NCBI GenBank assembly: GCA_036154315.1
Contig: JAYZLL010000035.1
Location: 3,934-67,933, forward strand
Source: Pseudomonadota bacterium
GTDB taxonomy: Bacteria; Pseudomonadota; Alphaproteobacteria; Rhodobacterales; Rhodobacteraceae
Reading direction: 5' to 3'
DNA length: 64,000 nucleotides
Shown in pieces: positions 1 to 64,000 of this stretch. A program made the translations under genes and the position numbers. Within the stretch, counting starts at the first letter, position 1. Each line of letters starts with the position of its first letter. The notes below the pieces were generated by a model that was given only the letters and a program-made list of their open reading frames with translations, ran no database searches and was not told the DNA's origin.

Positions 1-741
1 GATCACGTCCGGGGCTTCGTTGATCGTCTCTTCGTAATCCACGCTGGAGAACGGATTGTCGTAATTCGAGAACGGCGTGAGGATGTTGTAGACCGCGTCC
101 GGGCGGCTCATCGGAAAGGCCGCTATGTTATTGCCGCGCGTGAACCACGTGTAAAAGAACCAGTCGCCGCCCATGTGGTTATAGACCGAGGCGTCGATGC
201 GGATCGCGCGGTTGCAACCCTCGGGCGGGCAACTGCTCGCCATATGTGTGCGGGGCAGGGTGGTGCCCGCGTTGATCGGCTGCGGCGCCCCGAATTTCAC
301 ATTGGTGCGCGACGACCGCGCCACGAAGGTCGTCACCTGCTGGTTCGACGGGGGCGTCGCGATCGGGGGGCATTTGCCGCCTTGATTGAAGCGCATGGCC
401 GAAAAGGCGAGCACCAGCGTATCGCCATCCACCGACAGGTCCGGCGCCCAGATGCGGCAATAGCCGTGCTTCGGGTCGGTCTTGGACGGGTCGTAATGGG
501 TAAGCTCGCGGAAGTTGGTGAGGTTGGGCGATTGCCAGACCTTGATCGACCTGTTTTTCCCGGTCTCCCACGTGCCCGTCAGCAGATAGCGGTTGCCGTC
601 GCGCACGATCTCGGGGTCGGCCAGACCGTCCATGATATGCACACGACCGGGGTCGACCTGCTGGGCGTGCAGGGGTGGGGCGGTGACCGCGACGGCCACC
701 AAGGCCGCGAAAACCGTGGCCAAGGTCTTTGGGAAATTCAT
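1..741 (-). CDS. secreted glycoside-hydrolase-like protein (GH43-like beta-propeller); N-terminal 247 aa only, gene continues past window start
   Basis: Reverse frame is open from position 1 to ATG (complement of 739-741); I read all 247 triplets and found no stop. It is absent from the ORF track because it has no stop in the window. N-terminus MNFPKTLATVFAALVAVAVTAPPLHAQ looks like a Sec signal. DPEIVRDGNRYLLTGT and RIWAPDL resemble GH43-type propeller motifs. Confidence 0.55.
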   Translation of the reverse strand, partial: MNFPKTLATVFAALVAVAVTAPPLHAQQVDPGRVHIMDGLADPEIVRDGNRYLLTGTWETGKNRSIKVWQSPNLTNFRELTHYDPSKTDPKHGYCRIWAPDLSVDGDTLVLAFSAMRFNQGGKCPPIATPPSNQQVTTFVARSSRTNVKFGAPQPINAGTTLPRTHMASSCPPEGCNRAIRIDASVYNHMGGDWFFYTWFTRGNNIAAFPMSRPDAVYNILTPFSNYDNPFSSVDYEETINEAPDVI

Positions 742-844
742 GCTCTCACGCCTGTGTTTTTTGGGAGAAAGCATGACCGGAGCGCCCAAACCGGTCAAGC
801 GTGGCGCGATTGGCGTAGGGTCAATCTTTCGTCAGGCGGGCGCG

Positions 845-1720
845 CTACAGGCGCTTTTCAAAGAAAACGTCCGGATAGGGATCGTCGTTGAAGCGCTCGA
901 TCTCGGTCCAGCCCAGACGGCGATACATCGCCACCGCTTCGGGCAACTGGCTGTTGGTGTCGAGCCTGAGGACGCTCATCCCCAGATCGCGCGCCGTCGC
1001 CTCGATCACCTCCATCAGCCGGGTGGCGAGCTTGAGACCGCGCGCGGAGGGCGACACCCAAAGCCGCTTGACCTCGCCCCACGTGCCGTCATGCCCCTTC
1101 AGCCCGCCACACCCGATGGGCAGCCCATCGGACATGGCGACGAAGAATGCGCCCTTGGGGCGGATCATATCGGTCGCTTCGGGGTCGCGCGACAGATGCA
1201 CCTCGAACCCGCGCTCGAAGCGGCGCGCAAGCTCGCCGAAATACTCCCCCAGACACCAGACGGCATCGGGCGCGCGCGGATCGCATTCGACGAACTCGAC
1301 CGCATGCTGCCCGAGCGCCGAGGCAATCAGGTCCATCGCGGCCAGCAGATCGGCGCGGTTCGGGTGATGGTCGAGCAGCCGCTGCGCACGCGTGTTGGAC
1401 AGATTCTCATAGGCCTCGAACTCCGCACGGCCCCTGTCGGTCAGGCCCGCGACCCGGCGCCGGGCATCATCGGGCGAGGGGGTGGTCTCGACCAGCCCCT
1501 CATCCTCCAGCCCGCGCAACAGGCGGCTCATCAGACCGCTGTCGAGCCCGAGATAGTCGCGGATCGCCGCAACCTCACCCATCCCGCGCCCGATCGCGTT
1601 CAGCACGCGTGCCGACCCCAAAGGACGGCCCCGACCCAGAAAGCTCTGATCCATCACCCCGGTCTCGCGGGTGACGGTGCGGTGAAAGCGGCGGATACGG
1701 TCGATGTCGGTAGGTTGCAT
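845..1720 (-). CDS. bifunctional MarR-family HTH regulator / GNAT N-acetyltransferase fusion
   Basis: 291-aa ORF. N-terminal half has a winged-helix MarR-like segment (ARVLNAIGRGMGEVAAIRDYLGLDSGLMSRLLRGLEDEGLV). C-terminal half has a GNAT acetyl-CoA motif region (LWVSPSARGLKLATRLMEVIEATARDLG ... AMYRRLGW). Confidence 0.8.
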   Translation of the reverse strand: MQPTDIDRIRRFHRTVTRETGVMDQSFLGRGRPLGSARVLNAIGRGMGEVAAIRDYLGLDSGLMSRLLRGLEDEGLVETTPSPDDARRRVAGLTDRGRAEFEAYENLSNTRAQRLLDHHPNRADLLAAMDLIASALGQHAVEFVECDPRAPDAVWCLGEYFGELARRFERGFEVHLSRDPEATDMIRPKGAFFVAMSDGLPIGCGGLKGHDGTWGEVKRLWVSPSARGLKLATRLMEVIEATARDLGMSVLRLDTNSQLPEAVAMYRRLGWTEIERFNDDPYPDVFFEKRL

Positions 1721-1741
1721 GGTCTCGGACTCGGGTCAGGT

Positions 1742-1769
1742 AATTTATCGGACAGAAGTCAGATAAATT
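1742..1769. promoter_or_regulatory. AT-rich perfect inverted repeat AATTTATC-N12-GATAAATT, candidate MarR operator
   Basis: 8-bp arms at 1742-1749 and 1762-1769, 22 nt upstream of the MarR-GNAT start (1720), in the divergent region shared with nadD. MarR-type regulators bind palindromes overlapping their own promoters. Confidence 0.4.
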
Positions 1770-1836
1770 GCGCCCCGTCAAGCGATACACGCAATCGCCG
1801 TTGACACCCGGTGCCGCTGCAGGCCAATCAGTCGCG

Positions 1837-2439
1837 ATGCGCTACGACTTGCCACATGGACGGCCCGGGCGTGTGATCGGGCTTTTGGGCGGATCCTTCG
1901 ATCCCGCCCACGAAGGGCATGTGCATATCACCCGCGAAGCGATCAAACGCCTAGGGCTCGACGAGGTCTGGTGGCTGGTCAGCCCCGGCAACCCGTTGAA
2001 AGCCAAAGGCCCACGCGCGATGGAGGCGCGGCTCGAACGCGCCCGCGAGGTCATGCAGCACCCGCGTGTCACGATCACGGATATCGAAACCAAGCTCGGC
2101 ACGCGCTACACCGCCGAAACGCTCGGGCGGCTCTTCGACATCTATCCCAACGTGCGCTTCGTCTGGCTGATGGGGGCAGATAACCTCGCCCAGTTCCATC
2201 GGTGGGAGGATTGGCGCTGGATCATGAGCGCGCTGCCCGTCGCCGTGATCGCCCGGCCCGGCCAGCGTGTCGCGGCCCGGATGTCGCCCGCGGCCCAGAC
2301 GTTTCGCGAACACCGCGTGCCGGGGCGCCATGCCCGCCGGATCGTCCATATGGACCCGCCGGCTTGGTCGCTGATCAACGTGCCGATGCGCCCGCATTCC
2401 TCGTCCGAGATTCGCGCACGGGGCGAATGGTCCGACTGA
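1837..2439 (+). CDS. nadD: nicotinate-nucleotide adenylyltransferase
   Basis: [17 protein letters not shown] nucleotidyltransferase (H/T)xGH motif. The ORF opens at 1768, but the ATG at 1837 ([11 protein letters not shown]) gives the usual short N-terminus. Confidence 0.85.
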
Positions 2440-2562
2440 GGGCACACACGCGGTTTTCCCGGAAACGTGACCGCCCGAACCCCGCAATTAACTAAGACTC
2501 TGCATCCATTGTTTCCGGAATCGGGCTTGTCGGCGCGCGACGGTTTGGTTTTACTCGCACAC

Positions 2563-4077
2563 ATGTCAGGGGGTTACACACGGCGCGCATTCGTATCGGG
2601 CGCTATGGCAGCGGTTGGGTCCGCGGCCATGGCCGAGGCCCCTTTGACCTCGATCCGACCGATGCCACGCGCCGATGCCGGGGTGGTGGTCCCGCCGCCA
2701 CGTCCGACGATCACCGTTCCGGCGGTCGACGATCTGGTCAAACAGGCCAACCTCAACGGCAAGATCGGCTTCGTCGTCGCAGATGCCCAGACCGGGCTGA
2801 TCCTCGAACAACGCAACGCCGCGGTCGCGATGCCGCCCGCGAGCGTCGCGAAATCCGTGACCGCACTCTATGCCTTCGACTCACTCGGCCTCGACCATGT
2901 GTTCGAAACCCGCCTGTTCGCCACAGGCGGCATCACCGATGGCAAGATTCAGGGCGACCTCATCCTCGCAGGTTCCGGCGATCCGACGCTCGACACCGAT
3001 GCGCTCGCTGGAATGGCGCAGAAGCTCAAGGATCTGGGCGTCACGGGGATCACGGGCGCCTATCAGGTCTACGGTGGTGCGCTGCCCTATGTGCGGTCGA
3101 TCGACCCGGGCCAGCCCGATCATCTGGGCTACAACCCGGCGGTCTCGGGCCTGAACCTCAATTTCAACCGCGTGCATTTCGAGTGGACCCGGTCGGGCGA
3201 GGGCTATTCGGTCGAGATGGACGCCCGCTCCGACCGCTACCGGCCCCGGGTGACGACCGCGCGGATGCAGGTCGTGGACAGGGACATTCCGGTCTACACC
3301 TATGCCAGCGACGCGGAGGCGGTCGATCAATGGACGGTGGCACGCGGCGCGCTGGGCAATGGCGGTTCGCGCTGGCTGCCGGTTCGTCGCCCCGACCTAT
3401 ATGCGGGCGAGGTGTTTCAGGCGCTCGCGCGGGTACACGGGATCACCCTGCCGAAAGCAGCAGCGCGCGCAGAGGCGCCCACCGGCACCGCCATCGTCAG
3501 CCACCGGTCGCAGGACCTGTCGACCATCGTGCGCGACATGCTGCTATATTCCACGAACATCACTGCCGAAGCGGTGGGGCTTGCCGCCAGTCGCGCGCGC
3601 GGGATCGAGGTGACCAACCTCGAGCAGTCCGGCGCTGCGATGAGCGACTGGATGCGCGAGGCGATGGGGGCGACCGCCGCGGCCTTCACCGACCATTCCG
3701 GCCTGTCCGACACCGGCGTCGTCTCGACGCAGGATATGGTCAGGATGTTGCAGGTCTCCAAACCGGGCGGGGTTCTGCACCAGCACCTCAAACAGGTTCC
3801 GGTGCGTGACGACGAGGGGCAGTACAACGAACATGCCGCCCACACGATCATGGCCAAGACCGGCACGCTGAACTTCGTCTCTACGCTTTCTGGCTATGTC
3901 ACGGCGGCCGATGGAAACGTGCTGTGTTTCGCGATCTTCACCAACGACATGGAGCGCCGGGCCGCCCTGACCAGAGCCGAACGCGAGCGTCCCGATGGCG
4001 GGCGTGGTTGGGCCAGCCGGTCGCGCTGGCTCCAGCAACAGCTCATCAGCCGGTGGATGACCGTCTACGGCGTCTGA
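2563..4077 (+). CDS. dacB: D-alanyl-D-alanine carboxypeptidase/endopeptidase, PBP4 (peptidase S13) family
   Basis: Twin-arginine-like signal MSGGYTRRAFVSGAMAAVGSAAMA from the ATG at 2563. SxxK active site in PPASVAKSVTALYA. Length and KTGT-type region (MAKTGTLNFVS) fit PBP4. Confidence 0.85.
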   Translation: MSGGYTRRAFVSGAMAAVGSAAMAEAPLTSIRPMPRADAGVVVPPPRPTITVPAVDDLVKQANLNGKIGFVVADAQTGLILEQRNAAVAMPPASVAKSVTALYAFDSLGLDHVFETRLFATGGITDGKIQGDLILAGSGDPTLDTDALAGMAQKLKDLGVTGITGAYQVYGGALPYVRSIDPGQPDHLGYNPAVSGLNLNFNRVHFEWTRSGEGYSVEMDARSDRYRPRVTTARMQVVDRDIPVYTYASDAEAVDQWTVARGALGNGGSRWLPVRRPDLYAGEVFQALARVHGITLPKAAARAEAPTGTAIVSHRSQDLSTIVRDMLLYSTNITAEAVGLAASRARGIEVTNLEQSGAAMSDWMREAMGATAAAFTDHSGLSDTGVVSTQDMVRMLQVSKPGGVLHQHLKQVPVRDDEGQYNEHAAHTIMAKTGTLNFVSTLSGYVTAADGNVLCFAIFTNDMERRAALTRAERERPDGGRGWASRSRWLQQQLISRWMTVYGV

Positions 4078-4091
4078 TCTTCTTCGTTTCA

Positions 4092-4149
4092 GGAAACCTC
4101 GGGGGTGGGGGGCATTTGCCTGCAAATGCCCCCAAGGGGGCTGGCCCCC
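4092..4149. repeat. REP-like intergenic element: GAAACCTCGGGGG + 12-bp perfect hairpin + GGGGGCTGGCCCCC hairpin
   Basis: GGGGGCATTTGC/GCAAATGCCCCC (4108-4133) followed by GGGGG-CTGG-CCCCC (4136-4149). Related copies at 12400-12460 and 17417-17450 share the GAAA(A/T)C/ATC..GGGGG leader and the GGGGG(A)CTGG(T)CCCCC hairpin. Confidence 0.6.
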
Positions 4150-4231
4150 TTTCACCGCGCGGACCCGGCATCGCCGGGGCCGTGCAAAAGCTGTTGCGGG
4201 CGGCCCCGCCGCCCGCTCCGTTTGGCGAGGG

Positions 4232-4930
4232 TCATTCGCGCGACGGGATGTTCACGGCCTTTTCGCTTGCCGGGCGGGCCATACAGGCCGCGCGCCAACG
4301 CAGGACGTTCTCGAACTGCGCCATCTCCAGCACGTCGTCGGCCTTGTAGGCGGACGAGATGCCGCGCACCCAGGGCCAGCTTGCGATGTCGGCGATGGTA
4401 TAGTCGTCACCCATGATGAACGACCGGCCCTCCAGCCGCTTGTCCAGAACGCCCAGCAGGCGCTTGGATTCGTTGATGTAACGCTCGCGCGGGCGCGGGT
4501 CTTCGATGTCCTTGCCGCCGAAGGCGAAGAAGAAGCCGAACTGGCCGAGCATCGGGCCGAGCCCGCCCATCTGCCACATGACCCACTGGATCGTCTCGTA
4601 TTTCGCGGCCGGGTCCTGCGACAGGAACAGCCCGGTCTTTTCGGCCAGATAGATCAGGATCGCCCCGGTTTCGAACAGCCCCAGCGGTTTGCCGCCCGGC
4701 CCATCCGGGTCGATGATCGCGGGGATCTTGTTGTTGGGGTTGAGCGACAGGAACTCCGGCGTGAACTGGTCGTCTTCCATGATGTTCACGAGGTGCGCCT
4801 CATAGGGCAGGCCGGTCTCTTCGAGCATGGCCGAGACTTTGATCCCGTTCGGCGTGGGCAGCGAGTAAAGCTGGATCTGCGACGGGTTGGCGGCGGGCCA
4901 GCGTTTGGTGATCTGAAAGTCTTCGAGCAT
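4232..4930 (-). CDS. glutathione S-transferase (Nu/YfcG-YghU-like class)
   Basis: 232-aa ORF with GST N-domain (LYSLPTPNGIKVSAMLEETGLPYE ... NPNNKIPAIIDP ... LFETGAILIYLAEK) and C-domain (YTIADIASWPW). Confidence 0.85.
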   Translation of the reverse strand: MLEDFQITKRWPAANPSQIQLYSLPTPNGIKVSAMLEETGLPYEAHLVNIMEDDQFTPEFLSLNPNNKIPAIIDPDGPGGKPLGLFETGAILIYLAEKTGLFLSQDPAAKYETIQWVMWQMGGLGPMLGQFGFFFAFGGKDIEDPRPRERYINESKRLLGVLDKRLEGRSFIMGDDYTIADIASWPWVRGISSAYKADDVLEMAQFENVLRWRAACMARPASEKAVNIPSRE

Positions 4931-5045
4931 GGCGATATCCTTGTGACGTGGCGCTCAAATGCGCCTTTGGGTACACCGTTTCAGCTTTGCCGGGCCAGCG
5001 CCACCGGCATTTGCGCACAAGTCCCGTTCACCGTCCGACTTCCAC

Positions 5046-5092
5046 GGGCGACTTAACCGGGAGACTTTATCGGGCGACTTTACTGGGCGACG
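5046..5092. repeat. 3.5 copies of a 13-nt tandem repeat GGGCGACTTTANC
   Basis: GGGCGACTTAACC (5046-5058), GGGAGACTTTATC (5059-5071), GGGCGACTTTACT (5072-5084), GGGCGACG.. (5085-). Spans the stop codon (5080-5082) of the upstream minus-strand gene and the region upstream of the GST gene. Confidence 0.7.
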
Positions 5093-5505
5093 CGCAGGTA
5101 GTCGGCGTGGGTGGTTTGCTCGAAGGCGGGCATGCGCTGGGTGCCGCCGTCCTCCAGCGGCCAGTCCTGCGGGTCCCACAGGATGCGCGCGACCGAGGGC
5201 GTGCCGTTCACGGGTGAGGGGACGTGACCCAGGATCGTGCCCGTGCGACCTGCGCCGACGACGACGCGGTATGTGGCGCCGTCCGCCTCGACCGTGTCGA
5301 TCCCTGCGTGTTTGTAGACTTCGACGGGGGTGCCGGGGCAAAAGACCTTGCCCTCGAACCGGACCTGCTCCGCCTCGGGGCAATCGCGGGCTGCGGCGTA
5401 GGGGTCGACCTCCGGCACTGGGCCTTCGCCTGTCAGCCAAAGTTCAGCCGCGCCGCCCGCGACGGCCAACACCAAGACCACCGCAGGCAGAACCCAGCCG
5501 CGCAT
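5080..5505 (-). CDS. hypothetical membrane-anchored/exported protein
   Basis: 141-aa ORF with strong GC3 bias in this frame and N-terminal hydrophobic segment MRGWVLPAVVLVLAVAGGAA. No family recognised. Confidence 0.6.
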   Translation of the reverse strand: MRGWVLPAVVLVLAVAGGAAELWLTGEGPVPEVDPYAAARDCPEAEQVRFEGKVFCPGTPVEVYKHAGIDTVEADGATYRVVVGAGRTGTILGHVPSPVNGTPSVARILWDPQDWPLEDGGTQRMPAFEQTTHADYLRVAQ

Positions 5506-5509
5506 GGTC

Positions 5510-5932
5510 CTAGAGCGTCATGTGCCGCGCCCGCGCGCCGCGTTCGATGGCGGCGGCGTGGAGCCGGTCGATGTTGAGCTCGTAGCGGATTTCTTCGAGC
5601 AGGCGCAGTTCGCTTTCGCGCATTACCGCATCCGCCGCGGCCACGTCGCAGGAGATGGCATAGGCGGTTTCCCACAGCCGTTCGGGCAGGTTCTCCCGCA
5701 CGAGGCCGAAGAGTGCGTCCAGCCCGTCCTCTTCGCTCATCAGATCGAACACCGTCTGGCTGACCTGCTTGATGCGGTCGGCGTCGTAATTGGCGAAGAC
5801 GGGCAGGTGATCCACGATCTCTTCGATACGCAGAAGTTCCGAGGTGCGGATCTGGCCGTCGGACAGCGATACCGTCATCATTACGGCGATCAGGCAGTCC
5901 TCGGCGGTCAGGGAATGGGGCAGGTCGGGCAC
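5510..5932 (-). CDS. TerB-like (tellurite-resistance TerB fold) family protein
   Basis: 140-aa acidic helical protein. Paired segments CLIAVMMTVSLSDGQIRTSELLRIEEI and AYAISCDVAAADAVMRESELRLLEEIRYEL are typical of TerB-like two-repeat domains. Confidence 0.6.
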   Translation of the reverse strand: MPDLPHSLTAEDCLIAVMMTVSLSDGQIRTSELLRIEEIVDHLPVFANYDADRIKQVSQTVFDLMSEEDGLDALFGLVRENLPERLWETAYAISCDVAAADAVMRESELRLLEEIRYELNIDRLHAAAIERGARARHMTL

Positions 5933-6053
5933 GCGGGCCTCCTCGTGTCTTTATTGTTGCTCTACAGATTATTGACCCGGATCATCCCGTTCAATAGGTA
6001 GGCGCTTTCACGGGCGCATGGGTGCGCCTGTCGTTAGCTACCGGAACTGAACC

Positions 6054-7631
6054 ATGTCTGATCTGCGTGACGTCGCGATGAACTCGAAAGCCTGGCCCTT
6101 CGAAGAGGCGCGCCGGCTGGCGAAACGCTATGAAAAACAGCCCCCCGAAAAGGGTTACGTGCTGTTCGAGACGGGCTATGGCCCCTCCGGTCTGCCCCAT
6201 ATCGGCACCTTCGGCGAGGTGGCGCGCACCACGATGATCCGCCATGCGTTCGAGGTCATCAGCGACATCCCGACGCGGCTTTTCTGCTTCTCCGACGACA
6301 TGGACGGCATGCGCAAGGTGCCCGAGAACGTCCCGAACCAAGAGATGCTGCGCGAACACCTGCAGCAGCCGCTCACCGTCGTGCCGGACCCGTTCGAGGA
6401 ATTCGAAAGCTTCGGCCACCACAACAACGCCATGCTGCGCCGGTTCCTCGACACATTCGGGTTCGAGTATGAGTTCTATTCCGCGACCGAATTCTACAAG
6501 TCGGGCGCCTTCGACGAGACGCTTCTCGCGGCCGCGAAGAATTACGACAAGCTGATGGAAATCATGCTGAAATCCCTGCGGGAGGAGCGTCAGCAGACCT
6601 ATTCGATCTTCCTGCCGATCCACCCTGAGACGGGGCGGGTGCTTTATGTCCCGCTGAAAGAGGTGAACGCCGAAGACGGTACGATCACCTTCGACGACGA
6701 GGACGGCAAGGAATGGACGCTGCCCGTGACGGGCGGCAACGTGAAACTTCAGTGGAAACCCGACTTTGGCGCCCGCTGGGCCGCGCTCGACGTTGATTTC
6801 GAGATGTATGGCAAGGACCACTCGTCCAACACGCCGATCTACGACGGCATCTGCCGTGCGCTGGGTGGGAAAGCGCCGGAGCACTTCGTCTATGAACTGT
6901 TCCTCGACGACAAGGGCGAGAAGATTTCCAAGTCCAAGGGCAACGGGCTGTCGATCGACGAATGGCTGACCTATGCCTCGACCGAGTCGCTGTCCTATTT
7001 CATGTATCAAAAGCCCAAGACCGCGAAGCGCATGTTCTTCGACGTGATCCCGCGCGCAATGGACGAATATCACCAGCAGCTTGCGGCCTATCCGAACCAG
7101 ACGCCCGAACAGCAGCTGGCGAACCCGGTCTACCACATCCATTCCGGCAACGTGCCGGAGAGCAAGATGGTGGTGAACTACTCGATGCTCCTGAACCTCG
7201 CGTCGGTGGCTTCGGCCCAGGACAAATCGGTGCTCTGGGGCTTCATCAGGAACTACGCACCGGACGCGACGCCCGAGACGCACCCGGACCTCGACGCCGC
7301 TGCGGGCTATGCGATCAAGTATTACGAGGATTTCGTGGCCCCCACCAAATCCTACCGCCTGCCCACCGATCTGGAGCGTGAGGCGCTGACCGATTTGCGC
7401 GGCCGTCTGGCGGCGTGGGACGGCGGCAACGATGCCGAGGGTCTGCAGGGCGAGGTTTTTGCCTGTGGTCGCGACCGGTTCGAGCAGATGCGCGATTGGT
7501 TCAAGGCGCTCTATCAGGTGTTGCTCGGCGCCGATCAGGGCCCGCGCTTCGGCTCGTTCGTGGCGCTCTACGGCGTGGACGAAACGGTTGCGCTGATCGA
7601 CAAGGCGCTGGCGGGCGATCTCGTCGCCTGA
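6054..7631 (+). CDS. lysK: lysine--tRNA ligase, class I
   Basis: 525 aa. Class I signature [13 protein letters not shown] (HIGH-like) and KISKSKGNG (KMSKS). Class I LysRS is typical of alphaproteobacteria. Confidence 0.92.
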
Positions 7632-7655
7632 ACCAAACCGGATTGACGAAACGAC

Positions 7656-7691
7656 CCTCTCCGACCCACGGTCGGGGAGGGTTTGTTTTTG
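7656..7691 (+). terminator. Rho-independent terminator of lysK
   Basis: 12-bp stem CCCTCTCCGACC/GGTCGGGGAGGG (one G-U), loop CAC, then TTTGTTTTT. Confidence 0.8.
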
Positions 7692-7700
7692 GAGGCTCAC

Positions 7701-8204
7701 ATGAAACGCGTTCTGTCCGGGCTGGCGCTTGCCGCGACCCTCGCCATGCCGTCTTTCGCGCAAGAGGTTCAGGTGGGCCGCTTCGGTGTGCAGGTGAACC
7801 TGCCGGTGGGTCTGAACGACCGCGATCTGCATTGGATCATGGGCGAGGCCCCGACCAATGACGATGGCCGCGCCTTTACGCTCGACGGTGCGCCGGTGAT
7901 GGTCGCCGTCTACGGCTCCTACCTCTGGCAGGACGATTTCGCGCAGGCGGTCGCGATGGCCGAAGACTATGCCGAAGAGGGCGAGAGCGAGATCACCTAT
8001 CGCGCAGGCGGCGCACGCTGGGCGGTGCTGTCAGGCTACCGCGCGGATGGCACGGTGTTCTATCACCGCATGGAACTGGCCGCCGATTGCGACGACGATG
8101 GCGACGTGCTCATCAATGTGATGATCGAGCGCGGGCCGGACGCGACGTGGTTCGACGCGCTCACGGGTGCGATTGCCGAAAGCCTGCGGGGCTGTCGGGA
8201 GTAA
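7701..8204 (+). CDS. hypothetical secreted protein
   Basis: GGAGG RBS at 7692-7696, ATG at 7701, signal peptide MKRVLSGLALAATLAMPSFAQ. Acidic mature part, no family recognised. Confidence 0.65.
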   Translation: MKRVLSGLALAATLAMPSFAQEVQVGRFGVQVNLPVGLNDRDLHWIMGEAPTNDDGRAFTLDGAPVMVAVYGSYLWQDDFAQAVAMAEDYAEEGESEITYRAGGARWAVLSGYRADGTVFYHRMELAADCDDDGDVLINVMIERGPDATWFDALTGAIAESLRGCRE

Positions 8205-8579
8205 TCAGGCTTCGGCCCCCTGCGGCTCCCACAACTGGATCGGATTGCCCTCGGGGTCTTTCAACGTGGCGAAAAGCCCGTTGGGATAGGTGGTCGGGTC
8301 GACCTCGACCTCGATCCCGGCGCTGATGAGGTCGTCGACGGCAGCGGCAAGGTCGGCGACGCGGAAATTCAGCATGAACTGCTGCTCGGGCCTGCCGAAC
8401 ATGCCCGTGTCCTTGGGGAAGGGGGCAAAGACGGTCGTGCCCGCCGCCTGCTGCCACGCGGGCTTGTCGTAATCGTCCGGCACCTGAAGGATGCCGAAAT
8501 GCGTCTCATACCACTGGGCGAGTGCCGCGGGGTCTTCCGCGCGAAAGAAGAAGCCGCCAATTCCCGTAACCTGAACCAT
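8205..8579 (-). CDS. VOC (glyoxalase/bleomycin-resistance/dioxygenase) family protein
   Basis: 124 aa. GIGGFFFRAEDPAALAQWY ... DPEGNPIQLWEP is typical of a single VOC module. Confidence 0.75.
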   Translation of the reverse strand: MVQVTGIGGFFFRAEDPAALAQWYETHFGILQVPDDYDKPAWQQAAGTTVFAPFPKDTGMFGRPEQQFMLNFRVADLAAAVDDLISAGIEVEVDPTTYPNGLFATLKDPEGNPIQLWEPQGAEA

Positions 8580-8633
8580 CGCATCCTCCTGTTGTGCGGC
8601 AAGGATACCGCGTTGCAGGCGGGGCGGGTCAAG

Positions 8634-8759
8634 TCATGCGATCCACAGCCTAATGAACCACGCCACCGTGCCGATGGCGGCCACGCTCAGCCCGTAAATC
8701 GCCACGAACCACAACAGCTGCTTGCCCTTGCGGCGCGGTTTTTCCGGCACGTCCGACAT
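8634..8759 (-). CDS. 41-aa membrane microprotein, DUF2474-like, trailing gene of the bd-oxidase operon
   Basis: Below the ORF-track size cutoff. ATG (8757-8759) overlaps the cydB stop (8759-8761) by 1 nt. Translation is MSDVPEKPRRKGKQLLWFVAIYGLSVAAIGTVAWFIRLWIA: a basic head plus one TM helix, as in DUF2474 proteins found after cioB. Confidence 0.65.
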   Translation of the reverse strand: MSDVPEKPRRKGKQLLWFVAIYGLSVAAIGTVAWFIRLWIA

Positions 8760-9790
8760 CAGTGATACCCGGTGTCCACGTCGATTTTGCCGCGAAACAC
8801 GTAATAGGCATAAGCGGTGTAGGCGAGGATGATCGGGATCAGAACACCTGCGCCCACCAGCATGAAGATCTGGCTCGCGCGCGGGGCGGCGGCCTCGTAG
8901 ATCGTGACCTCGGTGGGGATGATGTAGGGATACATCGTCAGGCCCAGCCCGATGAAGCTGACGATGAACAGCCCGAGCGCGGACAGGAACGGCCAGTGGT
9001 CATGACGGTGAACGTGGAGCGCGCGGAACATGAACCACGCAAGGCCCAGCACCAAGGCGGCGACCGCGACGGCCCAGAGCACGTGCCAGCCCTCGAACCA
9101 GCGGGCGAAATAGCCGTCCTGTAGCATCGGCGACCAGATCGACACGGACCCGATAAAGATCACCGTCGCGATCCCCAGAGGCCATGCGCGGGTGCGCATC
9201 CGCTCCTGCAGCGGGCCCGAGGTCTTCATGACCAGCCATGTGGCACCCAAGAGCATGTAGCCGACGACCACCGCGATCCCGACGAAGATCGAGAACGGGG
9301 TGAGCCAGTCCCACCAGCCGCCCGCATAGGCACGCTGCGCTTCGTTGACTTCGACACCCTGCAAGAGCGCGCCGAGCGCCACGCCCTGCGCGAAAGCGGC
9401 AAGCGTCGAGCCAGCGATGAAGGCATAGTCCCAGATCCAGCGGCCGGTCTTGGCCTTCCACCGAAACTCGAATGCCACACCTCGGAATACCAGCGCCAGA
9501 AGCATGGCGATGAGCGGTGCGTAAAGCGCGGGCAGGGCGATGGAATAGGCCAGCGGGAAAGCTGCGAACAGCCCGCCGCCGCCCATCACCAGCCAAGTCT
9601 CGTTGCCGTCCCAAACGGGCGCGACCGAGTTCATCATGACGTCGCGGTCTTCCTTTTCGCGTTCGGCCGCGAACAGGATGCCGATGCCGAGGTCGAAGCC
9701 GTCCAGCACCACGTAGACCAGCACCGCGAAGGCGATGATGAAGGCCCAGATCGTCGTCAGGTCGAGGGAGATGTCGGATACGATGGGCAT
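8759..9790 (-). CDS. cydB: cytochrome bd-type ubiquinol oxidase subunit II
   Basis: 343-aa polytopic protein with typical CydB N-terminus (DLTTIWAFIIAFAVLVYVVLDGFDLGIG). Immediately follows cydA. Confidence 0.92.
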   Translation of the reverse strand: MPIVSDISLDLTTIWAFIIAFAVLVYVVLDGFDLGIGILFAAEREKEDRDVMMNSVAPVWDGNETWLVMGGGGLFAAFPLAYSIALPALYAPLIAMLLALVFRGVAFEFRWKAKTGRWIWDYAFIAGSTLAAFAQGVALGALLQGVEVNEAQRAYAGGWWDWLTPFSIFVGIAVVVGYMLLGATWLVMKTSGPLQERMRTRAWPLGIATVIFIGSVSIWSPMLQDGYFARWFEGWHVLWAVAVAALVLGLAWFMFRALHVHRHDHWPFLSALGLFIVSFIGLGLTMYPYIIPTEVTIYEAAAPRASQIFMLVGAGVLIPIILAYTAYAYYVFRGKIDVDTGYH

Positions 9791-9791
9791 G

Positions 9792-11219
9792 TTATTTTCC
9801 TGCCTTCGGGTCTTCGGGGCCGGGCGTGATGCCCGCCGTCCGGGTGGGGCCTTCGACCGTTTCCTTATAGGACGGTTCGTGATCGGCGGGCGGGCGCGAC
9901 ATCAGCCGCAGGATATAGAACGTGCCTGCACCGAACACCGCGAAATAGACAACGATAAACGCGACGAGCGATGCGCCCACGGCGGCGGCGTCAAGCGGGG
10001 CGGCAGAGTCGTAGGTGCGCAACAGGCCGTAGACCGTATAGGGCTGGCGCCCGACCTCGGTCGTGATCCAGCCCGCGAGCACCGCGATCAGACCGGACGG
10101 CGCCATGAGAACGGCGGCCCGGTGCAGCCACGGCGTGGTGAAAAGCCGCCCTTTCCAGCGCGCCCAGAGCGACCATAGCCCGATGCCGAGCATCGCAAAG
10201 CCGAGCGCCACCATGATCCGGAAGGCCCAGAACACGATGCCCACCGGGGGCTGTTCGTCATCGGGAATGGTGTCCAGCCCGGCGAGCGGGGCGTTCAGGT
10301 CATGCTTGAGGATGAGCGAAGACAGTTTCGGGATGCCGATGGCGTAATCCAGCCGCTGCTCTTTGTCGTTCGGTATGCCGAACAGATAAAGCGGCGCGCC
10401 GTCCGGGTGGCTCTCATAATGCCCCTCCATCGCCATGACCTTGGCGGGCTGGTGTTCGAGCGTGTTGAGCCCGTGCATGTCGCCCAAGAAAATCTGAATG
10501 GGCGCGACGATCGCGGCCATCCACATCGCCATCGAAAACATCTGCTTGGTCGCCGCACTCGACTTTTCGCCCCGGCGACGCCGCCGGAGCAGGTGCCACG
10601 CGCCGACCCCGCCCACGATGAAGGCGGTCGTGAGATAGGCGGCCGTCACCGTATGGGCGAGGCGATAGGGGAAGGACGGGTTGAAGATGATCTGCCAGAA
10701 ATCCTCCGGCACGAATTGCTGCGTGTCCGGGTCGATGGAAAAGCCCGCAGGCGTGTGCATCCACGAGTTCACCGACAGGATCCAGAAGGCCGACAGGAAG
10801 GTGCCGAACGCCACCATCGCGGTCGCCGACATATGCAGGCCGGGGCCGACCCGTTCGCGACCGAAGAGCATGATGCCGAGAAAGCCCGCTTCGAGGAAGA
10901 AAGCCGACAGAACCTCATAGGCCATCGGCGCGCCGATGACCGGGCCCGCCTTGTCCGAGAAGACCGACCAGTTGGTCCCGAACTGGTACGACATCACGAT
11001 CCCCGACACGACGCCCATCGCGAAAGCGAGCGCGAAGATCTTGACCCAGTAGCGGAACAGATCGAGGTACTTCTGCTTCTTCGTGTAAAGCCACAGCGCG
11101 TTTACCACGGCGAGGAAGGACGCAAGCCCGATGGTGAAAGCCGGAAACAGGAAGTGGAAGGACACCGTGAAAGCGAATTGTATCCGGGCCAGCAAGACGG
11201 CGTCGAATGATCCCAGCAT
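9792..11219 (-). CDS. cydA: cytochrome bd-type ubiquinol oxidase subunit I (short Q-loop, CIO-like)
   Basis: LARIQFAFTVSFHFLFPAFTIGLA, GWITTEVGRQPY. ATG at 11217-11219 is preceded by GAGGAG. About 475 aa, shorter than long-Q-loop CydA, suggesting the cyanide-insensitive subtype. Confidence 0.9.
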   Translation of the reverse strand: MLGSFDAVLLARIQFAFTVSFHFLFPAFTIGLASFLAVVNALWLYTKKQKYLDLFRYWVKIFALAFAMGVVSGIVMSYQFGTNWSVFSDKAGPVIGAPMAYEVLSAFFLEAGFLGIMLFGRERVGPGLHMSATAMVAFGTFLSAFWILSVNSWMHTPAGFSIDPDTQQFVPEDFWQIIFNPSFPYRLAHTVTAAYLTTAFIVGGVGAWHLLRRRRRGEKSSAATKQMFSMAMWMAAIVAPIQIFLGDMHGLNTLEHQPAKVMAMEGHYESHPDGAPLYLFGIPNDKEQRLDYAIGIPKLSSLILKHDLNAPLAGLDTIPDDEQPPVGIVFWAFRIMVALGFAMLGIGLWSLWARWKGRLFTTPWLHRAAVLMAPSGLIAVLAGWITTEVGRQPYTVYGLLRTYDSAAPLDAAAVGASLVAFIVVYFAVFGAGTFYILRLMSRPPADHEPSYKETVEGPTRTAGITPGPEDPKAGK

Positions 11220-11475
11220 ATCGGGCTCCTCGTTTCCTGCGTCACGATCGGTCGCGACGCACAAATATTAATCTGAAACAGAGGTTAATCACAGGGCAAG
11301 CCGCGCGCGACCGGACAATTCGTCGCCACCGATCACGTCCCTGTAATCGCGCTGTAATTCCAACCGACACAGCTCGCTGGCGTTCTGAATGGCCTGCAGC
11401 GACCGCGAAAAGCGTCTCTGCGATGAAACCATTGACCGAAGGTCACCGTACCTTCTGTATCAGGGAGTACATCAG

Positions 11476-11892
11476 ATGAAACAGATATTACTCGTCCTAG
11501 CGATCACCCTTGCCACCCTTCTGCCGCGCGTCATGACGGCGCAGACTTCGGACGAAGGCGCCATTCAGGGGGTCATCTCAAGCCAGCTTGATGCCTTCAT
11601 CGCCGAAGATGTGGACGCGGCCTGGACCTATGCCTCGCCGATGATCCAAGGCATGTTTCGCACGCCCCAGATGTTCGGACGCATGGTCGAAAACGGCTAC
11701 CCGATGGTGTGGAAACCGACCGCAACCCAGTTTCTCGAACTGCGCGATGTGGACGGCGCGCTCTGGCAAAAGGTGATCCTGCGTGACGGCGCCGGGGTCT
11801 ACCACGTGGTCGAATACAAGATGCTCGCGACGGACGACGGCTGGCTGATCGACGGCGTGCAATTGATCCGCGAAGCGGGTGTCGGGGCCTGA
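11476..11892 (+). CDS. DUF4864-like (NTF2-fold) secreted protein
   Basis: AGGGAG RBS at 11462-11467, ATG at 11476, signal MKQILLVLAITLATLLPRVMTAQ. Family assignment is from memory of similar Rhodobacterales proteins and is not verified. Confidence 0.6.
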   Translation: MKQILLVLAITLATLLPRVMTAQTSDEGAIQGVISSQLDAFIAEDVDAAWTYASPMIQGMFRTPQMFGRMVENGYPMVWKPTATQFLELRDVDGALWQKVILRDGAGVYHVVEYKMLATDDGWLIDGVQLIREAGVGA

Positions 11893-11896
11893 AAGC

Positions 11897-11922
11897 TTAA
11901 AAAAGTGTTAACAAAAGGTTAA
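11897..11922. promoter_or_regulatory. triple TTAA half-site array (two overlapping TTAA-N7-TTAAC CtrA-type boxes)
   Basis: gcTTAAaaaagtgTTAAcaaaaggTTAACacg. Half-sites at 11897, 11908 and 11919 with exact 11-bp phasing. Lies 43 nt upstream of the ATG at 11965. Confidence 0.55.
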
Positions 11923-11964
11923 CACGCGCCCGCTGCGCCCCCATACTCGTCTCAGGAGGCGGTG

Positions 11965-12378
11965 ATGGGCGAAGTGGAACTGGCAGCGATTCTGTGCAGC
12001 CTCATCCTTGGGGGCGAGGCCGAGGTGCGCCATCCGTATAGCGCCGCCTATGATCTCCATTATATCATCGTCGATTGCGAGACCGAGGATACGGTCTATG
12101 AGGTCGGGCTCGACAAACGCTCCTCCACCGACAGTCTGCATCAGGCGCTCTTCGCCGCGCAGCTCACCGGCAAGACGCCGGGCATCGTCATGATCGACAC
12201 CAACGGGCGCGAAGATCAGTATGAATATCAGGTGCGCAGTACCGCACAGAGCGCCGGGGTCGAGTACCGCGTCTACGATCGCGACTTCCTGATCCGTTGG
12301 CAGATGACCGATTATCTGCGCAACTACCCCGTGCCGCAGGCCTCCGGCGAAGACCTGACGCTCCTCATCCTCGACTGA
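11965..12378 (+). CDS. hypothetical 137-aa protein (no family recognised)
   Basis: AGGAGG RBS at 11954-11959, ATG at 11965 (GTG at 11962 also possible). Good GC3 bias and no signal peptide. Confidence 0.6.
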   Translation: MGEVELAAILCSLILGGEAEVRHPYSAAYDLHYIIVDCETEDTVYEVGLDKRSSTDSLHQALFAAQLTGKTPGIVMIDTNGREDQYEYQVRSTAQSAGVEYRVYDRDFLIRWQMTDYLRNYPVPQASGEDLTLLILD

Positions 12379-12399
12379 TCTCACCTCTTCTCTGTTTGA

Positions 12400-12522
12400 G
12401 AAAACCTCAGGGGGAGCGGGTGTTTTCCCCGAAAACATCCGCCGGGGGACTGGTCCCCCGACCGCGCCGACCCGCCACAGGCGGGGCGGTGCTCACCCTG
12501 TGCGCGGGGCTTGCCCCGCGCG
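12400..12522. repeat. REP-like hairpin cluster (second copy of the 4092-4149 element plus a GC hairpin)
   Basis: GAAAACCTCAGGGGG leader, GGGGGAC-TG-GTCCCCC (12445-12460), then GCGCGGGG-CTTG-CCCCGCGC (12503-12522) with only a weak T tract after it. Confidence 0.5.
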
Positions 12523-12631
12523 CCGCTTTCAAACCTTGCCGCCCGGAGCAGCGCACGGTGCCCTCAGCCCCATTTAACGCCTGAGGCTTACCCCTGACCG
12601 CCAAAGTTGCGCCTTGCGGAAAGGGATACTC

Positions 12632-14910
12632 ATGAGCACCCCCCTCGATCTGATGCCGTCGCCCTTCGTCGACGGGCTGGACCAGTGGTCCAGCGAGAAC
12701 GGAACCTCCGGCTCCGCGACCTATAACGGCGCGGCCAATGCGGCCTTCGTGCCGTCGGATCAGGATTTCGGGGGGTGTCTGGAGCTTCTCAAGACCGAGA
12801 GCACGCAGAAATTGCGCTGGACCGGGCAGACCCCGATTCTGCCGGGCACCTATCTGCGCGTCAGCGCCAAGGTGAAAGCGATGAGCGGCAGTTTCCCTTC
12901 CGTGCGCGTCGCGGGCTACGCGATGGACGGGTCGGACAGCCACGTTACGGGGCTCGATGAAACCGCGCCCTCGGTCGCGCTCGACACCTATGGTGAGGTC
13001 GTGACCGTGACGGGCATCGTGGCGGCGGGCAACCGCGACGGGGTCGACATGATCTGGGGCGCGGCGCCGGAGTATGGCCATTTCGGCATCGACCTGATCG
13101 GCGCGTCCGGGGGCATCGTGCGTGTCGACGACATCGAGATCAAGGATGTGACCGGCAGCTTCCTGCGCGACATCCTCGATGTGGTCGATGTGCGCGACTA
13201 CGGCGCGGTGGGCAACGGCTCGACCGACGACCGTGCGGCCTTCGCCGCTGCCGATGCCGATGCCGACGGGCGCACGGTGGTGATCCCGGACGGGAATTAT
13301 CACATCGGCTCCTCGCTCACGATCCAGAGCAAAGTGCGCTTCGACGGCACGGTGAACATGCCTGCCGCCGCCCATCTGGCGCTCCTCAGAAACTTCGACC
13401 TCGAGACCTATATCGACGCGTTCGGGGACGAGGTGACGGGATTCAAGAAGGGGTTTCAGGCCCTCATGAACTACTCCGATCATGACGGCTTCGACCTTGC
13501 CGGGCGCACGATCAACCTCTGGGGGCCGATCGACATGCAGACGCCCTCAACACCACCGACACCTTCCTGATCCGCCGCGTCATCCGCAACGGCCAGTTCT
13601 ACGCGCAGGACGATCCGGCGTGGGATCCCGACGTTGTCTCGTCGCAGGGCAGCTACAACCCGAACAACCCGCTCATGCTGACCGGGCTCACCAATGCGAG
13701 CCAGATCCAGCCGGGCAGCCAGATCACCGGCAACGGTGTCGGGCGCGAGGTCTATGTGAAATCGGTGAATGTGGGGGCGGCCAGCTGCGAGATCAGCCAA
13801 CCGCTTTATGGCCCCAACTCGACCCAGAGCTACACCTTCACGCGCTACAAATACATCCTCGACTTCATGGGGTTCGAGAACCTGCGGCGCCTGACCTTCT
13901 CGGAAGTCGAGTTCCAGATGAACGGCTATTGCAACGGGGTTCTGTTGTCGAAAGAGGGCGAGAACTACCAGTTCAAGGACTGCTTCTTCGTCAAACCCAA
14001 ACACAAGGGCATCACCTCGGCGGGCCGGGCGTGTCAGGATCTGCACCTCGAACAGTGCCAGTGGATTTCCAACGAGCAAAGCACCGATGCAGACCAGCGC
14101 GTGAGCGTCGGGTTCAACGTCAACGCCAACGATACCAAGATCCGCGATTGCCGGTTTCAGCGCATGGGGCTTTCGGCGATCATCAACGGCACCGGGCACA
14201 TGGTCACCGGCAACCACTTCTTTCAGGGCGACGACAGCTCGAACGCGCCGCGTGTCGCGGGCCTCATCTTCACGCGGGAGGCCTGCGTGGCCACCGTCAC
14301 CGGCAACTACATCGACAACTGTTCGATCGAATGGACCAACGAGCACGACTCCAAGCCCGATTTCTCGAACGAGTTCGGGTTCGGCGGCCTGACGATCACG
14401 GGCAACATCTTCTATTGCTCGAACGCGATCACCAGCTTCCGGTTCCTGCGGGTGAAACCCTATGGCGACGACCATTTTCTGTCCGGCCTGCAGGTGAACG
14501 AGAACACGTTCTACTGCGCCACCAGCACGATCGAACGGGTCGAGGAATGGGACACGACCCATGCGGCCCCCGATTACTGGCGCTTCCGCAACATCAACTT
14601 CGAGCGCAACAACTTCAACGGCATCACCCAGCGCACGATCAGCCCGGTGTGTCTGGAGTTCAATCAGGCGTCGAACGCGACCACATGGACGCTCGACCCC
14701 TCCGACTATCTGCCGTTCGGTGGCAACGCGCGCACGGTGAGCGCGGTGGTGGCCGAGGGCGAGATTAAGAACGCCTCCAACGCCCGCGTCGACTCGCTGC
14801 CTTATGTGAACGTGAACGCGGGATCGGGGAACAAATACGTCCAACTGGTCTGGCCGCAGGCCTGTCGCGGGACGGTCCACACCACGATCCGGGTCGACAA
14901 GCCGCTCTGA
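12632..14910 (+). pseudogene. tailspike/pectate-lyase-superfamily beta-helix protein with N-terminal CBM-like domain; apparent single-base frameshift near 13541
   Basis: ORFs 12614-13570 (frame 2) and 13675-14910 (frame 1) read as one protein. Frame 1 is already open and GC3-rich from 13486 (..ALNTTDTFLIRRVIRNGQFYAQDDPAWDPD..), while frame 2 loses GC3 bias after 13543 and stops at 13568-13570. VRDYGAVGNGSTDDRAAF is the Pectate_lyase_3/tailspike N-cap motif. Repeated NxxIxxC/GN rungs (TGNHFFQG, TGNYIDNC, TGNIFYC, ERNNFNG) indicate a right-handed beta-helix. Confidence 0.6.
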
Positions 14911-14932
14911 TCCGTCCGCCCTCCGACTTCAG

Positions 14933-14963
14933 CGCCCCGGCCCCACGCCGGGGCGTTTTTCTT
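14933..14963 (+). terminator. Rho-independent terminator
   Basis: CGCCCCGGC-CCCAC-GCCGGGGCG followed by TTTTTCTT, 23 nt after the stop at 14910. Confidence 0.85.
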
Positions 14964-15031
14964 GACCCCGATCAAGGCGCGCGGGGCCCGACAGGCATAG
15001 ACTCGAGCCGAGTTGGACAGGAGAGATCACG

Positions 15032-15970
15032 ATGCGTGACACCACGCCAGACCCCGCCAAGACCGCCCCCGAGACCGCCCTCGAAACCGCCGAGATCGCC
15101 CATTTCCCGACTGTGACGGCGGACCTCATCCGCCAGACGTTTGAGAACGGCGAATATCCTTACGACGGCAAAATGGACCGCAAGGATTACGAGAGCCAGA
15201 AGGCCCAGCTTCAGGCCGAACTGCTCAAGGTCCAGAAATGGGCGGGCGAGACCGGGCAGAAATTTGTGCTGCTGTTCGAGGGGCGCGATGCAGCTGGCAA
15301 GGGCGGCACGATCAAAAGGTTCATGGAGCATCTCAACCCGCGCGAGGCGCGTGTGGTCGCGCTGAACAAACCCTCCGACCGGGAACGCGGGCAGTGGTTC
15401 TTTCAGCGCTACGTCGAACACCTGCCCACCGCGGGCGAAATGGTGTTCTACGACCGCTCCTGGTACAACCGCGCGGGCGTCGAGCGGGTGATGGGGTTCT
15501 GCACGCCGAACGAGTACCTCGAATTCATGCGGCAGGTGCCCGAGCTCGAACGCATGCTCGTGCGCTCCGGTATCCGGCTCTACAAGTACTGGTATTCCGT
15601 CACGCAGGACGAACAGGCCCGCCGCTTCAAGGCGCGCGAGACCGACCCCCTGAAACGCTGGAAGCTTTCGCCGGTCGACAAGGCATCGCTGTCCAAATGG
15701 GACGACTACACCGAAGCCAAGGAAGCGATGTTCTTCTACACCGACACGGCCGATGCGCCGTGGACCATCGTGAAGTCGAACGACAAGAAACGCGCGCGGC
15801 TCGAAGCGATGCGCCATTTCCTCTCGACGCTCGATTACCCGGACAAGAACCGCCACGTCGCCGTCGCCCCCGATCCGCTGATCGTGGGCCATGCCAGTCA
15901 GGTGATCCACGGGGCCGATCACATCCTCGGCGCCAGCCTGCACCCGGACCATCGCCGCGCCGCCAAGTAG
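15032..15970 (+). CDS. ppk2: polyphosphate kinase 2
   Basis: 312 aa. Walker A FEGRDAAGKGGTIKR and lid motif region WYNRAGVERVMGF are typical of PPK2. Confidence 0.9.
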   Translation: MRDTTPDPAKTAPETALETAEIAHFPTVTADLIRQTFENGEYPYDGKMDRKDYESQKAQLQAELLKVQKWAGETGQKFVLLFEGRDAAGKGGTIKRFMEHLNPREARVVALNKPSDRERGQWFFQRYVEHLPTAGEMVFYDRSWYNRAGVERVMGFCTPNEYLEFMRQVPELERMLVRSGIRLYKYWYSVTQDEQARRFKARETDPLKRWKLSPVDKASLSKWDDYTEAKEAMFFYTDTADAPWTIVKSNDKKRARLEAMRHFLSTLDYPDKNRHVAVAPDPLIVGHASQVIHGADHILGASLHPDHRRAAK

Positions 15971-16117
15971 GCGCATCCGTCAGCCAAGGCGCGAGCAGCC
16001 GACCCCGGCGAAGCCCCGCCCATGCCTTTCACACCGCCAAAGGCGCGCCTTTCGCGATGGCCCCGTTCGCGCTATGGTTTCGCAAAACGAAACCCGAAAA
16101 AATGACGGGGGGCAGGC

Positions 16118-17395
16118 ATGAAAGACTTCAACATGACGCGGCGCACGGCGGTGCTCGGCCTGACGGCGTTCGGCGGTCTCACGGCCTGCGGGCGCGCGCC
16201 ACGCGGAGGGGCGGTGCAGAGCACATCGAACGCCTCGGGTGCGGCGATGCCGACACAGGCGAACGCGGGCTTTGACGATTGGGTCGTGAGCTTCAAGAAC
16301 CAGGCCGAGGGCCGGGGCATCTCGCGCTCGGTGCTGGACACGGCGTTTCGCGGCGCGGGCTACATGCCCGGCGTGATCGAGCGCGACCAGAACCAGACCG
16401 AGTTCACCCGGACGCTGGAAGATTACCTCGCCATCGCGGCGAGCGACGAGCGTGTCACCAACGGACGCGCCAAATACCGCAGCTTTTCCTCGACGCTCAA
16501 TTCGGTCGAAAATACCTATGGCGTCGAAGGCAAGGTCGTCGCAGCGGTCTGGGGGATGGAAAGCAGCTACGGCACCCGTCGCGGCAGCACCCCGATCGTC
16601 AGCGCCATGGCGACCCTCTCTTACGCCGGGCGGCGGCGCGAATTCTTCACCGAACAGCTTTACGCCGTGCTCAGGATCCTCGCCAACGGCGACACCACGC
16701 CGGACCAGATGGTCGGCTCCTGGGCGGGGGCGATGGGGCACACGCAGTTCATGCCGACCTCTTACCTCAGCTACGCGGTCGACCACACCGGCGACGGGCG
16801 GCGCGATATCTGGTCGGACGATCCGACCGACGCGCTGGCCTCGGCCGCCAACTACCTCAAGCGTCACGGCTGGCAGAAGGGCCAGCCCTGGGGCGTCGAG
16901 GTGCGGCTGCCGCAGGGCTTCGACCGGGCGCAGGCGGGCTTTTCCAACAGCCGCACCGTGGACAGCTGGACCTCGATGGGCGTGCGCGACATGAACGGGA
17001 ACGCGGTCGGCAACTACGGCGCGGCGCGGGTGATCGAACCTGCGGGCGGCGGCGGCCCGGCCTTCATGGTCTTCAAGAATTTCGACGTCATCAAACGCTA
17101 TAACAACGCGACCTCCTATGCGATCGGCGTCGGCCATCTGGGCGACCGGATCGCGGGCGGCGGCCCGATCCGGGGCAGCTTCGGCCCCGATCCGCAGGGC
17201 CTGACGCTCGATGATCGCAAGGACATCCAGCGCCGCCTGACATCGCGCGGTTTCGACACCGACGGCACCGACGGCGTCATCGGCGCGAAATCCGAGGCCG
17301 CGATCCGCGCCTTCGAGGCTGCGAACGGCATGCCCTCGACCGGGCAGGCGACAAAGGAGCTCCTCCGCCGTCTCGGCGGCTCACCCCGCGCCTGA
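16118..17395 (+). CDS. lytic murein transglycosylase (MltB/SLT_2 family) with C-terminal peptidoglycan-binding domain
   Basis: Lipoprotein-like signal (LGLTAFGGLTAC), catalytic region VWGMESSYG, GAMGHTQFMPTSY. C-terminal PG_binding_1 repeat (IQRRLTSRGFDTDGTDGVIGAKSEAAIRAFEAANGM). Confidence 0.88.
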   Translation: MKDFNMTRRTAVLGLTAFGGLTACGRAPRGGAVQSTSNASGAAMPTQANAGFDDWVVSFKNQAEGRGISRSVLDTAFRGAGYMPGVIERDQNQTEFTRTLEDYLAIAASDERVTNGRAKYRSFSSTLNSVENTYGVEGKVVAAVWGMESSYGTRRGSTPIVSAMATLSYAGRRREFFTEQLYAVLRILANGDTTPDQMVGSWAGAMGHTQFMPTSYLSYAVDHTGDGRRDIWSDDPTDALASAANYLKRHGWQKGQPWGVEVRLPQGFDRAQAGFSNSRTVDSWTSMGVRDMNGNAVGNYGAARVIEPAGGGGPAFMVFKNFDVIKRYNNATSYAIGVGHLGDRIAGGGPIRGSFGPDPQGLTLDDRKDIQRRLTSRGFDTDGTDGVIGAKSEAAIRAFEAANGMPSTGQATKELLRRLGGSPRA

Positions 17396-17416
17396 CGCCC
17401 GCACCCTTTCCGGTCT

Positions 17417-17450
17417 CAAATATCCCGGGGGTGCGGGGGCTGGCCCCCGC
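17417..17450. repeat. REP-like element, third copy
   Basis: CAAATATCCCGGGGG leader plus GCGGGGG-CTGG-CCCCCGC hairpin (17433-17450), in the convergent intergenic region. Confidence 0.5.
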
Positions 17451-17484
17451 GCGGATCGGATGGCGCCACGCGCCATTCGATCCC

Positions 17485-18129
17485 TCACAGCAGCGCCGAC
17501 ACCAATGCCCGGCGAAACCCGTTCGCCTTTGCAAACCGGGCAGGCAGGATCGTCGTCAACGACTGCGCCTCGCCGTCCGAAAGGTCCCGCCACGCAATCA
17601 ACCCCTTGCGCTTGAGGTGTGTGGCCTGCGGGTGGTCCTGCGCGTAAGGCGCGGGGACGCGCTTCAACTCGGGCTCGGACAGCACCCACCCCGCAGCCTC
17701 CAACGCGGCAGCTTCGCCGACCACGGCGTCCCCCGCATCGACCCTCTCGCGCCACGCTGCAAGTGTCTCTTTCGGGAACACCATCGCACCGACGCCCAGC
17801 TTGCAATACTCCGCCGCCGCACCGAACAGAAAGCAGACCGGCGCGTCCTGCAGCGACCACTGCATGTGCAGATGCGTGTTGTAGGGCGTCTTGTCCTTGG
17901 AAAAGCGCACGTCGCGGTGGACACGGTAAAGCTTGGGTTTCACCGGCTGGCCAAGGTCGCGGGTGAGCGCCACGGACACCTCGTCCAGCAACAGCTCCGC
18001 GGGCCGCTTCACGGCCGCCTCGTACTCCGCTTTGTGGGCTGCGAACCAGTCGCGGTCGTTATGCGCCGCCAGTTGCGCGAAAAATCCGCGCGATCCCGAC
18101 ACCAGATCGTGAAACGCATCCATCGCCAA
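17485..18129 (-). CDS. DUF2461 (TIGR02453) family protein
   Basis: 214 aa. FFAQLAAHNDRDWFAAHKAEYEAAVKRP ... YRVHRDVRFSKDKTPYNTHLH matches the conserved DUF2461 core. Confidence 0.8.
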   Translation of the reverse strand: MAMDAFHDLVSGSRGFFAQLAAHNDRDWFAAHKAEYEAAVKRPAELLLDEVSVALTRDLGQPVKPKLYRVHRDVRFSKDKTPYNTHLHMQWSLQDAPVCFLFGAAAEYCKLGVGAMVFPKETLAAWRERVDAGDAVVGEAAALEAAGWVLSEPELKRVPAPYAQDHPQATHLKRKGLIAWRDLSDGEAQSLTTILPARFAKANGFRRALVSALL

Positions 18130-18255
18130 TCCTCCCGTTTGCTGTCAGTCTGACGCGGCGCGGGCGATCCGCCAAGCGCGCAAACGCGGGGATGCTGACA
18201 ACGGGGTGTCAGGGGCGAAGACTGCGCATGGCGCATGTCGGGTCCGCCGGATGTT

Positions 18256-19671
18256 CTAGTGTGAGCAGACCTTCGGCCGCGACCAGTCCACCGGCTTGAA
18301 CGTCAGGAATTTCCGCGCCGCAACGCCGTGGGCGAGATAGGTGTTGGTCCAGCCTGACGCGGTTGAGACCGGTCCGCTGGCCGTTTCGACCGTAACCACG
18401 AGCCCCGGCGTGAGCGCCAGCATCCGGTCCAGTTCATAGCGCACGAGGTCATAGCCCGGCGCGATGTAGCGGTCGTCGAACTGCGGGCTGTTCGACGCGA
18501 TCGGCGTCACGAGGTCCGATTGATAGCCTGCGCCGAAAGGCAGAACGCCGTGGAACAGGTGGTTCGTCTCGCCACCCTCGGTGTGGAGGTTCGAGAACAT
18601 CGCGACCGAGCTTTCGGTCTTGAGGCCCAGATAAGGGCTCCACCCGTTTGCGAAGTAAAGAAGCGGGATCAGCACCAGCCAACCCGCGCGGTAGCCCTGC
18701 TTGCGCCCGCCGTCGCGCGGCATGAACAGGATCAGGAAAGCGTAGAACCCCAGCGCGTAGACCGCGAAGAACGGCATGAACGCCCGGTCCTCGGGGATCA
18801 GGCGGTCGGGGGCAAAGAGCGCGCCCATCGCTGCCACATAGGCCAGCACGAAGAGCACCAGCGCGCCGCGACCGATCTTGAGCGCGCTCTCGCGGCTCCC
18901 GGTCCAGCGGATCACGGTGTCATAGGCGTTGGTGAACACCTCTTTCGGCAGAAAGAGCGCGTAGAGCACCAGAACGATGGTCGAGAAGTCCTTGTAATAG
19001 GCGTATCCCGTAAAGCCGATGATGATGTGGAACGGCACGCCGATCAGAATGCCGATGGTTTTCAGCCGTGGGATGAACAGCGCCACCATCGCAATCGCCT
19101 CGATGACGAAGGTGGCATAGATCGCGCCGTATTGGCCCAAGCCCCAGTCGCCCAGCCCCACGCCGGTCGTCAGCGCCTTGTAAAGCACCACCGCGCAGCT
19201 CACCGCCGGGTCGAGGAAGTCGATGTTGATCTTGTGGTAGATGCCGAAGAAATACATCGCGGGCAGGATCAGTCGACCGGCTGACGCGATGCGGTGAAAG
19301 AACGCCTCGCGCCCGTCCGGCCCAGTGGGGCGCAGGTAGAAGAGCGCGCCCAGCACGACGAGCGAAAAGGCAAAGGACGTTGTCTGGTTGTTCGACGCGA
19401 CGGGGGCGTTGAGGATGTAGGTCACGCTCCACGCAAAGGCGTTGAGCGCGAGGATGCCCCAGAGGCGCGGCATGACGATGCCCGCGACGCTCAGCCCCAT
19501 GAACACCGCGTGGATGCCGGCGGGCAGGGGCGTGCCGCCCATCGTCAGGCCCCAGATCTGGAAGAAGTAGATCGAGGACAGCAGGGTGACGAGGCCGAGC
19601 CGATCCATCGGCTGCGCGGCGATACGCGGAAGCGTGAACGGTTGGGCCCGTTGCGTGTCGACTTGTTCCAT
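18256..19671 (-). CDS. polytopic integral membrane protein of unknown function (possibly HTTM-like)
   Basis: About 470 aa with at least 9 hydrophobic helices in the first 360 aa and a soluble C-terminal about 110 aa. The ATG at 19669-19671 is preferred over 19701. The HTTM suggestion is weak. Confidence 0.6.
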   Translation of the reverse strand: MEQVDTQRAQPFTLPRIAAQPMDRLGLVTLLSSIYFFQIWGLTMGGTPLPAGIHAVFMGLSVAGIVMPRLWGILALNAFAWSVTYILNAPVASNNQTTSFAFSLVVLGALFYLRPTGPDGREAFFHRIASAGRLILPAMYFFGIYHKINIDFLDPAVSCAVVLYKALTTGVGLGDWGLGQYGAIYATFVIEAIAMVALFIPRLKTIGILIGVPFHIIIGFTGYAYYKDFSTIVLVLYALFLPKEVFTNAYDTVIRWTGSRESALKIGRGALVLFVLAYVAAMGALFAPDRLIPEDRAFMPFFAVYALGFYAFLILFMPRDGGRKQGYRAGWLVLIPLLYFANGWSPYLGLKTESSVAMFSNLHTEGGETNHLFHGVLPFGAGYQSDLVTPIASNSPQFDDRYIAPGYDLVRYELDRMLALTPGLVVTVETASGPVSTASGWTNTYLAHGVAARKFLTFKPVDWSRPKVCSH

Positions 19672-19789
19672 TTCAGCCCTAATCGAGAGTGTGCGGATCA
19701 CTGTTTCTTTGTGGGCATAAATGGAAAATGCGGTGAAATATGGGCGGCTCTGTCCGGGTTTTGCGGCGAATCCGCTGGTTTATCTGGAC

Positions 19790-20533
19790 TCAGACCCGCG
19801 CCAGCCGTCCGGGTGTGCCGGGGGCGAGGGGGACGCCCGCGAGCCGCGCCATGTGCCATGCGAGGACGAGGTTCGAGGACAGGACCGGCATGTCGAGCTC
19901 CGCCTCCAGCGCGTCGATGATGCCGAGCGCGCGCAGGTTGGTGCAGGACAGAAACAACGCGTCGACCCCGCCGGGTTCGACCAGTTGCCGCGCGGCTGCC
20001 ATGATCGAGGCGGGCGAGATGCGGGCGACCCGGGCCTCGGTCGCGACGTTGAAGCTGCCGAACAGGGGTGTCTCGACGCCGTCTTGGGCCAGCACCTCGC
20101 AGATGCGGTCGGACACTTCGGCGAGGTAGGGCGAGAGGAACGCGATGCGCCGGATGCCGAGGGCCTCGCAGGCGGCGAGGAGGGCCGACACGGGCTCGGT
20201 CACCGCCCCCGTCTGCGCCGCGCCGGACACGAGCTCGGCCACCCGCGCGCGCCCGATCTGGGCGGTGCCGGAGGTGCAGCCGTAGCCGATCGCGCCGAAC
20301 CGAGTCCAAGGGCAGAGCAGTTCCGCGCTGGCCCCCAGATCGCCTTCCATCGCCGCAAGCGTCTCGGGCGTCACGTCGGCGCCCGAGGCGATGCGGCTGA
20401 ATTGAAGATCCACCTCCGGGCCGAAAAGCCGCCGAAAATCCTGTTCGATGGTCTCGTCCGATTGCAGGACAATGAGGCCCAGTTGCGTCGGAAACGTCTC
20501 GACCGGATCGAAGGGGAAAGTGCGGAAACTCAC
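19790..20533 (-). CDS. Asp/Glu/hydantoin racemase-superfamily protein (maleate isomerase / EutA-like)
   Basis: 247 aa. The two conserved Cys regions IGYGCTSG and LFLSCTNL are typical of this fold. The GTG start overlaps the upstream stop (GTGA, 20530-20533). Confidence 0.75.
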   Translation of the reverse strand: MSFRTFPFDPVETFPTQLGLIVLQSDETIEQDFRRLFGPEVDLQFSRIASGADVTPETLAAMEGDLGASAELLCPWTRFGAIGYGCTSGTAQIGRARVAELVSGAAQTGAVTEPVSALLAACEALGIRRIAFLSPYLAEVSDRICEVLAQDGVETPLFGSFNVATEARVARISPASIMAAARQLVEPGGVDALFLSCTNLRALGIIDALEAELDMPVLSSNLVLAWHMARLAGVPLAPGTPGRLARV

Positions 20534-21687
20534 GGGTCCACCTGCGCGATCTCATGCGGCGTGGGTGTGGACAGCCAGTCCGCGCCTGTCTCGGTCACGA
20601 CGATGTTTTCCTCATGCACCATGATCCCGCCCGGCGTGTCGATCACCGGCTCGAGCGTCAGCACCATGCCGGGGGCGAGCGGCGTGTGATCGGCAGGGAT
20701 GAGCGAGGGCCATTCCGTCAACTGCATGCCCAGCCCATGACCCAGCCGCCCTTTGACCTGCGTGTCGCCCCCGGTGAGCACCATGTTCATCGCCGCGTAG
20801 AGTTCCGCAGGCGTCGCGCCGGGCTTGGCGGCGTCTTTTGCGGCGTGGGTCGCGTCGATCAGGCGGGCATGGGCGCGCGTGACGGCGGGCGAGGGCGCGC
20901 CGATCGCGAAATTCCGGTCGAAGTCGCAAAAATACCCGTCCCACACCGCGCCGGTGTCGAGCATCAGCACATCTCCCGTGGTGAGGGGCGCTTCGGTCGC
21001 GGGCGAGATCACGTCGCCGTAGCCCTCGGGCGCGCTTGCTCCGGCGAGATAGGGCACCCAGTCGGCGCCTTCGTCCAGCAGAAGCGACTGGAACGACCGA
21101 AAGACGGCGGCGAGCGGAATGCCCGCGCCCGCAATCTCGTTCACGCGGGAAAATGCGGCGTCGGCGATCCCACAGGTCCAGCGGATCTTGGCGATCTCGG
21201 CCTTGGATTTCACGGTCCTCACCGCGCGCATGATCCCCGCGTCGTCGCTGAACCTGCGCGGGGCGAGGCGGTCTTGCAAAGCCGTCCAGCTGTGCAGCGG
21301 CATCCTCAGGTGGGTCTCGCTGCCGGAGGGCACGCCGATGATCCCGGCCTCTGGCGTCACTTCGGCAAGGGTCTGGGCGAGAAGGGACACACCGTCGTCG
21401 ACATAGTCAGGCGAGACCCAAGTGCGGATGTCCGTGACCCAGGTCTGGCCCATCAGATGCGCGCCGATCTCGGGGATGACCGCGATGGGTTTGCCTGCGG
21501 CGGGCACCACGACGAACCAAGGCCGGGTCGGGCTTTCCCAGAACCGGGTGAGAAATCCGGTGACGTATCGGACCTCGGGTTCCGTGGTCAGAAGCAGGGC
21601 AGAGAGGCCGTGTTCGGCCATATGCGCCTGTATCGCGGCGAGCCGGTCGATGTATTCGGTTTCGGCAAAGCCACGCGGTTGGGTCAT
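20530..21687 (-). CDS. M24-family metallohydrolase (creatinase / Xaa-Pro peptidase / ectoine-hydrolase-like)
   Basis: 385 aa from the ATG at 21685-21687 (MTQPRGFAETEY). The listed 555-aa ORF has a non-coding-looking Arg/Gly-rich extension. Pita-bread metal ligands are present (DTGAVWDGYFCDFDR, GHGLG, LEPV, HEEN). The start overlaps the upstream stop (ATGA). Confidence 0.85.
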   Translation of the reverse strand: MTQPRGFAETEYIDRLAAIQAHMAEHGLSALLLTTEPEVRYVTGFLTRFWESPTRPWFVVVPAAGKPIAVIPEIGAHLMGQTWVTDIRTWVSPDYVDDGVSLLAQTLAEVTPEAGIIGVPSGSETHLRMPLHSWTALQDRLAPRRFSDDAGIMRAVRTVKSKAEIAKIRWTCGIADAAFSRVNEIAGAGIPLAAVFRSFQSLLLDEGADWVPYLAGASAPEGYGDVISPATEAPLTTGDVLMLDTGAVWDGYFCDFDRNFAIGAPSPAVTRAHARLIDATHAAKDAAKPGATPAELYAAMNMVLTGGDTQVKGRLGHGLGMQLTEWPSLIPADHTPLAPGMVLTLEPVIDTPGGIMVHEENIVVTETGADWLSTPTPHEIAQVDP

Positions 21688-22652
21688 GCGGTTTCCGACA
21701 GGATGGTAAGTATACGTGCTTCCGCGCCGATGGCGACCTCGTCCGGCAGCCCTGCGAGCAGCGCGGCCAGACCGGCAGCACCGGAGGGTGTCGAAGGCAG
21801 TCCGCTCACGCCGACGCGGTCGCAGCCGGCCTGCGCCTCGTCCTCGGTGATGGTCACGAACCAGTCGGCGTCGCGGGCCAGCCCCTTCAGCGCGATGAGC
21901 GAGGGCATCTTGCAGTCGAGCCGCCCCATGATCGACACTGGCCCCGTGCTTTCCGTCGGCGCACCGGCTTCGATCGATGCGATGAGCGCAGGCGCAGCGT
22001 CGGGTTCCACCACAACGATCACCGGATGGTCGCCCCAGATCCGCCGGGCATGCGCCGCTGCCGCGCCTGCCAGCCCGCCGACGCCGGCCTGCAACAGGAT
22101 GTGGCTGGGCGGTTCCGGCATCTGGCTCGCGGCTTCGGCCATCAGGATCAGATAGCCCTCCATCAAGGTGCGCGGCATCTCGGTGTATCCGGCCCACGAA
22201 CTGTCGGAGAGGAGCGTCAGGCCCTCGGCCTGCGCCTCGGCCTCGGCCGTGTGCATGCTGGCTTCATATGTCGCGCCCGCGCGCCGCACCTCGGCCCCTT
22301 CCGCGATCAGGCGTTTCGCGAAACTTTCGGGCACGGTGTCGGACAGGTAGATGCGCGACTTCGCTCCGAACGCCGCTGCGCCCGCCGCGACGGACAGGCC
22401 GTGATTGCCCGCGCTCGCCGCGACATAGGTGCGGCCCTTGGCGATCCCGTCGGCCGCGTGGCAGGCGATGACGTGGGCCGCGCCTAGCGCCTTGAAGCTG
22501 CCCAGACCCATCCGGTCGCGCTCGTCTTTGATCAGAACCTGTCCGGCCCCCACCGCATCGGCAAGCGCGGCGCTGGGCACGAGCGGTGTGATCCGGTGAC
22601 GCGGGCAGCGCGACACACGGGCGAGGGGCGGGTCGGCATCGTCGCGCGGCAT
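21684..22652 (-). CDS. PLP-dependent beta-family enzyme, diaminopropionate ammonia-lyase-like
   Basis: 322 aa from the ATG at 22650-22652. PLP lysine motif LGSFKALGA and ASAGNHG glycine-rich loop. A longer start at 22808 would overlap the aminotransferase gene. Confidence 0.75.
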   Translation of the reverse strand: MPRDDADPPLARVSRCPRHRITPLVPSAALADAVGAGQVLIKDERDRMGLGSFKALGAAHVIACHAADGIAKGRTYVAASAGNHGLSVAAGAAAFGAKSRIYLSDTVPESFAKRLIAEGAEVRRAGATYEASMHTAEAEAQAEGLTLLSDSSWAGYTEMPRTLMEGYLILMAEAASQMPEPPSHILLQAGVGGLAGAAAAHARRIWGDHPVIVVVEPDAAPALIASIEAGAPTESTGPVSIMGRLDCKMPSLIALKGLARDADWFVTITEDEAQAGCDRVGVSGLPSTPSGAAGLAALLAGLPDEVAIGAEARILTILSETA

Positions 22653-22717
22653 TGGAATGTCGGCGAGGGCCGAATGATCCAGCCCTGCGCCACGATATGG
22701 ATTGCGGAGTGCCCGCA

Positions 22718-24100
22718 CTAGCCAAAGACCGCGTCGAGCGCGCCATCGACCGCAGCGGTGATCGCGTCGATATCCGCAGGTGTCGCGATCAGCGCGGGCG
22801 AGAAACACAGCACGTTGTTCAGCCCCGGCACCGAACGGTTCGAGGCGCCGATGATGACACCGCGTTCGGCACAGCCCGCCACGACCTTGGCGATATCCGC
22901 TTCGCTCACCGGCTCTTTCGTCGTGCGGTCCTTTACCAGTTCGAGCCCCTGAAACAGCCCGATCCCGCGCACGTCGCCGATGACCTCGTGCTTTTCCTCA
23001 AGCGCCTTGAGGTTCGCGGTCAGCCGCTCGCCCATCTTGGCGGTGTTCTCGACCAGCCCTTCGTCTTCGATGATGCGCATGTTTTCGAGCGCCGCCGCAT
23101 GGCCGCCCGCACAACCGCCAAAGGTCGAAATGTCGCGGAAATGGTCCATCGGGTCCGAGGGGTCGGACTTGAACAGGTCGAACACCTTTTCTGTGGTCAC
23201 GCAGCAGGCGATGGCGGCGTAACCACTTGCGACACCCTTGGCCATGGTCACGAAATCCGGCTCGATCCCGTAGTGCTGGTAACCGAACCATTTGCCGGTC
23301 CGGCCCATGCCGCAGACGACCTCGTCGATGTGCAGGAGGATGTCGTACTTGCGGCAGATCTCCTGCACCCGATCCCAGTAGCCCGGCGGAGGCGTGATGA
23401 CGCCGCCGCCTGCGGTGATGGGTTCAAGGCAGAGCGCGCCGACGGTTTCGGGGCCTTCGGCGAGGATTACCTCTTCGATCGCATCCGCAGCGCGGCGCCC
23501 GTATGCCTCACCCGACAGATCCCACTGGGCGCGGTATTCCATGCAATGCGGGACGCGCACGAAATCGGGGGCCATCGGACCGTATTGCATGACGCGTTCA
23601 TCCTGACCGCCCGCGCTCATCGTGGCGTAGGTGCCGCCGTGATAGTCGCGGTCGCGGTAGAGGATCTTGGTCTTCTTGCCGCCGTATCGCTTGTGCGCAA
23701 TCTGGCGCACCATCTTGAACGCCTTCTCGTTCGCCTCGGAGCCGGAGTTGCAGTAATAGACGCGGCTCATCCCCGGCATTTTCTCGATGAGCTTCTCGGC
23801 AAAGATCGCACCGGGGACGGTCCCGGCGGCGCCGGCGAAATAGTTCATCTTCACAAGCTGGTCGCGCACGGCATCGGCGATGGATTCGCGCCCGTAGCCC
23901 ACGTTCACCGTCCAGACCGCGCCCGACACGGCGTCGATGAACTCGCGCCCGTGCTGGTCCCAGACCCGCATACCCTTGCCCTCGACCACGATCCGCGGCT
24001 CTCCGGTCTCGAACGGTTTATGCTGAATCAGGTGGTGCCAGACATGGGCCTTGTCGGCCTCGACCACATGGGAAATGTCGTTGTCGGTATAGCCGTCCAC
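22718..24100 (-). CDS. class III (omega) aminotransferase
   Basis: 460 aa. NSGSEANE, DEVVCGMGRTGKWFG, PDFVTMAKGV (PLP lysine) are typical of beta-alanine/taurine/DABA-pyruvate transaminases. Confidence 0.88.
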   Translation of the reverse strand: MDGYTDNDISHVVEADKAHVWHHLIQHKPFETGEPRIVVEGKGMRVWDQHGREFIDAVSGAVWTVNVGYGRESIADAVRDQLVKMNYFAGAAGTVPGAIFAEKLIEKMPGMSRVYYCNSGSEANEKAFKMVRQIAHKRYGGKKTKILYRDRDYHGGTYATMSAGGQDERVMQYGPMAPDFVRVPHCMEYRAQWDLSGEAYGRRAADAIEEVILAEGPETVGALCLEPITAGGGVITPPPGYWDRVQEICRKYDILLHIDEVVCGMGRTGKWFGYQHYGIEPDFVTMAKGVASGYAAIACCVTTEKVFDLFKSDPSDPMDHFRDISTFGGCAGGHAAALENMRIIEDEGLVENTAKMGERLTANLKALEEKHEVIGDVRGIGLFQGLELVKDRTTKEPVSEADIAKVVAGCAERGVIIGASNRSVPGLNNVLCFSPALIATPADIDAITAAVDGALDAVFG

Positions 24101-24225
24101 TGGGGCCTCCTGTTGGGTTTGTCTATTTGATCAAAAAAAACCCTAGGAGTGGCATCGGGCGATGTAAATGCACGACTTGCCGCGCCAGCCCCCGTCGCTA
24201 GGGTAGCGCGAAAAAGGAGATACCT

Positions 24226-24609
24226 ATGTCCGATGCGATGCCCGAGGGTCACGCCGTCCTGCGCACGGTCGCCATGCCCGCCGATGTGAACAGCGCGGGC
24301 GATATTTTCGGCGGCTGGGTGCTGAGCCAGATGGATATCGCAGGCGGCATCGTGGCGGGGGAGCGGGCCGGGGGCCGTGTCGCCACCGTTGCCGTCGAAG
24401 CGATGAAGTTCATCCGACCGGTGAAAGTGGGCGACATCCTGTGCATCTATGGCGATGTGGTCCGGGTCGGCACGACGTCTGTCGCGGTGCGGCTTGACGC
24501 CTGGGTGGTGCGCGGGCAGGGCGCGACGAACGAGAAGGTGACCGAGGGGATTTTCACCTTCGTCGGACTGGACGAGGCCGGAAACAAGCGACCCATTAAC
24601 AACAGTTGA
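24226..24609 (+). CDS. acyl-CoA thioesterase (YciA-like hotdog fold)
   Basis: 127 aa. MPADVNSAGDIFGGWVLSQMDIAGG is the YciA-type N-terminal motif. AAGGAGA RBS upstream. Confidence 0.85.
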   Translation: MSDAMPEGHAVLRTVAMPADVNSAGDIFGGWVLSQMDIAGGIVAGERAGGRVATVAVEAMKFIRPVKVGDILCIYGDVVRVGTTSVAVRLDAWVVRGQGATNEKVTEGIFTFVGLDEAGNKRPINNS

Positions 24610-24696
24610 GATCGGTTTTTGACGGAACGCGCGCAGTCAATTGCATGCGGAATGCGGGTTCCACAGGATGGGCTCAGGATTGTTACAGGACTCGCT

Positions 24697-25734
24697 ATGA
24701 TTTTGCGCCCGCTTCGCCTTTTCGGTTTCTGCGTTCCGAGGCTGCTATTTGCGCTGGTCTTTGCTGCGCTCTGGGCGGTTCAACCTGTCCGCGCCCAAAG
24801 CATATTTACCTTCGGGGACGCGATCCCGAGCTCGAGCGGGGGTTACTATATCAACGGCTTTCCGGCGTCTGCCTTCATAGACACCGGCGAGAACCGGTTT
24901 CAAAAAGCCGGGCGCACGTTCAGCCAGACGATGGGCGGATTCGAAGGCATCGCGGACGATCTGGTCGATATCGGCTTCTTTCCGTTCCGCGAGCCGATCC
25001 TGTTCGGCACGGCGGCCTTGGGCGTCGCGGCGCTCGCGGCGAACGACTATGCGGTGACGTCCTACTATAAAGATACGGTGGAGCCGCTCTTTGCGGGGTT
25101 CCAATTGCCGTCCATCCTGCCGCGTGGGCCCAACAGTCCGCTTCGCTATATCGCGGTCGAGGACCAGTATCTGCTCTTGGGTATCGGGGCGACCTATGCC
25201 TACGGCTTCGCCGCCAATGACGAGCGGGCGCAGGTCGCCGCGCTTCTGTCGGCCAAGGCGGTCGCCTATTCCTATCTGGTCTCGCAAGTGATCCTGAAGC
25301 CGGTCTTCGGGCGCGTGCGACCCTCGCGCGATCTGTCCTCCTACGGCGGGCCGGTGGACGTGATCGACCGCAGCGGTCGGTCTCCGAACCCCTATAACTG
25401 GGGCAATTCGATTCCGCTCGCGCTGACGCCGTCGACCTTCGGCACGTCCTTCCCGAGCTTTCACTACACGCTCTATTTTTCGGTCGCGCGGGTCTATTCC
25501 GGCGTCTACGACAATTCGTGGGTGCCGTACCTCGTGATCGGTGCGCTGTCCGCGTCGCGCATTCAGGCGCACAATCACTGGGGCAGCGATATGGCGGCCG
25601 GGGCCCTGATCGGCACGGTGATCGGGCAGTCGATCCTCGACAACTATTCCGAGCGGCGCGGGGGCATCAGCACGACCTTCACGCCCATCGTGTCGACCTC
25701 AGGCGTCGGCGCTCAGTTTTCGATGACCTTCTAA
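24697..25734 (+). CDS. PAP2-family phosphatase, secreted/periplasmic
   Basis: Signal MILRPLRLFGFCVPRLLFALVFAALWAVQPVRAQ. All three PAP2 motifs are present: KPVFGRVRPS, SFPSFH, SRIQAHNHWGSD. Confidence 0.82.
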   Translation: MILRPLRLFGFCVPRLLFALVFAALWAVQPVRAQSIFTFGDAIPSSSGGYYINGFPASAFIDTGENRFQKAGRTFSQTMGGFEGIADDLVDIGFFPFREPILFGTAALGVAALAANDYAVTSYYKDTVEPLFAGFQLPSILPRGPNSPLRYIAVEDQYLLLGIGATYAYGFAANDERAQVAALLSAKAVAYSYLVSQVILKPVFGRVRPSRDLSSYGGPVDVIDRSGRSPNPYNWGNSIPLALTPSTFGTSFPSFHYTLYFSVARVYSGVYDNSWVPYLVIGALSASRIQAHNHWGSDMAAGALIGTVIGQSILDNYSERRGGISTTFTPIVSTSGVGAQFSMTF

Positions 25735-25802
25735 CCGCGCAGGCGGGCAGAACATACCCTGAACACCTTTTCCTTGGGCTTAGGCTCAGGTAGGCTTGGG
25801 GG

Positions 25803-28259
25803 ATGAGCAGCAATGACGACTCCCAAGCCCTGTCCGGTCCCCGTCCGCGCCTGAGCGAGATGGCGATGGCCGCGCGCCCGATGCCCTATCTCGACGAGTT
25901 GAACCCGGCCCAGCGTGAGGCGGTCGAGGCGCTCGACGGGCCGGTTCTGATGCTGGCGGGCGCGGGCACCGGCAAGACCAAAGCGCTGACCGCCCGGATC
26001 GCGCATTTGCTGAACACCTATACCGCGCGCCCGAATGAAATCCTTGCCGTGACCTTCACCAACAAGGCCGCGCGCGAGATGAAGGACCGCGTCGGCCGTC
26101 ATCTGGGCGAGGCGGTCGAGGGCATGCCGTGGCTCGGCACGTTCCACGCGATCTGCGTGAAGCTTCTGCGCCGCCATGCCGAGCTCGTGGGGCTCAAGAC
26201 CAACTTCACGATTCTCGATACGGACGATCAGATCCGGCTGATGAAGCAACTGATCGCGGCGGAGAACATCGACGAAAAACGCTGGCCCGCGCGGATGCTC
26301 GCCGGGATCATCGACGACTGGAAGAACCGGGCGCTGACGCCGGAGCAGGTGCCGGTCGCCGATCATGCGCTGTTCAACAACCGGGGGACCGAGCTTTACG
26401 CGGCCTATCAGGCCCGGCTCAAGACGCTGAACGCGGTCGATTTCGGTGATCTGCTGCTGCACATGGTCACGATCTTCCGCACCCATGACGACGTGTTGAC
26501 GCAGTATCAGCGTTGGTTCCGCTATATCCTCGTCGACGAGTATCAGGATACCAACGTCGCGCAGTATCTGTGGCTGCGCCTGCTCGCCCAAGCGCACAAG
26601 AACATCTGTTGCGTCGGTGACGACGACCAGTCGATCTATGGCTGGCGCGGGGCCGAGGTGGGCAACATTCTGCGGTTCGAAAAGGACTTTCCGGGCGCCA
26701 AGGTGATCCGGCTGGAGCAGAACTACCGCTCAACCGAGCATATCCTCGAAGCGGCCAACGCCGTGATCGCGGGCAATGCCGAGCGGTTGGGCAAGGAGCT
26801 GTTCACCGAGGCCGGGCCGGGCGACAAGGTGCGTCTGATCGGCCATTGGGACGGCGAGGAAGAGGCGCGCTGGATCGGGGACGAGATCGAGGCGATGCAG
26901 CAGGGCACGCGCGGGCGCGATTCGGTGTCGCTCGATGACATGGCGATCCTCGTGCGCGCCTCGCACCAGATGCGCGCCTTCGAGGATCGGTTCCTCACCA
27001 TCGGTCTGCCCTACCGCGTGATCGGCGGCCCGCGCTTTTACGAGCGGATGGAGATTCGCGATGCGATGGCCTATTTCCGGCTCGCCGTGTCGCCCGACGA
27101 CGATCTGGCGTTCGAGCGGATCGTGAACACCCCACGCCGGGGCTTGGGCGACAAGGCGGTGCAGACGATCCAGCGCATTGCCCGTAACCGGAATATCCCG
27201 CTTGTCGATGCGGCAGGCGTCTGCGTCGAGCAGGGCGAGATCAAGGGGAAGGGCGGCAAGGGTCTGGGCGACCTCGTTTCCGGCATCTTCCGTTGGCACA
27301 GCTACGTTCGTGAAGAAGTCGATTACACTCCTATCGATCAGGATGGATTGATCGATGACCTCGACACCGGCGTTCCTTCTGGCGGCTATCGCTCGAACTC
27401 AAAGCAAACTGGGCACGTTGAACTGGCCGAAATGATCCTCGAGGAATCCGGCTACACCGAGATGTGGCAGAACGACAAAACGCCGGAAGCGCCGGGTCGT
27501 CTGGAAAACCTCAAGGAATTGGTGAAGGCGCTCGAAGAGTTCGACAACCTTCAGGGGTTCCTCGAACACGTCGCGCTGATCATGGACAATGCCTCGGGCG
27601 AAGAGGAAGAGAAGGTCACGATCATGACCCTGCACGCGGCCAAGGGGCTTGAATACCCCGCCGTGTTCCTGCCGGGGTGGGAGGATGGCCTGTTCCCCTC
27701 GCAGCGCTCTATGGACGAAAGCGGGCTCAAGGGGCTCGAGGAGGAGCGCAGGCTCGCCTATGTCGGCATCACGCGGGCCGAGGAACTTTGCACCATCTCA
27801 TTCGCGGCCAACCGGCGCGTGTTCGGCCAGTGGCAAAGTCAGATGCCGTCGCGGTTCATCGACGAACTGCCCGAGGATCATGTCGACATCCTCACGCCCC
27901 CTGGCCTTTACGGTGGCGGCTACGGTGCGACAGCCAGCTTCGGCATGGGATCGCGGCTGGAAGAGAAAGCCGCGCGGGCGGATGCCTATAACTCGCCGGG
28001 CTGGAAACGCATGCAATCGCGTGGGGGCGAGCGGCAGATGCATTCGCCCAACGAATCCCGCAACCTGACGATCAACGCGACCGCCGTGTCATCCTTCACC
28101 CAAGGCGACCGGGTGTTTCACCAGAAATTCGGCTACGGCTACGTCATGGGGATCGAGGGCGACAAGCTGGATATCGAGTTCGAGCATGCCGGGTCGAAAA
28201 AGGTCGTGTCGAAGTTCATCGTGCCGGCGGATCGCGCAGGGGATGACGTACCGTTCTGA
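25803..28259 (+). CDS. uvrD: ATP-dependent DNA helicase UvrD/PcrA family
   Basis: 818 aa. Walker A AGAGTGKT, motif II DEYQDTN, TLHAAKGLEYPAVFL, YVGITRA. Carries an atypical-codon patch at 27300-27422 (see findings). Confidence 0.93.
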   Translation: MSSNDDSQALSGPRPRLSEMAMAARPMPYLDELNPAQREAVEALDGPVLMLAGAGTGKTKALTARIAHLLNTYTARPNEILAVTFTNKAAREMKDRVGRHLGEAVEGMPWLGTFHAICVKLLRRHAELVGLKTNFTILDTDDQIRLMKQLIAAENIDEKRWPARMLAGIIDDWKNRALTPEQVPVADHALFNNRGTELYAAYQARLKTLNAVDFGDLLLHMVTIFRTHDDVLTQYQRWFRYILVDEYQDTNVAQYLWLRLLAQAHKNICCVGDDDQSIYGWRGAEVGNILRFEKDFPGAKVIRLEQNYRSTEHILEAANAVIAGNAERLGKELFTEAGPGDKVRLIGHWDGEEEARWIGDEIEAMQQGTRGRDSVSLDDMAILVRASHQMRAFEDRFLTIGLPYRVIGGPRFYERMEIRDAMAYFRLAVSPDDDLAFERIVNTPRRGLGDKAVQTIQRIARNRNIPLVDAAGVCVEQGEIKGKGGKGLGDLVSGIFRWHSYVREEVDYTPIDQDGLIDDLDTGVPSGGYRSNSKQTGHVELAEMILEESGYTEMWQNDKTPEAPGRLENLKELVKALEEFDNLQGFLEHVALIMDNASGEEEEKVTIMTLHAAKGLEYPAVFLPGWEDGLFPSQRSMDESGLKGLEEERRLAYVGITRAEELCTISFAANRRVFGQWQSQMPSRFIDELPEDHVDILTPPGLYGGGYGATASFGMGSRLEEKAARADAYNSPGWKRMQSRGGERQMHSPNESRNLTINATAVSSFTQGDRVFHQKFGYGYVMGIEGDKLDIEFEHAGSKKVVSKFIVPADRAGDDVPF

Positions 28260-28571
28260 CGTTCTCCAATAGGTTGATTCGCCGTAGTCGCGATTTCCAC
28301 CATTAACCTTTGTGACAAATTGTCGGGAATGCGGCGCTTCGGCCGCAATTCGAGGGTTGGGGTACGGTTTTCGTCACCCTTCGCGGATTTATGTGACGAG
28401 TTCGTCGCATATGGTCAGGTTTGCCTTACCAAAACGCCGAGCGTGACCTTTTTGGGTCCCAGATTCTCCCAAACCTACCGGTAAACCTTACCCTCACACG
28501 GCATCGGGGGATGCGTCGTGTGAGATCGAAAACGATTTATTTGAAGGGGCGCCAGAAGGCGTCAAGCTGCC

Positions 28572-29576
28572 ATGGCCACCATTCGGGCTAACGACCGCGA
28601 ATTCGCGAAAGCTACGGGATCGAACATCAACTCGTCGGGGGACGAGTCGGATTTCGATCTGCCGCTCGACGACATGACCGATCTGGTCATCTACACGCCG
28701 CTTCTGGATTTCGACCCCTATCTGTTCGAGCTGGGCGAAACCCACACGCTGACGTGGAACGACAGCGACGGTTCGCACACGATGTATAACGCCGAAGTCG
28801 TGCGCTCGGACCTTAAGTGGAACACCGCGAACCAAGGTGCCGTGGTCTTCGAAGGCACGGACACGGACGGCAACGCCACACAGGTGCTCTGGACCCCCGA
28901 CCTCGACGTGCATCAGTGGTATGCGAACACGCAGGCCAGCGGCCGTCACCCGATGTTTTACAACACGGACCAGCATCCCTCGACCTATGGTTACGTCTGC
29001 TTTGCGGGCGAGACGCGGATCGAAACCGATCGCGGTCTCGTCCGGATCGACGAGATTCAGCCCGGCGACCGGGTCGCGACGCTGGATCATGGCTATCAGA
29101 CGGTGCGCTGGGTCGGTCACTCGCGTGCCCGCGCCACGGGCGATGCGGCGCCGATCCGGTTCGAGGCGGGCGCGATGGGCCAGCACGGCAGCCTGCGGCT
29201 GTCACCCAATCACCGCGTCGTTCTGCGCGATGCCAAGATGAAACAGGCGCTGGGTCAGGCTCAGGTCATGGTCGCGGCCAAGGCGCTTGCCGGTCGTCCG
29301 GGCATTTCGCGCGAAGAGGGTGGGTTCGTCGAGTATTACAACATCCTCTTCGACAAGCATGAGGTGATCTTTGCCGAAGGTCTGGCCTGCGAGTCGCTGT
29401 ATCTCGGGGAGCAGACCCGCAAGGTGCTGGGCGCGGCCGACAGCGATCCGCGTGCGCAGTACCCGGATCTCGAGACCGTCAACGGCATCGAACACAAGCG
29501 TACCGCACGTCCGTTCTTGGATGTGGGCCATGCCCGCGCCTATTTCGACGCGCGTGACCTGTGCGAAGCCGCCTGA
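28572..29576 (+). CDS. Hint (Hedgehog/intein-like, bacterial BIL-type) domain protein
   Basis: 334 aa. The C-terminal domain starts with the nucleophile Cys in YVCFAGETRIETDRGLVRIDEIQPGDRVATLDHGYQTVRWVG ... SPNHRVV ... HEVIFAEGLACESL. The N-terminal 140 aa are acidic with no signal peptide. Confidence 0.8.
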   Translation: MATIRANDREFAKATGSNINSSGDESDFDLPLDDMTDLVIYTPLLDFDPYLFELGETHTLTWNDSDGSHTMYNAEVVRSDLKWNTANQGAVVFEGTDTDGNATQVLWTPDLDVHQWYANTQASGRHPMFYNTDQHPSTYGYVCFAGETRIETDRGLVRIDEIQPGDRVATLDHGYQTVRWVGHSRARATGDAAPIRFEAGAMGQHGSLRLSPNHRVVLRDAKMKQALGQAQVMVAAKALAGRPGISREEGGFVEYYNILFDKHEVIFAEGLACESLYLGEQTRKVLGAADSDPRAQYPDLETVNGIEHKRTARPFLDVGHARAYFDARDLCEAA

Positions 29577-29590
29577 ACTTTCCGGAACCC

Positions 29591-29636
29591 CCAAAAAAGA
29601 AACGGTGACGCTCGGGAGGAGGTGAGCGCCACCGTT
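29591..29636 (-). terminator. Rho-independent terminator of the CcsR-like array (also usable from the + strand)
   Basis: 13-bp stem (29601-29613/29624-29636). On the minus strand it is followed by UUUCUUUUUUGG. On the plus strand TTCTTT follows, so it can also terminate the convergent Hint gene. Confidence 0.75.
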
Positions 29637-29672
29637 CTTTAGGCAATCGGCCTCAGGGAGGAGGAAGAGGCC
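29591..29672 (-). ncRNA. CcsR/cuckoo-type sRNA unit 4 (ends in the terminator)
   Basis: Hairpins 29649-29672 (GGCCTC/GAGGCC) and 29601-29636. Motif at 29656 and 29614. U tract at the 3-prime end on the minus strand. Confidence 0.7.
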
Positions 29673-29713
29673 TTTTGCTTCGTCCGGGGTTGCCCCCGTA
29701 TGGATGCCCGTCA

Positions 29714-29773
29714 GCCTCAGGGAGGAGGAAGAGGCGTTCAGGCTACGGTCACCCCAGGGAGGAGGAGAGGGGC
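29714..29773 (-). ncRNA. CcsR/cuckoo-type sRNA unit 3
   Basis: Hairpins 29751-29773 (CCCC/GGGG plus a terminal G-U on the minus strand) and 29714-29735 (GCCTC/GAGGC). Motif at 29757 and 29720. Confidence 0.65.
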
Positions 29774-29788
29774 TTCCGATCTTTTGGC

Positions 29789-29853
29789 CGGTGGCGCTCG
29801 GGAGGAGGTGAGCGCCACCGACTATGCAGAACTTCCCGGGAGGAGGTGGGAAG
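29789..29853 (-). ncRNA. CcsR/cuckoo-type sRNA unit 2
   Basis: Hairpins 29832-29853 (CTTCCC/GGGAAG) and 29789-29820 (CGGTGGCGCTC/GAGCGCCACCG). Motif at 29838 and 29800. Confidence 0.7.
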
Positions 29854-29876
29854 ATCCGTATTGGGGACCCGGGGTC

Positions 29877-29940
29877 ACGTCTGGGAGGAGGTAGACGCTG
29901 TCCGGGTCATCGAGGAAACCTCAGGGAGGAGGTAGAGGTT
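29877..29940 (-). ncRNA. CcsR/cuckoo-type sRNA unit 1 (two CCUCCUCCC-loop hairpins)
   Basis: Hairpins 29917-29940 (AACCTC/GAGGTT) and 29877-29898 (CGTCT/AGACG). Loop motif (as + strand GGGAGGAGG) at 29924 and 29883. Unit boundaries are approximate. Confidence 0.7.
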
Positions 29941-29951
29941 CCCCGAAACGC

Positions 29952-30170
29952 TTATTTCGTGCCGTAGGCCGCTTCGCGGGCCAGGAACGGGATTTCTGCG
30001 CGGCTGATGCCGAGGTCAGCGAGGTCGCGACCGTCGAGTGCCTGCAGTTCTTTGATCGTCGTGCGGTAGACCTTGCGCTGGGCGCGGGCTTCGCCGAATG
30101 CTTTGAACAGGTTGGACACGCGGTCGAGCAGGCCGTGGTCTGCGGAGCGGATATCGGTTGCGTATGCCAT
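29952..30170 (-). CDS. DUF1127 small protein (CcaF1-like), 72 aa
   Basis: MAYATDIRSADHGLLDRVSNLFKAFGEARAQRKVYRTTIKELQALDGRDLADLGISRAEIPFLAREAAYGTK. The L..LDDR.L.DIG..R..I core is the DUF1127 signature. Purine-rich RBS (AAGAAAGAGA) upstream. The ORF track lists a longer 108-aa version. Confidence 0.8.
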   Translation of the reverse strand: MAYATDIRSADHGLLDRVSNLFKAFGEARAQRKVYRTTIKELQALDGRDLADLGISRAEIPFLAREAAYGTK

Positions 30171-30284
30171 GTCGTCGTCTCTTTCTTCTCGTCTGCGCCG
30201 CTTGGCGCCGTCTGGCTTGCGAAGCTCAGTGCCTCGCTGCGTTGAAATGAATTTGGTCCATTTGCTGCACCTGCACAATCCGGG

Positions 30285-30311
30285 GAATGGTCATTGCCGC
30301 TATGCAGCAAG
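30285..30311 (-). promoter_or_regulatory. candidate alternative-sigma (RpoH-like) promoter for the DUF1127-CcsR transcript
   Basis: Minus strand reads CTTG-N17-CCATTC (complement of 30308-30311 and 30285-30290), about 110 nt upstream of the ATG. Match to the remembered consensus is loose. Confidence 0.25.
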
Positions 30312-30439
30312 TGCATACGTAATGCTGACCTTGTTTGTTAACCCTAGGTAAACGTTCCAAAGTTCCGGCGCAGATCGCGCTCGGCCCCTTGAGAAACAGG
30401 GCGGAATGGGCATGTATGCCCCGACTGGAAAAGGAGAAA

Positions 30440-31522
30440 ATGATGGCGCTCACACGCGATCAGGTGATGTCGACCCTCGCCACCGTGGCGTTGCCGGACC
30501 AAGGCGACCTCGCATCACGAGACATGATCCGGGCTTTGACCATCGACGGCGGGCGCGTGAGCTTCATCATCGAAGCCCCGAATCCCGAGGCAGCAGGGGC
30601 GCTGGAGCCTCAGCGCAAGGCCGCGGAAGCCGCCGTTGCGGCGCTGGACGGGGTCGAAAAGGTCACGGCGATTCTGACAGCCCACGGCGGCACCAAGCCG
30701 GCCCCTAAACAGGAAGCTCCGAATCTCCGTGTCGGCGGGCATCCGAAACCGCAGGCGGGTCCGCAGGCGATTCCGGGTGTAAAGCGTGTGGTCGCCATCG
30801 CGTCGGGCAAGGGCGGGGTCGGCAAATCCACGGTGTCCTCGAACCTCGCGGTCGCTCTTGCAGCGGCCGGGCGCAAGGTCGGTCTGCTCGACGCTGACAT
30901 TCTCGGCCCGTCGCAGGCGCTTATGATGGGTGTCACCGAAAAGCCGACCTCGTCGGACGGCAAGCAGCTCGACCCGATCATGGCGCATGGGGTCAAGGTC
31001 ATGTCGGTCGGGGCCATCGTGGACCCGGACCAGGCCGTGGTCTGGCGCGGGCCGATGCTGATGGGCACGCTTCAGCAATTCGCGTTTCAGGTGAACTGGG
31101 GCGAGCTCGATGTTCTCCTCGTCGATTTGCCGCCCGGCACCGGGGACGTGCAGCTGACCCTTGCGCAGAAAGTGGTGATGACCGGCGCGCTCGTCGTGTC
31201 GACCCCGCAGGACGTGGCGCTGCTCGACGCGCACAAGGCGATCGACATGTTCAGCAAGGTCAGCGTGCCCGTGCTCGGCATGATCGAGAACATGTCCTCT
31301 TATATATGTCCCAACTGCGGGCATGAGGCGCATCTCTTCGGGGAAGGGGGCGTGGCCGCCGAAGCGCAGAAGATCGGCGCGCCGCTTCTGTCACAGCTTC
31401 CCCTGTCGCTGGACGTGCGTCTGGCCGGGGATGCGGGCAAACCGGTTGCCCTGAGCGAAGGCGCGGTGGGCGAGGCCTACCGGGCGCTGGCCGCCGACCT
31501 CGTCGCGCGCGGCATCGGCTGA
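30440..31522 (+). CDS. apbC: Mrp/NBP35-family Fe-S cluster carrier ATPase
   Basis: AAGGAG RBS at 30431-30436, ATG at 30440. Deviant Walker A ASGKGGVGKST and CPNCGH cluster-ligand motif. N-terminal DUF59-like domain. Confidence 0.9.
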   Translation: MMALTRDQVMSTLATVALPDQGDLASRDMIRALTIDGGRVSFIIEAPNPEAAGALEPQRKAAEAAVAALDGVEKVTAILTAHGGTKPAPKQEAPNLRVGGHPKPQAGPQAIPGVKRVVAIASGKGGVGKSTVSSNLAVALAAAGRKVGLLDADILGPSQALMMGVTEKPTSSDGKQLDPIMAHGVKVMSVGAIVDPDQAVVWRGPMLMGTLQQFAFQVNWGELDVLLVDLPPGTGDVQLTLAQKVVMTGALVVSTPQDVALLDAHKAIDMFSKVSVPVLGMIENMSSYICPNCGHEAHLFGEGGVAAEAQKIGAPLLSQLPLSLDVRLAGDAGKPVALSEGAVGEAYRALAADLVARGIG

Positions 31523-31545
31523 GGCATTTCTGACAGAGTTGGTCG

Positions 31546-31580
31546 AGGGCGCGTTCCATGTGGAGCGCGCCCTTTCCTTT
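31546..31580 (+). terminator. probable Rho-independent terminator of apbC
   Basis: AGGGCGCG-12 nt loop-CGCGCCCT followed by TTCCTTT. Confidence 0.5.
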
Positions 31581-31706
31581 GGCGCCCGGACATAAGCGCT
31601 CCGGCCACAGACCCGGAAAAGGCGCGGCGCACCGCTCGCGCGCGGCACCGATGCGTGGCAGGGTGCAGAGGGCCAGATGATCCCAGCGCCCGACAGATGG
31701 GCCGGT

Positions 31707-31762
31707 CATGGGATTTCATGGTCCCGACCCCGAAATCGGGCAGGGGCACGGGATTTCATGGT
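31707..31762 (+). repeat. two direct copies of CA(T/C)GGGATTTCATGGT, 40 bp apart
   Basis: 31707-31722 and 31747-31762, identical at 15 of 16 positions, in the lower-GC region upstream of mraZ. Confidence 0.8.
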
Positions 31763-32067
31763 ACTCACCGCAAATCACCGATGAGAGATGTTCGATTTGT
31801 GCAACTTTTGGCCGATTCACCCTTGATTCGAGGCTGATTTCTCGGCATGAGGGCGCCGGTTCCCGGGAATTCGTGGTTCTCGACCGGAAAAACCCAAAAA
31901 AATCTCAAAAAAATCGTCCCGACTACATTTGGTGTTCGCGCTTCCGTGATCTCGCTAAATCCGGGGTTTTGTTCTCGCTTTGATCCGCAAAATCTTGCGT
32001 TTCAGGGCCGCTCGAAACAACATCTGGTGGCTGAGTTCCATAAAAAGGGGTTGTTTCCCACGATTTC

Positions 32068-32079
32068 CCATGGCATCCC
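32068..32079 (-). repeat. inverted, degenerate third copy of the GGGATTTCATGG motif
   Basis: + strand CCATGGCATCCC equals the reverse complement GGGATGCCATGG, 10 of 12 matches to GGGATTTCATGG. Confidence 0.4.
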
Positions 32080-32099
32080 TAACTCATCGAAGAGACGGG

Positions 32100-32305
32100 A
32101 ACATAACGGGGCGACAAAGAACCCCTGAAACATCTCCCAAGTCAGGTTTCATACAGGCACCCCGCCTCTTCGGAATTGAGAGATCCGACGCACTGCGCGA
32201 GCAGACATCCCCCCAGGTGGCGCGTGTGATCGGGCGAACCCAGAGATGGGACGAGGGCGGCGGATTGGGCAGTGGCAGCAGCTCAATCCGTCGTGTTCGT
32301 TTTTC
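32100..32305 (+). ncRNA. candidate UpsM-like leader sRNA of the dcw operon (5-prime end not determined)
   Basis: The non-coding leader ends in a strong intrinsic terminator 46 nt before the mraZ GTG. The 5-prime boundary is a guess based on the size of the described R. sphaeroides UpsM. No promoter could be pinned down by eye. Confidence 0.35.
32257..32305 (+). terminator. intrinsic terminator/attenuator inside the mraZ leader
   Basis: Stem GCGGCGGATTG (32257-32267) / CAATCCGTCGT (32284-32294) with two G-U pairs and a 16-nt loop, then GTTCGTTTTTC. Confidence 0.6.
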
Positions 32306-32350
32306 TGGCGGACGATGGCGAAGGCAAGGGACAGATAGGAGCCGCGAACA

Positions 32351-32848
32351 GTGGCCGAAGTGTTTCTGAACGGTGGGCGTCACAAGGTTGACGCGAAAGG
32401 GCGGGTCTCGATCCCGTCCGGCTTCCGTTCGGTCATGGCCGACTGCGACCCGAACTGGACCGAAGGTCTTCCCCCGCAATTCTACATCGTTTTCGGCGAC
32501 ACCCGCCGCGAATACCTCGAATGCTTCACGGTCGAAGCGATGGACGAGGTCATCACCAAGATCAAAGCCATGCCGCGCGGCTCGAAGAACCGCAAAATCC
32601 TCGAATTCGTGTACTTTCAGGGCTCGCAGAAAATGTCGGTCGACGACACGGGCCGGATCGTTCTGTCGCAGAAGCTGCGCGACCGGATCGGTCTGACGGG
32701 CGAGGCGGAGTTCGTGGCCGCGGGCGACACCTTTCAGATCTGGCATCCCGACAAGTTCGCCGAGTTCGCCGATGATCAGACCTCGGCGCTCGAAGAGCTG
32801 CCGCCCGATATGGATGTGGCCGAATTGCTCGACGGGGCCGATCTATGA
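32351..32848 (+). CDS. mraZ: division/cell wall cluster transcriptional regulator MraZ
   Basis: GTG start with AGGAG 10 nt upstream. Duplicated SpoVT/AbrB-like DxxxR motifs ([20 protein letters not shown]). Confidence 0.93.
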
Positions 32849-33837
32849 TGGTCGCTGCCGCCGCCAAACCTTCCCCGCATATCCCGGTCCTCCTGAGACC
32901 ATTGCTCGAAAACGTCGCGCCGGTGTCGGGCGTCTGGATCGACGGAACTTTCGGGGCGGGGAGCTATGCGCGCGGGCTGGTCGAAGCGGGTGCAGAGACC
33001 GTGATCGGCATCGACCGCGACCCTCTGGCGCACGAAATGGCGGCAGGGTGGCTGGGCGACTTTGACGGGCGCATCCGTCTCGAACGCGGCACCTTTTCGG
33101 ATATGGACGAGATTGCGGGCGACCCGGTCGACGGCGTCGTGCTCGACCTCGGCGTGTCCTCGATGCAGCTCGATCTGGCCGAACGCGGCTTTTCCTTCAT
33201 GCGCGACGGTCCGCTCGACATGCGGATGTCGCAGGACGGCCCCTCGGCCGCCGACCTCGTGAACGGGGCGGCGGAAGAGGAACTGGCGGACATTCTCTAT
33301 CACTATGGCGAGGAACGTGCGGCGCGCCGCATTGCCCGCCAGATCGTCAAGGCGCGCGAGGCTGAGAGCTTTAAGACCACCGCGCAACTCGCAGAAACCG
33401 TTGAGAAATGCCTGCCACGTCCCAAGCCGGGGCAGAGCCACCCGGCGACCCGCAGTTTTCAGGCGATCCGCATCGCGGTGAACGACGAATTCGGTCAACT
33501 GGCCGAAGGGCTGGAGGCCGCCGAGCGCGCATTGAAGCCCGGCGGCAAGCTGGCCGTCGTCACCTTTCACTCGCTCGAAGACCGCGTGGTGAAGCGCTTT
33601 TTGCAACTCGCCGCCTCGACGGGCGGGGGTGGCTCGCGCTACGCGCCCGCCGCTGACGAACACACGCCGCGCTTTGACCTCACGCCGCGCCGCGCCATTG
33701 CGCCGGATGACCAAGAGCTGGCCGAAAACCCCCGCGCGCGCTCGTCGCGCCTGCGCGTCGCGACCCGGACCGACGCGCCCGCCGAGCGCACCGACCGTTC
33801 CAAACTGGGCCTGCCTGCGCCCGCGTTCCGAGGCTGA
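32845..33837 (+). CDS. rsmH: 16S rRNA (cytosine1402-N4)-methyltransferase
   Basis: HIPVLL ... DGTFGAGSY ... [10 protein letters not shown] ... FHSLEDR. The ATGA overlaps the mraZ stop. Confidence 0.95.
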
Positions 33838-33840
33838 GAC

Positions 33841-34233
33841 ATGATGCGTTCCGCTTTCTACGTCCTTGCCACACTGGCCGTCATGGGTCTGGGCTACTGG
33901 GCCTATGTCGAGAACTACAAGACCCAGCACGCGCTGGATCAGGTCGAGGATCTGCAACGTGAGATCGGCACCATGCGCGAAAAGCTGGTCGTGCTGAAGG
34001 CCGAATGGGCCTATCTCAACCGCCCCGACCGGCTGCGCGATCTTGCCGAGATGAATTACGACCGCCTCGGGCTTCTGCCGCTGGCACCGGAGCAATTCGG
34101 CAAAGTCGACCAGATCGCCTATCCGCAGGAAGAAGACGATCTTCCGTTCCTCGCCTCTGACGACTCCATCGACGTGCAGGGCAATCTGGTGGGCACCATC
34201 GATCCCTCGCCCGAGGGGGAGGATTTCCCATGA
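33841..34233 (+). CDS. ftsL: cell division protein FtsL-like
   Basis: 130 aa, single N-terminal TM (FYVLATLAVMGLGYWAYV) followed by a coiled-coil segment. Conserved position between rsmH and ftsI. Confidence 0.8.
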   Translation: MMRSAFYVLATLAVMGLGYWAYVENYKTQHALDQVEDLQREIGTMREKLVVLKAEWAYLNRPDRLRDLAEMNYDRLGLLPLAPEQFGKVDQIAYPQEEDDLPFLASDDSIDVQGNLVGTIDPSPEGEDFP

Positions 34234-36020
34234 CCCGTGTGCCTCTGCGCCCGCTGGCGCGTATCCTCGAAGCGCGTGAACAGGGTGGCGACCCGGACGC
34301 GATCGAGCGCGAGAACAAGCATCGCCGTCACGAAGAGATGCGCGACCGGGCCCGTCTGCGGGCCGAAGGGCGGCTGTTGGTTCTGGCCGCCATGTTCTTT
34401 TGTGCCTTCGTGACCGTGGGCGTGCGCATGGGGATGATGTCATCCTCGGTGCCGTCCGAGCCGCGCGCCTATGCGCCCGGTGCCCAGATTTCCCAGACCC
34501 GTGCCGATATCGTCGACCGGCAGGGCAGGCTGATGGCCACGAACTTTGTCACCCACGCGCTTTATGCCGAGCCCCCCAACATGGTGGACCCGAAATACGC
34601 GGCGGCGGAGTTGGCCAAGATCTTCCCCGATCTCGAAGAAGACAAGCTGCTCGCCCAGTTCACCGGCACCCGCAAGTTCCTGTGGATCAAGCCGCAGATC
34701 AGCCCGGAGCAGAAGCAGGCGGTGCATGATATCGGCGAGCCGGGGCTGCTGTTCGGTCCGCGCGAGATGCGGCTTTACCCCAATGGCCCCGTCGCGGCCC
34801 ATATCATGGGCGGCGCGCGATACGGCGAACAGGCGGTGCAGGCGGCGGAACTCATCGGCGTCGCAGGCATCGAAAGCGCGTTCAACGAACGTCTGTCCGA
34901 CCCGGCACGCGCGGGCGATCCGTTGATGCTGACCATCGACCTGACCATTCAGGCGGCGGTGGAACGCGTACTGGCAGGCGGCATGACCGTGATGAACGCC
35001 AAGGGGGCTGCGGCGATCCTGATGGATGTTCATACGGGCGAGGTCGTCTCGCTCGCCTCACTCCCCGATTTCGACCCGAACGACCGGCCCAGCCCGCTCA
35101 CCACCGGGTTCGATCCGTCGGAAAGCCCGCTGTTCAACCGGGCGGTGCAGGGCGTTTATGAACTGGGGTCCACCTTCAAGATCTTCGCCTCGGCGCAAGC
35201 GCTCGAAATGGGGATCGTGAACCCCGACACCATGATCGACACCCGTGGTCCGATCCGCTGGGGCAAGCATCGGATCAACGATTTCCACGACTACGGCGCG
35301 CAGCTTTCCGTGACCGACATCATCGTGCGCAGTTCGAACATCGGGACCGCGCGGCTCGCCCAGCAGATCGGGGCGGCCAACCAGCGCGCATTCCTCGACC
35401 AGCTTGGGTTCACCAAACCGACGGCGATCCAGCTGACCGAAGCCTCCGGGGCCAAGCCGCTCCTCCCGTCGAACTGGTCGGAACTGTCGACCATGACGAT
35501 CTCCTACGGTCACGGCATGTCGGCTTCGCCGTTGCATCTTGCGACCGCCTATGCCTCGCTCCTCAATGGCGGCACCCGCGTCACGCCGACACTCGTGCGC
35601 ACCGGGCCGGTCGCGCCGGGGCCGCGTGTGGTGAGCGAGCGCACCTCGGCCATCTCGCGCGACATGCTGCGTCAGGTGGTGTCCGCCGATCACGGCACCG
35701 CGTCCTTTGCCGAGGTCGAGGGCTACCGTGTGGGCGGCAAGACCGGCACCGCCGACAAGCCCAAGCCGCGCGGCGGGTATTACGACGACAAGGTCATCGC
35801 GACCTTTGCCAGCGTCTTTCCGGCGGACGACCCGAAATACGTGCTGATCGTCACGCTGGACGAGCCGGTCGTGACCATCCTGAACGAAGCGCGCCGCACC
35901 GCCGGTTTCACCGCCGTCCCGGTCGCCGCCGAGATCATTCGCCGGGTCGCGCCGCTTCTGGGTCTGAAGCCCGAGATTGAACAGCCGGGGCCGTTGGGTG
36001 TAACACTCACCTCGAACTGA
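34230..36020 (+). CDS. ftsI: peptidoglycan D,D-transpeptidase FtsI (PBP3)
   Basis: SxxK (GSTFK), SxN (SSN), KTGT (GGKTGTA). Overlaps the ftsL stop. Confidence 0.93.
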   Translation: MTRVPLRPLARILEAREQGGDPDAIERENKHRRHEEMRDRARLRAEGRLLVLAAMFFCAFVTVGVRMGMMSSSVPSEPRAYAPGAQISQTRADIVDRQGRLMATNFVTHALYAEPPNMVDPKYAAAELAKIFPDLEEDKLLAQFTGTRKFLWIKPQISPEQKQAVHDIGEPGLLFGPREMRLYPNGPVAAHIMGGARYGEQAVQAAELIGVAGIESAFNERLSDPARAGDPLMLTIDLTIQAAVERVLAGGMTVMNAKGAAAILMDVHTGEVVSLASLPDFDPNDRPSPLTTGFDPSESPLFNRAVQGVYELGSTFKIFASAQALEMGIVNPDTMIDTRGPIRWGKHRINDFHDYGAQLSVTDIIVRSSNIGTARLAQQIGAANQRAFLDQLGFTKPTAIQLTEASGAKPLLPSNWSELSTMTISYGHGMSASPLHLATAYASLLNGGTRVTPTLVRTGPVAPGPRVVSERTSAISRDMLRQVVSADHGTASFAEVEGYRVGGKTGTADKPKPRGGYYDDKVIATFASVFPADDPKYVLIVTLDEPVVTILNEARRTAGFTAVPVAAEIIRRVAPLLGLKPEIEQPGPLGVTLTSN

Positions 36021-36039
36021 CGCCGCATCCGGGGGGACT

Positions 36040-37527
36040 ATGGCACCGCAGAAAACGCTACCACTCTCCGCACTCGGCCTACGGGCGAAGGGTGGGCATG
36101 ACGTTGAAATCACAGGGCTTTCGGTCGACAGCCGGCAAGTGAAGCCGGGGCATCTGTTCGCGGCCCTGCCGGGGTCCAAGGTCCACGGTGGCGAATTCAT
36201 CCAATATGCGCTGCGGATGGAGGCCGGTGCGATCCTCACCGACCGCGAAGGCGCGCGGATTGCCGCCGACGAACTCGCCGCCTCGGAAGCCGCCCTCATC
36301 GTGACCGAAGACCCGCGCGCGGCGCTGTCCTTTGCCGCAGCTCTCTGGTTCGGCGCGCAGCCCGAGGTGATGGTCGCCGTCACCGGCACCAACGGCAAAA
36401 CCTCGGTCGCGAGCTTCACGCGCCAGATCTGGACCGAACTTGGCCTCATGGCCGCGAACATCGGCACCACCGGGGTCGAAGGTGCGTTTTCCGCGCCATC
36501 GCCGCACACGACGCCCGAGCCGATCACGCTGCATCGCCTGCTGGCCGAAATGTCCGGTGCCGGTGTGACCCATGCGGCGATGGAAGCATCGTCCCACGGG
36601 CTCGACCAACGCCGCCTGGAAGGCGTGCATCTGGCCGCCGCCGGGTTCACGAACTTCACGCAGGATCACCTCGACTACCACGAGACGTTCGAAGACTACT
36701 TCTGCGCCAAGGCCCGGCTTTTCAACCGCGTGCTGCCCGATGACGGGGTCGCGGTGCTGAACGTGGACGATCCGCGCGGGCGCGAGTTGGAAGAGATCGC
36801 GCTGGAGCGGGGGCAGGAGGTCATCTCGATCGGGCGGACCGAGGACTGCACCCTGCAACTGACTTCGCAGCGCTATCACACCACCGGCCAGCAGATCAGG
36901 TTCCTCTACAACGGGCGGCCGCAGACCGTGCAGCTTGACCTCATCGGCGGGTTTCAGGCGGAAAACGTGCTCGTCGCCGCCGGGCTCGCCATCGGGTCGG
37001 GCAGCGACCCGGATGAGGTCTTCGCGACATTCCCGTCGCTCACCACGGTCAGGGGGCGGATGCAACTGGCCGCCAAGCGCGTTAACGGTGCGGCGATCTT
37101 CGTCGACTACGCCCATACTCCAGATGCGCTCTCCACCGCGCTCGAGGCGCTGCGCCCGCATGTGATGGGCAAGCTCGTCGTGGTGTTCGGCGCGGGCGGC
37201 GACCGGGATACGACCAAACGCAAGCTGATGGGCAAGGCGGCGGCGGATTATGCCGACGTGGTCATCGTGACCGACGACAACCCGCGCACCGAAAACCCCG
37301 CAAAGATCCGCGCGATGGTGCTTGAGGGTTGTCCCGACGCCAACGAATACGGCGACCGGGCCGAGGCGATCCTGCGTGGCGTCGATATGCTCGACCCCGG
37401 TGACGCGCTGCTCATCGCGGGCAAGGGGCACGAGACCGGGCAGATCGTGGGTGACGACGTGCTGCCCTTCGACGACGCCGAACAGGCGAGCGTGGCCGTG
37501 GCCGCACTGGAAGGACGCCTCGCATGA
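36040..37527 (+). CDS. murE: UDP-N-acetylmuramoyl-L-alanyl-D-glutamate--2,6-diaminopimelate ligase
   Basis: VTGTNGKTS P-loop and the DNPR motif (TDDNPRTENP) specific for meso-DAP-adding MurE. Confidence 0.94.
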   Translation: MAPQKTLPLSALGLRAKGGHDVEITGLSVDSRQVKPGHLFAALPGSKVHGGEFIQYALRMEAGAILTDREGARIAADELAASEAALIVTEDPRAALSFAAALWFGAQPEVMVAVTGTNGKTSVASFTRQIWTELGLMAANIGTTGVEGAFSAPSPHTTPEPITLHRLLAEMSGAGVTHAAMEASSHGLDQRRLEGVHLAAAGFTNFTQDHLDYHETFEDYFCAKARLFNRVLPDDGVAVLNVDDPRGRELEEIALERGQEVISIGRTEDCTLQLTSQRYHTTGQQIRFLYNGRPQTVQLDLIGGFQAENVLVAAGLAIGSGSDPDEVFATFPSLTTVRGRMQLAAKRVNGAAIFVDYAHTPDALSTALEALRPHVMGKLVVVFGAGGDRDTTKRKLMGKAAADYADVVIVTDDNPRTENPAKIRAMVLEGCPDANEYGDRAEAILRGVDMLDPGDALLIAGKGHETGQIVGDDVLPFDDAEQASVAVAALEGRLA

Positions 37528-38948
37528 CCCTGTGGACCGCCGCCGAGGCGGCAGCCGCCACCGGGGGCAATGCGACCAGTGACTGGACCGTGTCCGGCGT
37601 GTCCATCGACACCCGCACCTTGCAGCCCGGCGATCTGTTCGTGGCACTTACGGATGTGCGCGATGGCCATGACTTCGTGAAAGACGCGCTCGCCAAAGGG
37701 GCAGGGGCCGCAATGGTCTCACGCCTCCCCGAAGGCGTGCGCAAGACCGATCCGCTCCTCGTCGTGGACGACGTGCTGCCCGCGCTCGAAAGGTTGGGCG
37801 TGGCGGGGCGTGCACGCACGCAGGCGCGAGTGGTCGCGATCACCGGGTCGGTCGGCAAAACCTCGACCAAGGAGATGATGGCGACGGTTCTCGACCGTCA
37901 GGCGCGCTGTCACGCCGCCGAAGCGAGTTACAACAACCATTGGGGCGTGCCGCTGACGCTGGCGCGCATGCCGCGCGAGACGGATTTCGCGGTGATCGAG
38001 ATCGGGATGAACCATCCGGGCGAGATCGCGCCGCTCACACGGCTCGCCCGCCCCCATGTCGCAGTCATCACCACCGTTGCCGCCGTGCATCTGGAAGCTT
38101 TCGACGATGTCGCGGGCATTGCACGGGAGAAGGCCGCGATCTTTGAGGGGTTGGAACCTGCGGGCGTCGCGATCCTGCCCGGTGAGATCGACACGACGAC
38201 GATCCTGCTGGCCGAGGCCGACAAACGCGCGGGCCGCGTGGAAACCTTCGGGCTGGGCGAGGCGAACACGCTGCGGCTGAGCCATCTCGACCTCACCGAC
38301 ACATCCACGGTGGCGCAAATCGAAGTGGGGGAGGTGACGCATCTCGTCCGTCTCGCCACGCCCGGTCGGCATTTCGCGATGAACGCGGTCGCCGTGTTGG
38401 GGGCCGTGCGCGCGCTCGGCGGTGATGTGACGCTGGCCGCGCGGGATCTGACATTCTGGGCCCCGCCCGCAGGTCGCGGCACGCGGGAGTTCATTCAACT
38501 CGACCCCGTCGAGCACGAAGGCGTGACGCTGATCGACGATGCCTTCAACGCGAACCCGACCTCGATGGCCGCCGCGCTCGAAGTGCTGGCGGCCACGACG
38601 CCGAACCACGGACACGGACGGATTTCGCGCGGCCGACGGATCGCTGTGCTGGGTGATATGCTGGAACTCGGGCCCGAGGAAGAGGCGCTGCACGAAGGTC
38701 TCGCCACGCTGTCCCATCTGGATGCCGTCGATCAGGTGCATTGCGCCGGGCCGTTGATGCGCCACCTCTGGGCCGCGCTTCCGGCGCAGAAACAGGGCCG
38801 ATGGGCCGAGACGGCGGACGAACTGGCCGCACAGGCGCACAACATCATAGACGCTGGCGATGTTCTGCTGGTGAAGGGCTCCAAGGGCAGCCGCGTGTCG
38901 CGCGTGGTTGACGCGGTCCGAAAACTGGGCCATCCGCAGAGCGCTTAG
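37524..38948 (+). CDS. murF: UDP-N-acetylmuramoyl-tripeptide--D-alanyl-D-alanine ligase
   Basis: ITGSVGKTSTKE P-loop. Overlaps the murE stop. Confidence 0.93.
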   Translation: MTLWTAAEAAAATGGNATSDWTVSGVSIDTRTLQPGDLFVALTDVRDGHDFVKDALAKGAGAAMVSRLPEGVRKTDPLLVVDDVLPALERLGVAGRARTQARVVAITGSVGKTSTKEMMATVLDRQARCHAAEASYNNHWGVPLTLARMPRETDFAVIEIGMNHPGEIAPLTRLARPHVAVITTVAAVHLEAFDDVAGIAREKAAIFEGLEPAGVAILPGEIDTTTILLAEADKRAGRVETFGLGEANTLRLSHLDLTDTSTVAQIEVGEVTHLVRLATPGRHFAMNAVAVLGAVRALGGDVTLAARDLTFWAPPAGRGTREFIQLDPVEHEGVTLIDDAFNANPTSMAAALEVLAATTPNHGHGRISRGRRIAVLGDMLELGPEEEALHEGLATLSHLDAVDQVHCAGPLMRHLWAALPAQKQGRWAETADELAAQAHNIIDAGDVLLVKGSKGSRVSRVVDAVRKLGHPQSA

Positions 38949-38966
38949 GAATAAGGGACGCGAAAG

Positions 38967-40055
38967 ATGCTTTACTGGTTGGCCGAACTGTCGGACGGCG
39001 GCGACTTCTTCAACCTGTTTCGCTACATCACCTTCCGCGCCGGTGCGGCGTTCTTTACGGCGCTGATCTTCGGCTTCCTCTTCGGACGGCCGCTGATCAA
39101 CCTGTTGAAACGGCGTCAGAAAAACGGACAACCAATCCGTGCGGACGGGCCTGAGAGCCATGTGGTGACCAAGGCCGGTACACCGACGATGGGCGGCGCG
39201 CTGATCCTCGGTGCGATCACCGTCTCGACGCTTCTGTGGGCGCGGCTCGACAACGGCTTTGTCCTAGTCGTGCTGGGCGTGACGCTGAGTTACGGGCTGA
39301 TCGGATTCGCCGACGACTATTCCAAGATCGCCAAGAACGACAACTATTCCGGTCTGTCGGGCAGGCTTCGGCTGACGCTCGAGGGGATCATCGCGGTCGC
39401 GGCGTCCTATGTCATCATGACGCTGCATCCGGCCGACCTGACCGGCCAGCTTGCCTTCCCGGTGTTCAAGGATCTGCTGCTGAACCTCGGCTTGTTCTTC
39501 GTGCCATTCGCGGCCTTCGTCATGGTCGGGGCGGCCAATGCGGTGAACCTGACCGACGGGCTGGACGGTCTGGCCATCATGCCGGTGATGATCGCGGCGG
39601 GTACGCTGGGCGCCATCGCTTATGCGGTCGGCCGTGTCGACTTCACCGAATACCTCGACGTTCACTACGTGCCGGGCACCGGGGAGCTGTTGGTCTTTGC
39701 CGCCGGGCTGATCGGCGGTGGCCTTGGGTTCCTGTGGTACAACGCCCCGCCCGCCGCCGTATTCATGGGCGACACCGGGTCGCTCGCGCTCGGCGGCGCG
39801 CTGGGTGCCATCGCCGTGTCGATGAAGCACGAGCTGGTGTTGGGCATCGTCGGCGGTCTCTTCGTGGTCGAGGCGCTGTCGGTCATCATTCAGGTGCTCT
39901 ACTTCAAACGCACCGGCAAACGCGTGTTCCTGATGGCGCCGATCCACCACCATTTCGAGAAACGCGGCTGGGCCGAACCTCAGATCGTGATCCGGTTCTG
40001 GATCATCTCGCTGATCCTCGCGCTCGTGGGTCTGGCGACGCTGAAACTGCGTTAA
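38967..40055 (+). CDS. mraY: phospho-N-acetylmuramoyl-pentapeptide transferase
   Basis: [29 protein letters not shown]. Confidence 0.95.
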
Positions 40056-40198
40056 GACACGAGGCGCAGTGCCGGGGCGTTCCGGCTCTGCCGCGCCCCG
40101 GTGTGCATCCCGCATTCCGTAGCGACGGGCTGTGCATCTCGGCCTATGGTCAATCCCTGCGCCGGGCGATACCACTCTGAGTAAAGTGAGGTGCTCGC

Positions 40199-41599
40199 AT
40201 GATCCCGGTTCGCGGATACGAAGGTGAAAAGGTCGCCGTTCTCGGCCTTGGCCGCTCGGGCCTCGCCACGGCGCGCGCGCTGGAGGCGGGCGGGGCCACG
40301 GCGCTGTGCTGGGATGATGGGGCAGAGGCGCGGGCGCGGGCCGAAGAGGCGGGGCTGACGCTCCACGATCTGACCCGGCGCGAGGCGTTCGAGGGCGTTG
40401 CGGCGCTCATCACCAGCCCCGGCATTCCGCATCTTTACCCTGAGACCAACAAGCACATCGCGCGGGCCTACAAGGCGGGCATCCCGGTCGACAACGACAT
40501 CGGGCTGTTCTTTCGCTCGCTCGGCTCCGGCGAATGGGATGAGATGGACCAGCCGCCGCGTGTGGTCGCGGTGACCGGGTCGAACGGGAAATCCACGACC
40601 TCGGCGCTTATCCATCACATCCTCGAAGTGGCCGGGAAGCCCACGCAGCTTGCCGGCAACATCGGTCGGGGCGTGTTGGATATAGAGCCGCCGATCGACG
40701 GCGAGGTGATCGTGCTTGAGCTTTCGAGCTACCAGACCGATCTGGCCCGCGCGCTGACGCCCGACGTGGCCGTGTTCACCAACCTGTCGCCCGATCACCT
40801 CGACCGTCACGGCGGTCTCGGCGGGTATTTCGCGGCCAAACGTCGGCTCTTTGCCGAAGGCGGGCCGGACCGGGCGGTGATCGGTGTGGACGAACCCGAG
40901 GGCCTGTTCCTTGCCGGACAGATGCAGATGGGGCCGGGCGACGACCGGGTGATCCGTGTGTCGGTGGACGAGAAACTCACCGGGCCGGGCTGGCTGGTCT
41001 ATGCGCGTAAAGGGTTTCTGTCCGAGACACGCAAGGGGCGGCAGGTCGGCTCCATCGACTTACGGGACGTGGCGAGCCTGCCGGGCACGCACAATCATCA
41101 GAACGCCTGCTGCGCCTATGCGGTCTGCCGCACGCTGGGGCTGTCGCCCAAGGTCATCGAACAGGCGTTCCAATCCTTCGCGGGTCTGCCGCACCGGTCG
41201 CAACTGGTCGCCGAGGCGGGCGGGGTGCGGTACGTGAACGACTCCAAGGCCACGAACGTGGATGCGGCCCTCATGGCGCTGCTGGCCTTCAAGAACATCC
41301 GGTGGATCGTCGGCGGGTTGCAGAAAGAGGGCGGGCTTGCCGGGCTTGCCGAGGGTCTGCCCAACGTGACCAAGGCCTATGTCATCGGGCGCGAGGCCGA
41401 GGCGTTTGCCCGCGACCTCGGCGATGTCGAGGCGCAGGTCTGTACGACGATGGAGGCCGCGATTGCGGCGGCGATGGCGGAGGCGCAGCCGGGCGACACC
41501 GTGCTCCTCGCCCCGGCTGCGGCGAGTTTCGACCAGTACGACAGTTTCGAGAAAAGGGGCGAAGACTTCATCGCCCGTCTGAAGGCCGCACTTGACTGA
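40199..41599 (+). CDS. murD: UDP-N-acetylmuramoylalanine--D-glutamate ligase
   Basis: VLGLGRSG Rossmann start and [11 protein letters not shown]-loop. Confidence 0.93.
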
Positions 41600-42524
41600 C
41601 CAACCGCAAAGACTGGGTGTCGGGATCGCGCTCAAGATCGGGGCCGTCCTGTGTTTCACGGCGATGGGCGCGCTTATCAAAGGCACCGAAGGTCGCGTGC
41701 CGACCGGCGAAGTCGTGTTCTTCCGCTCATTTTTCGCGGTGCCCATCCTGATCGGTTGGCTCGCCTATATCGGGCAGTTGTCCGAAGGTGTGCGCACCTC
41801 GCGACCCCTTGGCCACATGTGGCGTGGGTTCATCGGGACGACCGCGATGGGTCTGTTGTTCGTCTCGCTCACGCTCCTGCCGCTGCCCGAGGTGACGGCG
41901 CTGCAATACGCGACGCCCTTGTTCATCACGATCCTCGCGGCGATCCTGCTGGGCGAGCGCATCCGGCTGTTTCGCATCTCGGCGGTTCTGATCGGGCTCG
42001 TCGGTGTGCTCGTTGTGCTCTTTCCGCGCCTCAGCGGTCTGGGCGACGCAGGCCAGACCGAAGCCATCGGCGCGCTCATCATGATGGTCTCGGCGCTGGC
42101 CGCCGCGCTGGCGCAGGTGCAGGTGCGCAAGCTCGTCGCGACCGAACGCCCGGCGACCGTCGCGCTCTATTTCTCGTTCTCCTCTACCTTTTACGCGCTC
42201 CTGACGCTCCCTTTCGGTTGGGTGCTGCCGAGCCTGACCGACACCCTTCTGCTCGTCGTCTGCGGGCTGATCGGCGGGGTCGGGCAGGGAATGCTCTCGA
42301 CCGCGTACCGATACGCGCCTGCCGGTGTGCTCGCCCCGTTCGACTATGTGTCGATGTTCTTCGCCACGGCGCTCGGCATGATGTTCTTTGACGAAGTGCC
42401 GACCAGCACGACGCTCTTGGGTGCCGCTATCGTGATCGCGGCCGGGATCCTCATCATCTACCGCGAACGCCAACTGGGCATGAACCGCGATGCCTCAAAG
42501 CGTGTAAAACAGCCGCCATATTGA
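41592..42524 (+). CDS. DMT-superfamily (EamA-type) transporter inserted between murD and ftsW
   Basis: 310 aa, ten hydrophobic segments in two EamA-like halves. TTG start overlaps the murD stop; the start codon is uncertain. Confidence 0.75.
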
Positions 42525-42629
42525 CCGCTCGGGCAGGCGCGCCAGACCTATGCAGCGCGCCCGTTTCGCGCTAAGCTGTTCGCAGACCCGGAAAACCGGG
42601 CATCTTGAGGCAGTTTCAGGCGGTATCTC

Positions 42630-43799
42630 ATGACCGAAATGGTTTATGGCGTCGCTCCGCGTCAGGTGAAGGACCCGATCCTTCCCCGTTGGTGGCGTAC
42701 GATCGACAAATGGTCGGTCTCCTGCATCCTTTTGCTTTTCGCGATCGGTATCCTGCTGGGGCTCGCAGCCTCGCCACCGCTCGCGCAGCGCAACGGGCTC
42801 GACCCGTTCTATTACGTCGAGCGACAGCTGATGTTCGGCTTCCTCGCCTTCATCGCCATGTTCTCAATGACGATGATGTCGCCGCAGATGGTCCGACGTC
42901 TTGGCGTGCTGGGCTTTCTCGCGGCCTTCGTGGCCATCGTCGCGCTGCCGTTCCTCGGCACCGACTTCGGCAAGGGCGCCGTGCGCTGGTATTCGCTGGG
43001 CTTCGCCTCGTTCCAGCCATCGGAGTTCATGAAGCCGGTTTACGTGGTGGTCATCGCGTGGCTCATGTCGGCCAGTCAGGAAATTCAGGGCCCGCCGGGC
43101 AAAACCATGTCGCTGGTGCTCACGCTCATCATCGTGGGGTTCCTCGCCATGCAGCCGGATTTCGGCCAGTCGGCGCTGATCCTGTTTGGCTGGGGCGTGA
43201 TGTATTTCCTCGCAGGCGCGCCCTATATCCTGATCGTCGGCGCCGCGGCGCTGGTGGTGGCGTCCGGCTTTATCTTCTACGAGAACTCCGAGCACTTTGC
43301 GCGCCGGATCGACGGGTTCCTCAACCCTGAGGTCGATCCGACCACGCAGCTGGGCTATGCGACCAACGCGATCCGCGAGGGCGGGTTCTTCGGTGTCGGT
43401 GTGGGCGAGGGGCAGGTGAAATGGTCGCTCCCCGATGCGCATACCGATTTCATCATCGCTGTCGCGGCCGAGGAATACGGCCTCGTGCTCGTCATGCTCA
43501 TCATCGCGCTTTACGCCACCGTCGTGGTGCGCTCGTTCCTGCGGCTCATCAACGAACGCGACCCGTTCATTCGGCTGGCGGGCACCGGTCTCGCGGCCAT
43601 GTTCGGCGTTCAGGCGCTCATTAACATGGGTGTGGCCGTGCGCCTCTTGCCCGCCAAGGGCATGACGCTACCTTTCGTCAGCTACGGGGGCTCGTCGCTT
43701 ATCGCGACCGGGATCGCCGCCGGGATGCTGATCGCATTCACGCGGACCCGGCCCCAGGGCAAGATCGAGGACTTCCTCAGGCAAAGAGGCCACGGATGA
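42630..43799 (+). CDS. ftsW: peptidoglycan glycosyltransferase FtsW (SEDS family)
   Basis: 389 aa. [28 protein letters not shown]. Confidence 0.93.
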
Positions 43800-44920
43800 C
43801 GGACAAGACACCGCTGCTTGTGATCGCAGCGGGCGGGACGGGCGGACACATGTTCCCAGCGCAGGCACTGGCAGAGACCATGCTGGCGCGCGGGTGGCGT
43901 GTGAAACTTTCAACCGATGCACGGGGCGCGCGTTACGCGGGCGGTTTCCCCGATGCGGTCATGATCGAAGAGCGGGCTTCGGCCACATTTGCGCGTGGTG
44001 GGCCACTGGCGAAGCTCGCCGTGCCGTTCCGCGTCGCAGGTGGCATTCTGGGCGCTTTGGTACGTACGCTTACGGATCGGCCCGATGTGGTCGTCGGTTT
44101 CGGCGGATACCCCAGTATTCCTGCACTGACGGCTGCGACGGTTCTGCGCGTGCCGCGTATGATCCACGAGCAGAATGGCGTTATGGGCAAGGTCAATTCG
44201 ATCTTCTCGAAACGTGTGAACGTGCTCGCCTGCGGCACCTGGCCCACGCGCCCGATCCCCGAAGGCGTCGAAGCGGTGCACGTCGGCAACCCGGTGCGCG
44301 GAGCGGTGCTCGAACGCGCGGGCGCGGGTTACATTCCGCCCGGCGATTACCCCATGTCGGTGCTCGTCATTGGCGGATCGCAGGGCGCGCGCGCACTGTC
44401 GGACAACGTGCCGGCCGCTCTGGCCGCGCTCCCCGATCATATCCGCGAACAGCTCTCCGTCTCGCATCAGGCGCGGGACGAGGATGAGGCACGGGTGCGT
44501 GACTTCTACGCAGCACAAGGCATTCGTGCGGATGTGCAGCCGTTCTTTGCCGACGTGCCGCGCCGGATCGCTGAAAGCCAGATGGTCATCAGCCGGTCGG
44601 GCGCCTCATCCGTAGCCGATATTTCGGTCATCGGGCGTCCGGCGATCCTGATCCCCTATCCCTTCGCCACGGGCGATCACCAGACCGCCAACGCGCAGGG
44701 TCTGGTCGATGCGGGCGGGGCGATCCGCATACCCGAGAGCAAGCTGGAACCCGCCATGCTGTCGGAGCAAATCGCGAGCGTGCTGGACAATCCCGAGGCC
44801 GCCATGCAGATGGCGCGGGCAAGTCTGAGCACCGGAAAGCCTGAAGCTGCGGAAAGTCTTGCATGGCTGGTCGAGAGGCTGGCGGACGGACAAGGGGCCG
44901 GGGCAGGACAAGCGGCCTGA
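43796..44920 (+). CDS. murG: undecaprenyldiphospho-muramoylpentapeptide beta-N-acetylglucosaminyltransferase
   Basis: [27 protein letters not shown]. Overlaps the ftsW stop. Confidence 0.94.
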
Positions 44921-44954
44921 GGCCGGGCCTAGAACGATAAGAAAGGGACAGGCG

Positions 44955-46358
44955 ATGAACGCATCTGCGACGAAACTCCCCACCGAGATGGGCGCGATTC
45001 ACTTCGTGGGGATCGGCGGCATCGGCATGTCGGGCATCGCCGAGGTGCTGTTGAACCACGGCTATCGGGTGCAGGGGTCGGACCTCAAGACCTCGCCGAT
45101 CACCGAACGCCTCGCCTCGCTCGGGGCCGAGATTTTCATCGGTCAGCGCGCCGAGAACCTCGAGAACGCCGAGGTTGTCGTGATCTCGTCGGCGATCAAA
45201 CCGGGCAACCCGGAACTCGACACTGCGCGTGTGCGCGGCCTGCCGGTCGTGCGCCGGGCCGAAATGCTGGCCGAGCTCATGCGGCTCAAGTCGAACATCG
45301 CGGTCGCAGGCACGCACGGCAAGACGACGACCACCACGCTCGTCGCCGAACTCCTCGTCGCCGGTGGCATCGACCCGACCGTCATCAACGGCGGGATCAT
45401 TCACGCCTATGGCTCGAACGCCCGGATGGGGCAGGGCGAGTGGATGGTGGTCGAGGCGGACGAAAGCGACGGCACCTTCAACCGCCTGCCCGCGACCATC
45501 GCCATCGTGACCAATATCGACCCCGAGCACATGGATCACTGGGGCACCGAAGAGGCGCTGCACAAAGGCTTCTACGACTTCGTGTCGAACATCCCGTTCT
45601 ACGGTCTCGCCGTGTGCTGCACCGACGATGCGGACGTGCAGACGCTGGTGGGCAAGATCACCGACCGCCGGGTCGTGACATTCGGCTTCAACGCGCAGGC
45701 CGACGTGCGCGCGGTGAACCTGACCTATGACGCGGGCATCGCGCATTTCGACATCGTTCTGCCGGACGGTCGGATCGACGGCTGCACGCTGCCCATGCCC
45801 GGCGACCACAACGTGTCCAACGCTCTGGCGGCCGTGGCCGTGTCGCGCCATCTGGGCATGAAATTCGCCGAAATCCGCGATGCGCTCGCCAAGTTCGGGG
45901 GCGTGAACCGCCGCTTTACCCGCGTGGGCATGTGGAACGACGTGCCGATCATCGACGATTACGGCCACCATCCGGTCGAGATCGCAGCGGTCCTGAAAGC
46001 CGCGCGTCAGGCGGTTAACGGCCGGGTGATCGCCGTGCACCAGCCGCACCGGTACTCCCGCCTGCACAGCCTGTTTGAGGACTTCTGCACCTGCTTCAAC
46101 GAGGCAGACGTGGTCGGCATCTCCGAGGTTTATGCCGCTGGCGAAGACCCGATCCCGGGCGCGAGTCGTGACGACCTCGTCAACGGTCTTACCGCCCACG
46201 GCCACCGCCACGCCTTTGCGGTCGATACCGAAGACGACCTTGCCGCGCTGGTGCGGGCCGAAGCCGAGCCGGGCGACATCGTGGTCTGCCTTGGCGCGGG
46301 GACGATCAGCACCTGGGCGCGGGGGCTGGAGGCCAAGCTCACGAAAGTTCCCGCATAG
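44955..46358 (+). CDS. murC: UDP-N-acetylmuramate--L-alanine ligase
   Basis: The ATG at 44955 is preferred ([30 protein letters not shown]). [11 protein letters not shown]-loop. The listed ORF start 44859 overlaps murG. Confidence 0.93.
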
Positions 46359-46442
46359 CCTATGTGCGATGCGGCGGGTTTCCTCTGCCGTATGGCATGG
46401 TAGGTCTTCGGCGTAACGCCAACTGCCGTCCCGGAGGCCTTC

Positions 46443-47279
46443 ATGCCCGCTCTTACCCCAGCCCCGACCGTCGAACTTGCCAACGGCGTGAACATGCCGC
46501 GTCTTGGTCTTGGCACGTGGCCGATGACCGATGACGAGGCCGCCAAGGCGGTCGCCACGGCGCTTGGCACTGGCTACCGGCTGATCGACACGGCCGAAAA
46601 CTACGGCAACGAAACCGGCGTGGGGCAGGGCATCCGCGATGCGGGCGTGGCCCGCGACGACGTGTTCCTCACCACCAAGATGAACAAGAAATGGCACAGC
46701 GTAGACGGCGCGCGTCAGGCCTGCGAGGCGAGCCTCGGGCGGCTCGGCCTTGACTACATCGACCTGTTCCTGATCCATTGGCCGAACCCGGACCAAGGCA
46801 CTTACGTCGAGGCGTTCGAAGGGCTGACCAAGCTGGTCGACGCAGGGCTGGTCAGGGCCATCGGCACCTCGAATTTCCTGCCCGAGCATCTGAAAGACCT
46901 GTTCGCCGCAGGTTTCGTGCCGCATGTGAATCAGATCCAGCTCGACCCGTATCACCTGCGCTCGGACATCACGGCCATCCATGCCGACAAGGGCATCGTC
47001 ACCGAAAGCTGGTCGCCCATCGGCCGTGCGGGCGAAATGCTGGCAGACCCCGCGATCACCGGGATTGCCGAGGCGCATGGCAAGACCCCAGCCCAGACGG
47101 TGCTGCGTTGGCAGGTTCAGTCGGGCTATGTCCCGGCCCCGAAATCGTCGGACCCGGCACGGCAGGCGCAGAACCTCGACGTATTCGACTTCGCGCTGAC
47201 CGAGGCCGAGATGACGGTTCTGAACGGTCTCGACCGCCCCGATCCCGGTATGCTCGACGCCAACAGCTTCGGGCACTGA
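46443..47279 (+). CDS. aldo/keto reductase (2,5-diketo-D-gluconate reductase-like)
   Basis: 278 aa. GYRLIDTAENYGNE, LDYIDLFLIHWP, IGTSNF, SWSPIG. Confidence 0.88.
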   Translation: MPALTPAPTVELANGVNMPRLGLGTWPMTDDEAAKAVATALGTGYRLIDTAENYGNETGVGQGIRDAGVARDDVFLTTKMNKKWHSVDGARQACEASLGRLGLDYIDLFLIHWPNPDQGTYVEAFEGLTKLVDAGLVRAIGTSNFLPEHLKDLFAAGFVPHVNQIQLDPYHLRSDITAIHADKGIVTESWSPIGRAGEMLADPAITGIAEAHGKTPAQTVLRWQVQSGYVPAPKSSDPARQAQNLDVFDFALTEAEMTVLNGLDRPDPGMLDANSFGH

Positions 47280-47342
47280 CCGCCAGACCTTGACCCCGGC
47301 TTGGCTTCGGCAGACCCTATGCGCCACATCAGGGAGGATGCC

Positions 47343-47795
47343 ATGACGATCGAAGCAAAGCCGCGTGTGCGGGAACTTTCGCGCTACGACTTCCCTGATC
47401 TGCACGAGCTTCTAACCCATTATAGTGGCGGCAAACCCGTGCCGGATGGGAGCGCGGGCGAGGCGATCCTCTATGAAATCCTCGCCATGCCGGGCACCTC
47501 GCTGTTCGGGGCGGAATGCGAGGGCAAGATCGTCTCGACCGCGATGCTGTCGATCCTGCCCAACCTGACCTTCGGGGGCCGCCCGCTGGCGCGGATCGAA
47601 AACGTGGTGACGCATCCCGACTATCGTGGCCGTGGCTTTGCGGCGGCGGTGATGGAAAAGGCCATCGAAAGGGCCAAGACCAAAGACTGCGCCGATATAT
47701 CGCTGCTGTCGCCCAAGTCCCTGAAAGCCGAAGGGTTTTACCGCAAGCTCGGGTTCAAGGACGACACCGTGGGCCTGCACCTGTCCATCGGCTGA
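47343..47795 (+). CDS. GNAT-family N-acetyltransferase
   Basis: GGGAGGA RBS 5 nt before the ATG at 47343. VVTHPDYRGRGFAAAVMEKAI acetyl-CoA binding motif. Confidence 0.82.
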   Translation: MTIEAKPRVRELSRYDFPDLHELLTHYSGGKPVPDGSAGEAILYEILAMPGTSLFGAECEGKIVSTAMLSILPNLTFGGRPLARIENVVTHPDYRGRGFAAAVMEKAIERAKTKDCADISLLSPKSLKAEGFYRKLGFKDDTVGLHLSIG

Positions 47796-47843
47796 CTTGC
47801 CGCCGCCCGCGCCCGCAGGCATCTTGCGGGTGGAGGGATAGTG

Positions 47844-49034
47844 ATGGGCGAAACACTCCTCAAACGGTTGGGCACGGGACTGCTCACGGCCTATGGCGTC
47901 GGCATCATGGTCGGGGCCGGGATTTACGTGCTCGTCGGGCATGCGGCGGGCGAGGCGGGCGTCTGGGCGCCGCTCGCGTTCCTTTTGGCCGGCGTGGTTG
48001 CCGTGCCTTCGGCACTGTCCTTTGCCGAACTGTCCTCACGCATTCCCGAAGCGGCGGGGGATAGCGCCTATGTCGAACATGGGCTGCGCGCGCATTGGCT
48101 TGCGGTGCTCGTCGGTCTCATCAACATCTCGGCGGGGATCATCGGCGGGGCGGCGGTTCTGCGCGGCGGGGTCGGCTATCTTACCGCGCTCATGCCCATC
48201 GACCCGGTGGCCGCCATCGTGGCGCTTGGCGGGCTTCTGACCCTGATCGCGGTTCTGGGCGTGGTCGAGAGCCTGTCCTTCGCGGCGGTCCTGACGGCGG
48301 TGGAGGTCAGTGGCCTCGCGCTCGTCATCTGGGCCGGGTTCACGGCGGCACCCACAGCCGACTGGGCCGCGCCGGGCGCGATCCATCTGCCGGGCGTGCT
48401 GGCTGCGTCGATCTTTGCCTTCTTCGCCTTCCTCGGCTTCGACGACCTCGTGAACATGGCCGAAGAGGCGCGCAATCCGGCCCGCCAGATGCCGCGCGCG
48501 ATCCTGTGGTCGCTGGCGATCACCTCGGTGCTCTATGCGCTGGTCACGCTGGCTGCGGTGCGTGCCGTTCCGTTGGAGGCGCTGTCCGGGTCCGAGCGCC
48601 CCCTCGCGCTGGTCTGGACCGCATCGACCGGGCAGCAGGCGGCATTTCTGTCGTCCATCGCGGTCGCCGCCGCGCTCAACGGTGTGCTGGCGCAGATCGT
48701 CATGGCGTCCCGCGTGCTCTTTGGTCTGGGCCGCCGGTCCAAGGGGCTTGCGATCTTTCACCGGGCCAACCCGCGTTTCGGGACTCCCGTGCTGGCGACC
48801 ATCCTGATCGGAGCGGCCACAGTCGCGGCGGCGGGCGTTCTGCCGGTCGCGCTCTTGGCCGAATACACGACGCTCGCGCTGCTCATCGTCTTCACCATCG
48901 TGAACGCGGCCCTCATCGGGGTGAAACGACAGGGGACACCGTCACCCTTTTCCGTGCCCGGGTTCGTTCCGTGGCTCGGCATCGTCGGCGCGCTCGGCCT
49001 GTTCGTGGCGAACCTTCAGGCTTTTCTTCCCTAA
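47844..49034 (+). CDS. APC-superfamily amino acid permease
   Basis: About 396 aa, 11-12 TM. YGVGIMVGAGIYVLVG N-terminal APC signature. GTG at 47841 or ATG at 47844 after GGAGGGA. Confidence 0.85.
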   Translation: MGETLLKRLGTGLLTAYGVGIMVGAGIYVLVGHAAGEAGVWAPLAFLLAGVVAVPSALSFAELSSRIPEAAGDSAYVEHGLRAHWLAVLVGLINISAGIIGGAAVLRGGVGYLTALMPIDPVAAIVALGGLLTLIAVLGVVESLSFAAVLTAVEVSGLALVIWAGFTAAPTADWAAPGAIHLPGVLAASIFAFFAFLGFDDLVNMAEEARNPARQMPRAILWSLAITSVLYALVTLAAVRAVPLEALSGSERPLALVWTASTGQQAAFLSSIAVAAALNGVLAQIVMASRVLFGLGRRSKGLAIFHRANPRFGTPVLATILIGAATVAAAGVLPVALLAEYTTLALLIVFTIVNAALIGVKRQGTPSPFSVPGFVPWLGIVGALGLFVANLQAFLP

Positions 49035-49130
49035 GGGCAGGGGCCGAAACATTGGCCCACCCGCGCCCCAGTTTCGCCCGGTTCCCCCCGCAGGCTGCGT
49101 CCAAAGCTTGCATTTGACAGGAGCCCCACC

Positions 49131-49388
49131 ATGAGCCTTTCCCTGATCGCCGGTTGCCTCTGGGTGCTCGCCGCATCGCTGATCGCCTTTCTGCCGATCC
49201 GCCATCAGATCATTCCCGGCACGATCCTTGGCCTGTCCGCCTTCGCGCTCTTGGGCTGGATCGGCTACCAGAACGGCTGGATCTGGACTGCGGTCGGCAT
49301 CTTCGCCTTCGTTTCGCTGTTTCGAAACGGGTTCAAGGCGATCCCGGCCATGATGCGGGGCGAGAAGTTGGAAATCCCCGAGCACTGA
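49131..49388 (+). CDS. DUF2484-like small membrane protein
   Basis: 85 aa, three hydrophobic helices. Family name is from memory of the equivalent murC-murB position in Rhodobacterales and is unverified. Confidence 0.6.
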   Translation: MSLSLIAGCLWVLAASLIAFLPIRHQIIPGTILGLSAFALLGWIGYQNGWIWTAVGIFAFVSLFRNGFKAIPAMMRGEKLEIPEH

Positions 49389-49445
49389 TCCGCGCGCCCC
49401 TCGCGTAATCTTGCCTCTCCCGGCGCGCCGCGCTACGCCGGGTCC

Positions 49446-50375
49446 ATGACGATGACGCTCCCCGAGACCCGTGGCACCCTGACTGAAAACCGTGACCTGT
49501 CGTCGCTGACATGGATGCGCGTGGGTGGTCCTGCGGACTGGCTGTTCCAGCCTGCGGACGAGGAGGATCTGGCCAGTTTCCTGCGCGATCTCGACCCCTC
49601 CGTCCCGGTGTTCCCGATGGGGGTCGGGTCGAACCTGATCGTGCGTGACGGCGGCATTCGCGGCGTGGTGATCCGGCTCGGGCGCGGGTTCAACGGGATC
49701 GAGATCGACGGGACGACCGTGACCGCAGGCACCGCAGCCCTCGACGCGCATGTGGCGCGCAAGGCGGCGGAGGCGGGCGTGAACCTCACCTTTCTGCGCA
49801 CCATTCCCGGCACCATAGGCGGGGCGGTGCGGATGAACGCGGGATGCTACGGCAGCTACACGGCGGACGTGTTCCAGTCCGCGCGCGCCGTGACCCGGTC
49901 GGGCGAGATCGTGACGCTCACGCCAGACGACCTCAACTTCCGTTACCGTCAATCCGACGTTCCCGAAGGGATGGTCGTGATCTCGGCCACGCTCAAAGGC
50001 GAGGCGGGCGACCCCGAGGCCCTGAACGCCATCATGGACGCGCAGCTCGCCAAGCGGGACGAAACTCAGCCGTCAAAGGACCGGACCGCAGGCTCGACCT
50101 TCCGCAATCCGGCCGGTTTTTCCTCGACCGGCCGCGCTGATGACACCCACGACCTCAAGGCGTGGAAGGTGATCGACGATGCGGGGATGCGCGGGGCCAC
50201 CATCGGCGGCGCGCAAATGAACATGAAACACTCGAATTTCCTCACCAACGCCGGTGGGGCCACCGCGCATGACCTTGAATCTCTTGGCGAAGAGGTTCGG
50301 AAAAAGGTTTACGAAACCAGTGGCCTGACGCTAGAGTGGGAAATCATGCGGGTCGGAGAACCCGCTTCTAAATAA
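49446..50375 (+). CDS. murB: UDP-N-acetylenolpyruvoylglucosamine reductase
   Basis: 309 aa. FAD-binding PCMH region (MGVGSNLIV) and C-terminal MurB domain (AGSTFRNP ... KHSNFLTN). Confidence 0.93.
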
Positions 50376-50420
50376 AAGCAGATCAGAACGGTCGCAAAAG
50401 ACCGTCACGAGAGGCAGACC

Positions 50421-51341
50421 TTGGGCAATGCGAGCAGGCAAAGCCCCAAAGTCGTGGTATTGAAGGGTGGGCCTTCCGCTGAGCGGGAGGTGTCGCTCAG
50501 TTCAGGGCGTGAATGTGCCGCCGCGCTGCGGGGTGAAGGATATCAGGTGGTCGAGCTGGATGCCGGCCCCGACCTTTGCGCGCGCCTTGCCGAGATCGCG
50601 CCCGACGTCGTGTTCAACGCGCTGCATGGCCCCTACGGCGAAGATGGCTGCGTTCAGGGCCTGCTCGAATGGCTCAAAATTCCCTATACCCATTCCGGCG
50701 TCCTCGCGTCGGCTCTGGCGATGGACAAGGAGCGTTCGAAAGACGTGTTCCGTCAGGCGGGCCTGCCCATCGCGGAAAGCAGACTGGCGCAGAAGGACGA
50801 GATCGAAGCGGCCCACGTCATGGCGCCGCCCTATGTGGTGAAGCCCTATAACGAGGGCTCGTCGGTCGGTGTCTATATCGTAGCCGAAGGGGCGAACACA
50901 CCGCCGAAGCTTTCGACCGACATGCCCGAGACCTTGATGGTCGAGAAATACGTGCCGGGCCGCGAATTGACCGTGACCGTCATGGGTGAGCGCGCGCTCG
51001 CCGTGACCGAGATCATAACCGACGGCTGGTACGATTACGACGCGAAGTACAAGCCCGGCGGGTCGCGCCATGAGGTGCCCGCCAAACTGCCGGAAGAGAT
51101 CACCGCCGCCTGCCTCGACTATGCCGCGCGCGCGCATGCCGCGCTGGGCTGTCGCGGCGTGTCGCGTTCGGATTTCCGCTGGGACGAAGACAAGGGCCTC
51201 GACGGTCTGATCCTGCTCGAACAGAACACCCAGCCGGGGATGACGCCCACCTCGCTCACGCCCGAGCAGGGCGCGACCGTGGGGATCACCTTCGGGGCGT
51301 TCGTGCGCTGGATGGTGGAGGACGCGTCATGCAATCGCTGA
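50421..51341 (+). CDS. ddl: D-alanine--D-alanine ligase
   Basis: TTG start after [41 protein letters not shown]-grasp C-terminal EQNTQPGMT. Confidence 0.92.
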
Positions 51342-52228
51342 TCGCGAGCCGTTCGGCGCCCCACGCGGCCCCGGTCAAACGGGACCCGGCGCCGTCGCGC
51401 TGGGCCTATCGCATCCACCGCATCTGGCTGACCCCGGTCTATCGCGCGCTGCTGCGGGTGGGCTTGCCCACCTTTATCCTGCTCTTCGCGGCGGGTTGGT
51501 ACATTTCGAACCCGACGAACCGCTTCACCATCGTCGAGAAGGTCAGCGAAATCCGGCGTTCGGTCGAGACCCGTCCCGAATTCGCGGTCAAGCTGATGGC
51601 GATCGAAGGGGCCTCGCCGGTTCTCGATCTTGCGATCCGCGATATCGTCGCGGTCGAATTCCCCGTGTCTTCGTTCGATCTCAACCTCGAAACGCTGCAG
51701 GCCAGCATCGCCGCTTTCGACGTGGTGCAGAGCGTTGCCTTGCGCATTCGCCCCGGTGGGGTGCTCGAGATCGCCGTCACCGAGCGTCAGCCAGTGCTCA
51801 TCTGGCGCCATAAGGGCGGGATCGACATGCTGGATGCCACCGGCCATCGCGTGGCGTCGCTCAAGGAACGCGGCGCGCGGCCCGATCTGCCGCTGATCGT
51901 GGGGCAGGGCGCGGGGGCCGAAGTTGAGCAGGCGCTCGCCCTTCTGGACGCCGCCGGTCCCATCGCGCCGCGTCTGCGCGGGCTCGTGCGCGTCGGCGAA
52001 CGGCGCTGGGACCTCGTCCTCGATCAGGACCAGCGCATCATGCTGCCCGACGTCGCCCCGATTGCCGCCCTCGAACAGGTGCTGGCGCTCGACGAGGCGC
52101 AGGACGTTCTGGCCCGAGACCTGACCCACATCGACATGCGCAACCCCGCGCGTCCGACGCTTCGTATGACCCAGCCTGCGGTCGAAGAGCTTCGGCGCAT
52201 CCGGAGCCTCGACAACGGAGAACGATAA
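51329..52228 (+). CDS. ftsQ: cell division protein FtsQ
   Basis: 299 aa, N-terminal TM then a POTRA-like domain. Overlaps the ddl end. Conserved position. Confidence 0.88.
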
Positions 52229-53563
52229 ATGACGGAGCTCTACGAACAGCAGCGTGCCATGCGCGCCATGCGAAAGACCGCGATGCAGCGCGGCGTGATC
52301 GCGATCCTCGACATCGGGACGTCCAAGATCGGCTGTCTCGTGCTCAGGTTCGACGGCAACGACCGCGTGGCGGCGAACGATGGCGTCGGTTCGCTGGCTG
52401 GCCAGTCGGGCTTCCGCGTCATCGGCGCGGCCACCACCCGCTCGCGCGGCGTCCGCTTCGGCGAGATCGACGCGATGCAGGAAACCGAACGCGCGATCCG
52501 CACCGCCATTCAGGCCGCGCAGAAGATGGCCAACATGCGTGTCGACCACGTGATCGTCACCTTCTCGGGCGCCAACCCCCGCAGCTACGGCGTGGCGGGC
52601 GAGGTCGACGTGGCAGGCACCGCCGTGACCGAGGACGACATCGCGCGCGTCATGGCATCCTGCGATGTGCCGGACTTCGGCGAGGGGCGTGAGGTGATCC
52701 ACGCCCAGCCCGTGAACTTTGCGCTCGACCACCGCTCGGGCCTCTCCGACCCGCGTGAACAGGTCGGCAAGATGCTCGCCGTGGACATGCACCTTCTGAC
52801 CATCGACGCGGCCACCGTGCGCAACGTGGCCTACTGCATCAAGCGCTGCGATCTGGAACTCGCCGGGATCGCCTCGTCGAGCTACACCGCCGGCCTTGCC
52901 TCGCTGGTCGAGGACGAGCAGGAGTTGGGGGCGGCCTGTATCGACATGGGTGGCGGGTCGACCGGCGTGTCGATCTTCATGAAAAAGCACATGATCTATG
53001 CCGACAGCGTCCGTCTGGGCGGCGATCACGTGACCTCGGACATCTCCAAAGGGCTTCAGATCCCGATGGCGACGGCCGAGCGGATCAAGACCTTTTACGG
53101 CGGCGTCTTCGCCACCGGCATGGACGACCGTGAGATGATCGAGATCGGCGGCGACACCGGCGACTGGGAACACGACCGCCGCACCGTGAGCCGTTCGGAA
53201 CTGATCGGGATCATGAAGCCGCGGGTCGAGGAGATCCTCGAAGAGGTCCGCGCGCGTCTGGATGCCGCCGGGTTCGATCACCTGCCGAGCCAGCAGATCG
53301 TGCTGACGGGCGGGGCGAGCCAGATCCCGGGTCTCGACACGCTCGCACCGCGCATCTTGGGCCAGCAGGTCCGTATCGGTCGCCCGCTCAGGGTGCAGGG
53401 GCTGCCGCAGGCCGCGACCGGCGCGGCCTTCGCCAGCGCCGTGGGCCTGTGCCTCTTCGCGGCCTCGCCGCAGGACGAATGGTGGGATTTCGACATCCCG
53501 GCCGAAAGCTATCCGGCCCGTTCGCTGCGTTGGGCGGTGAAGTGGTTCAAGGACAACTGGTGA
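52229..53563 (+). CDS. ftsA: cell division protein FtsA
   Basis: 444 aa actin-fold protein (ILDIGTSKI, IDMGGGSTGVSIF, VLTGGASQIPGL). Confidence 0.94.
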   Translation: MTELYEQQRAMRAMRKTAMQRGVIAILDIGTSKIGCLVLRFDGNDRVAANDGVGSLAGQSGFRVIGAATTRSRGVRFGEIDAMQETERAIRTAIQAAQKMANMRVDHVIVTFSGANPRSYGVAGEVDVAGTAVTEDDIARVMASCDVPDFGEGREVIHAQPVNFALDHRSGLSDPREQVGKMLAVDMHLLTIDAATVRNVAYCIKRCDLELAGIASSSYTAGLASLVEDEQELGAACIDMGGGSTGVSIFMKKHMIYADSVRLGGDHVTSDISKGLQIPMATAERIKTFYGGVFATGMDDREMIEIGGDTGDWEHDRRTVSRSELIGIMKPRVEEILEEVRARLDAAGFDHLPSQQIVLTGGASQIPGLDTLAPRILGQQVRIGRPLRVQGLPQAATGAAFASAVGLCLFAASPQDEWWDFDIPAESYPARSLRWAVKWFKDNW

Positions 53564-53567
53564 TCCG

Positions 53568-53996
53568 GTGCGGCTGCGCACCGTCATACTTGGTGGTGCG
53601 GGCGCCCTGATCCTGATCGCCCTCGGCGTGACCGGCGCACTCATGTTCATGGGGCGCACCCTGTGCACCGTGAGCGCCGAAGTCGCGCGCATCGCCTCGC
53701 CCGACGGGCGCGTCGATGCGGTGCTTTATGAGTACAACTGCGGGCCCAGCACGCCCTTTGCCACGCATGTCTCGCTCCTGAAACCCGGCCAACCGGCGAC
53801 CAAGGCAGGCAACGTCTTTGCCGCCACGATGGGGACGAGCGACGGGGTCTCGGCCCCCTGGGGCGGGCCCTGGGCCGAACTGCGGTGGGAGGGGGCCCGG
53901 CAGCTCGTCGTGCTCTACGATCGCGGGGCGCAGGTGGTCCGCAACGAGACCTCGCGAAGACGGGTTGCGGTGGAGTACGACCCCATCGAACGCTGA
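53568..53996 (+). CDS. hypothetical membrane-anchored protein between ftsA and ftsZ
   Basis: GTG start 5 nt after the ftsA stop. N-terminal TM (VILGGAGALILIALGVTGALMF). Good GC3 bias. No family recognised. Confidence 0.55.
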   Translation: MRLRTVILGGAGALILIALGVTGALMFMGRTLCTVSAEVARIASPDGRVDAVLYEYNCGPSTPFATHVSLLKPGQPATKAGNVFAATMGTSDGVSAPWGGPWAELRWEGARQLVVLYDRGAQVVRNETSRRRVAVEYDPIER

Positions 53997-54146
53997 AGAC
54001 CCGGCGCTTTACCGCCGTCCCGGCGGGAATCCACTTGATCGCCGCCCCGCGTGATGGTGCAGTCGCCCGAGCGGTGGGAGTGCGGACCGGGGGTGAGTCC
54101 GTCGATGCGACACCAGATATGCCCCGAGACGCGAAATCTCGCCGCT

Positions 54147-54191
54147 AAAGCCCGGTAATCCACCGGATTTAGGGGCTTTTTCGTGTTTTTT
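54147..54191 (+). terminator. Rho-independent terminator upstream of ftsZ
   Basis: AAAGCCC..AATCC-ACC-GGATT..GGGGCTTT hairpin with a 3x3 internal loop, followed by TTTTCGTGTTTTTT. Confidence 0.6.
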
Positions 54192-54348
54192 GCGTGACCT
54201 GTGTCATGGATGTGGTTAAGCTGATGGGAAATAGGCAGATAACCGGCACAGATCGGGGCGCACCCGGCACAAACCGGGACTGAACTGGACAGGCCAACGG
54301 ACAAGACGGTCTCAGGACGACAAGTCGAAAAGGACAGGCGGAAAGATC

Positions 54349-56016
54349 ATGACATTGAACCTCACCATGCCGGGTCACGATGACCTCAAACCCCGCATCA
54401 CCGTATTTGGCGTCGGTGGCGCTGGCGGCAATGCGGTCAACAACATGATCGACAAGGCGCTGGAAGGGGTCGAGTTCGTCGTGGCGAACACCGATGCACA
54501 GGCGCTGGCACAGTCGAAGGCACAGGCCCGCATCCAGATGGGTGTGAAAGTGACCGAAGGTCTCGGCGCAGGTGCGCGGGCCACGGTCGGCGCTGCGGCA
54601 GCCGAAGAGTCGATCGAACAGATCGTGGATCACCGTGCTGGCGCGCACATGTGCTTCATCACCGCCGGTATGGGCGGTGGCACCGGCACCGGTGCGGCAC
54701 CGATCATCGCGCAGGCTGCGCGTGAGCTGGGCGTCCTGACCGTCGGTGTCGTGACCAAGCCGTTCCAGTTCGAAGGCGCCAAACGGATGCGTCAGGCCGA
54801 AGACGGCGTCGACGCGCTGCAAAAGATGGTCGACACGCTGATCATCATTCCGAACCAGAACCTGTTCCGCCTCGCAAACGAAAAGACCACCTTCACCGAC
54901 GCCTTCTCGATGGCCGACGACGTGCTGTATCAGGGCGTCAAAGGTGTGACCGACCTTATGGTCCGTCCGGGTCTCATCAACCTCGACTTCGCCGACGTGC
55001 GCGCGGTGATGGACGAGATGGGCAAAGCCATGATGGGAACGGGCGAGGCCGATGGCGACGATCGCGCCATTCAAGCGGCCGAGAAAGCCATCGCGAACCC
55101 GCTGCTCGACGAGATCAGCCTCAAGGGTGCGCGCGGTGTGCTCATCAACATCACCGGCGGCTACGACCTCACGCTCTTCGAACTCGACGAAGCCGCGAAC
55201 CGCATCCGCGAAGAGGTCGATCCGGACGCCAACATCATCGTCGGTTCGACGCTGGACACGGACATGGAAGGGCAGATGCGCGTTTCCGTGGTCGCCACCG
55301 GCATCGACGCGACCGAATCCCACGCAGATATCCCGCTGCCGCGCCGCTCGCTCGCCGAGCCGCTGCATTCGCCGCAGGAAGTCGAGCACTCGTTCGGCCA
55401 CGATGCGCCGAGCTTCTCGCACGGCCAGCAGGAAACCTCGATGGATCAGGGATACGAGCAGGAATACACCAGCGAGTATTCGACCGAGAGCCATGAGCCG
55501 CAGCAGTCGTTCTTTGACGAAGAGATCGACCCGACCGCCGCTGCCGCGGAAGAGCAGCTCGAGAACATCTTCCCGGCCGAAGAGGCTGGCGACGATGTGC
55601 CCGCCCCGGTGTTCCAATCCTCGCAGCGTCACGAACCGGCGCCGCAACCCGCACCGCAGCCGCGCCAGCAGGCTCGTCCGCAAGAGGGCGTCGCCCAGTT
55701 CGTGGCGCCCAAGTCGCCGCAGCCCGGCCAGCCGTCGCCCGATACGCTCGCCCGCCTCGAAGCGGCTGTGAGCCGCTCGCGCTCCGGCGAAGCCAAGGCC
55801 GCGCCGCAGCAACCGCAGGGCGGTGGAGCCGAGCGTCCGCGCTTTGGGATCAACTCGCTCATCAACCGCATGACGGGGCAGGGCGCCGAACAGGCCGCGC
55901 AACCCGAACAGCGCTATGAGCCGCAGCCGCGCCCCGCGCGTGAGCCCGAGCAGCAGGCCGACCCGGATCAGGAACGCGTGGAAATCCCCGCCTTCCTGCG
56001 CCGTCAAGCCAACTGA
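54349..56016 (+). CDS. ftsZ: cell division protein FtsZ (long C-terminal linker)
   Basis: [25 protein letters not shown] tubulin signature. About 230-aa Pro/Gln/Glu-rich linker and the conserved C-terminal peptide [12 protein letters not shown]. Confidence 0.96.
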
Positions 56017-56038
56017 TCGCAGCATTACCTCGCAAAAG

Positions 56039-56066
56039 GGCCGGCCTTCGGGTCGGCCTTTTTCGT
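56039..56066 (+). terminator. Rho-independent terminator of ftsZ
   Basis: GGCCGGCC-TTCG-GGTCGGCC (one G-U) followed by TTTTTCGTTT. Confidence 0.8.
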
Positions 56067-56273
56067 TTAGATAGATGGGGTTGGCAGAAACGGCTCACGC
56101 GGCCCGTCAACGGCGCTACAATATCTGGCGACCCTGTGGATAACTTTGACCACATCGGGTGTTTTTCGCAGCCAAACCATTTTGCCCGGAAAATTTATGT
56201 GCTAGGACAAATGCCAACGCTAGACCGGCACAGGCAAGTCGGTGAATCAACTGCGATGGGGTAGGCGGGGGAT

Positions 56274-57170
56274 ATGCACGAACAGCGACAGAGCGGAACC
56301 GCTGCACGGCTCCTGAAAGGCGCCGCAACGCTTGCGCTCGTTGGCATGCTGGCCGGTTGCTCCGGCGGCGGCGGTCTGGGCTCTTGGTTTGGGAATGCCT
56401 TCGGCGATGACCGGGAAACCAAGCCGATCGAAGATTTCACGGCCGAGCAGATCTTTGCCCGGGCCGAGTACGATCTCGAGAATCGGGATTTCGACGACGC
56501 CGCGAAGTGGTTCGGCGAGGTCGAGCGGGTCTATCCGTACACCCAACTTGCCAAACGTGCGCTCATCATGCAGGCCTTTGCCTATCACAGCGACGGCGAG
56601 TACGAGCTCGCCCGTGCCGCTGCGCAACGGTTCGTCGACTTCTATCCTGGCGACGAGGACGCAGGCTATGCGACCTATCTGCTGGCGCTGAGCTATTACG
56701 ACCAGATCGAAGACGTGGGCCGCGATCAGGGCCTGACCTATCAGGCGCTGCAGGCGCTGCGCGACGTCATCGAGCTGTACCCCGACACCGAATACGCCCG
56801 TTCGGCGATCCTCAAGTTCGACCTTGCCTACGATCACCTCGCCGCCAAGGAGATGGAGATCGGGCGCTATTACCTCAAGCGCAAGCATTACGCTGCCGCC
56901 GTGAACCGGTTCCGTGTGGTGGTCGAGCAGTTCCAGACCACGACGCAGACGCCCGAAGCGCTGCACCGTCTGGTGGAAAGCTATGTCTCGCTCGGCCTGT
57001 CCGACGAGGCCGAGACCGCAGGCGCGATCCTCGGGTACAACTACCAGTCGACGGAATGGTACGAGGACAGCTATGCGCTGTTGACCCGCAACGGCCTGAA
57101 ACCGCAGGCCAAGGGCAACAGCTGGCTCGCCGCGATCTACCGCCAGATGGTCAAGGGTGAGTGGCTCTAG
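56274..57170 (+). CDS. bamD: outer membrane protein assembly factor BamD
   Basis: Lipobox LVGMLAGCSG. TPR-like repeats and the conserved YPYTQLAKRALIMQAFAY / YYLKRKHYAAAVNRF segments. Confidence 0.9.
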   Translation: MHEQRQSGTAARLLKGAATLALVGMLAGCSGGGGLGSWFGNAFGDDRETKPIEDFTAEQIFARAEYDLENRDFDDAAKWFGEVERVYPYTQLAKRALIMQAFAYHSDGEYELARAAAQRFVDFYPGDEDAGYATYLLALSYYDQIEDVGRDQGLTYQALQALRDVIELYPDTEYARSAILKFDLAYDHLAAKEMEIGRYYLKRKHYAAAVNRFRVVVEQFQTTTQTPEALHRLVESYVSLGLSDEAETAGAILGYNYQSTEWYEDSYALLTRNGLKPQAKGNSWLAAIYRQMVKGEWL

Positions 57171-57182
57171 CCTCAACCGCTC

Positions 57183-58847
57183 ATGCTCGTCAGCCTCGAC
57201 ATCCGGGACATGCTTATCATCGACCGGCTGGAGCTTGAGTTCCGGCCGGGCCTGAACGTATTGACCGGCGAGACCGGGGCCGGCAAATCCATCCTTCTCG
57301 ACAGTCTCGGCTTCGTTCTGGGCTGGCGCGGCCGTGCCGATCTGGTGCGGCAGGGCGCTGACGAGGGCGAAGTTACCGCCGTGTTCGCTTTGCCCGACGA
57401 CCATGCGGCCCATGCCGTGCTGGACGAGGCCGGTATCCCCAAATCGGATGAGCTGATCCTGCGTCGTGTGAACCGGTCAGGCGGCACCAAGAGCGCGTGG
57501 ATCAACGACCGCCGCGCCTCGGGCGAGGTGCTGAGGGCGCTGTCGGATACGCTGGTGGAGCTTCACGGTCAGCAGGACGACAAGGGTCTGTTGAACCCGC
57601 GCACGCACCGGCTGCTTCTCGACCAGTTCGGCGGGCTCGAAGGGCAGGTGGCGGATGTGCGGGCGGCGTGGCGGGCGCTGTCCGAGGCGGGCAAGGCGCT
57701 GGCGGCGGCCGAGGCGCGTCTGGCGGCGGCCCGGGACGAAGAAGAGTTTCTGCGCCATGCGGCGGGCGAGTTGGAAAAGCTCGATCCGCAGCCGGGCGAG
57801 GACGGCGAACTCGATGCCCGCCGCCGGATGATGCAGGCCGGGCAGCGCATCGGCGAGGATGTGACGCGGGCGGGCGAGGCGCTTGGCCCCGGCGAGGGCG
57901 CCGAGGGCCGGATGGGTGATGCTCTGCGCTGGCTCGAAGGCGTGGCCGACAAGGCGGGCGACTCGCTCGACCCGGCCATCGAGGCGCTGAACCGCGCGCT
58001 CGTCGAATTGGGCGAGGCGACGCAGGGGGTCGAACAGGCGCTGGACGCGCTAGCCTTTGATCCGGGCGAGTTGGAGCGGGTCGAGGAACGGCTGTTCGCG
58101 ATCCGGGCACTGGCGCGCAAACATGGTGTGGCGCCCGACGATCTGGGCACGTTTGCCGAAGAGATGCGCGAAAAGCTCATGGCTTTGGACAAAGGCGAGG
58201 GCGACCTTGCCGATCTGCGCAAGGCCGAGGCTTCGGCGCGTGCGGCCTATGACGCTGCCGCCGCCGATCTGAGCGCGGCTCGGAGCGCGGCGGCGACCCG
58301 GCTGGATGCTGAAATGTCCGCAGAACTCGCACCGCTCAAGATGGAGCGCGCGGTGTTCACCACTGAGATGACCGAGGCGGATGGCGGGCCGGAGGGGCGC
58401 GATGCGGTGACCTTCACCGTCGCGACGAACCCCGGTGCGCCGTCCGGTCCGCTGAACAAAATCGCCTCGGGCGGTGAGTTGAGCCGGTTCCTTCTGGCGC
58501 TCAAGGTCTGTCTGACGCGCGAGGCCGAGGGGCTCACGATGATCTTCGACGAGATCGACCGGGGTGTCGGCGGGGCGACGGCGGATGCGGTCGGTCGGCG
58601 GCTCAAACGGCTGGCGGACGAGGGAGGGCAGGTGCTGGTCGTCACCCATTCGCCGCAGGTGGCAGCCTTGGGGGCACATCACTGGCGCGTGTCCAAGGCC
58701 GTCGAGGATGATGTGACGCTGTCGCGGGTCACGCCGCTGGGTTCAGGCGAGCGGGTCGACGAGATTGCGCGGATGATTTCCGGCGATACCGTCACGACCG
58801 AGGCGCGGGCTGCGGCCAAGGCGCTTCTGGATGCGCCGACAGGCTGA
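57183..58847 (+). CDS. recN: DNA repair protein RecN
   Basis: GETGAGKSILLD Walker A, long coiled coil, ASGGELSRFLLALK signature, FDEIDRGVGG Walker B. Confidence 0.94.
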   Translation: MLVSLDIRDMLIIDRLELEFRPGLNVLTGETGAGKSILLDSLGFVLGWRGRADLVRQGADEGEVTAVFALPDDHAAHAVLDEAGIPKSDELILRRVNRSGGTKSAWINDRRASGEVLRALSDTLVELHGQQDDKGLLNPRTHRLLLDQFGGLEGQVADVRAAWRALSEAGKALAAAEARLAAARDEEEFLRHAAGELEKLDPQPGEDGELDARRRMMQAGQRIGEDVTRAGEALGPGEGAEGRMGDALRWLEGVADKAGDSLDPAIEALNRALVELGEATQGVEQALDALAFDPGELERVEERLFAIRALARKHGVAPDDLGTFAEEMREKLMALDKGEGDLADLRKAEASARAAYDAAAADLSAARSAAATRLDAEMSAELAPLKMERAVFTTEMTEADGGPEGRDAVTFTVATNPGAPSGPLNKIASGGELSRFLLALKVCLTREAEGLTMIFDEIDRGVGGATADAVGRRLKRLADEGGQVLVVTHSPQVAALGAHHWRVSKAVEDDVTLSRVTPLGSGERVDEIARMISGDTVTTEARAAAKALLDAPTG

Positions 58848-58874
58848 ATGTTCGAAAAGTGAAACTTTTGGGCA

Positions 58875-59099
58875 TCAGCGCCGTTTGGATCGTCCGAAAA
58901 TATCGGTTAATTGATAGCGCTCCAGCCGCCCGGCAATGCCTCGCCACGCCGGTTTGAGGTCGATCAGCGCCACGGCGGCCCCCAGTGGGATCATCCAGAA
59001 GCCGAGAACGGGCAGGAAGCCGAACACACCACCGATCATCAGCAGAATGCCCACGGGCAGGCGCGCGCCGGGGGGCAGTTTGACCTTCGCAAAGGTCAT
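58875..59099 (-). CDS. small two-TM membrane protein (PGPGW-like?)
   Basis: The ATG at 59097-59099 gives 74 aa: MTFAKVKLPPGARLPVGILLMIGGVFGFLPVLGFWMIPLGAAVALIDL.. The longer 112-aa version has a non-coding-looking N-terminus. Confidence 0.5.
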   Translation of the reverse strand: MTFAKVKLPPGARLPVGILLMIGGVFGFLPVLGFWMIPLGAAVALIDLKPAWRGIAGRLERYQLTDIFGRSKRR

Positions 59100-59131
59100 C
59101 GTGCCGTCCCACAACTGGTTGATGCGGGCGG

Positions 59132-60505
59132 TCAGCCTTGCCTGACGACTTTGCCGGGGTTCAGGATGCCCTTCGGGTCCAGCGCCGTCTTGATGTCGGT
59201 CATCACGTCCCATGCGTCGCCGTGCTGCGCCTCCATATACGCGAGCTTGCCCATGCCGATCCCGTGCTCGCCGGTCACGGTGCCGCCCAGCCGAAGCGCG
59301 CGTTCGTTCATCCGCGCGGCCACGGCTTTGGCAGCCTCCAACTCGGCGGGCTGGGACGGATCAACGAGCAGGATGGCATGGAAGTTCCCGTCACCGACAT
59401 GACCGAGGATCGGCCCCTCGAGGATCGAAGCGGCGATATCAGCCTGCGTTTCCTCGACCGCTTGGGCAAGGTTCGAGATCGGCACGCAGACATCCGTCAC
59501 CACCGCCGTGGTGCCGGGGCGCAGGCCCAGGCAGGCCCAATAGGCATGGTGTCGCATGGTCCAGAGCGCGGTGCGATCCTCGGGTCGCGTCGCGACCTCG
59601 ACACCGGAGGCCCCGAAATCCGCGACGATTTCGCCGAACCGTTCGGCGTCTTCTGCCACGCTGGATTGCGAGCCGTGGAATTCGACGAAAAGATGCGGTG
59701 TCTCGGCCACGTCGGAGCCGGAATAGGCGTTCACGGCGCGCACGGCGTCGGCGTCGAGAAATTCGATCCGCGCCATCGGCAGACCCATCTGGATCACGGC
59801 AACGACCGCCTCGACCGCGTCTCCCATCCGCGCGAAAGCGCAGATGCCAGCCGATACCGCTTCGGGCTGGCCGTTGAGGCGCAGGGTCAGCTCGGTGATG
59901 ATGCCCAGCGTCCCCTCGGAGCCCAGAAACATGCCCGTCAGGTCATAGCCGGACGAAGACTTGCGCGCCCGTGTCCCGGTTCGGATCACGCGGCCATCGG
60001 CGAGCACCACTTCGAGCGCCAGCACGTTGTCGCGCATCGTCCCGTAGCGCACGGTGGTCGTGCCCGAGGCGCGGGTGGCCGCCATGCCCCCGATGCTCGC
60101 ATTCGCGCCGGGATCGACCGAAAAGAACAGGCCGGTGGCGCGCAGCTCGCGGTTCAGATCCTCACGCGTCAGGCCGGGTTGCACCACGACGTCCATATCG
60201 CCCTGATTGATCTTCAGGATCGACGCCATGCGGGAAAAATCGATGGTCACGCCGCCCAGGATCGCGCTCGTATGCCCCTCGAGCGAAGTGCCCGCGCCAT
60301 AGGCGACGACCGGCACGTTATGGGCGTGACAGATCGCCATGATGCGGGAGACGTCATCGGTGCTGGCCGGATAGGCGACCGCATCGGGCGGCGCCAGCGC
60401 GAAATGCGTCTCGGACCCGCCATGCGCGTCCAGATCGGACTTGGACCGGCTGAACCGATCCCCTAGAACCGACGCAAGCTCGGAAAATGCTGCATCGAAG
60501 GCCAT
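59132..60505 (-). CDS. FAD-linked oxidase (D-lactate dehydrogenase / GlcD-like)
   Basis: 457 aa from the ATG at 60503-60505 (MAFDAAFSELASVLG). FAD-binding PCMH motif AYGAGTSLEGH and C-terminal GTVTGEHGIG. Confidence 0.88.
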   Translation of the reverse strand: MAFDAAFSELASVLGDRFSRSKSDLDAHGGSETHFALAPPDAVAYPASTDDVSRIMAICHAHNVPVVAYGAGTSLEGHTSAILGGVTIDFSRMASILKINQGDMDVVVQPGLTREDLNRELRATGLFFSVDPGANASIGGMAATRASGTTTVRYGTMRDNVLALEVVLADGRVIRTGTRARKSSSGYDLTGMFLGSEGTLGIITELTLRLNGQPEAVSAGICAFARMGDAVEAVVAVIQMGLPMARIEFLDADAVRAVNAYSGSDVAETPHLFVEFHGSQSSVAEDAERFGEIVADFGASGVEVATRPEDRTALWTMRHHAYWACLGLRPGTTAVVTDVCVPISNLAQAVEETQADIAASILEGPILGHVGDGNFHAILLVDPSQPAELEAAKAVAARMNERALRLGGTVTGEHGIGMGKLAYMEAQHGDAWDVMTDIKTALDPKGILNPGKVVRQG

Positions 60506-60586
60506 GCCCTTACCCCCCAGAATGGTCCGGTCTTTTTTATAGAAGCGCCCATACGAAAAAAAGGCAGGGGCGAGAATGGAAACACT

Positions 60587-62269
60587 GTGTCGCTGAGAAA
60601 CGCGATAAAGCGGCAATTCTCCGCCGCCAATGCCTATCGTGCCCGCTCGCTCGCGCTGATCCGCGAAAAGGGGCCGGGACAGGTGCAGTTCTGGGTGATC
60701 GCTCTGATCATCGGGATCGCCGCCGGTTTCGCTGCGCTTCTGTTCCGGCTCGGGATCGAGCGGTTTCAGGCGTTTCTCTATGGTACCGACGATGTGGCGC
60801 ATCTGCACAGCTTTGCCGAAACGCTGCCGTGGTTCTGGATTCTCATGCTCCCCGCCGGGGGCGGTCTGGTCGTGGGCATCATCCTGAACTGGACCACGAA
60901 TGATGGGCGCGTGCGCTCGGTCGCGGACGTGATCGAAGGTGCCGCGATGTGGGAGGGGCGGGTGGAAAAGCGCGCAGGGATCGGCTCGGCGCTGGCCTCG
61001 TTCATCACCCTGTCGGCGGGCGGCTCGTCAGGCCGTGAGGGGCCGGTCGTTCACATGGCCGCCGTCATGGCGACTTGGGTGTCGACGCGGATCGAGGCAT
61101 CCGGCATCACCGCACGCGAAATTCTAGGCTGCGCGGTGGCCGCTGCCGTGTCCGCGAGCTTCAACGCGCCCATCGCAGGCGCGCTTTTCGCGCTCGAGGT
61201 GGTGCTGCGTCACTTCGCCGTCCACGCCTTTGCCCCCATCGCCATCGCGTCGGTGGCGGGCACTGTCATCAACCGGATCGAGTTCGGCGGCGTCACCGAG
61301 TTCGCGCTGCCGGACAAGGGCGGTCTTGCGTTCTATGTCGAACTGCCCGCTTTTTTGCTGCTTGGGGTCATCTCCGGCGTGGTCGCCGTGGCCCTGATGC
61401 GGGCGATCTTTCTGTCCGACGACTTCGGCAACTGGCTGCAGAAGCGCATCAACCTGCCGCGCGTCCTGCGCCCGGCGATCTCGGGCCTGATGCTGGGCGC
61501 CATCGCCATCGCGTTTCCGCATATCATCGGGGTCGGATACGAGACGACCTCGCGCGCGCTGACGGGGGAGTTGGTGCTGCACGAGGCGGTGGTGTTCGCC
61601 GTGCTCAAGGTCATCGCCGTGTCGATCACGATGGCGGGGCGGATGGGGGGAGGCGTGTTTTCCCCGGCGCTCATGGTCGGTGCGCTGACAGGCCTCGCCT
61701 ACGGCCTGATCGCGACGGCTGTTTTCCCGGAAGTGTCGGGGAGCCAGTCGCTTTATGCGCTTGCGGGCATGGGCGCCGTGGCGGCTGCCGTTCTGGGCGC
61801 GCCGATCTCGACCACGCTCATCGTCTTTGAACTGACAGGCGACTGGCAGACGGGGCTGGCTGTGCTTGTGGCCGTGTCGATTTCGACCGCGATCTCGACG
61901 CGTATGGTGGATATGTCGTTCTTCCTCACCCAACTCGCGCGGCGTGGCGTGCGGCTCGCGGCCGGGCCCGAGGCGTGGCTTTTGGCGACGCTGCGCGTGG
62001 CGAGCGTCATGCGCAGAAAGGAAGATCCGCGTGCCGCGTCCGAAGACGCCTGTTGGGAGCTGATCGAGGACGGGGTCTATATCGACGCGAACGGCACGCT
62101 GGATGCCGCCATGCCGATTTTCGAGAAGACGGGCACGCATTTCATCCCGGTCGTGACCATCACGGGCGAGGGCGAGGGGCCGGAGCTGTGGGGTGCGCTG
62201 CACCACGTCGACGCCCTCAAGGCGTTCAACAAGAAGCTGTCGGAAGCCGCGATCGAAGAACACTCCTGA
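60587..62269 (+). CDS. ClC-family voltage-gated chloride channel/antiporter with C-terminal CBS-like region
   Basis: GSSGREGP selectivity motif, GGVFSPAL, GAPIS. The GTG start at 60587 is uncertain. Confidence 0.88.
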   Translation: MSLRNAIKRQFSAANAYRARSLALIREKGPGQVQFWVIALIIGIAAGFAALLFRLGIERFQAFLYGTDDVAHLHSFAETLPWFWILMLPAGGGLVVGIILNWTTNDGRVRSVADVIEGAAMWEGRVEKRAGIGSALASFITLSAGGSSGREGPVVHMAAVMATWVSTRIEASGITAREILGCAVAAAVSASFNAPIAGALFALEVVLRHFAVHAFAPIAIASVAGTVINRIEFGGVTEFALPDKGGLAFYVELPAFLLLGVISGVVAVALMRAIFLSDDFGNWLQKRINLPRVLRPAISGLMLGAIAIAFPHIIGVGYETTSRALTGELVLHEAVVFAVLKVIAVSITMAGRMGGGVFSPALMVGALTGLAYGLIATAVFPEVSGSQSLYALAGMGAVAAAVLGAPISTTLIVFELTGDWQTGLAVLVAVSISTAISTRMVDMSFFLTQLARRGVRLAAGPEAWLLATLRVASVMRRKEDPRAASEDACWELIEDGVYIDANGTLDAAMPIFEKTGTHFIPVVTITGEGEGPELWGALHHVDALKAFNKKLSEAAIEEHS

Positions 62270-62287
62270 TCGCGGGGCGTGGACCGC

Positions 62288-62629
62288 TCAAAGTTCCTCG
62301 ACCGTGACCTTGTTCGGGTAGAAGGCGAGGTAGCCTTTGATCTCGGCCATGTCGTCCTTGGGGTCCTCATAAGACCATGCCGCATCGACGATCACCGTCG
62401 ATTTCGTCGGGATCGAGTAATAAGAGGCGTCGCCTTTCCACGGGCAATGCGACGTGGTCTCGGACGGGTCCAGAAACGACATTGCGATGTCTTCGCGCGG
62501 GAAATAGATCACCGCCGGATAATCGCCCTCGGTCAGTTCCAGCGCGTTCTGCGTTTCACCGAGCACGGCGCCGCCAGCGCGCACCACCCATTTACCGGGT
62601 GCCTTGCGGATTGTGATGTGATCGGCCAT
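62288..62629 (-). CDS. DUF427 domain protein
   Basis: 113 aa from the ATG at 62627-62629 ([16 protein letters not shown]). The [10 protein letters not shown] motif is characteristic of DUF427. Confidence 0.8.
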
Positions 62630-62689
62630 GCGCGTCTCCCCTGAACCCTGCCGGGCGGACCCTAACAGGTTTTCCATGAATGTTCTGTG

Positions 62690-64000
62690 TCAAAGTGGCG
62701 CACAGGCTTTGGTGAGCCACAGGTGCGCCGGGGCCGAGATGCGGCCCGAGAGTTTTTCAAGACAGGTCTTGTGATAGGCGTCGAGCCACGCCCGTTCGCC
62801 CGCATCCAGCATGTCGGTCAGGATCAGTCGGCGGTCGATGGGCACATATGTCAGCGTCTCGAAGGCGAGGAAATCGCGGTCGTCGCCACCGGGCAGGGCT
62901 TTTACCTCGGTCACGGCGATCAGGTTTTCGATCCGGATGCCGAAGGCTCCGTCGCGATAATACCCGGGCTCGTTCGACAGGATCATGCCCGGCTCGAACG
63001 GAATATCGGACACGCGCGACAGGCGCTGGGGCCCCTCATGCACCGACAGATACGAGCCGACGCCGTGGCCGGTGCCGTGGTTGAAATCCTGATGCGCGAG
63101 CCAGAGCGGATACCGCGCCAGCGCGTCGAGATGCGCGCCTGCGACGCCGCGCGGGAAACGCGCGCGGGAGATGGCGATCATGCCCTTGAGCACGCGGGTG
63201 AACGCCGCACGTTCCTCATCCCCCACATCGCCCACGGGCAGGGTGCGCGTGATGTCGGTGGTGCCGTCCATGTACTGCGCGCCGCTGTCGAGGACGACGA
63301 GGTCGCCGGTTTCGAGCGAACGGTTCGTGTCGCGCGTCACGCGGTAGTGCATGATCGCGCCGTTCGGACCCGAGCCACAGATCGTGTCGAAGGAAATGTC
63401 GCGCAGCTCGTTGGTGGCGCGGCGCTGGGTTTCCAACTCGGTGACGAGGTCGATCTCGGTCAGCCCACCAAGCGGCGCGGTCGCGTCATACCACGTCAGA
63501 AACTCGACCAGCGCGGCGGCGTCGCGCAGATGCGCGGTGCGCGCGCCTTCGAGTTCGGCAGAGTTCTTGCGGGCCTTGGGCAGGGCGCAGGGGTCCTGTC
63601 CCCAGTCCACATCGATGCCCTCGGCGGTGAGGATACGCGACACGGCGATGGGGGCGGTGGACTTGTCCACGCGCACCGGGCCGGTCAATTCGCTCAGCGC
63701 CTCGGCAAAATCCGCGATATCGGCGAATGCGACCTCGTCGCCGAACGGCGCGATGCCGTCGAGCGGGCGGGTGGGTTCGGTAAAGACGAGGCAGCGGCCC
63801 TCATCCGTCACGATGGCGAAGCCCTGCATCACGGGCACACGCGGAATATCGGCGCCGCGAATGTTCAAGAGCCAGCAGATCGAATCCGGGGCGCTCAGAA
63901 CCGCAGCCTGCTGGCCTTCGGCTTTCAGCGTCTCGACCAGAGCCGCCAGTTTTTCGACCGTGGTCTTGCCCGCGTATTCAATCGGTTGGTCGAAGATCGG
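62690..64000 (-). CDS. aminopeptidase P family (M24B) protein, C-terminal part; gene continues beyond window end
   Basis: HGTGHGVGSYLSVHEGPQ, SNEPGYY, IRIENL. The reading frame stays open upstream of the listed Met at 63868 (…LLNIRGADIP is internal in this family). Confidence 0.85.
   Translation of the reverse strand, partial: PIFDQPIEYAGKTTVEKLAALVETLKAEGQQAAVLSAPDSICWLLNIRGADIPRVPVMQGFAIVTDEGRCLVFTEPTRPLDGIAPFGDEVAFADIADFAEALSELTGPVRVDKSTAPIAVSRILTAEGIDVDWGQDPCALPKARKNSAELEGARTAHLRDAAALVEFLTWYDATAPLGGLTEIDLVTELETQRRATNELRDISFDTICGSGPNGAIMHYRVTRDTNRSLETGDLVVLDSGAQYMDGTTDITRTLPVGDVGDEERAAFTRVLKGMIAISRARFPRGVAGAHLDALARYPLWLAHQDFNHGTGHGVGSYLSVHEGPQRLSRVSDIPFEPGMILSNEPGYYRDGAFGIRIENLIAVTEVKALPGGDDRDFLAFETLTYVPIDRRLILTDMLDAGERAWLDAYHKTCLEKLSGRISAPAHLWLTKACAPL

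Follow-up and report, generated by a model that had tools for sequence, protein, structure and literature searches.

Three TTAA tetranucleotides, each 11 bp from the next, stand between two genes in a 64-kb stretch of DNA (the window, by which we mean the whole 64,000 nucleotides analysed), and they raise the question of which protein would read such an array, with what effect and on behalf of which gene. A preliminary description of the locus had seen in them two overlapping CtrA-type boxes placed ahead of a pair of unknown genes.

Sequence, rarity and promoter context of the array

The array, gcTTAAaaaagtgTTAAcaaaaggTTAACacg at positions 11897-11922, reads TTAA-N7-TTAA-N7-TTAA, with half-sites starting at 11897, 11908 and 11919, and the triple arrangement with exact 11-bp phasing that had been described is confirmed. 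When both strands of the 64 kb were scanned, TTAA-N7-TTAA gave exactly two matches, both in the array and overlapping at its middle half-site; the mean number expected is 0.01, and none of 100 dinucleotide-preserving shuffles reached two or more. The tetranucleotide itself occurs 20 times in the window (64.7% G+C), 3 of the 20 belonging to the array, and the next-best site, with mismatches allowed, is TTAACCCTAGGTAAAC at 30338. The rarity of TTAA in this GC-rich DNA, the uniqueness of the TTAA-N7-TTAA pattern and the site at 30338 as the nearest other candidate had all been put forward in the preliminary description, together with distances of 5 nt from the preceding stop codon and 43 nt from the following ATG, and all of them hold: the array begins ~4-5 nt past the upstream stop (TGA, 11890-11892) and ends 43 nt short of the ATG at 11965.

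The classical CtrA box has TTAA half-sites, a 7-nt gap and a 3′ C. Taken as two TTAA direct repeats separated by 7 nt, with 6 nt tolerated, it is found here as two overlapping perfect sites, and as to sequence and phasing the boxes are indeed of the CtrA type that had been proposed. The proximal site of the array can also be written TTAAC-N6-TTAAC, and the A-tract spacers AAAAAGTG and CAAAAGG lie in phase with the half-sites. Gene calls near the array were made from codon-position G+C and family searches. The features of the locus are as follows.

8759-11264, minus strand: cydB and cydA (codon-position G+C, family searches).
11389-11892, plus strand: DUF4864 gene, the upstream context of the array (family search).
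11897-11923, plus strand: the array, three in-phase half-sites TTAA(a)-N7-TTAA(c)-N7-TTAA(c) with an 11-bp period (pattern scan, ortholog conservation).
11897-11900, plus strand: half-site 1, distal, TTAA, at about -57 from the predicted transcription start (sequence).
11908-11912, plus strand: half-site 2, TTAAC, at about -46 (TTAA invariant in an 8-genome alignment).
11919-11924, plus strand: half-site 3, TTAACA, also the -35 hexamer (promoter scan; TTAA invariant in 8 genomes).
11942-11947, plus strand: -10-like hexamer CATACT (promoter scan, 8-genome comparison).
11954-11959, plus strand: Shine-Dalgarno sequence AGGAGG (read from the sequence).
11965-12378, plus strand: conserved orphan gene for a 137-aa protein, putatively controlled by the array (family searches, alignment, AlphaFold model).
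12574-12578, plus strand: single TTAAC in a separate tailspike promoter region, 54 nt before the tailspike ATG (ortholog comparison).
12632-14910, plus strand: tspA-type GTA tailspike gene, split into ORFs 12614-13570 and 13675-14910 (single ORF of relatives, alignment).

Beyond the tailspike ORFs, family searches find PPK2 and then MltB. Further along, ~32-58 kb of the window resembles by eye a cell-division/cell-wall cluster beginning with mraZ.

A promoter scan returned a sole sigma-70-like promoter between 11300 and 12700, TTAACA-17 nt-CATACT, with 9/12 consensus matches. Since the scan places TTAACA at -35, the third half-site is itself the -35 hexamer, which bears out the earlier suggestion of a class II position or -35 overlap. 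The arrays that share its orientation form a class of eight genomes (the window, Maritimibacter, Vannielia, four Oceaniglobus and one MAG), across which the two proximal TTAA, the 'AT' of the -10 element and the ATG are invariant. Between the last TTAA and the -10 element these genomes keep a length of 19-20 nt with variable sequence, the relatives having cTATnn at an equal distance, and the last TTAA lies 39-42 nt from the ATG. Half-site 1 is the same in Maritimibacter alkaliphilus (L001) and, across genera, is less conserved than sites 2 and 3; the array of M. alkaliphilus HTCC2654 agrees with that of the window in half-sites and spacers alike. The predicted transcription start falls at about 11953-11955, roughly 7 nt past CATACT and just 5′ of AGGAGG, so the mRNA leader would be very short. 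On the basis of consensus and of the 8-genome comparison, the array thus overlaps a sigma-70-type -35 element, as activated CtrA sites overlap or abut one, relative to a start site that is predicted. Elsewhere in the family the interval between array and ATG is 4-26 or 52-85 nt, which gives the last half-site an overall range of 4-85 nt. Because both distance and orientation vary by lineage, the -35 overlap holds for the clade of the window and not for all orthologs.

Conservation of the array at orthologous loci

For a comparison across genomes, 80 genomic loci encoding relatives of the 137-aa protein were taken, 79 of which were usable upstream, and a paired site was defined as at least two TTAA spaced by 6-8 nt inside the 150 nt upstream of the gene. 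The preliminary description had suggested conservation of the half-sites at orthologous loci as a check, and the outcome is favourable: paired sites are present in 47 of the 79 loci, from about 20 named Rhodobacterales genera, and 27 of the 79 carry three to five half-sites in a row. The half-sites are TTAA(C), come 2-5 to an array and follow a 10-12 bp period, with N7 spacings in 49 cases, N6 in 26 and N8 in 3. The repeat unit is (G)TTAAC(C)TTTTG or its reverse complement CAAAAGGTTAAC, and both orientations of the asymmetric unit TTAACCTTTTG relative to the 137-aa gene are seen among orthologs. Upstream of the orthologs TTAA reaches a density of 13.4 per kb; the 602 kb of flanking sequence have 0.39 per kb, and 147 segments of other intergenic DNA, 24 kb in all, have ~1.5 per kb. 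Further paired sites in those 24 kb amount to one tspA promoter and three regions upstream of the 137-aa gene itself, which had slipped past the exclusion filter.

Elsewhere the 137-aa gene neighbours groESL, uvrD, lactate dehydrogenase, pyruvate carboxylase, proC, thymidine kinase or inorganic pyrophosphatase, and lysS is also among the neighbourhoods in which the array is kept beside it. As the array is retained in such unrelated neighbourhoods, it travels with the 137-aa gene. Sequence comparison therefore makes a strong case that the array is the phylogenetic footprint of a periodic protein-binding site, one that would be functional by comparative criteria. When metagenomes were scanned for GTTAAC-N4/5-GTTAAC-N4/5-GTTAAC, the matches listed were mostly low-GC tandem repeats, and 2 of the 120 stretches listed (L086 and L131) were loci of the 137-aa gene.

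The array is missing in ~40% of orthologs. Some array-less members, Aliiroseovarius and certain Maritimibacter-like MAGs among them, show palindromes of the type ACACAGGATATAGTGT at 16-20 nt from the ATG, and single NrdR-like boxes upstream of array-less orthologs are ~29-fold enriched over flanks. The NrdR operator consists of two 16-bp boxes (C4, A6, A8, T9, T11, G13) that lie 15-16 bp apart (PMC13584703). Pairs of boxes with a 15-16-bp linker were found in L003, L005, L020 and L049, each with 1-2 core mismatches, and the count of NrdR-type pairs, 4-5 loci against ~0.9 expected from flanks, refers to imperfect matches; such pairs are absent from the window. From these sequences, some lineages may have switched the 137-aa gene from CtrA boxes to an NrdR-like (dNTP-sensing) operator, and if the element is real it would link the gene to DNA-precursor or replication control.

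The orphan gene and its neighbours

The target of the array had been given as an unknown gene pair at 11965-14910, a claim that we revise: the array belongs to the 137-aa gene alone, and the ORFs downstream of it are one gene. A gap of 253 nt separates the 137-aa gene from the downstream ORF, and a tspA-like gene adjoins it in 8/81 genomes including the window (7/80 loci plus the window). In seven relatives both downstream ORF regions fall in one frame of a single ~763-aa ORF. The window is without one G at ~13540 (ATGCA-GACGCC, against ATGCAGGACGCG in L001), and restoring it yields a single 759-aa protein; the frameshift in this MAG is either genuine or an assembly error.

TspA (Rcc02623) has been described as the detachable tailspike of RcGTA, a protein of 763 aa with an N-terminal carbohydrate-binding β-sandwich (residues 1-180) and a right-handed β-helix from residue 181, which resembles a Streptomyces α-1,3-glucanase, has Asp505, His533 and Asp566 as catalytic residues and is encoded adjacent to lysS (bioRxiv 10.64898/2026.07.19.739414). 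Among the tspA orthologs compared here, the Pfam pectate-lyase-like match starts at residue 189-191, the best PDB sequence match for the tailspike is the α-1,3-glucanase 5zru, and D505, H533 and D566 occur at the exact TspA positions in the 763-aa ortholog of L049. The repaired tailspike of the window keeps the corresponding motifs NANDtk, GNHff and NYIDn, shifted by 4 residues. A class I lysS lies at 6054-7631 of the window, and lysS is likewise found upstream in L003, L005, L011, L020, L025, L044, L049 and L055. From length, β-helix match, glucanase match, catalytic residues and lysS adjacency, we conclude that 12632-14910 is, by sequence comparison with the published description of Rcc02623, an ortholog of the RcGTA tailspike gene tspA.

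The RcGTA head-spike pair ghsA/ghsB (rcc01079/rcc01080) was also considered for the two ORFs and rejected, given the one continuous 763-aa ORF in relatives and the features that match TspA/Rcc02623; rcc01080 is without homologs outside R. capsulatus (PMC5026251). Ortholog comparison indicates that the tspA gene has a conserved promoter-like element of its own, separate from the array, the relatives carrying there a TTAAC, or TTAAC-N6-TTAAC(C) in three of them, followed by TTGATA/TTGCTA. The lysS-tspA module beside the 137-aa gene looks like the ancestral arrangement. The local annotation is thereby corrected, in that the 'pair' is a frameshifted TspA ortholog, and the array turns out to lie next to an accessory GTA locus that has a TTAAC-containing promoter of its own.

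The start codon of the orphan gene itself is fixed at 11965 by homologs that begin M-x-E-L/V. In a protein search, a hypothetical protein from a 'Pseudomonadota bacterium' MAG proved identical to the 137-aa protein, and the closest named relative among the matches listed comes from Maritimibacter alkaliphilus HTCC2654 (85% identity). Searches of Pfam, NCBIfam and PHROG gave no family match, sequence and profile searches of the PDB were empty and a plasmid search found no match. Four Nitratiruptor phages encode distant homologs (33-37% identity, E = 4e-8), whose genes lie in the early region close to those for a Beta recombinase, SSB and a repressor, and a second bacterial subfamily of ~150 aa is distinguished by a C-terminal DDLP...CDL extension.

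A confident AlphaFold model (pLDDT 90.4) predicts a compact domain of order α-β-β-β-α-β-α-β-α without a helix-turn-helix, and the family alignment contains invariant acidic residues. Foldseek of the model against the PDB gave nothing at E <1e-3; the best geometric match was AF1548 (1y88, TM 0.49), and several of the weak matches were restriction-endonuclease-like. On this predicted structure, a nuclease-like fold or a DNA-related enzymatic role of the protein is a lead only. Identity with Osp, the CtrA-activated, CckA-inhibiting single-domain response regulator, was rejected: no Response_reg match was found at E <=1, and the predicted order of elements is not the (βα)5 of REC.

One tentative and, on balance, doubtful reading would count the 137-aa orphan as a widely conserved but so far unrecognised part of the CtrA regulon of Rhodobacterales, with a DNA-metabolism role tied to cell-cycle/GTA, perhaps a nuclease-like one, and would make the arrays of 3-5 half-sites 'super-sites' of head-to-tail CtrA polymerisation, a behaviour on multi-half-site arrays that to our knowledge has not been described for CtrA.

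The binding protein and its known counterparts

CtrA is a response regulator of the OmpR/PhoB family and is expected to bind head-to-tail on direct repeats one turn apart. We consider it likely that the array is a multi-half-site CtrA-type operator that activates the 137-aa gene, with CtrA binding predicted from the sequence, and we infer CtrA as the binder, its activating effect and the position of the transcription start. The three half-sites, at about -57, -46 and -35, would lie on one face of the helix, where a CtrA dimer, or a longer head-to-tail oligomer assembled through the shared middle half-site, would be set against RNA polymerase. Class II activation would then proceed from the sigma-70-type promoter TTAACA-17-CATACT, and transcription would start near AGGAGG to give a very short leader. 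The DNA is probably bent beforehand by the phased A-tracts of the spacers, and the 3-5 shared half-sites could permit a longer oligomer or alternative dimer registers.

Several published results bear on this reading. CtrA is present in most alphaproteobacteria, Rhodobacterales included (PMC2877005; PMC9430884), and among the annotated ORFs of the 64-kb window there is neither ctrA nor any response regulator. In R. capsulatus, CtrA-D51E binds TTAAC-N6-GTAAC at the gafA promoter, mutation of either half-site cripples GTA production and the gafA site is kept in 14 species; the TTAAC-N6-GTAAC sites at the gafA and ctrA promoters were validated by EMSA and mutagenesis (PMC6363796). In C. sphaeroides, mutagenesis found CtrA sites to be functional with a 7- or 6-nt gap, 5′ of a weak -10 and with short leaders (PMC6180460), and the mixture of N7 and N6 spacings in the orthologous arrays fits those gaps. 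At osp, TAA-N7-TTAA precedes the ATG by 54 bp (PMC9430884). Activating CtrA sites are found at -35 (PMC6180460; PMC9430884), and the geometry in the window therefore predicts activation. Furthermore, GTA production in R. capsulatus is CtrA-dependent, and late GTA loci carry putative CtrA half-sites (PMC9638019), which the TTAAC elements at the tspA orthologs fit. CtrA-like upstream sequences are, on the evidence of a Ruegeria cckA study, no guarantee of regulation, and the sites can be difficult to recognise in some of these bacteria, since that study found none ahead of the motility genes that depend on CtrA in Ruegeria or R. capsulatus (PMC3692519). Transcriptomes of ctrA mutants exist for R. 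capsulatus, C. sphaeroides and D. shibae, and these species contributed no ortholog to the best 120 matches of either of two protein searches, which included a profile of the distant subfamily.

The footprint could instead belong to a different protein that recognises (G)TTAAC repeats, whether the 137-aa protein acting on its own gene, a SciP-like factor, GafA or a lineage-specific regulator, a reading that we regard as unlikely. The array moves with the 137-aa gene from context to context as an autoregulatory operator would, but the modelled protein is a compact α/β domain with no helix-turn-helix, and its conserved acidic residues look enzyme-like. In most half-sites the sequence extends to the palindrome GTTAAC and the spacer is an asymmetric A/T tract, a pattern of higher specificity than the textbook CtrA consensus, and paired sites in the sampled flanks are confined to the 137-aa gene and tspA. 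At R. capsulatus tspA, GafA binds 50-100 bp ahead of the start codon (bioRxiv 10.64898/2026.07.19.739414), yet no GafA motif of this form is described. TTAAC-N6-(T/G)TAAC, by comparison, is exactly the validated Rhodobacterales CtrA site, which makes CtrA the economical candidate.

That CtrA binds the array but represses the 137-aa gene, or merely times its expression, strikes us as improbable. Repressing CtrA half-sites overlap the -10 element (summarised in PMC6180460), and in many orthologs (L018, L030, L032, L062, L063, L066) no more than 4-21 nt separate the last half-site from the ATG, a position in which it would overlap the -10 or the start in the manner of CtrA repression in Caulobacter (summarised in PMC6180460); a half-site on the -35 might, in addition, block access of sigma-70. 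For lineages whose array abuts the ATG, CtrA repression is plausible. In the clade of the window, by contrast, the half-site at -35, the 17-bp spacer and the weak -10 amount to a CtrA-activated geometry, and a poor -10 (CATACT) with a non-consensus -35 makes a promoter of the kind that typically needs an activator.

A very small probability attaches to the reading in which the array is no protein-binding site but a hairpin, that is, an intrinsic terminator, an RNA structure or structural DNA formed as GTGTTAAC-loop-GTTAACAC by the middle and right units. A terminator scan did report, on the minus strand, an 8-bp stem with a T-run behind it, and the array begins 5 nt past the stop of the DUF4864 gene. 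That T-run could serve only a minus-strand gene reading into the array, and there is none; on the plus strand the AT-rich stem is followed by GCGCCC and no T-run. Base pairing between any two adjacent GTTAAC palindromes is trivial, folding energies are unremarkable on both strands (z = -1.3 for plus, -1.0 for minus), and conservation across genera falls on the half-sites and on the 10-11-bp phase that they keep in arrays of 2-5 units, and not on a stem-loop. An intrinsic terminator was accordingly rejected, and Rfam gave no match anywhere in the 64-kb window. Chance clustering of TTAA in an AT-rich spacer, although TTAA is richer in intergenic than in coding DNA of this genome, is effectively refuted by the shuffles (0.01 expected, 2 seen), by the pairs in 47/79 orthologous upstream regions and by the intergenic control (147 segments, 24 kb), where the other pairs lie in one tspA promoter and in 137-aa-gene regions only.

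Returning to CtrA as the likely activator, the multi-half-site architecture of the array is uncommon, and its target gene family is uncharacterised and found across marine Roseobacter-group bacteria. If CtrA binds, the promoter would stand out for its clarity and conservation as a predicted CtrA target in the Roseobacter-group sequences sampled here, an uncharacterised clade-wide gene would join the CtrA regulon, and the 3-5 shared half-sites would offer a compact natural template for studies of cooperative CtrA binding. A known kind of regulation would thus be extended to a new gene family, and the current understanding is not overturned.

Among known systems, the class II CtrA promoters of Caulobacter crescentus (TTAA-N7-TTAAC at -35) share with the array the half-sites, the 7-nt gap and the proximal -35 overlap (PMC6180460); they differ in that the gene under the array is an orphan and the array itself is a predicted CtrA target. 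The pho boxes and the OmpR sites F1-F3 are direct repeats of 10-11-bp period whose proximal repeat abuts or replaces the -35 and which are bound by head-to-tail winged-helix oligomers; their half-site sequence differs, and the likeness is one of mechanism only. At the R. capsulatus gafA and ctrA promoters (TTAAC-N6-GTAAC / GTAAC-N6-TTAAC), in the same order, the TTAAC half-site and the 11-bp period are identical, and the gafA site, too, recurs in different species, set at a constant distance from the start codon (PMC6363796). The R. capsulatus sites, however, have only two half-sites, one of them degenerate (GTAAC), and the gafA site lies on the transcription start and not at -35. The fla2 and osp promoters of Cereibacter sphaeroides, another member of the Rhodobacterales, have CtrA boxes just 5′ of a weak -10 and leaders of 12-33 nt (PMC6180460; PMC9430884), and, unlike the 137-aa gene, their targets are flagellar genes or a CckA inhibitor. 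At Caulobacter pilA, extra upstream CtrA sites modulate the promoter (PMC11264516). Compared with Caulobacter, the three half-sites of the window, and the up to five in its relatives, form one continuous in-phase array in place of separate full sites.

A tailspike gene downstream of the 137-aa gene

By sequence comparison, the ORFs at 12614-13570 and 13675-14910 form a single predicted gene at 12632-14910, an orthologue of TspA, the detachable tailspike of the Rhodobacter capsulatus gene transfer agent (RcGTA). The TspA orthologue is 763 aa long in relatives and, in the same comparison, keeps residues D505, H533 and D566. Taking Maritimibacter alkaliphilus as the reference, a single-base deletion near 13540 divides the copy in the window, which is either a pseudogene or the product of an error in the metagenome assembly.

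In five fetched loci encoding relatives of the 137-aa protein (L001, L003, L011, L049 and L055), a DUF4336 gene whose product has about 240 residues separates the 137-aa gene from tspA, and the closest relative, M. alkaliphilus (L001), is among them. The window has no DUF4336 gene, and just a 253-nt GC-rich spacer lies between the 137-aa gene and tspA.

Orthologues of the 137-aa gene and distant phage homologues

Some orthologues of the 137-aa gene that lack the TTAA array carry a palindrome resembling an NrdR box, for example ACACAGGATATAGTGT or CTACCATATATTGTGG, joined in four loci by a second NrdR-like box 15-16 bp further upstream. This suggests, from sequence, that the regulator of the 137-aa gene may have switched between lineages, with the TTAA array in some and the NrdR-box-like palindrome in others. 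Distant homologues of the protein (33-37% identity, E = 4e-8) are encoded in the early region of four Nitratiruptor phages, near genes for a Beta recombinase, SSB and a repressor.

Palindrome and phage homologue
L003, L004, L005, L020, L044, L049, L079: NrdR-box-like palindrome, 16-42 nt upstream of the orthologue
L201 (Nitratiruptor phage NrS-3), 15057-15452: homologue of the 137-aa protein

Other TTAA-type sites and a hairpin cluster

Elsewhere in the window, GTTAACCCTAGGTAAAC has the same form as validated R. capsulatus CtrA sites and is a second candidate CtrA site. It lies divergently from a small minus-strand ORF (ATG 30170), DUF1127-like by eye; the mrp/apbC-like gene downstream of the site was named by eye from a GKGGVGKST motif. 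The minus-strand gene cydA is preceded at 11266-11290 by the direct repeat TTAATC-N11-TTAATC (aataTTAATCtgaaacagaggTTAATCacagg), whose spacing does not fit CtrA; a different regulator of cytochrome bd oxidase could bind there. A perfect threefold GTTAACAAAAG array, its unit identical to that of the window array, occurs at 3574-3601 of metagenome contig L160 (41% G+C), with uvrA on one side and on the other a gene called trmFO-like by eye on the strength of its first ~70 residues; no relative of the 137-aa gene is encoded on this low-GC contig.

The window also holds about nine short hairpins with GGGAGGAGG in every loop, such as GGCCTCA-GGGAGGAGG-AAGAGGCC and GGTGGCGCTC-GGGAGGAGG-TGAGCGCCACC. 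The cluster has no Rfam match, and its layout resembles either a repeated element or a 'sponge' RNA with multiple Shine-Dalgarno-like or GGA loops.

Features of the window
29600-29945: hairpin cluster, in the gap separating a Hint-domain gene (28572-29576) from a small ORF on the minus strand, DUF1127-like by eye
30337-30353: TTAAC-N6-GTAAAC, 89 nt upstream of the mrp/apbC-like gene (ATG 30442)

The element upstream of tspA

The tspA orthologues have their own conserved element about 55-180 nt upstream of the ATG. It consists of TTAAC, or of TTAAC-N6-TTAACC, with TTGATA/TTGCTA after it.

Upstream element of tspA
Window, 12560-12631
L005, ~4847
L020, ~4873
L049, ~5125

This element may be a combined CtrA/GafA promoter; in R. 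capsulatus, the GTA regulator GafA binds in the corresponding region upstream of tspA (bioRxiv 10.64898/2026.07.19.739414).
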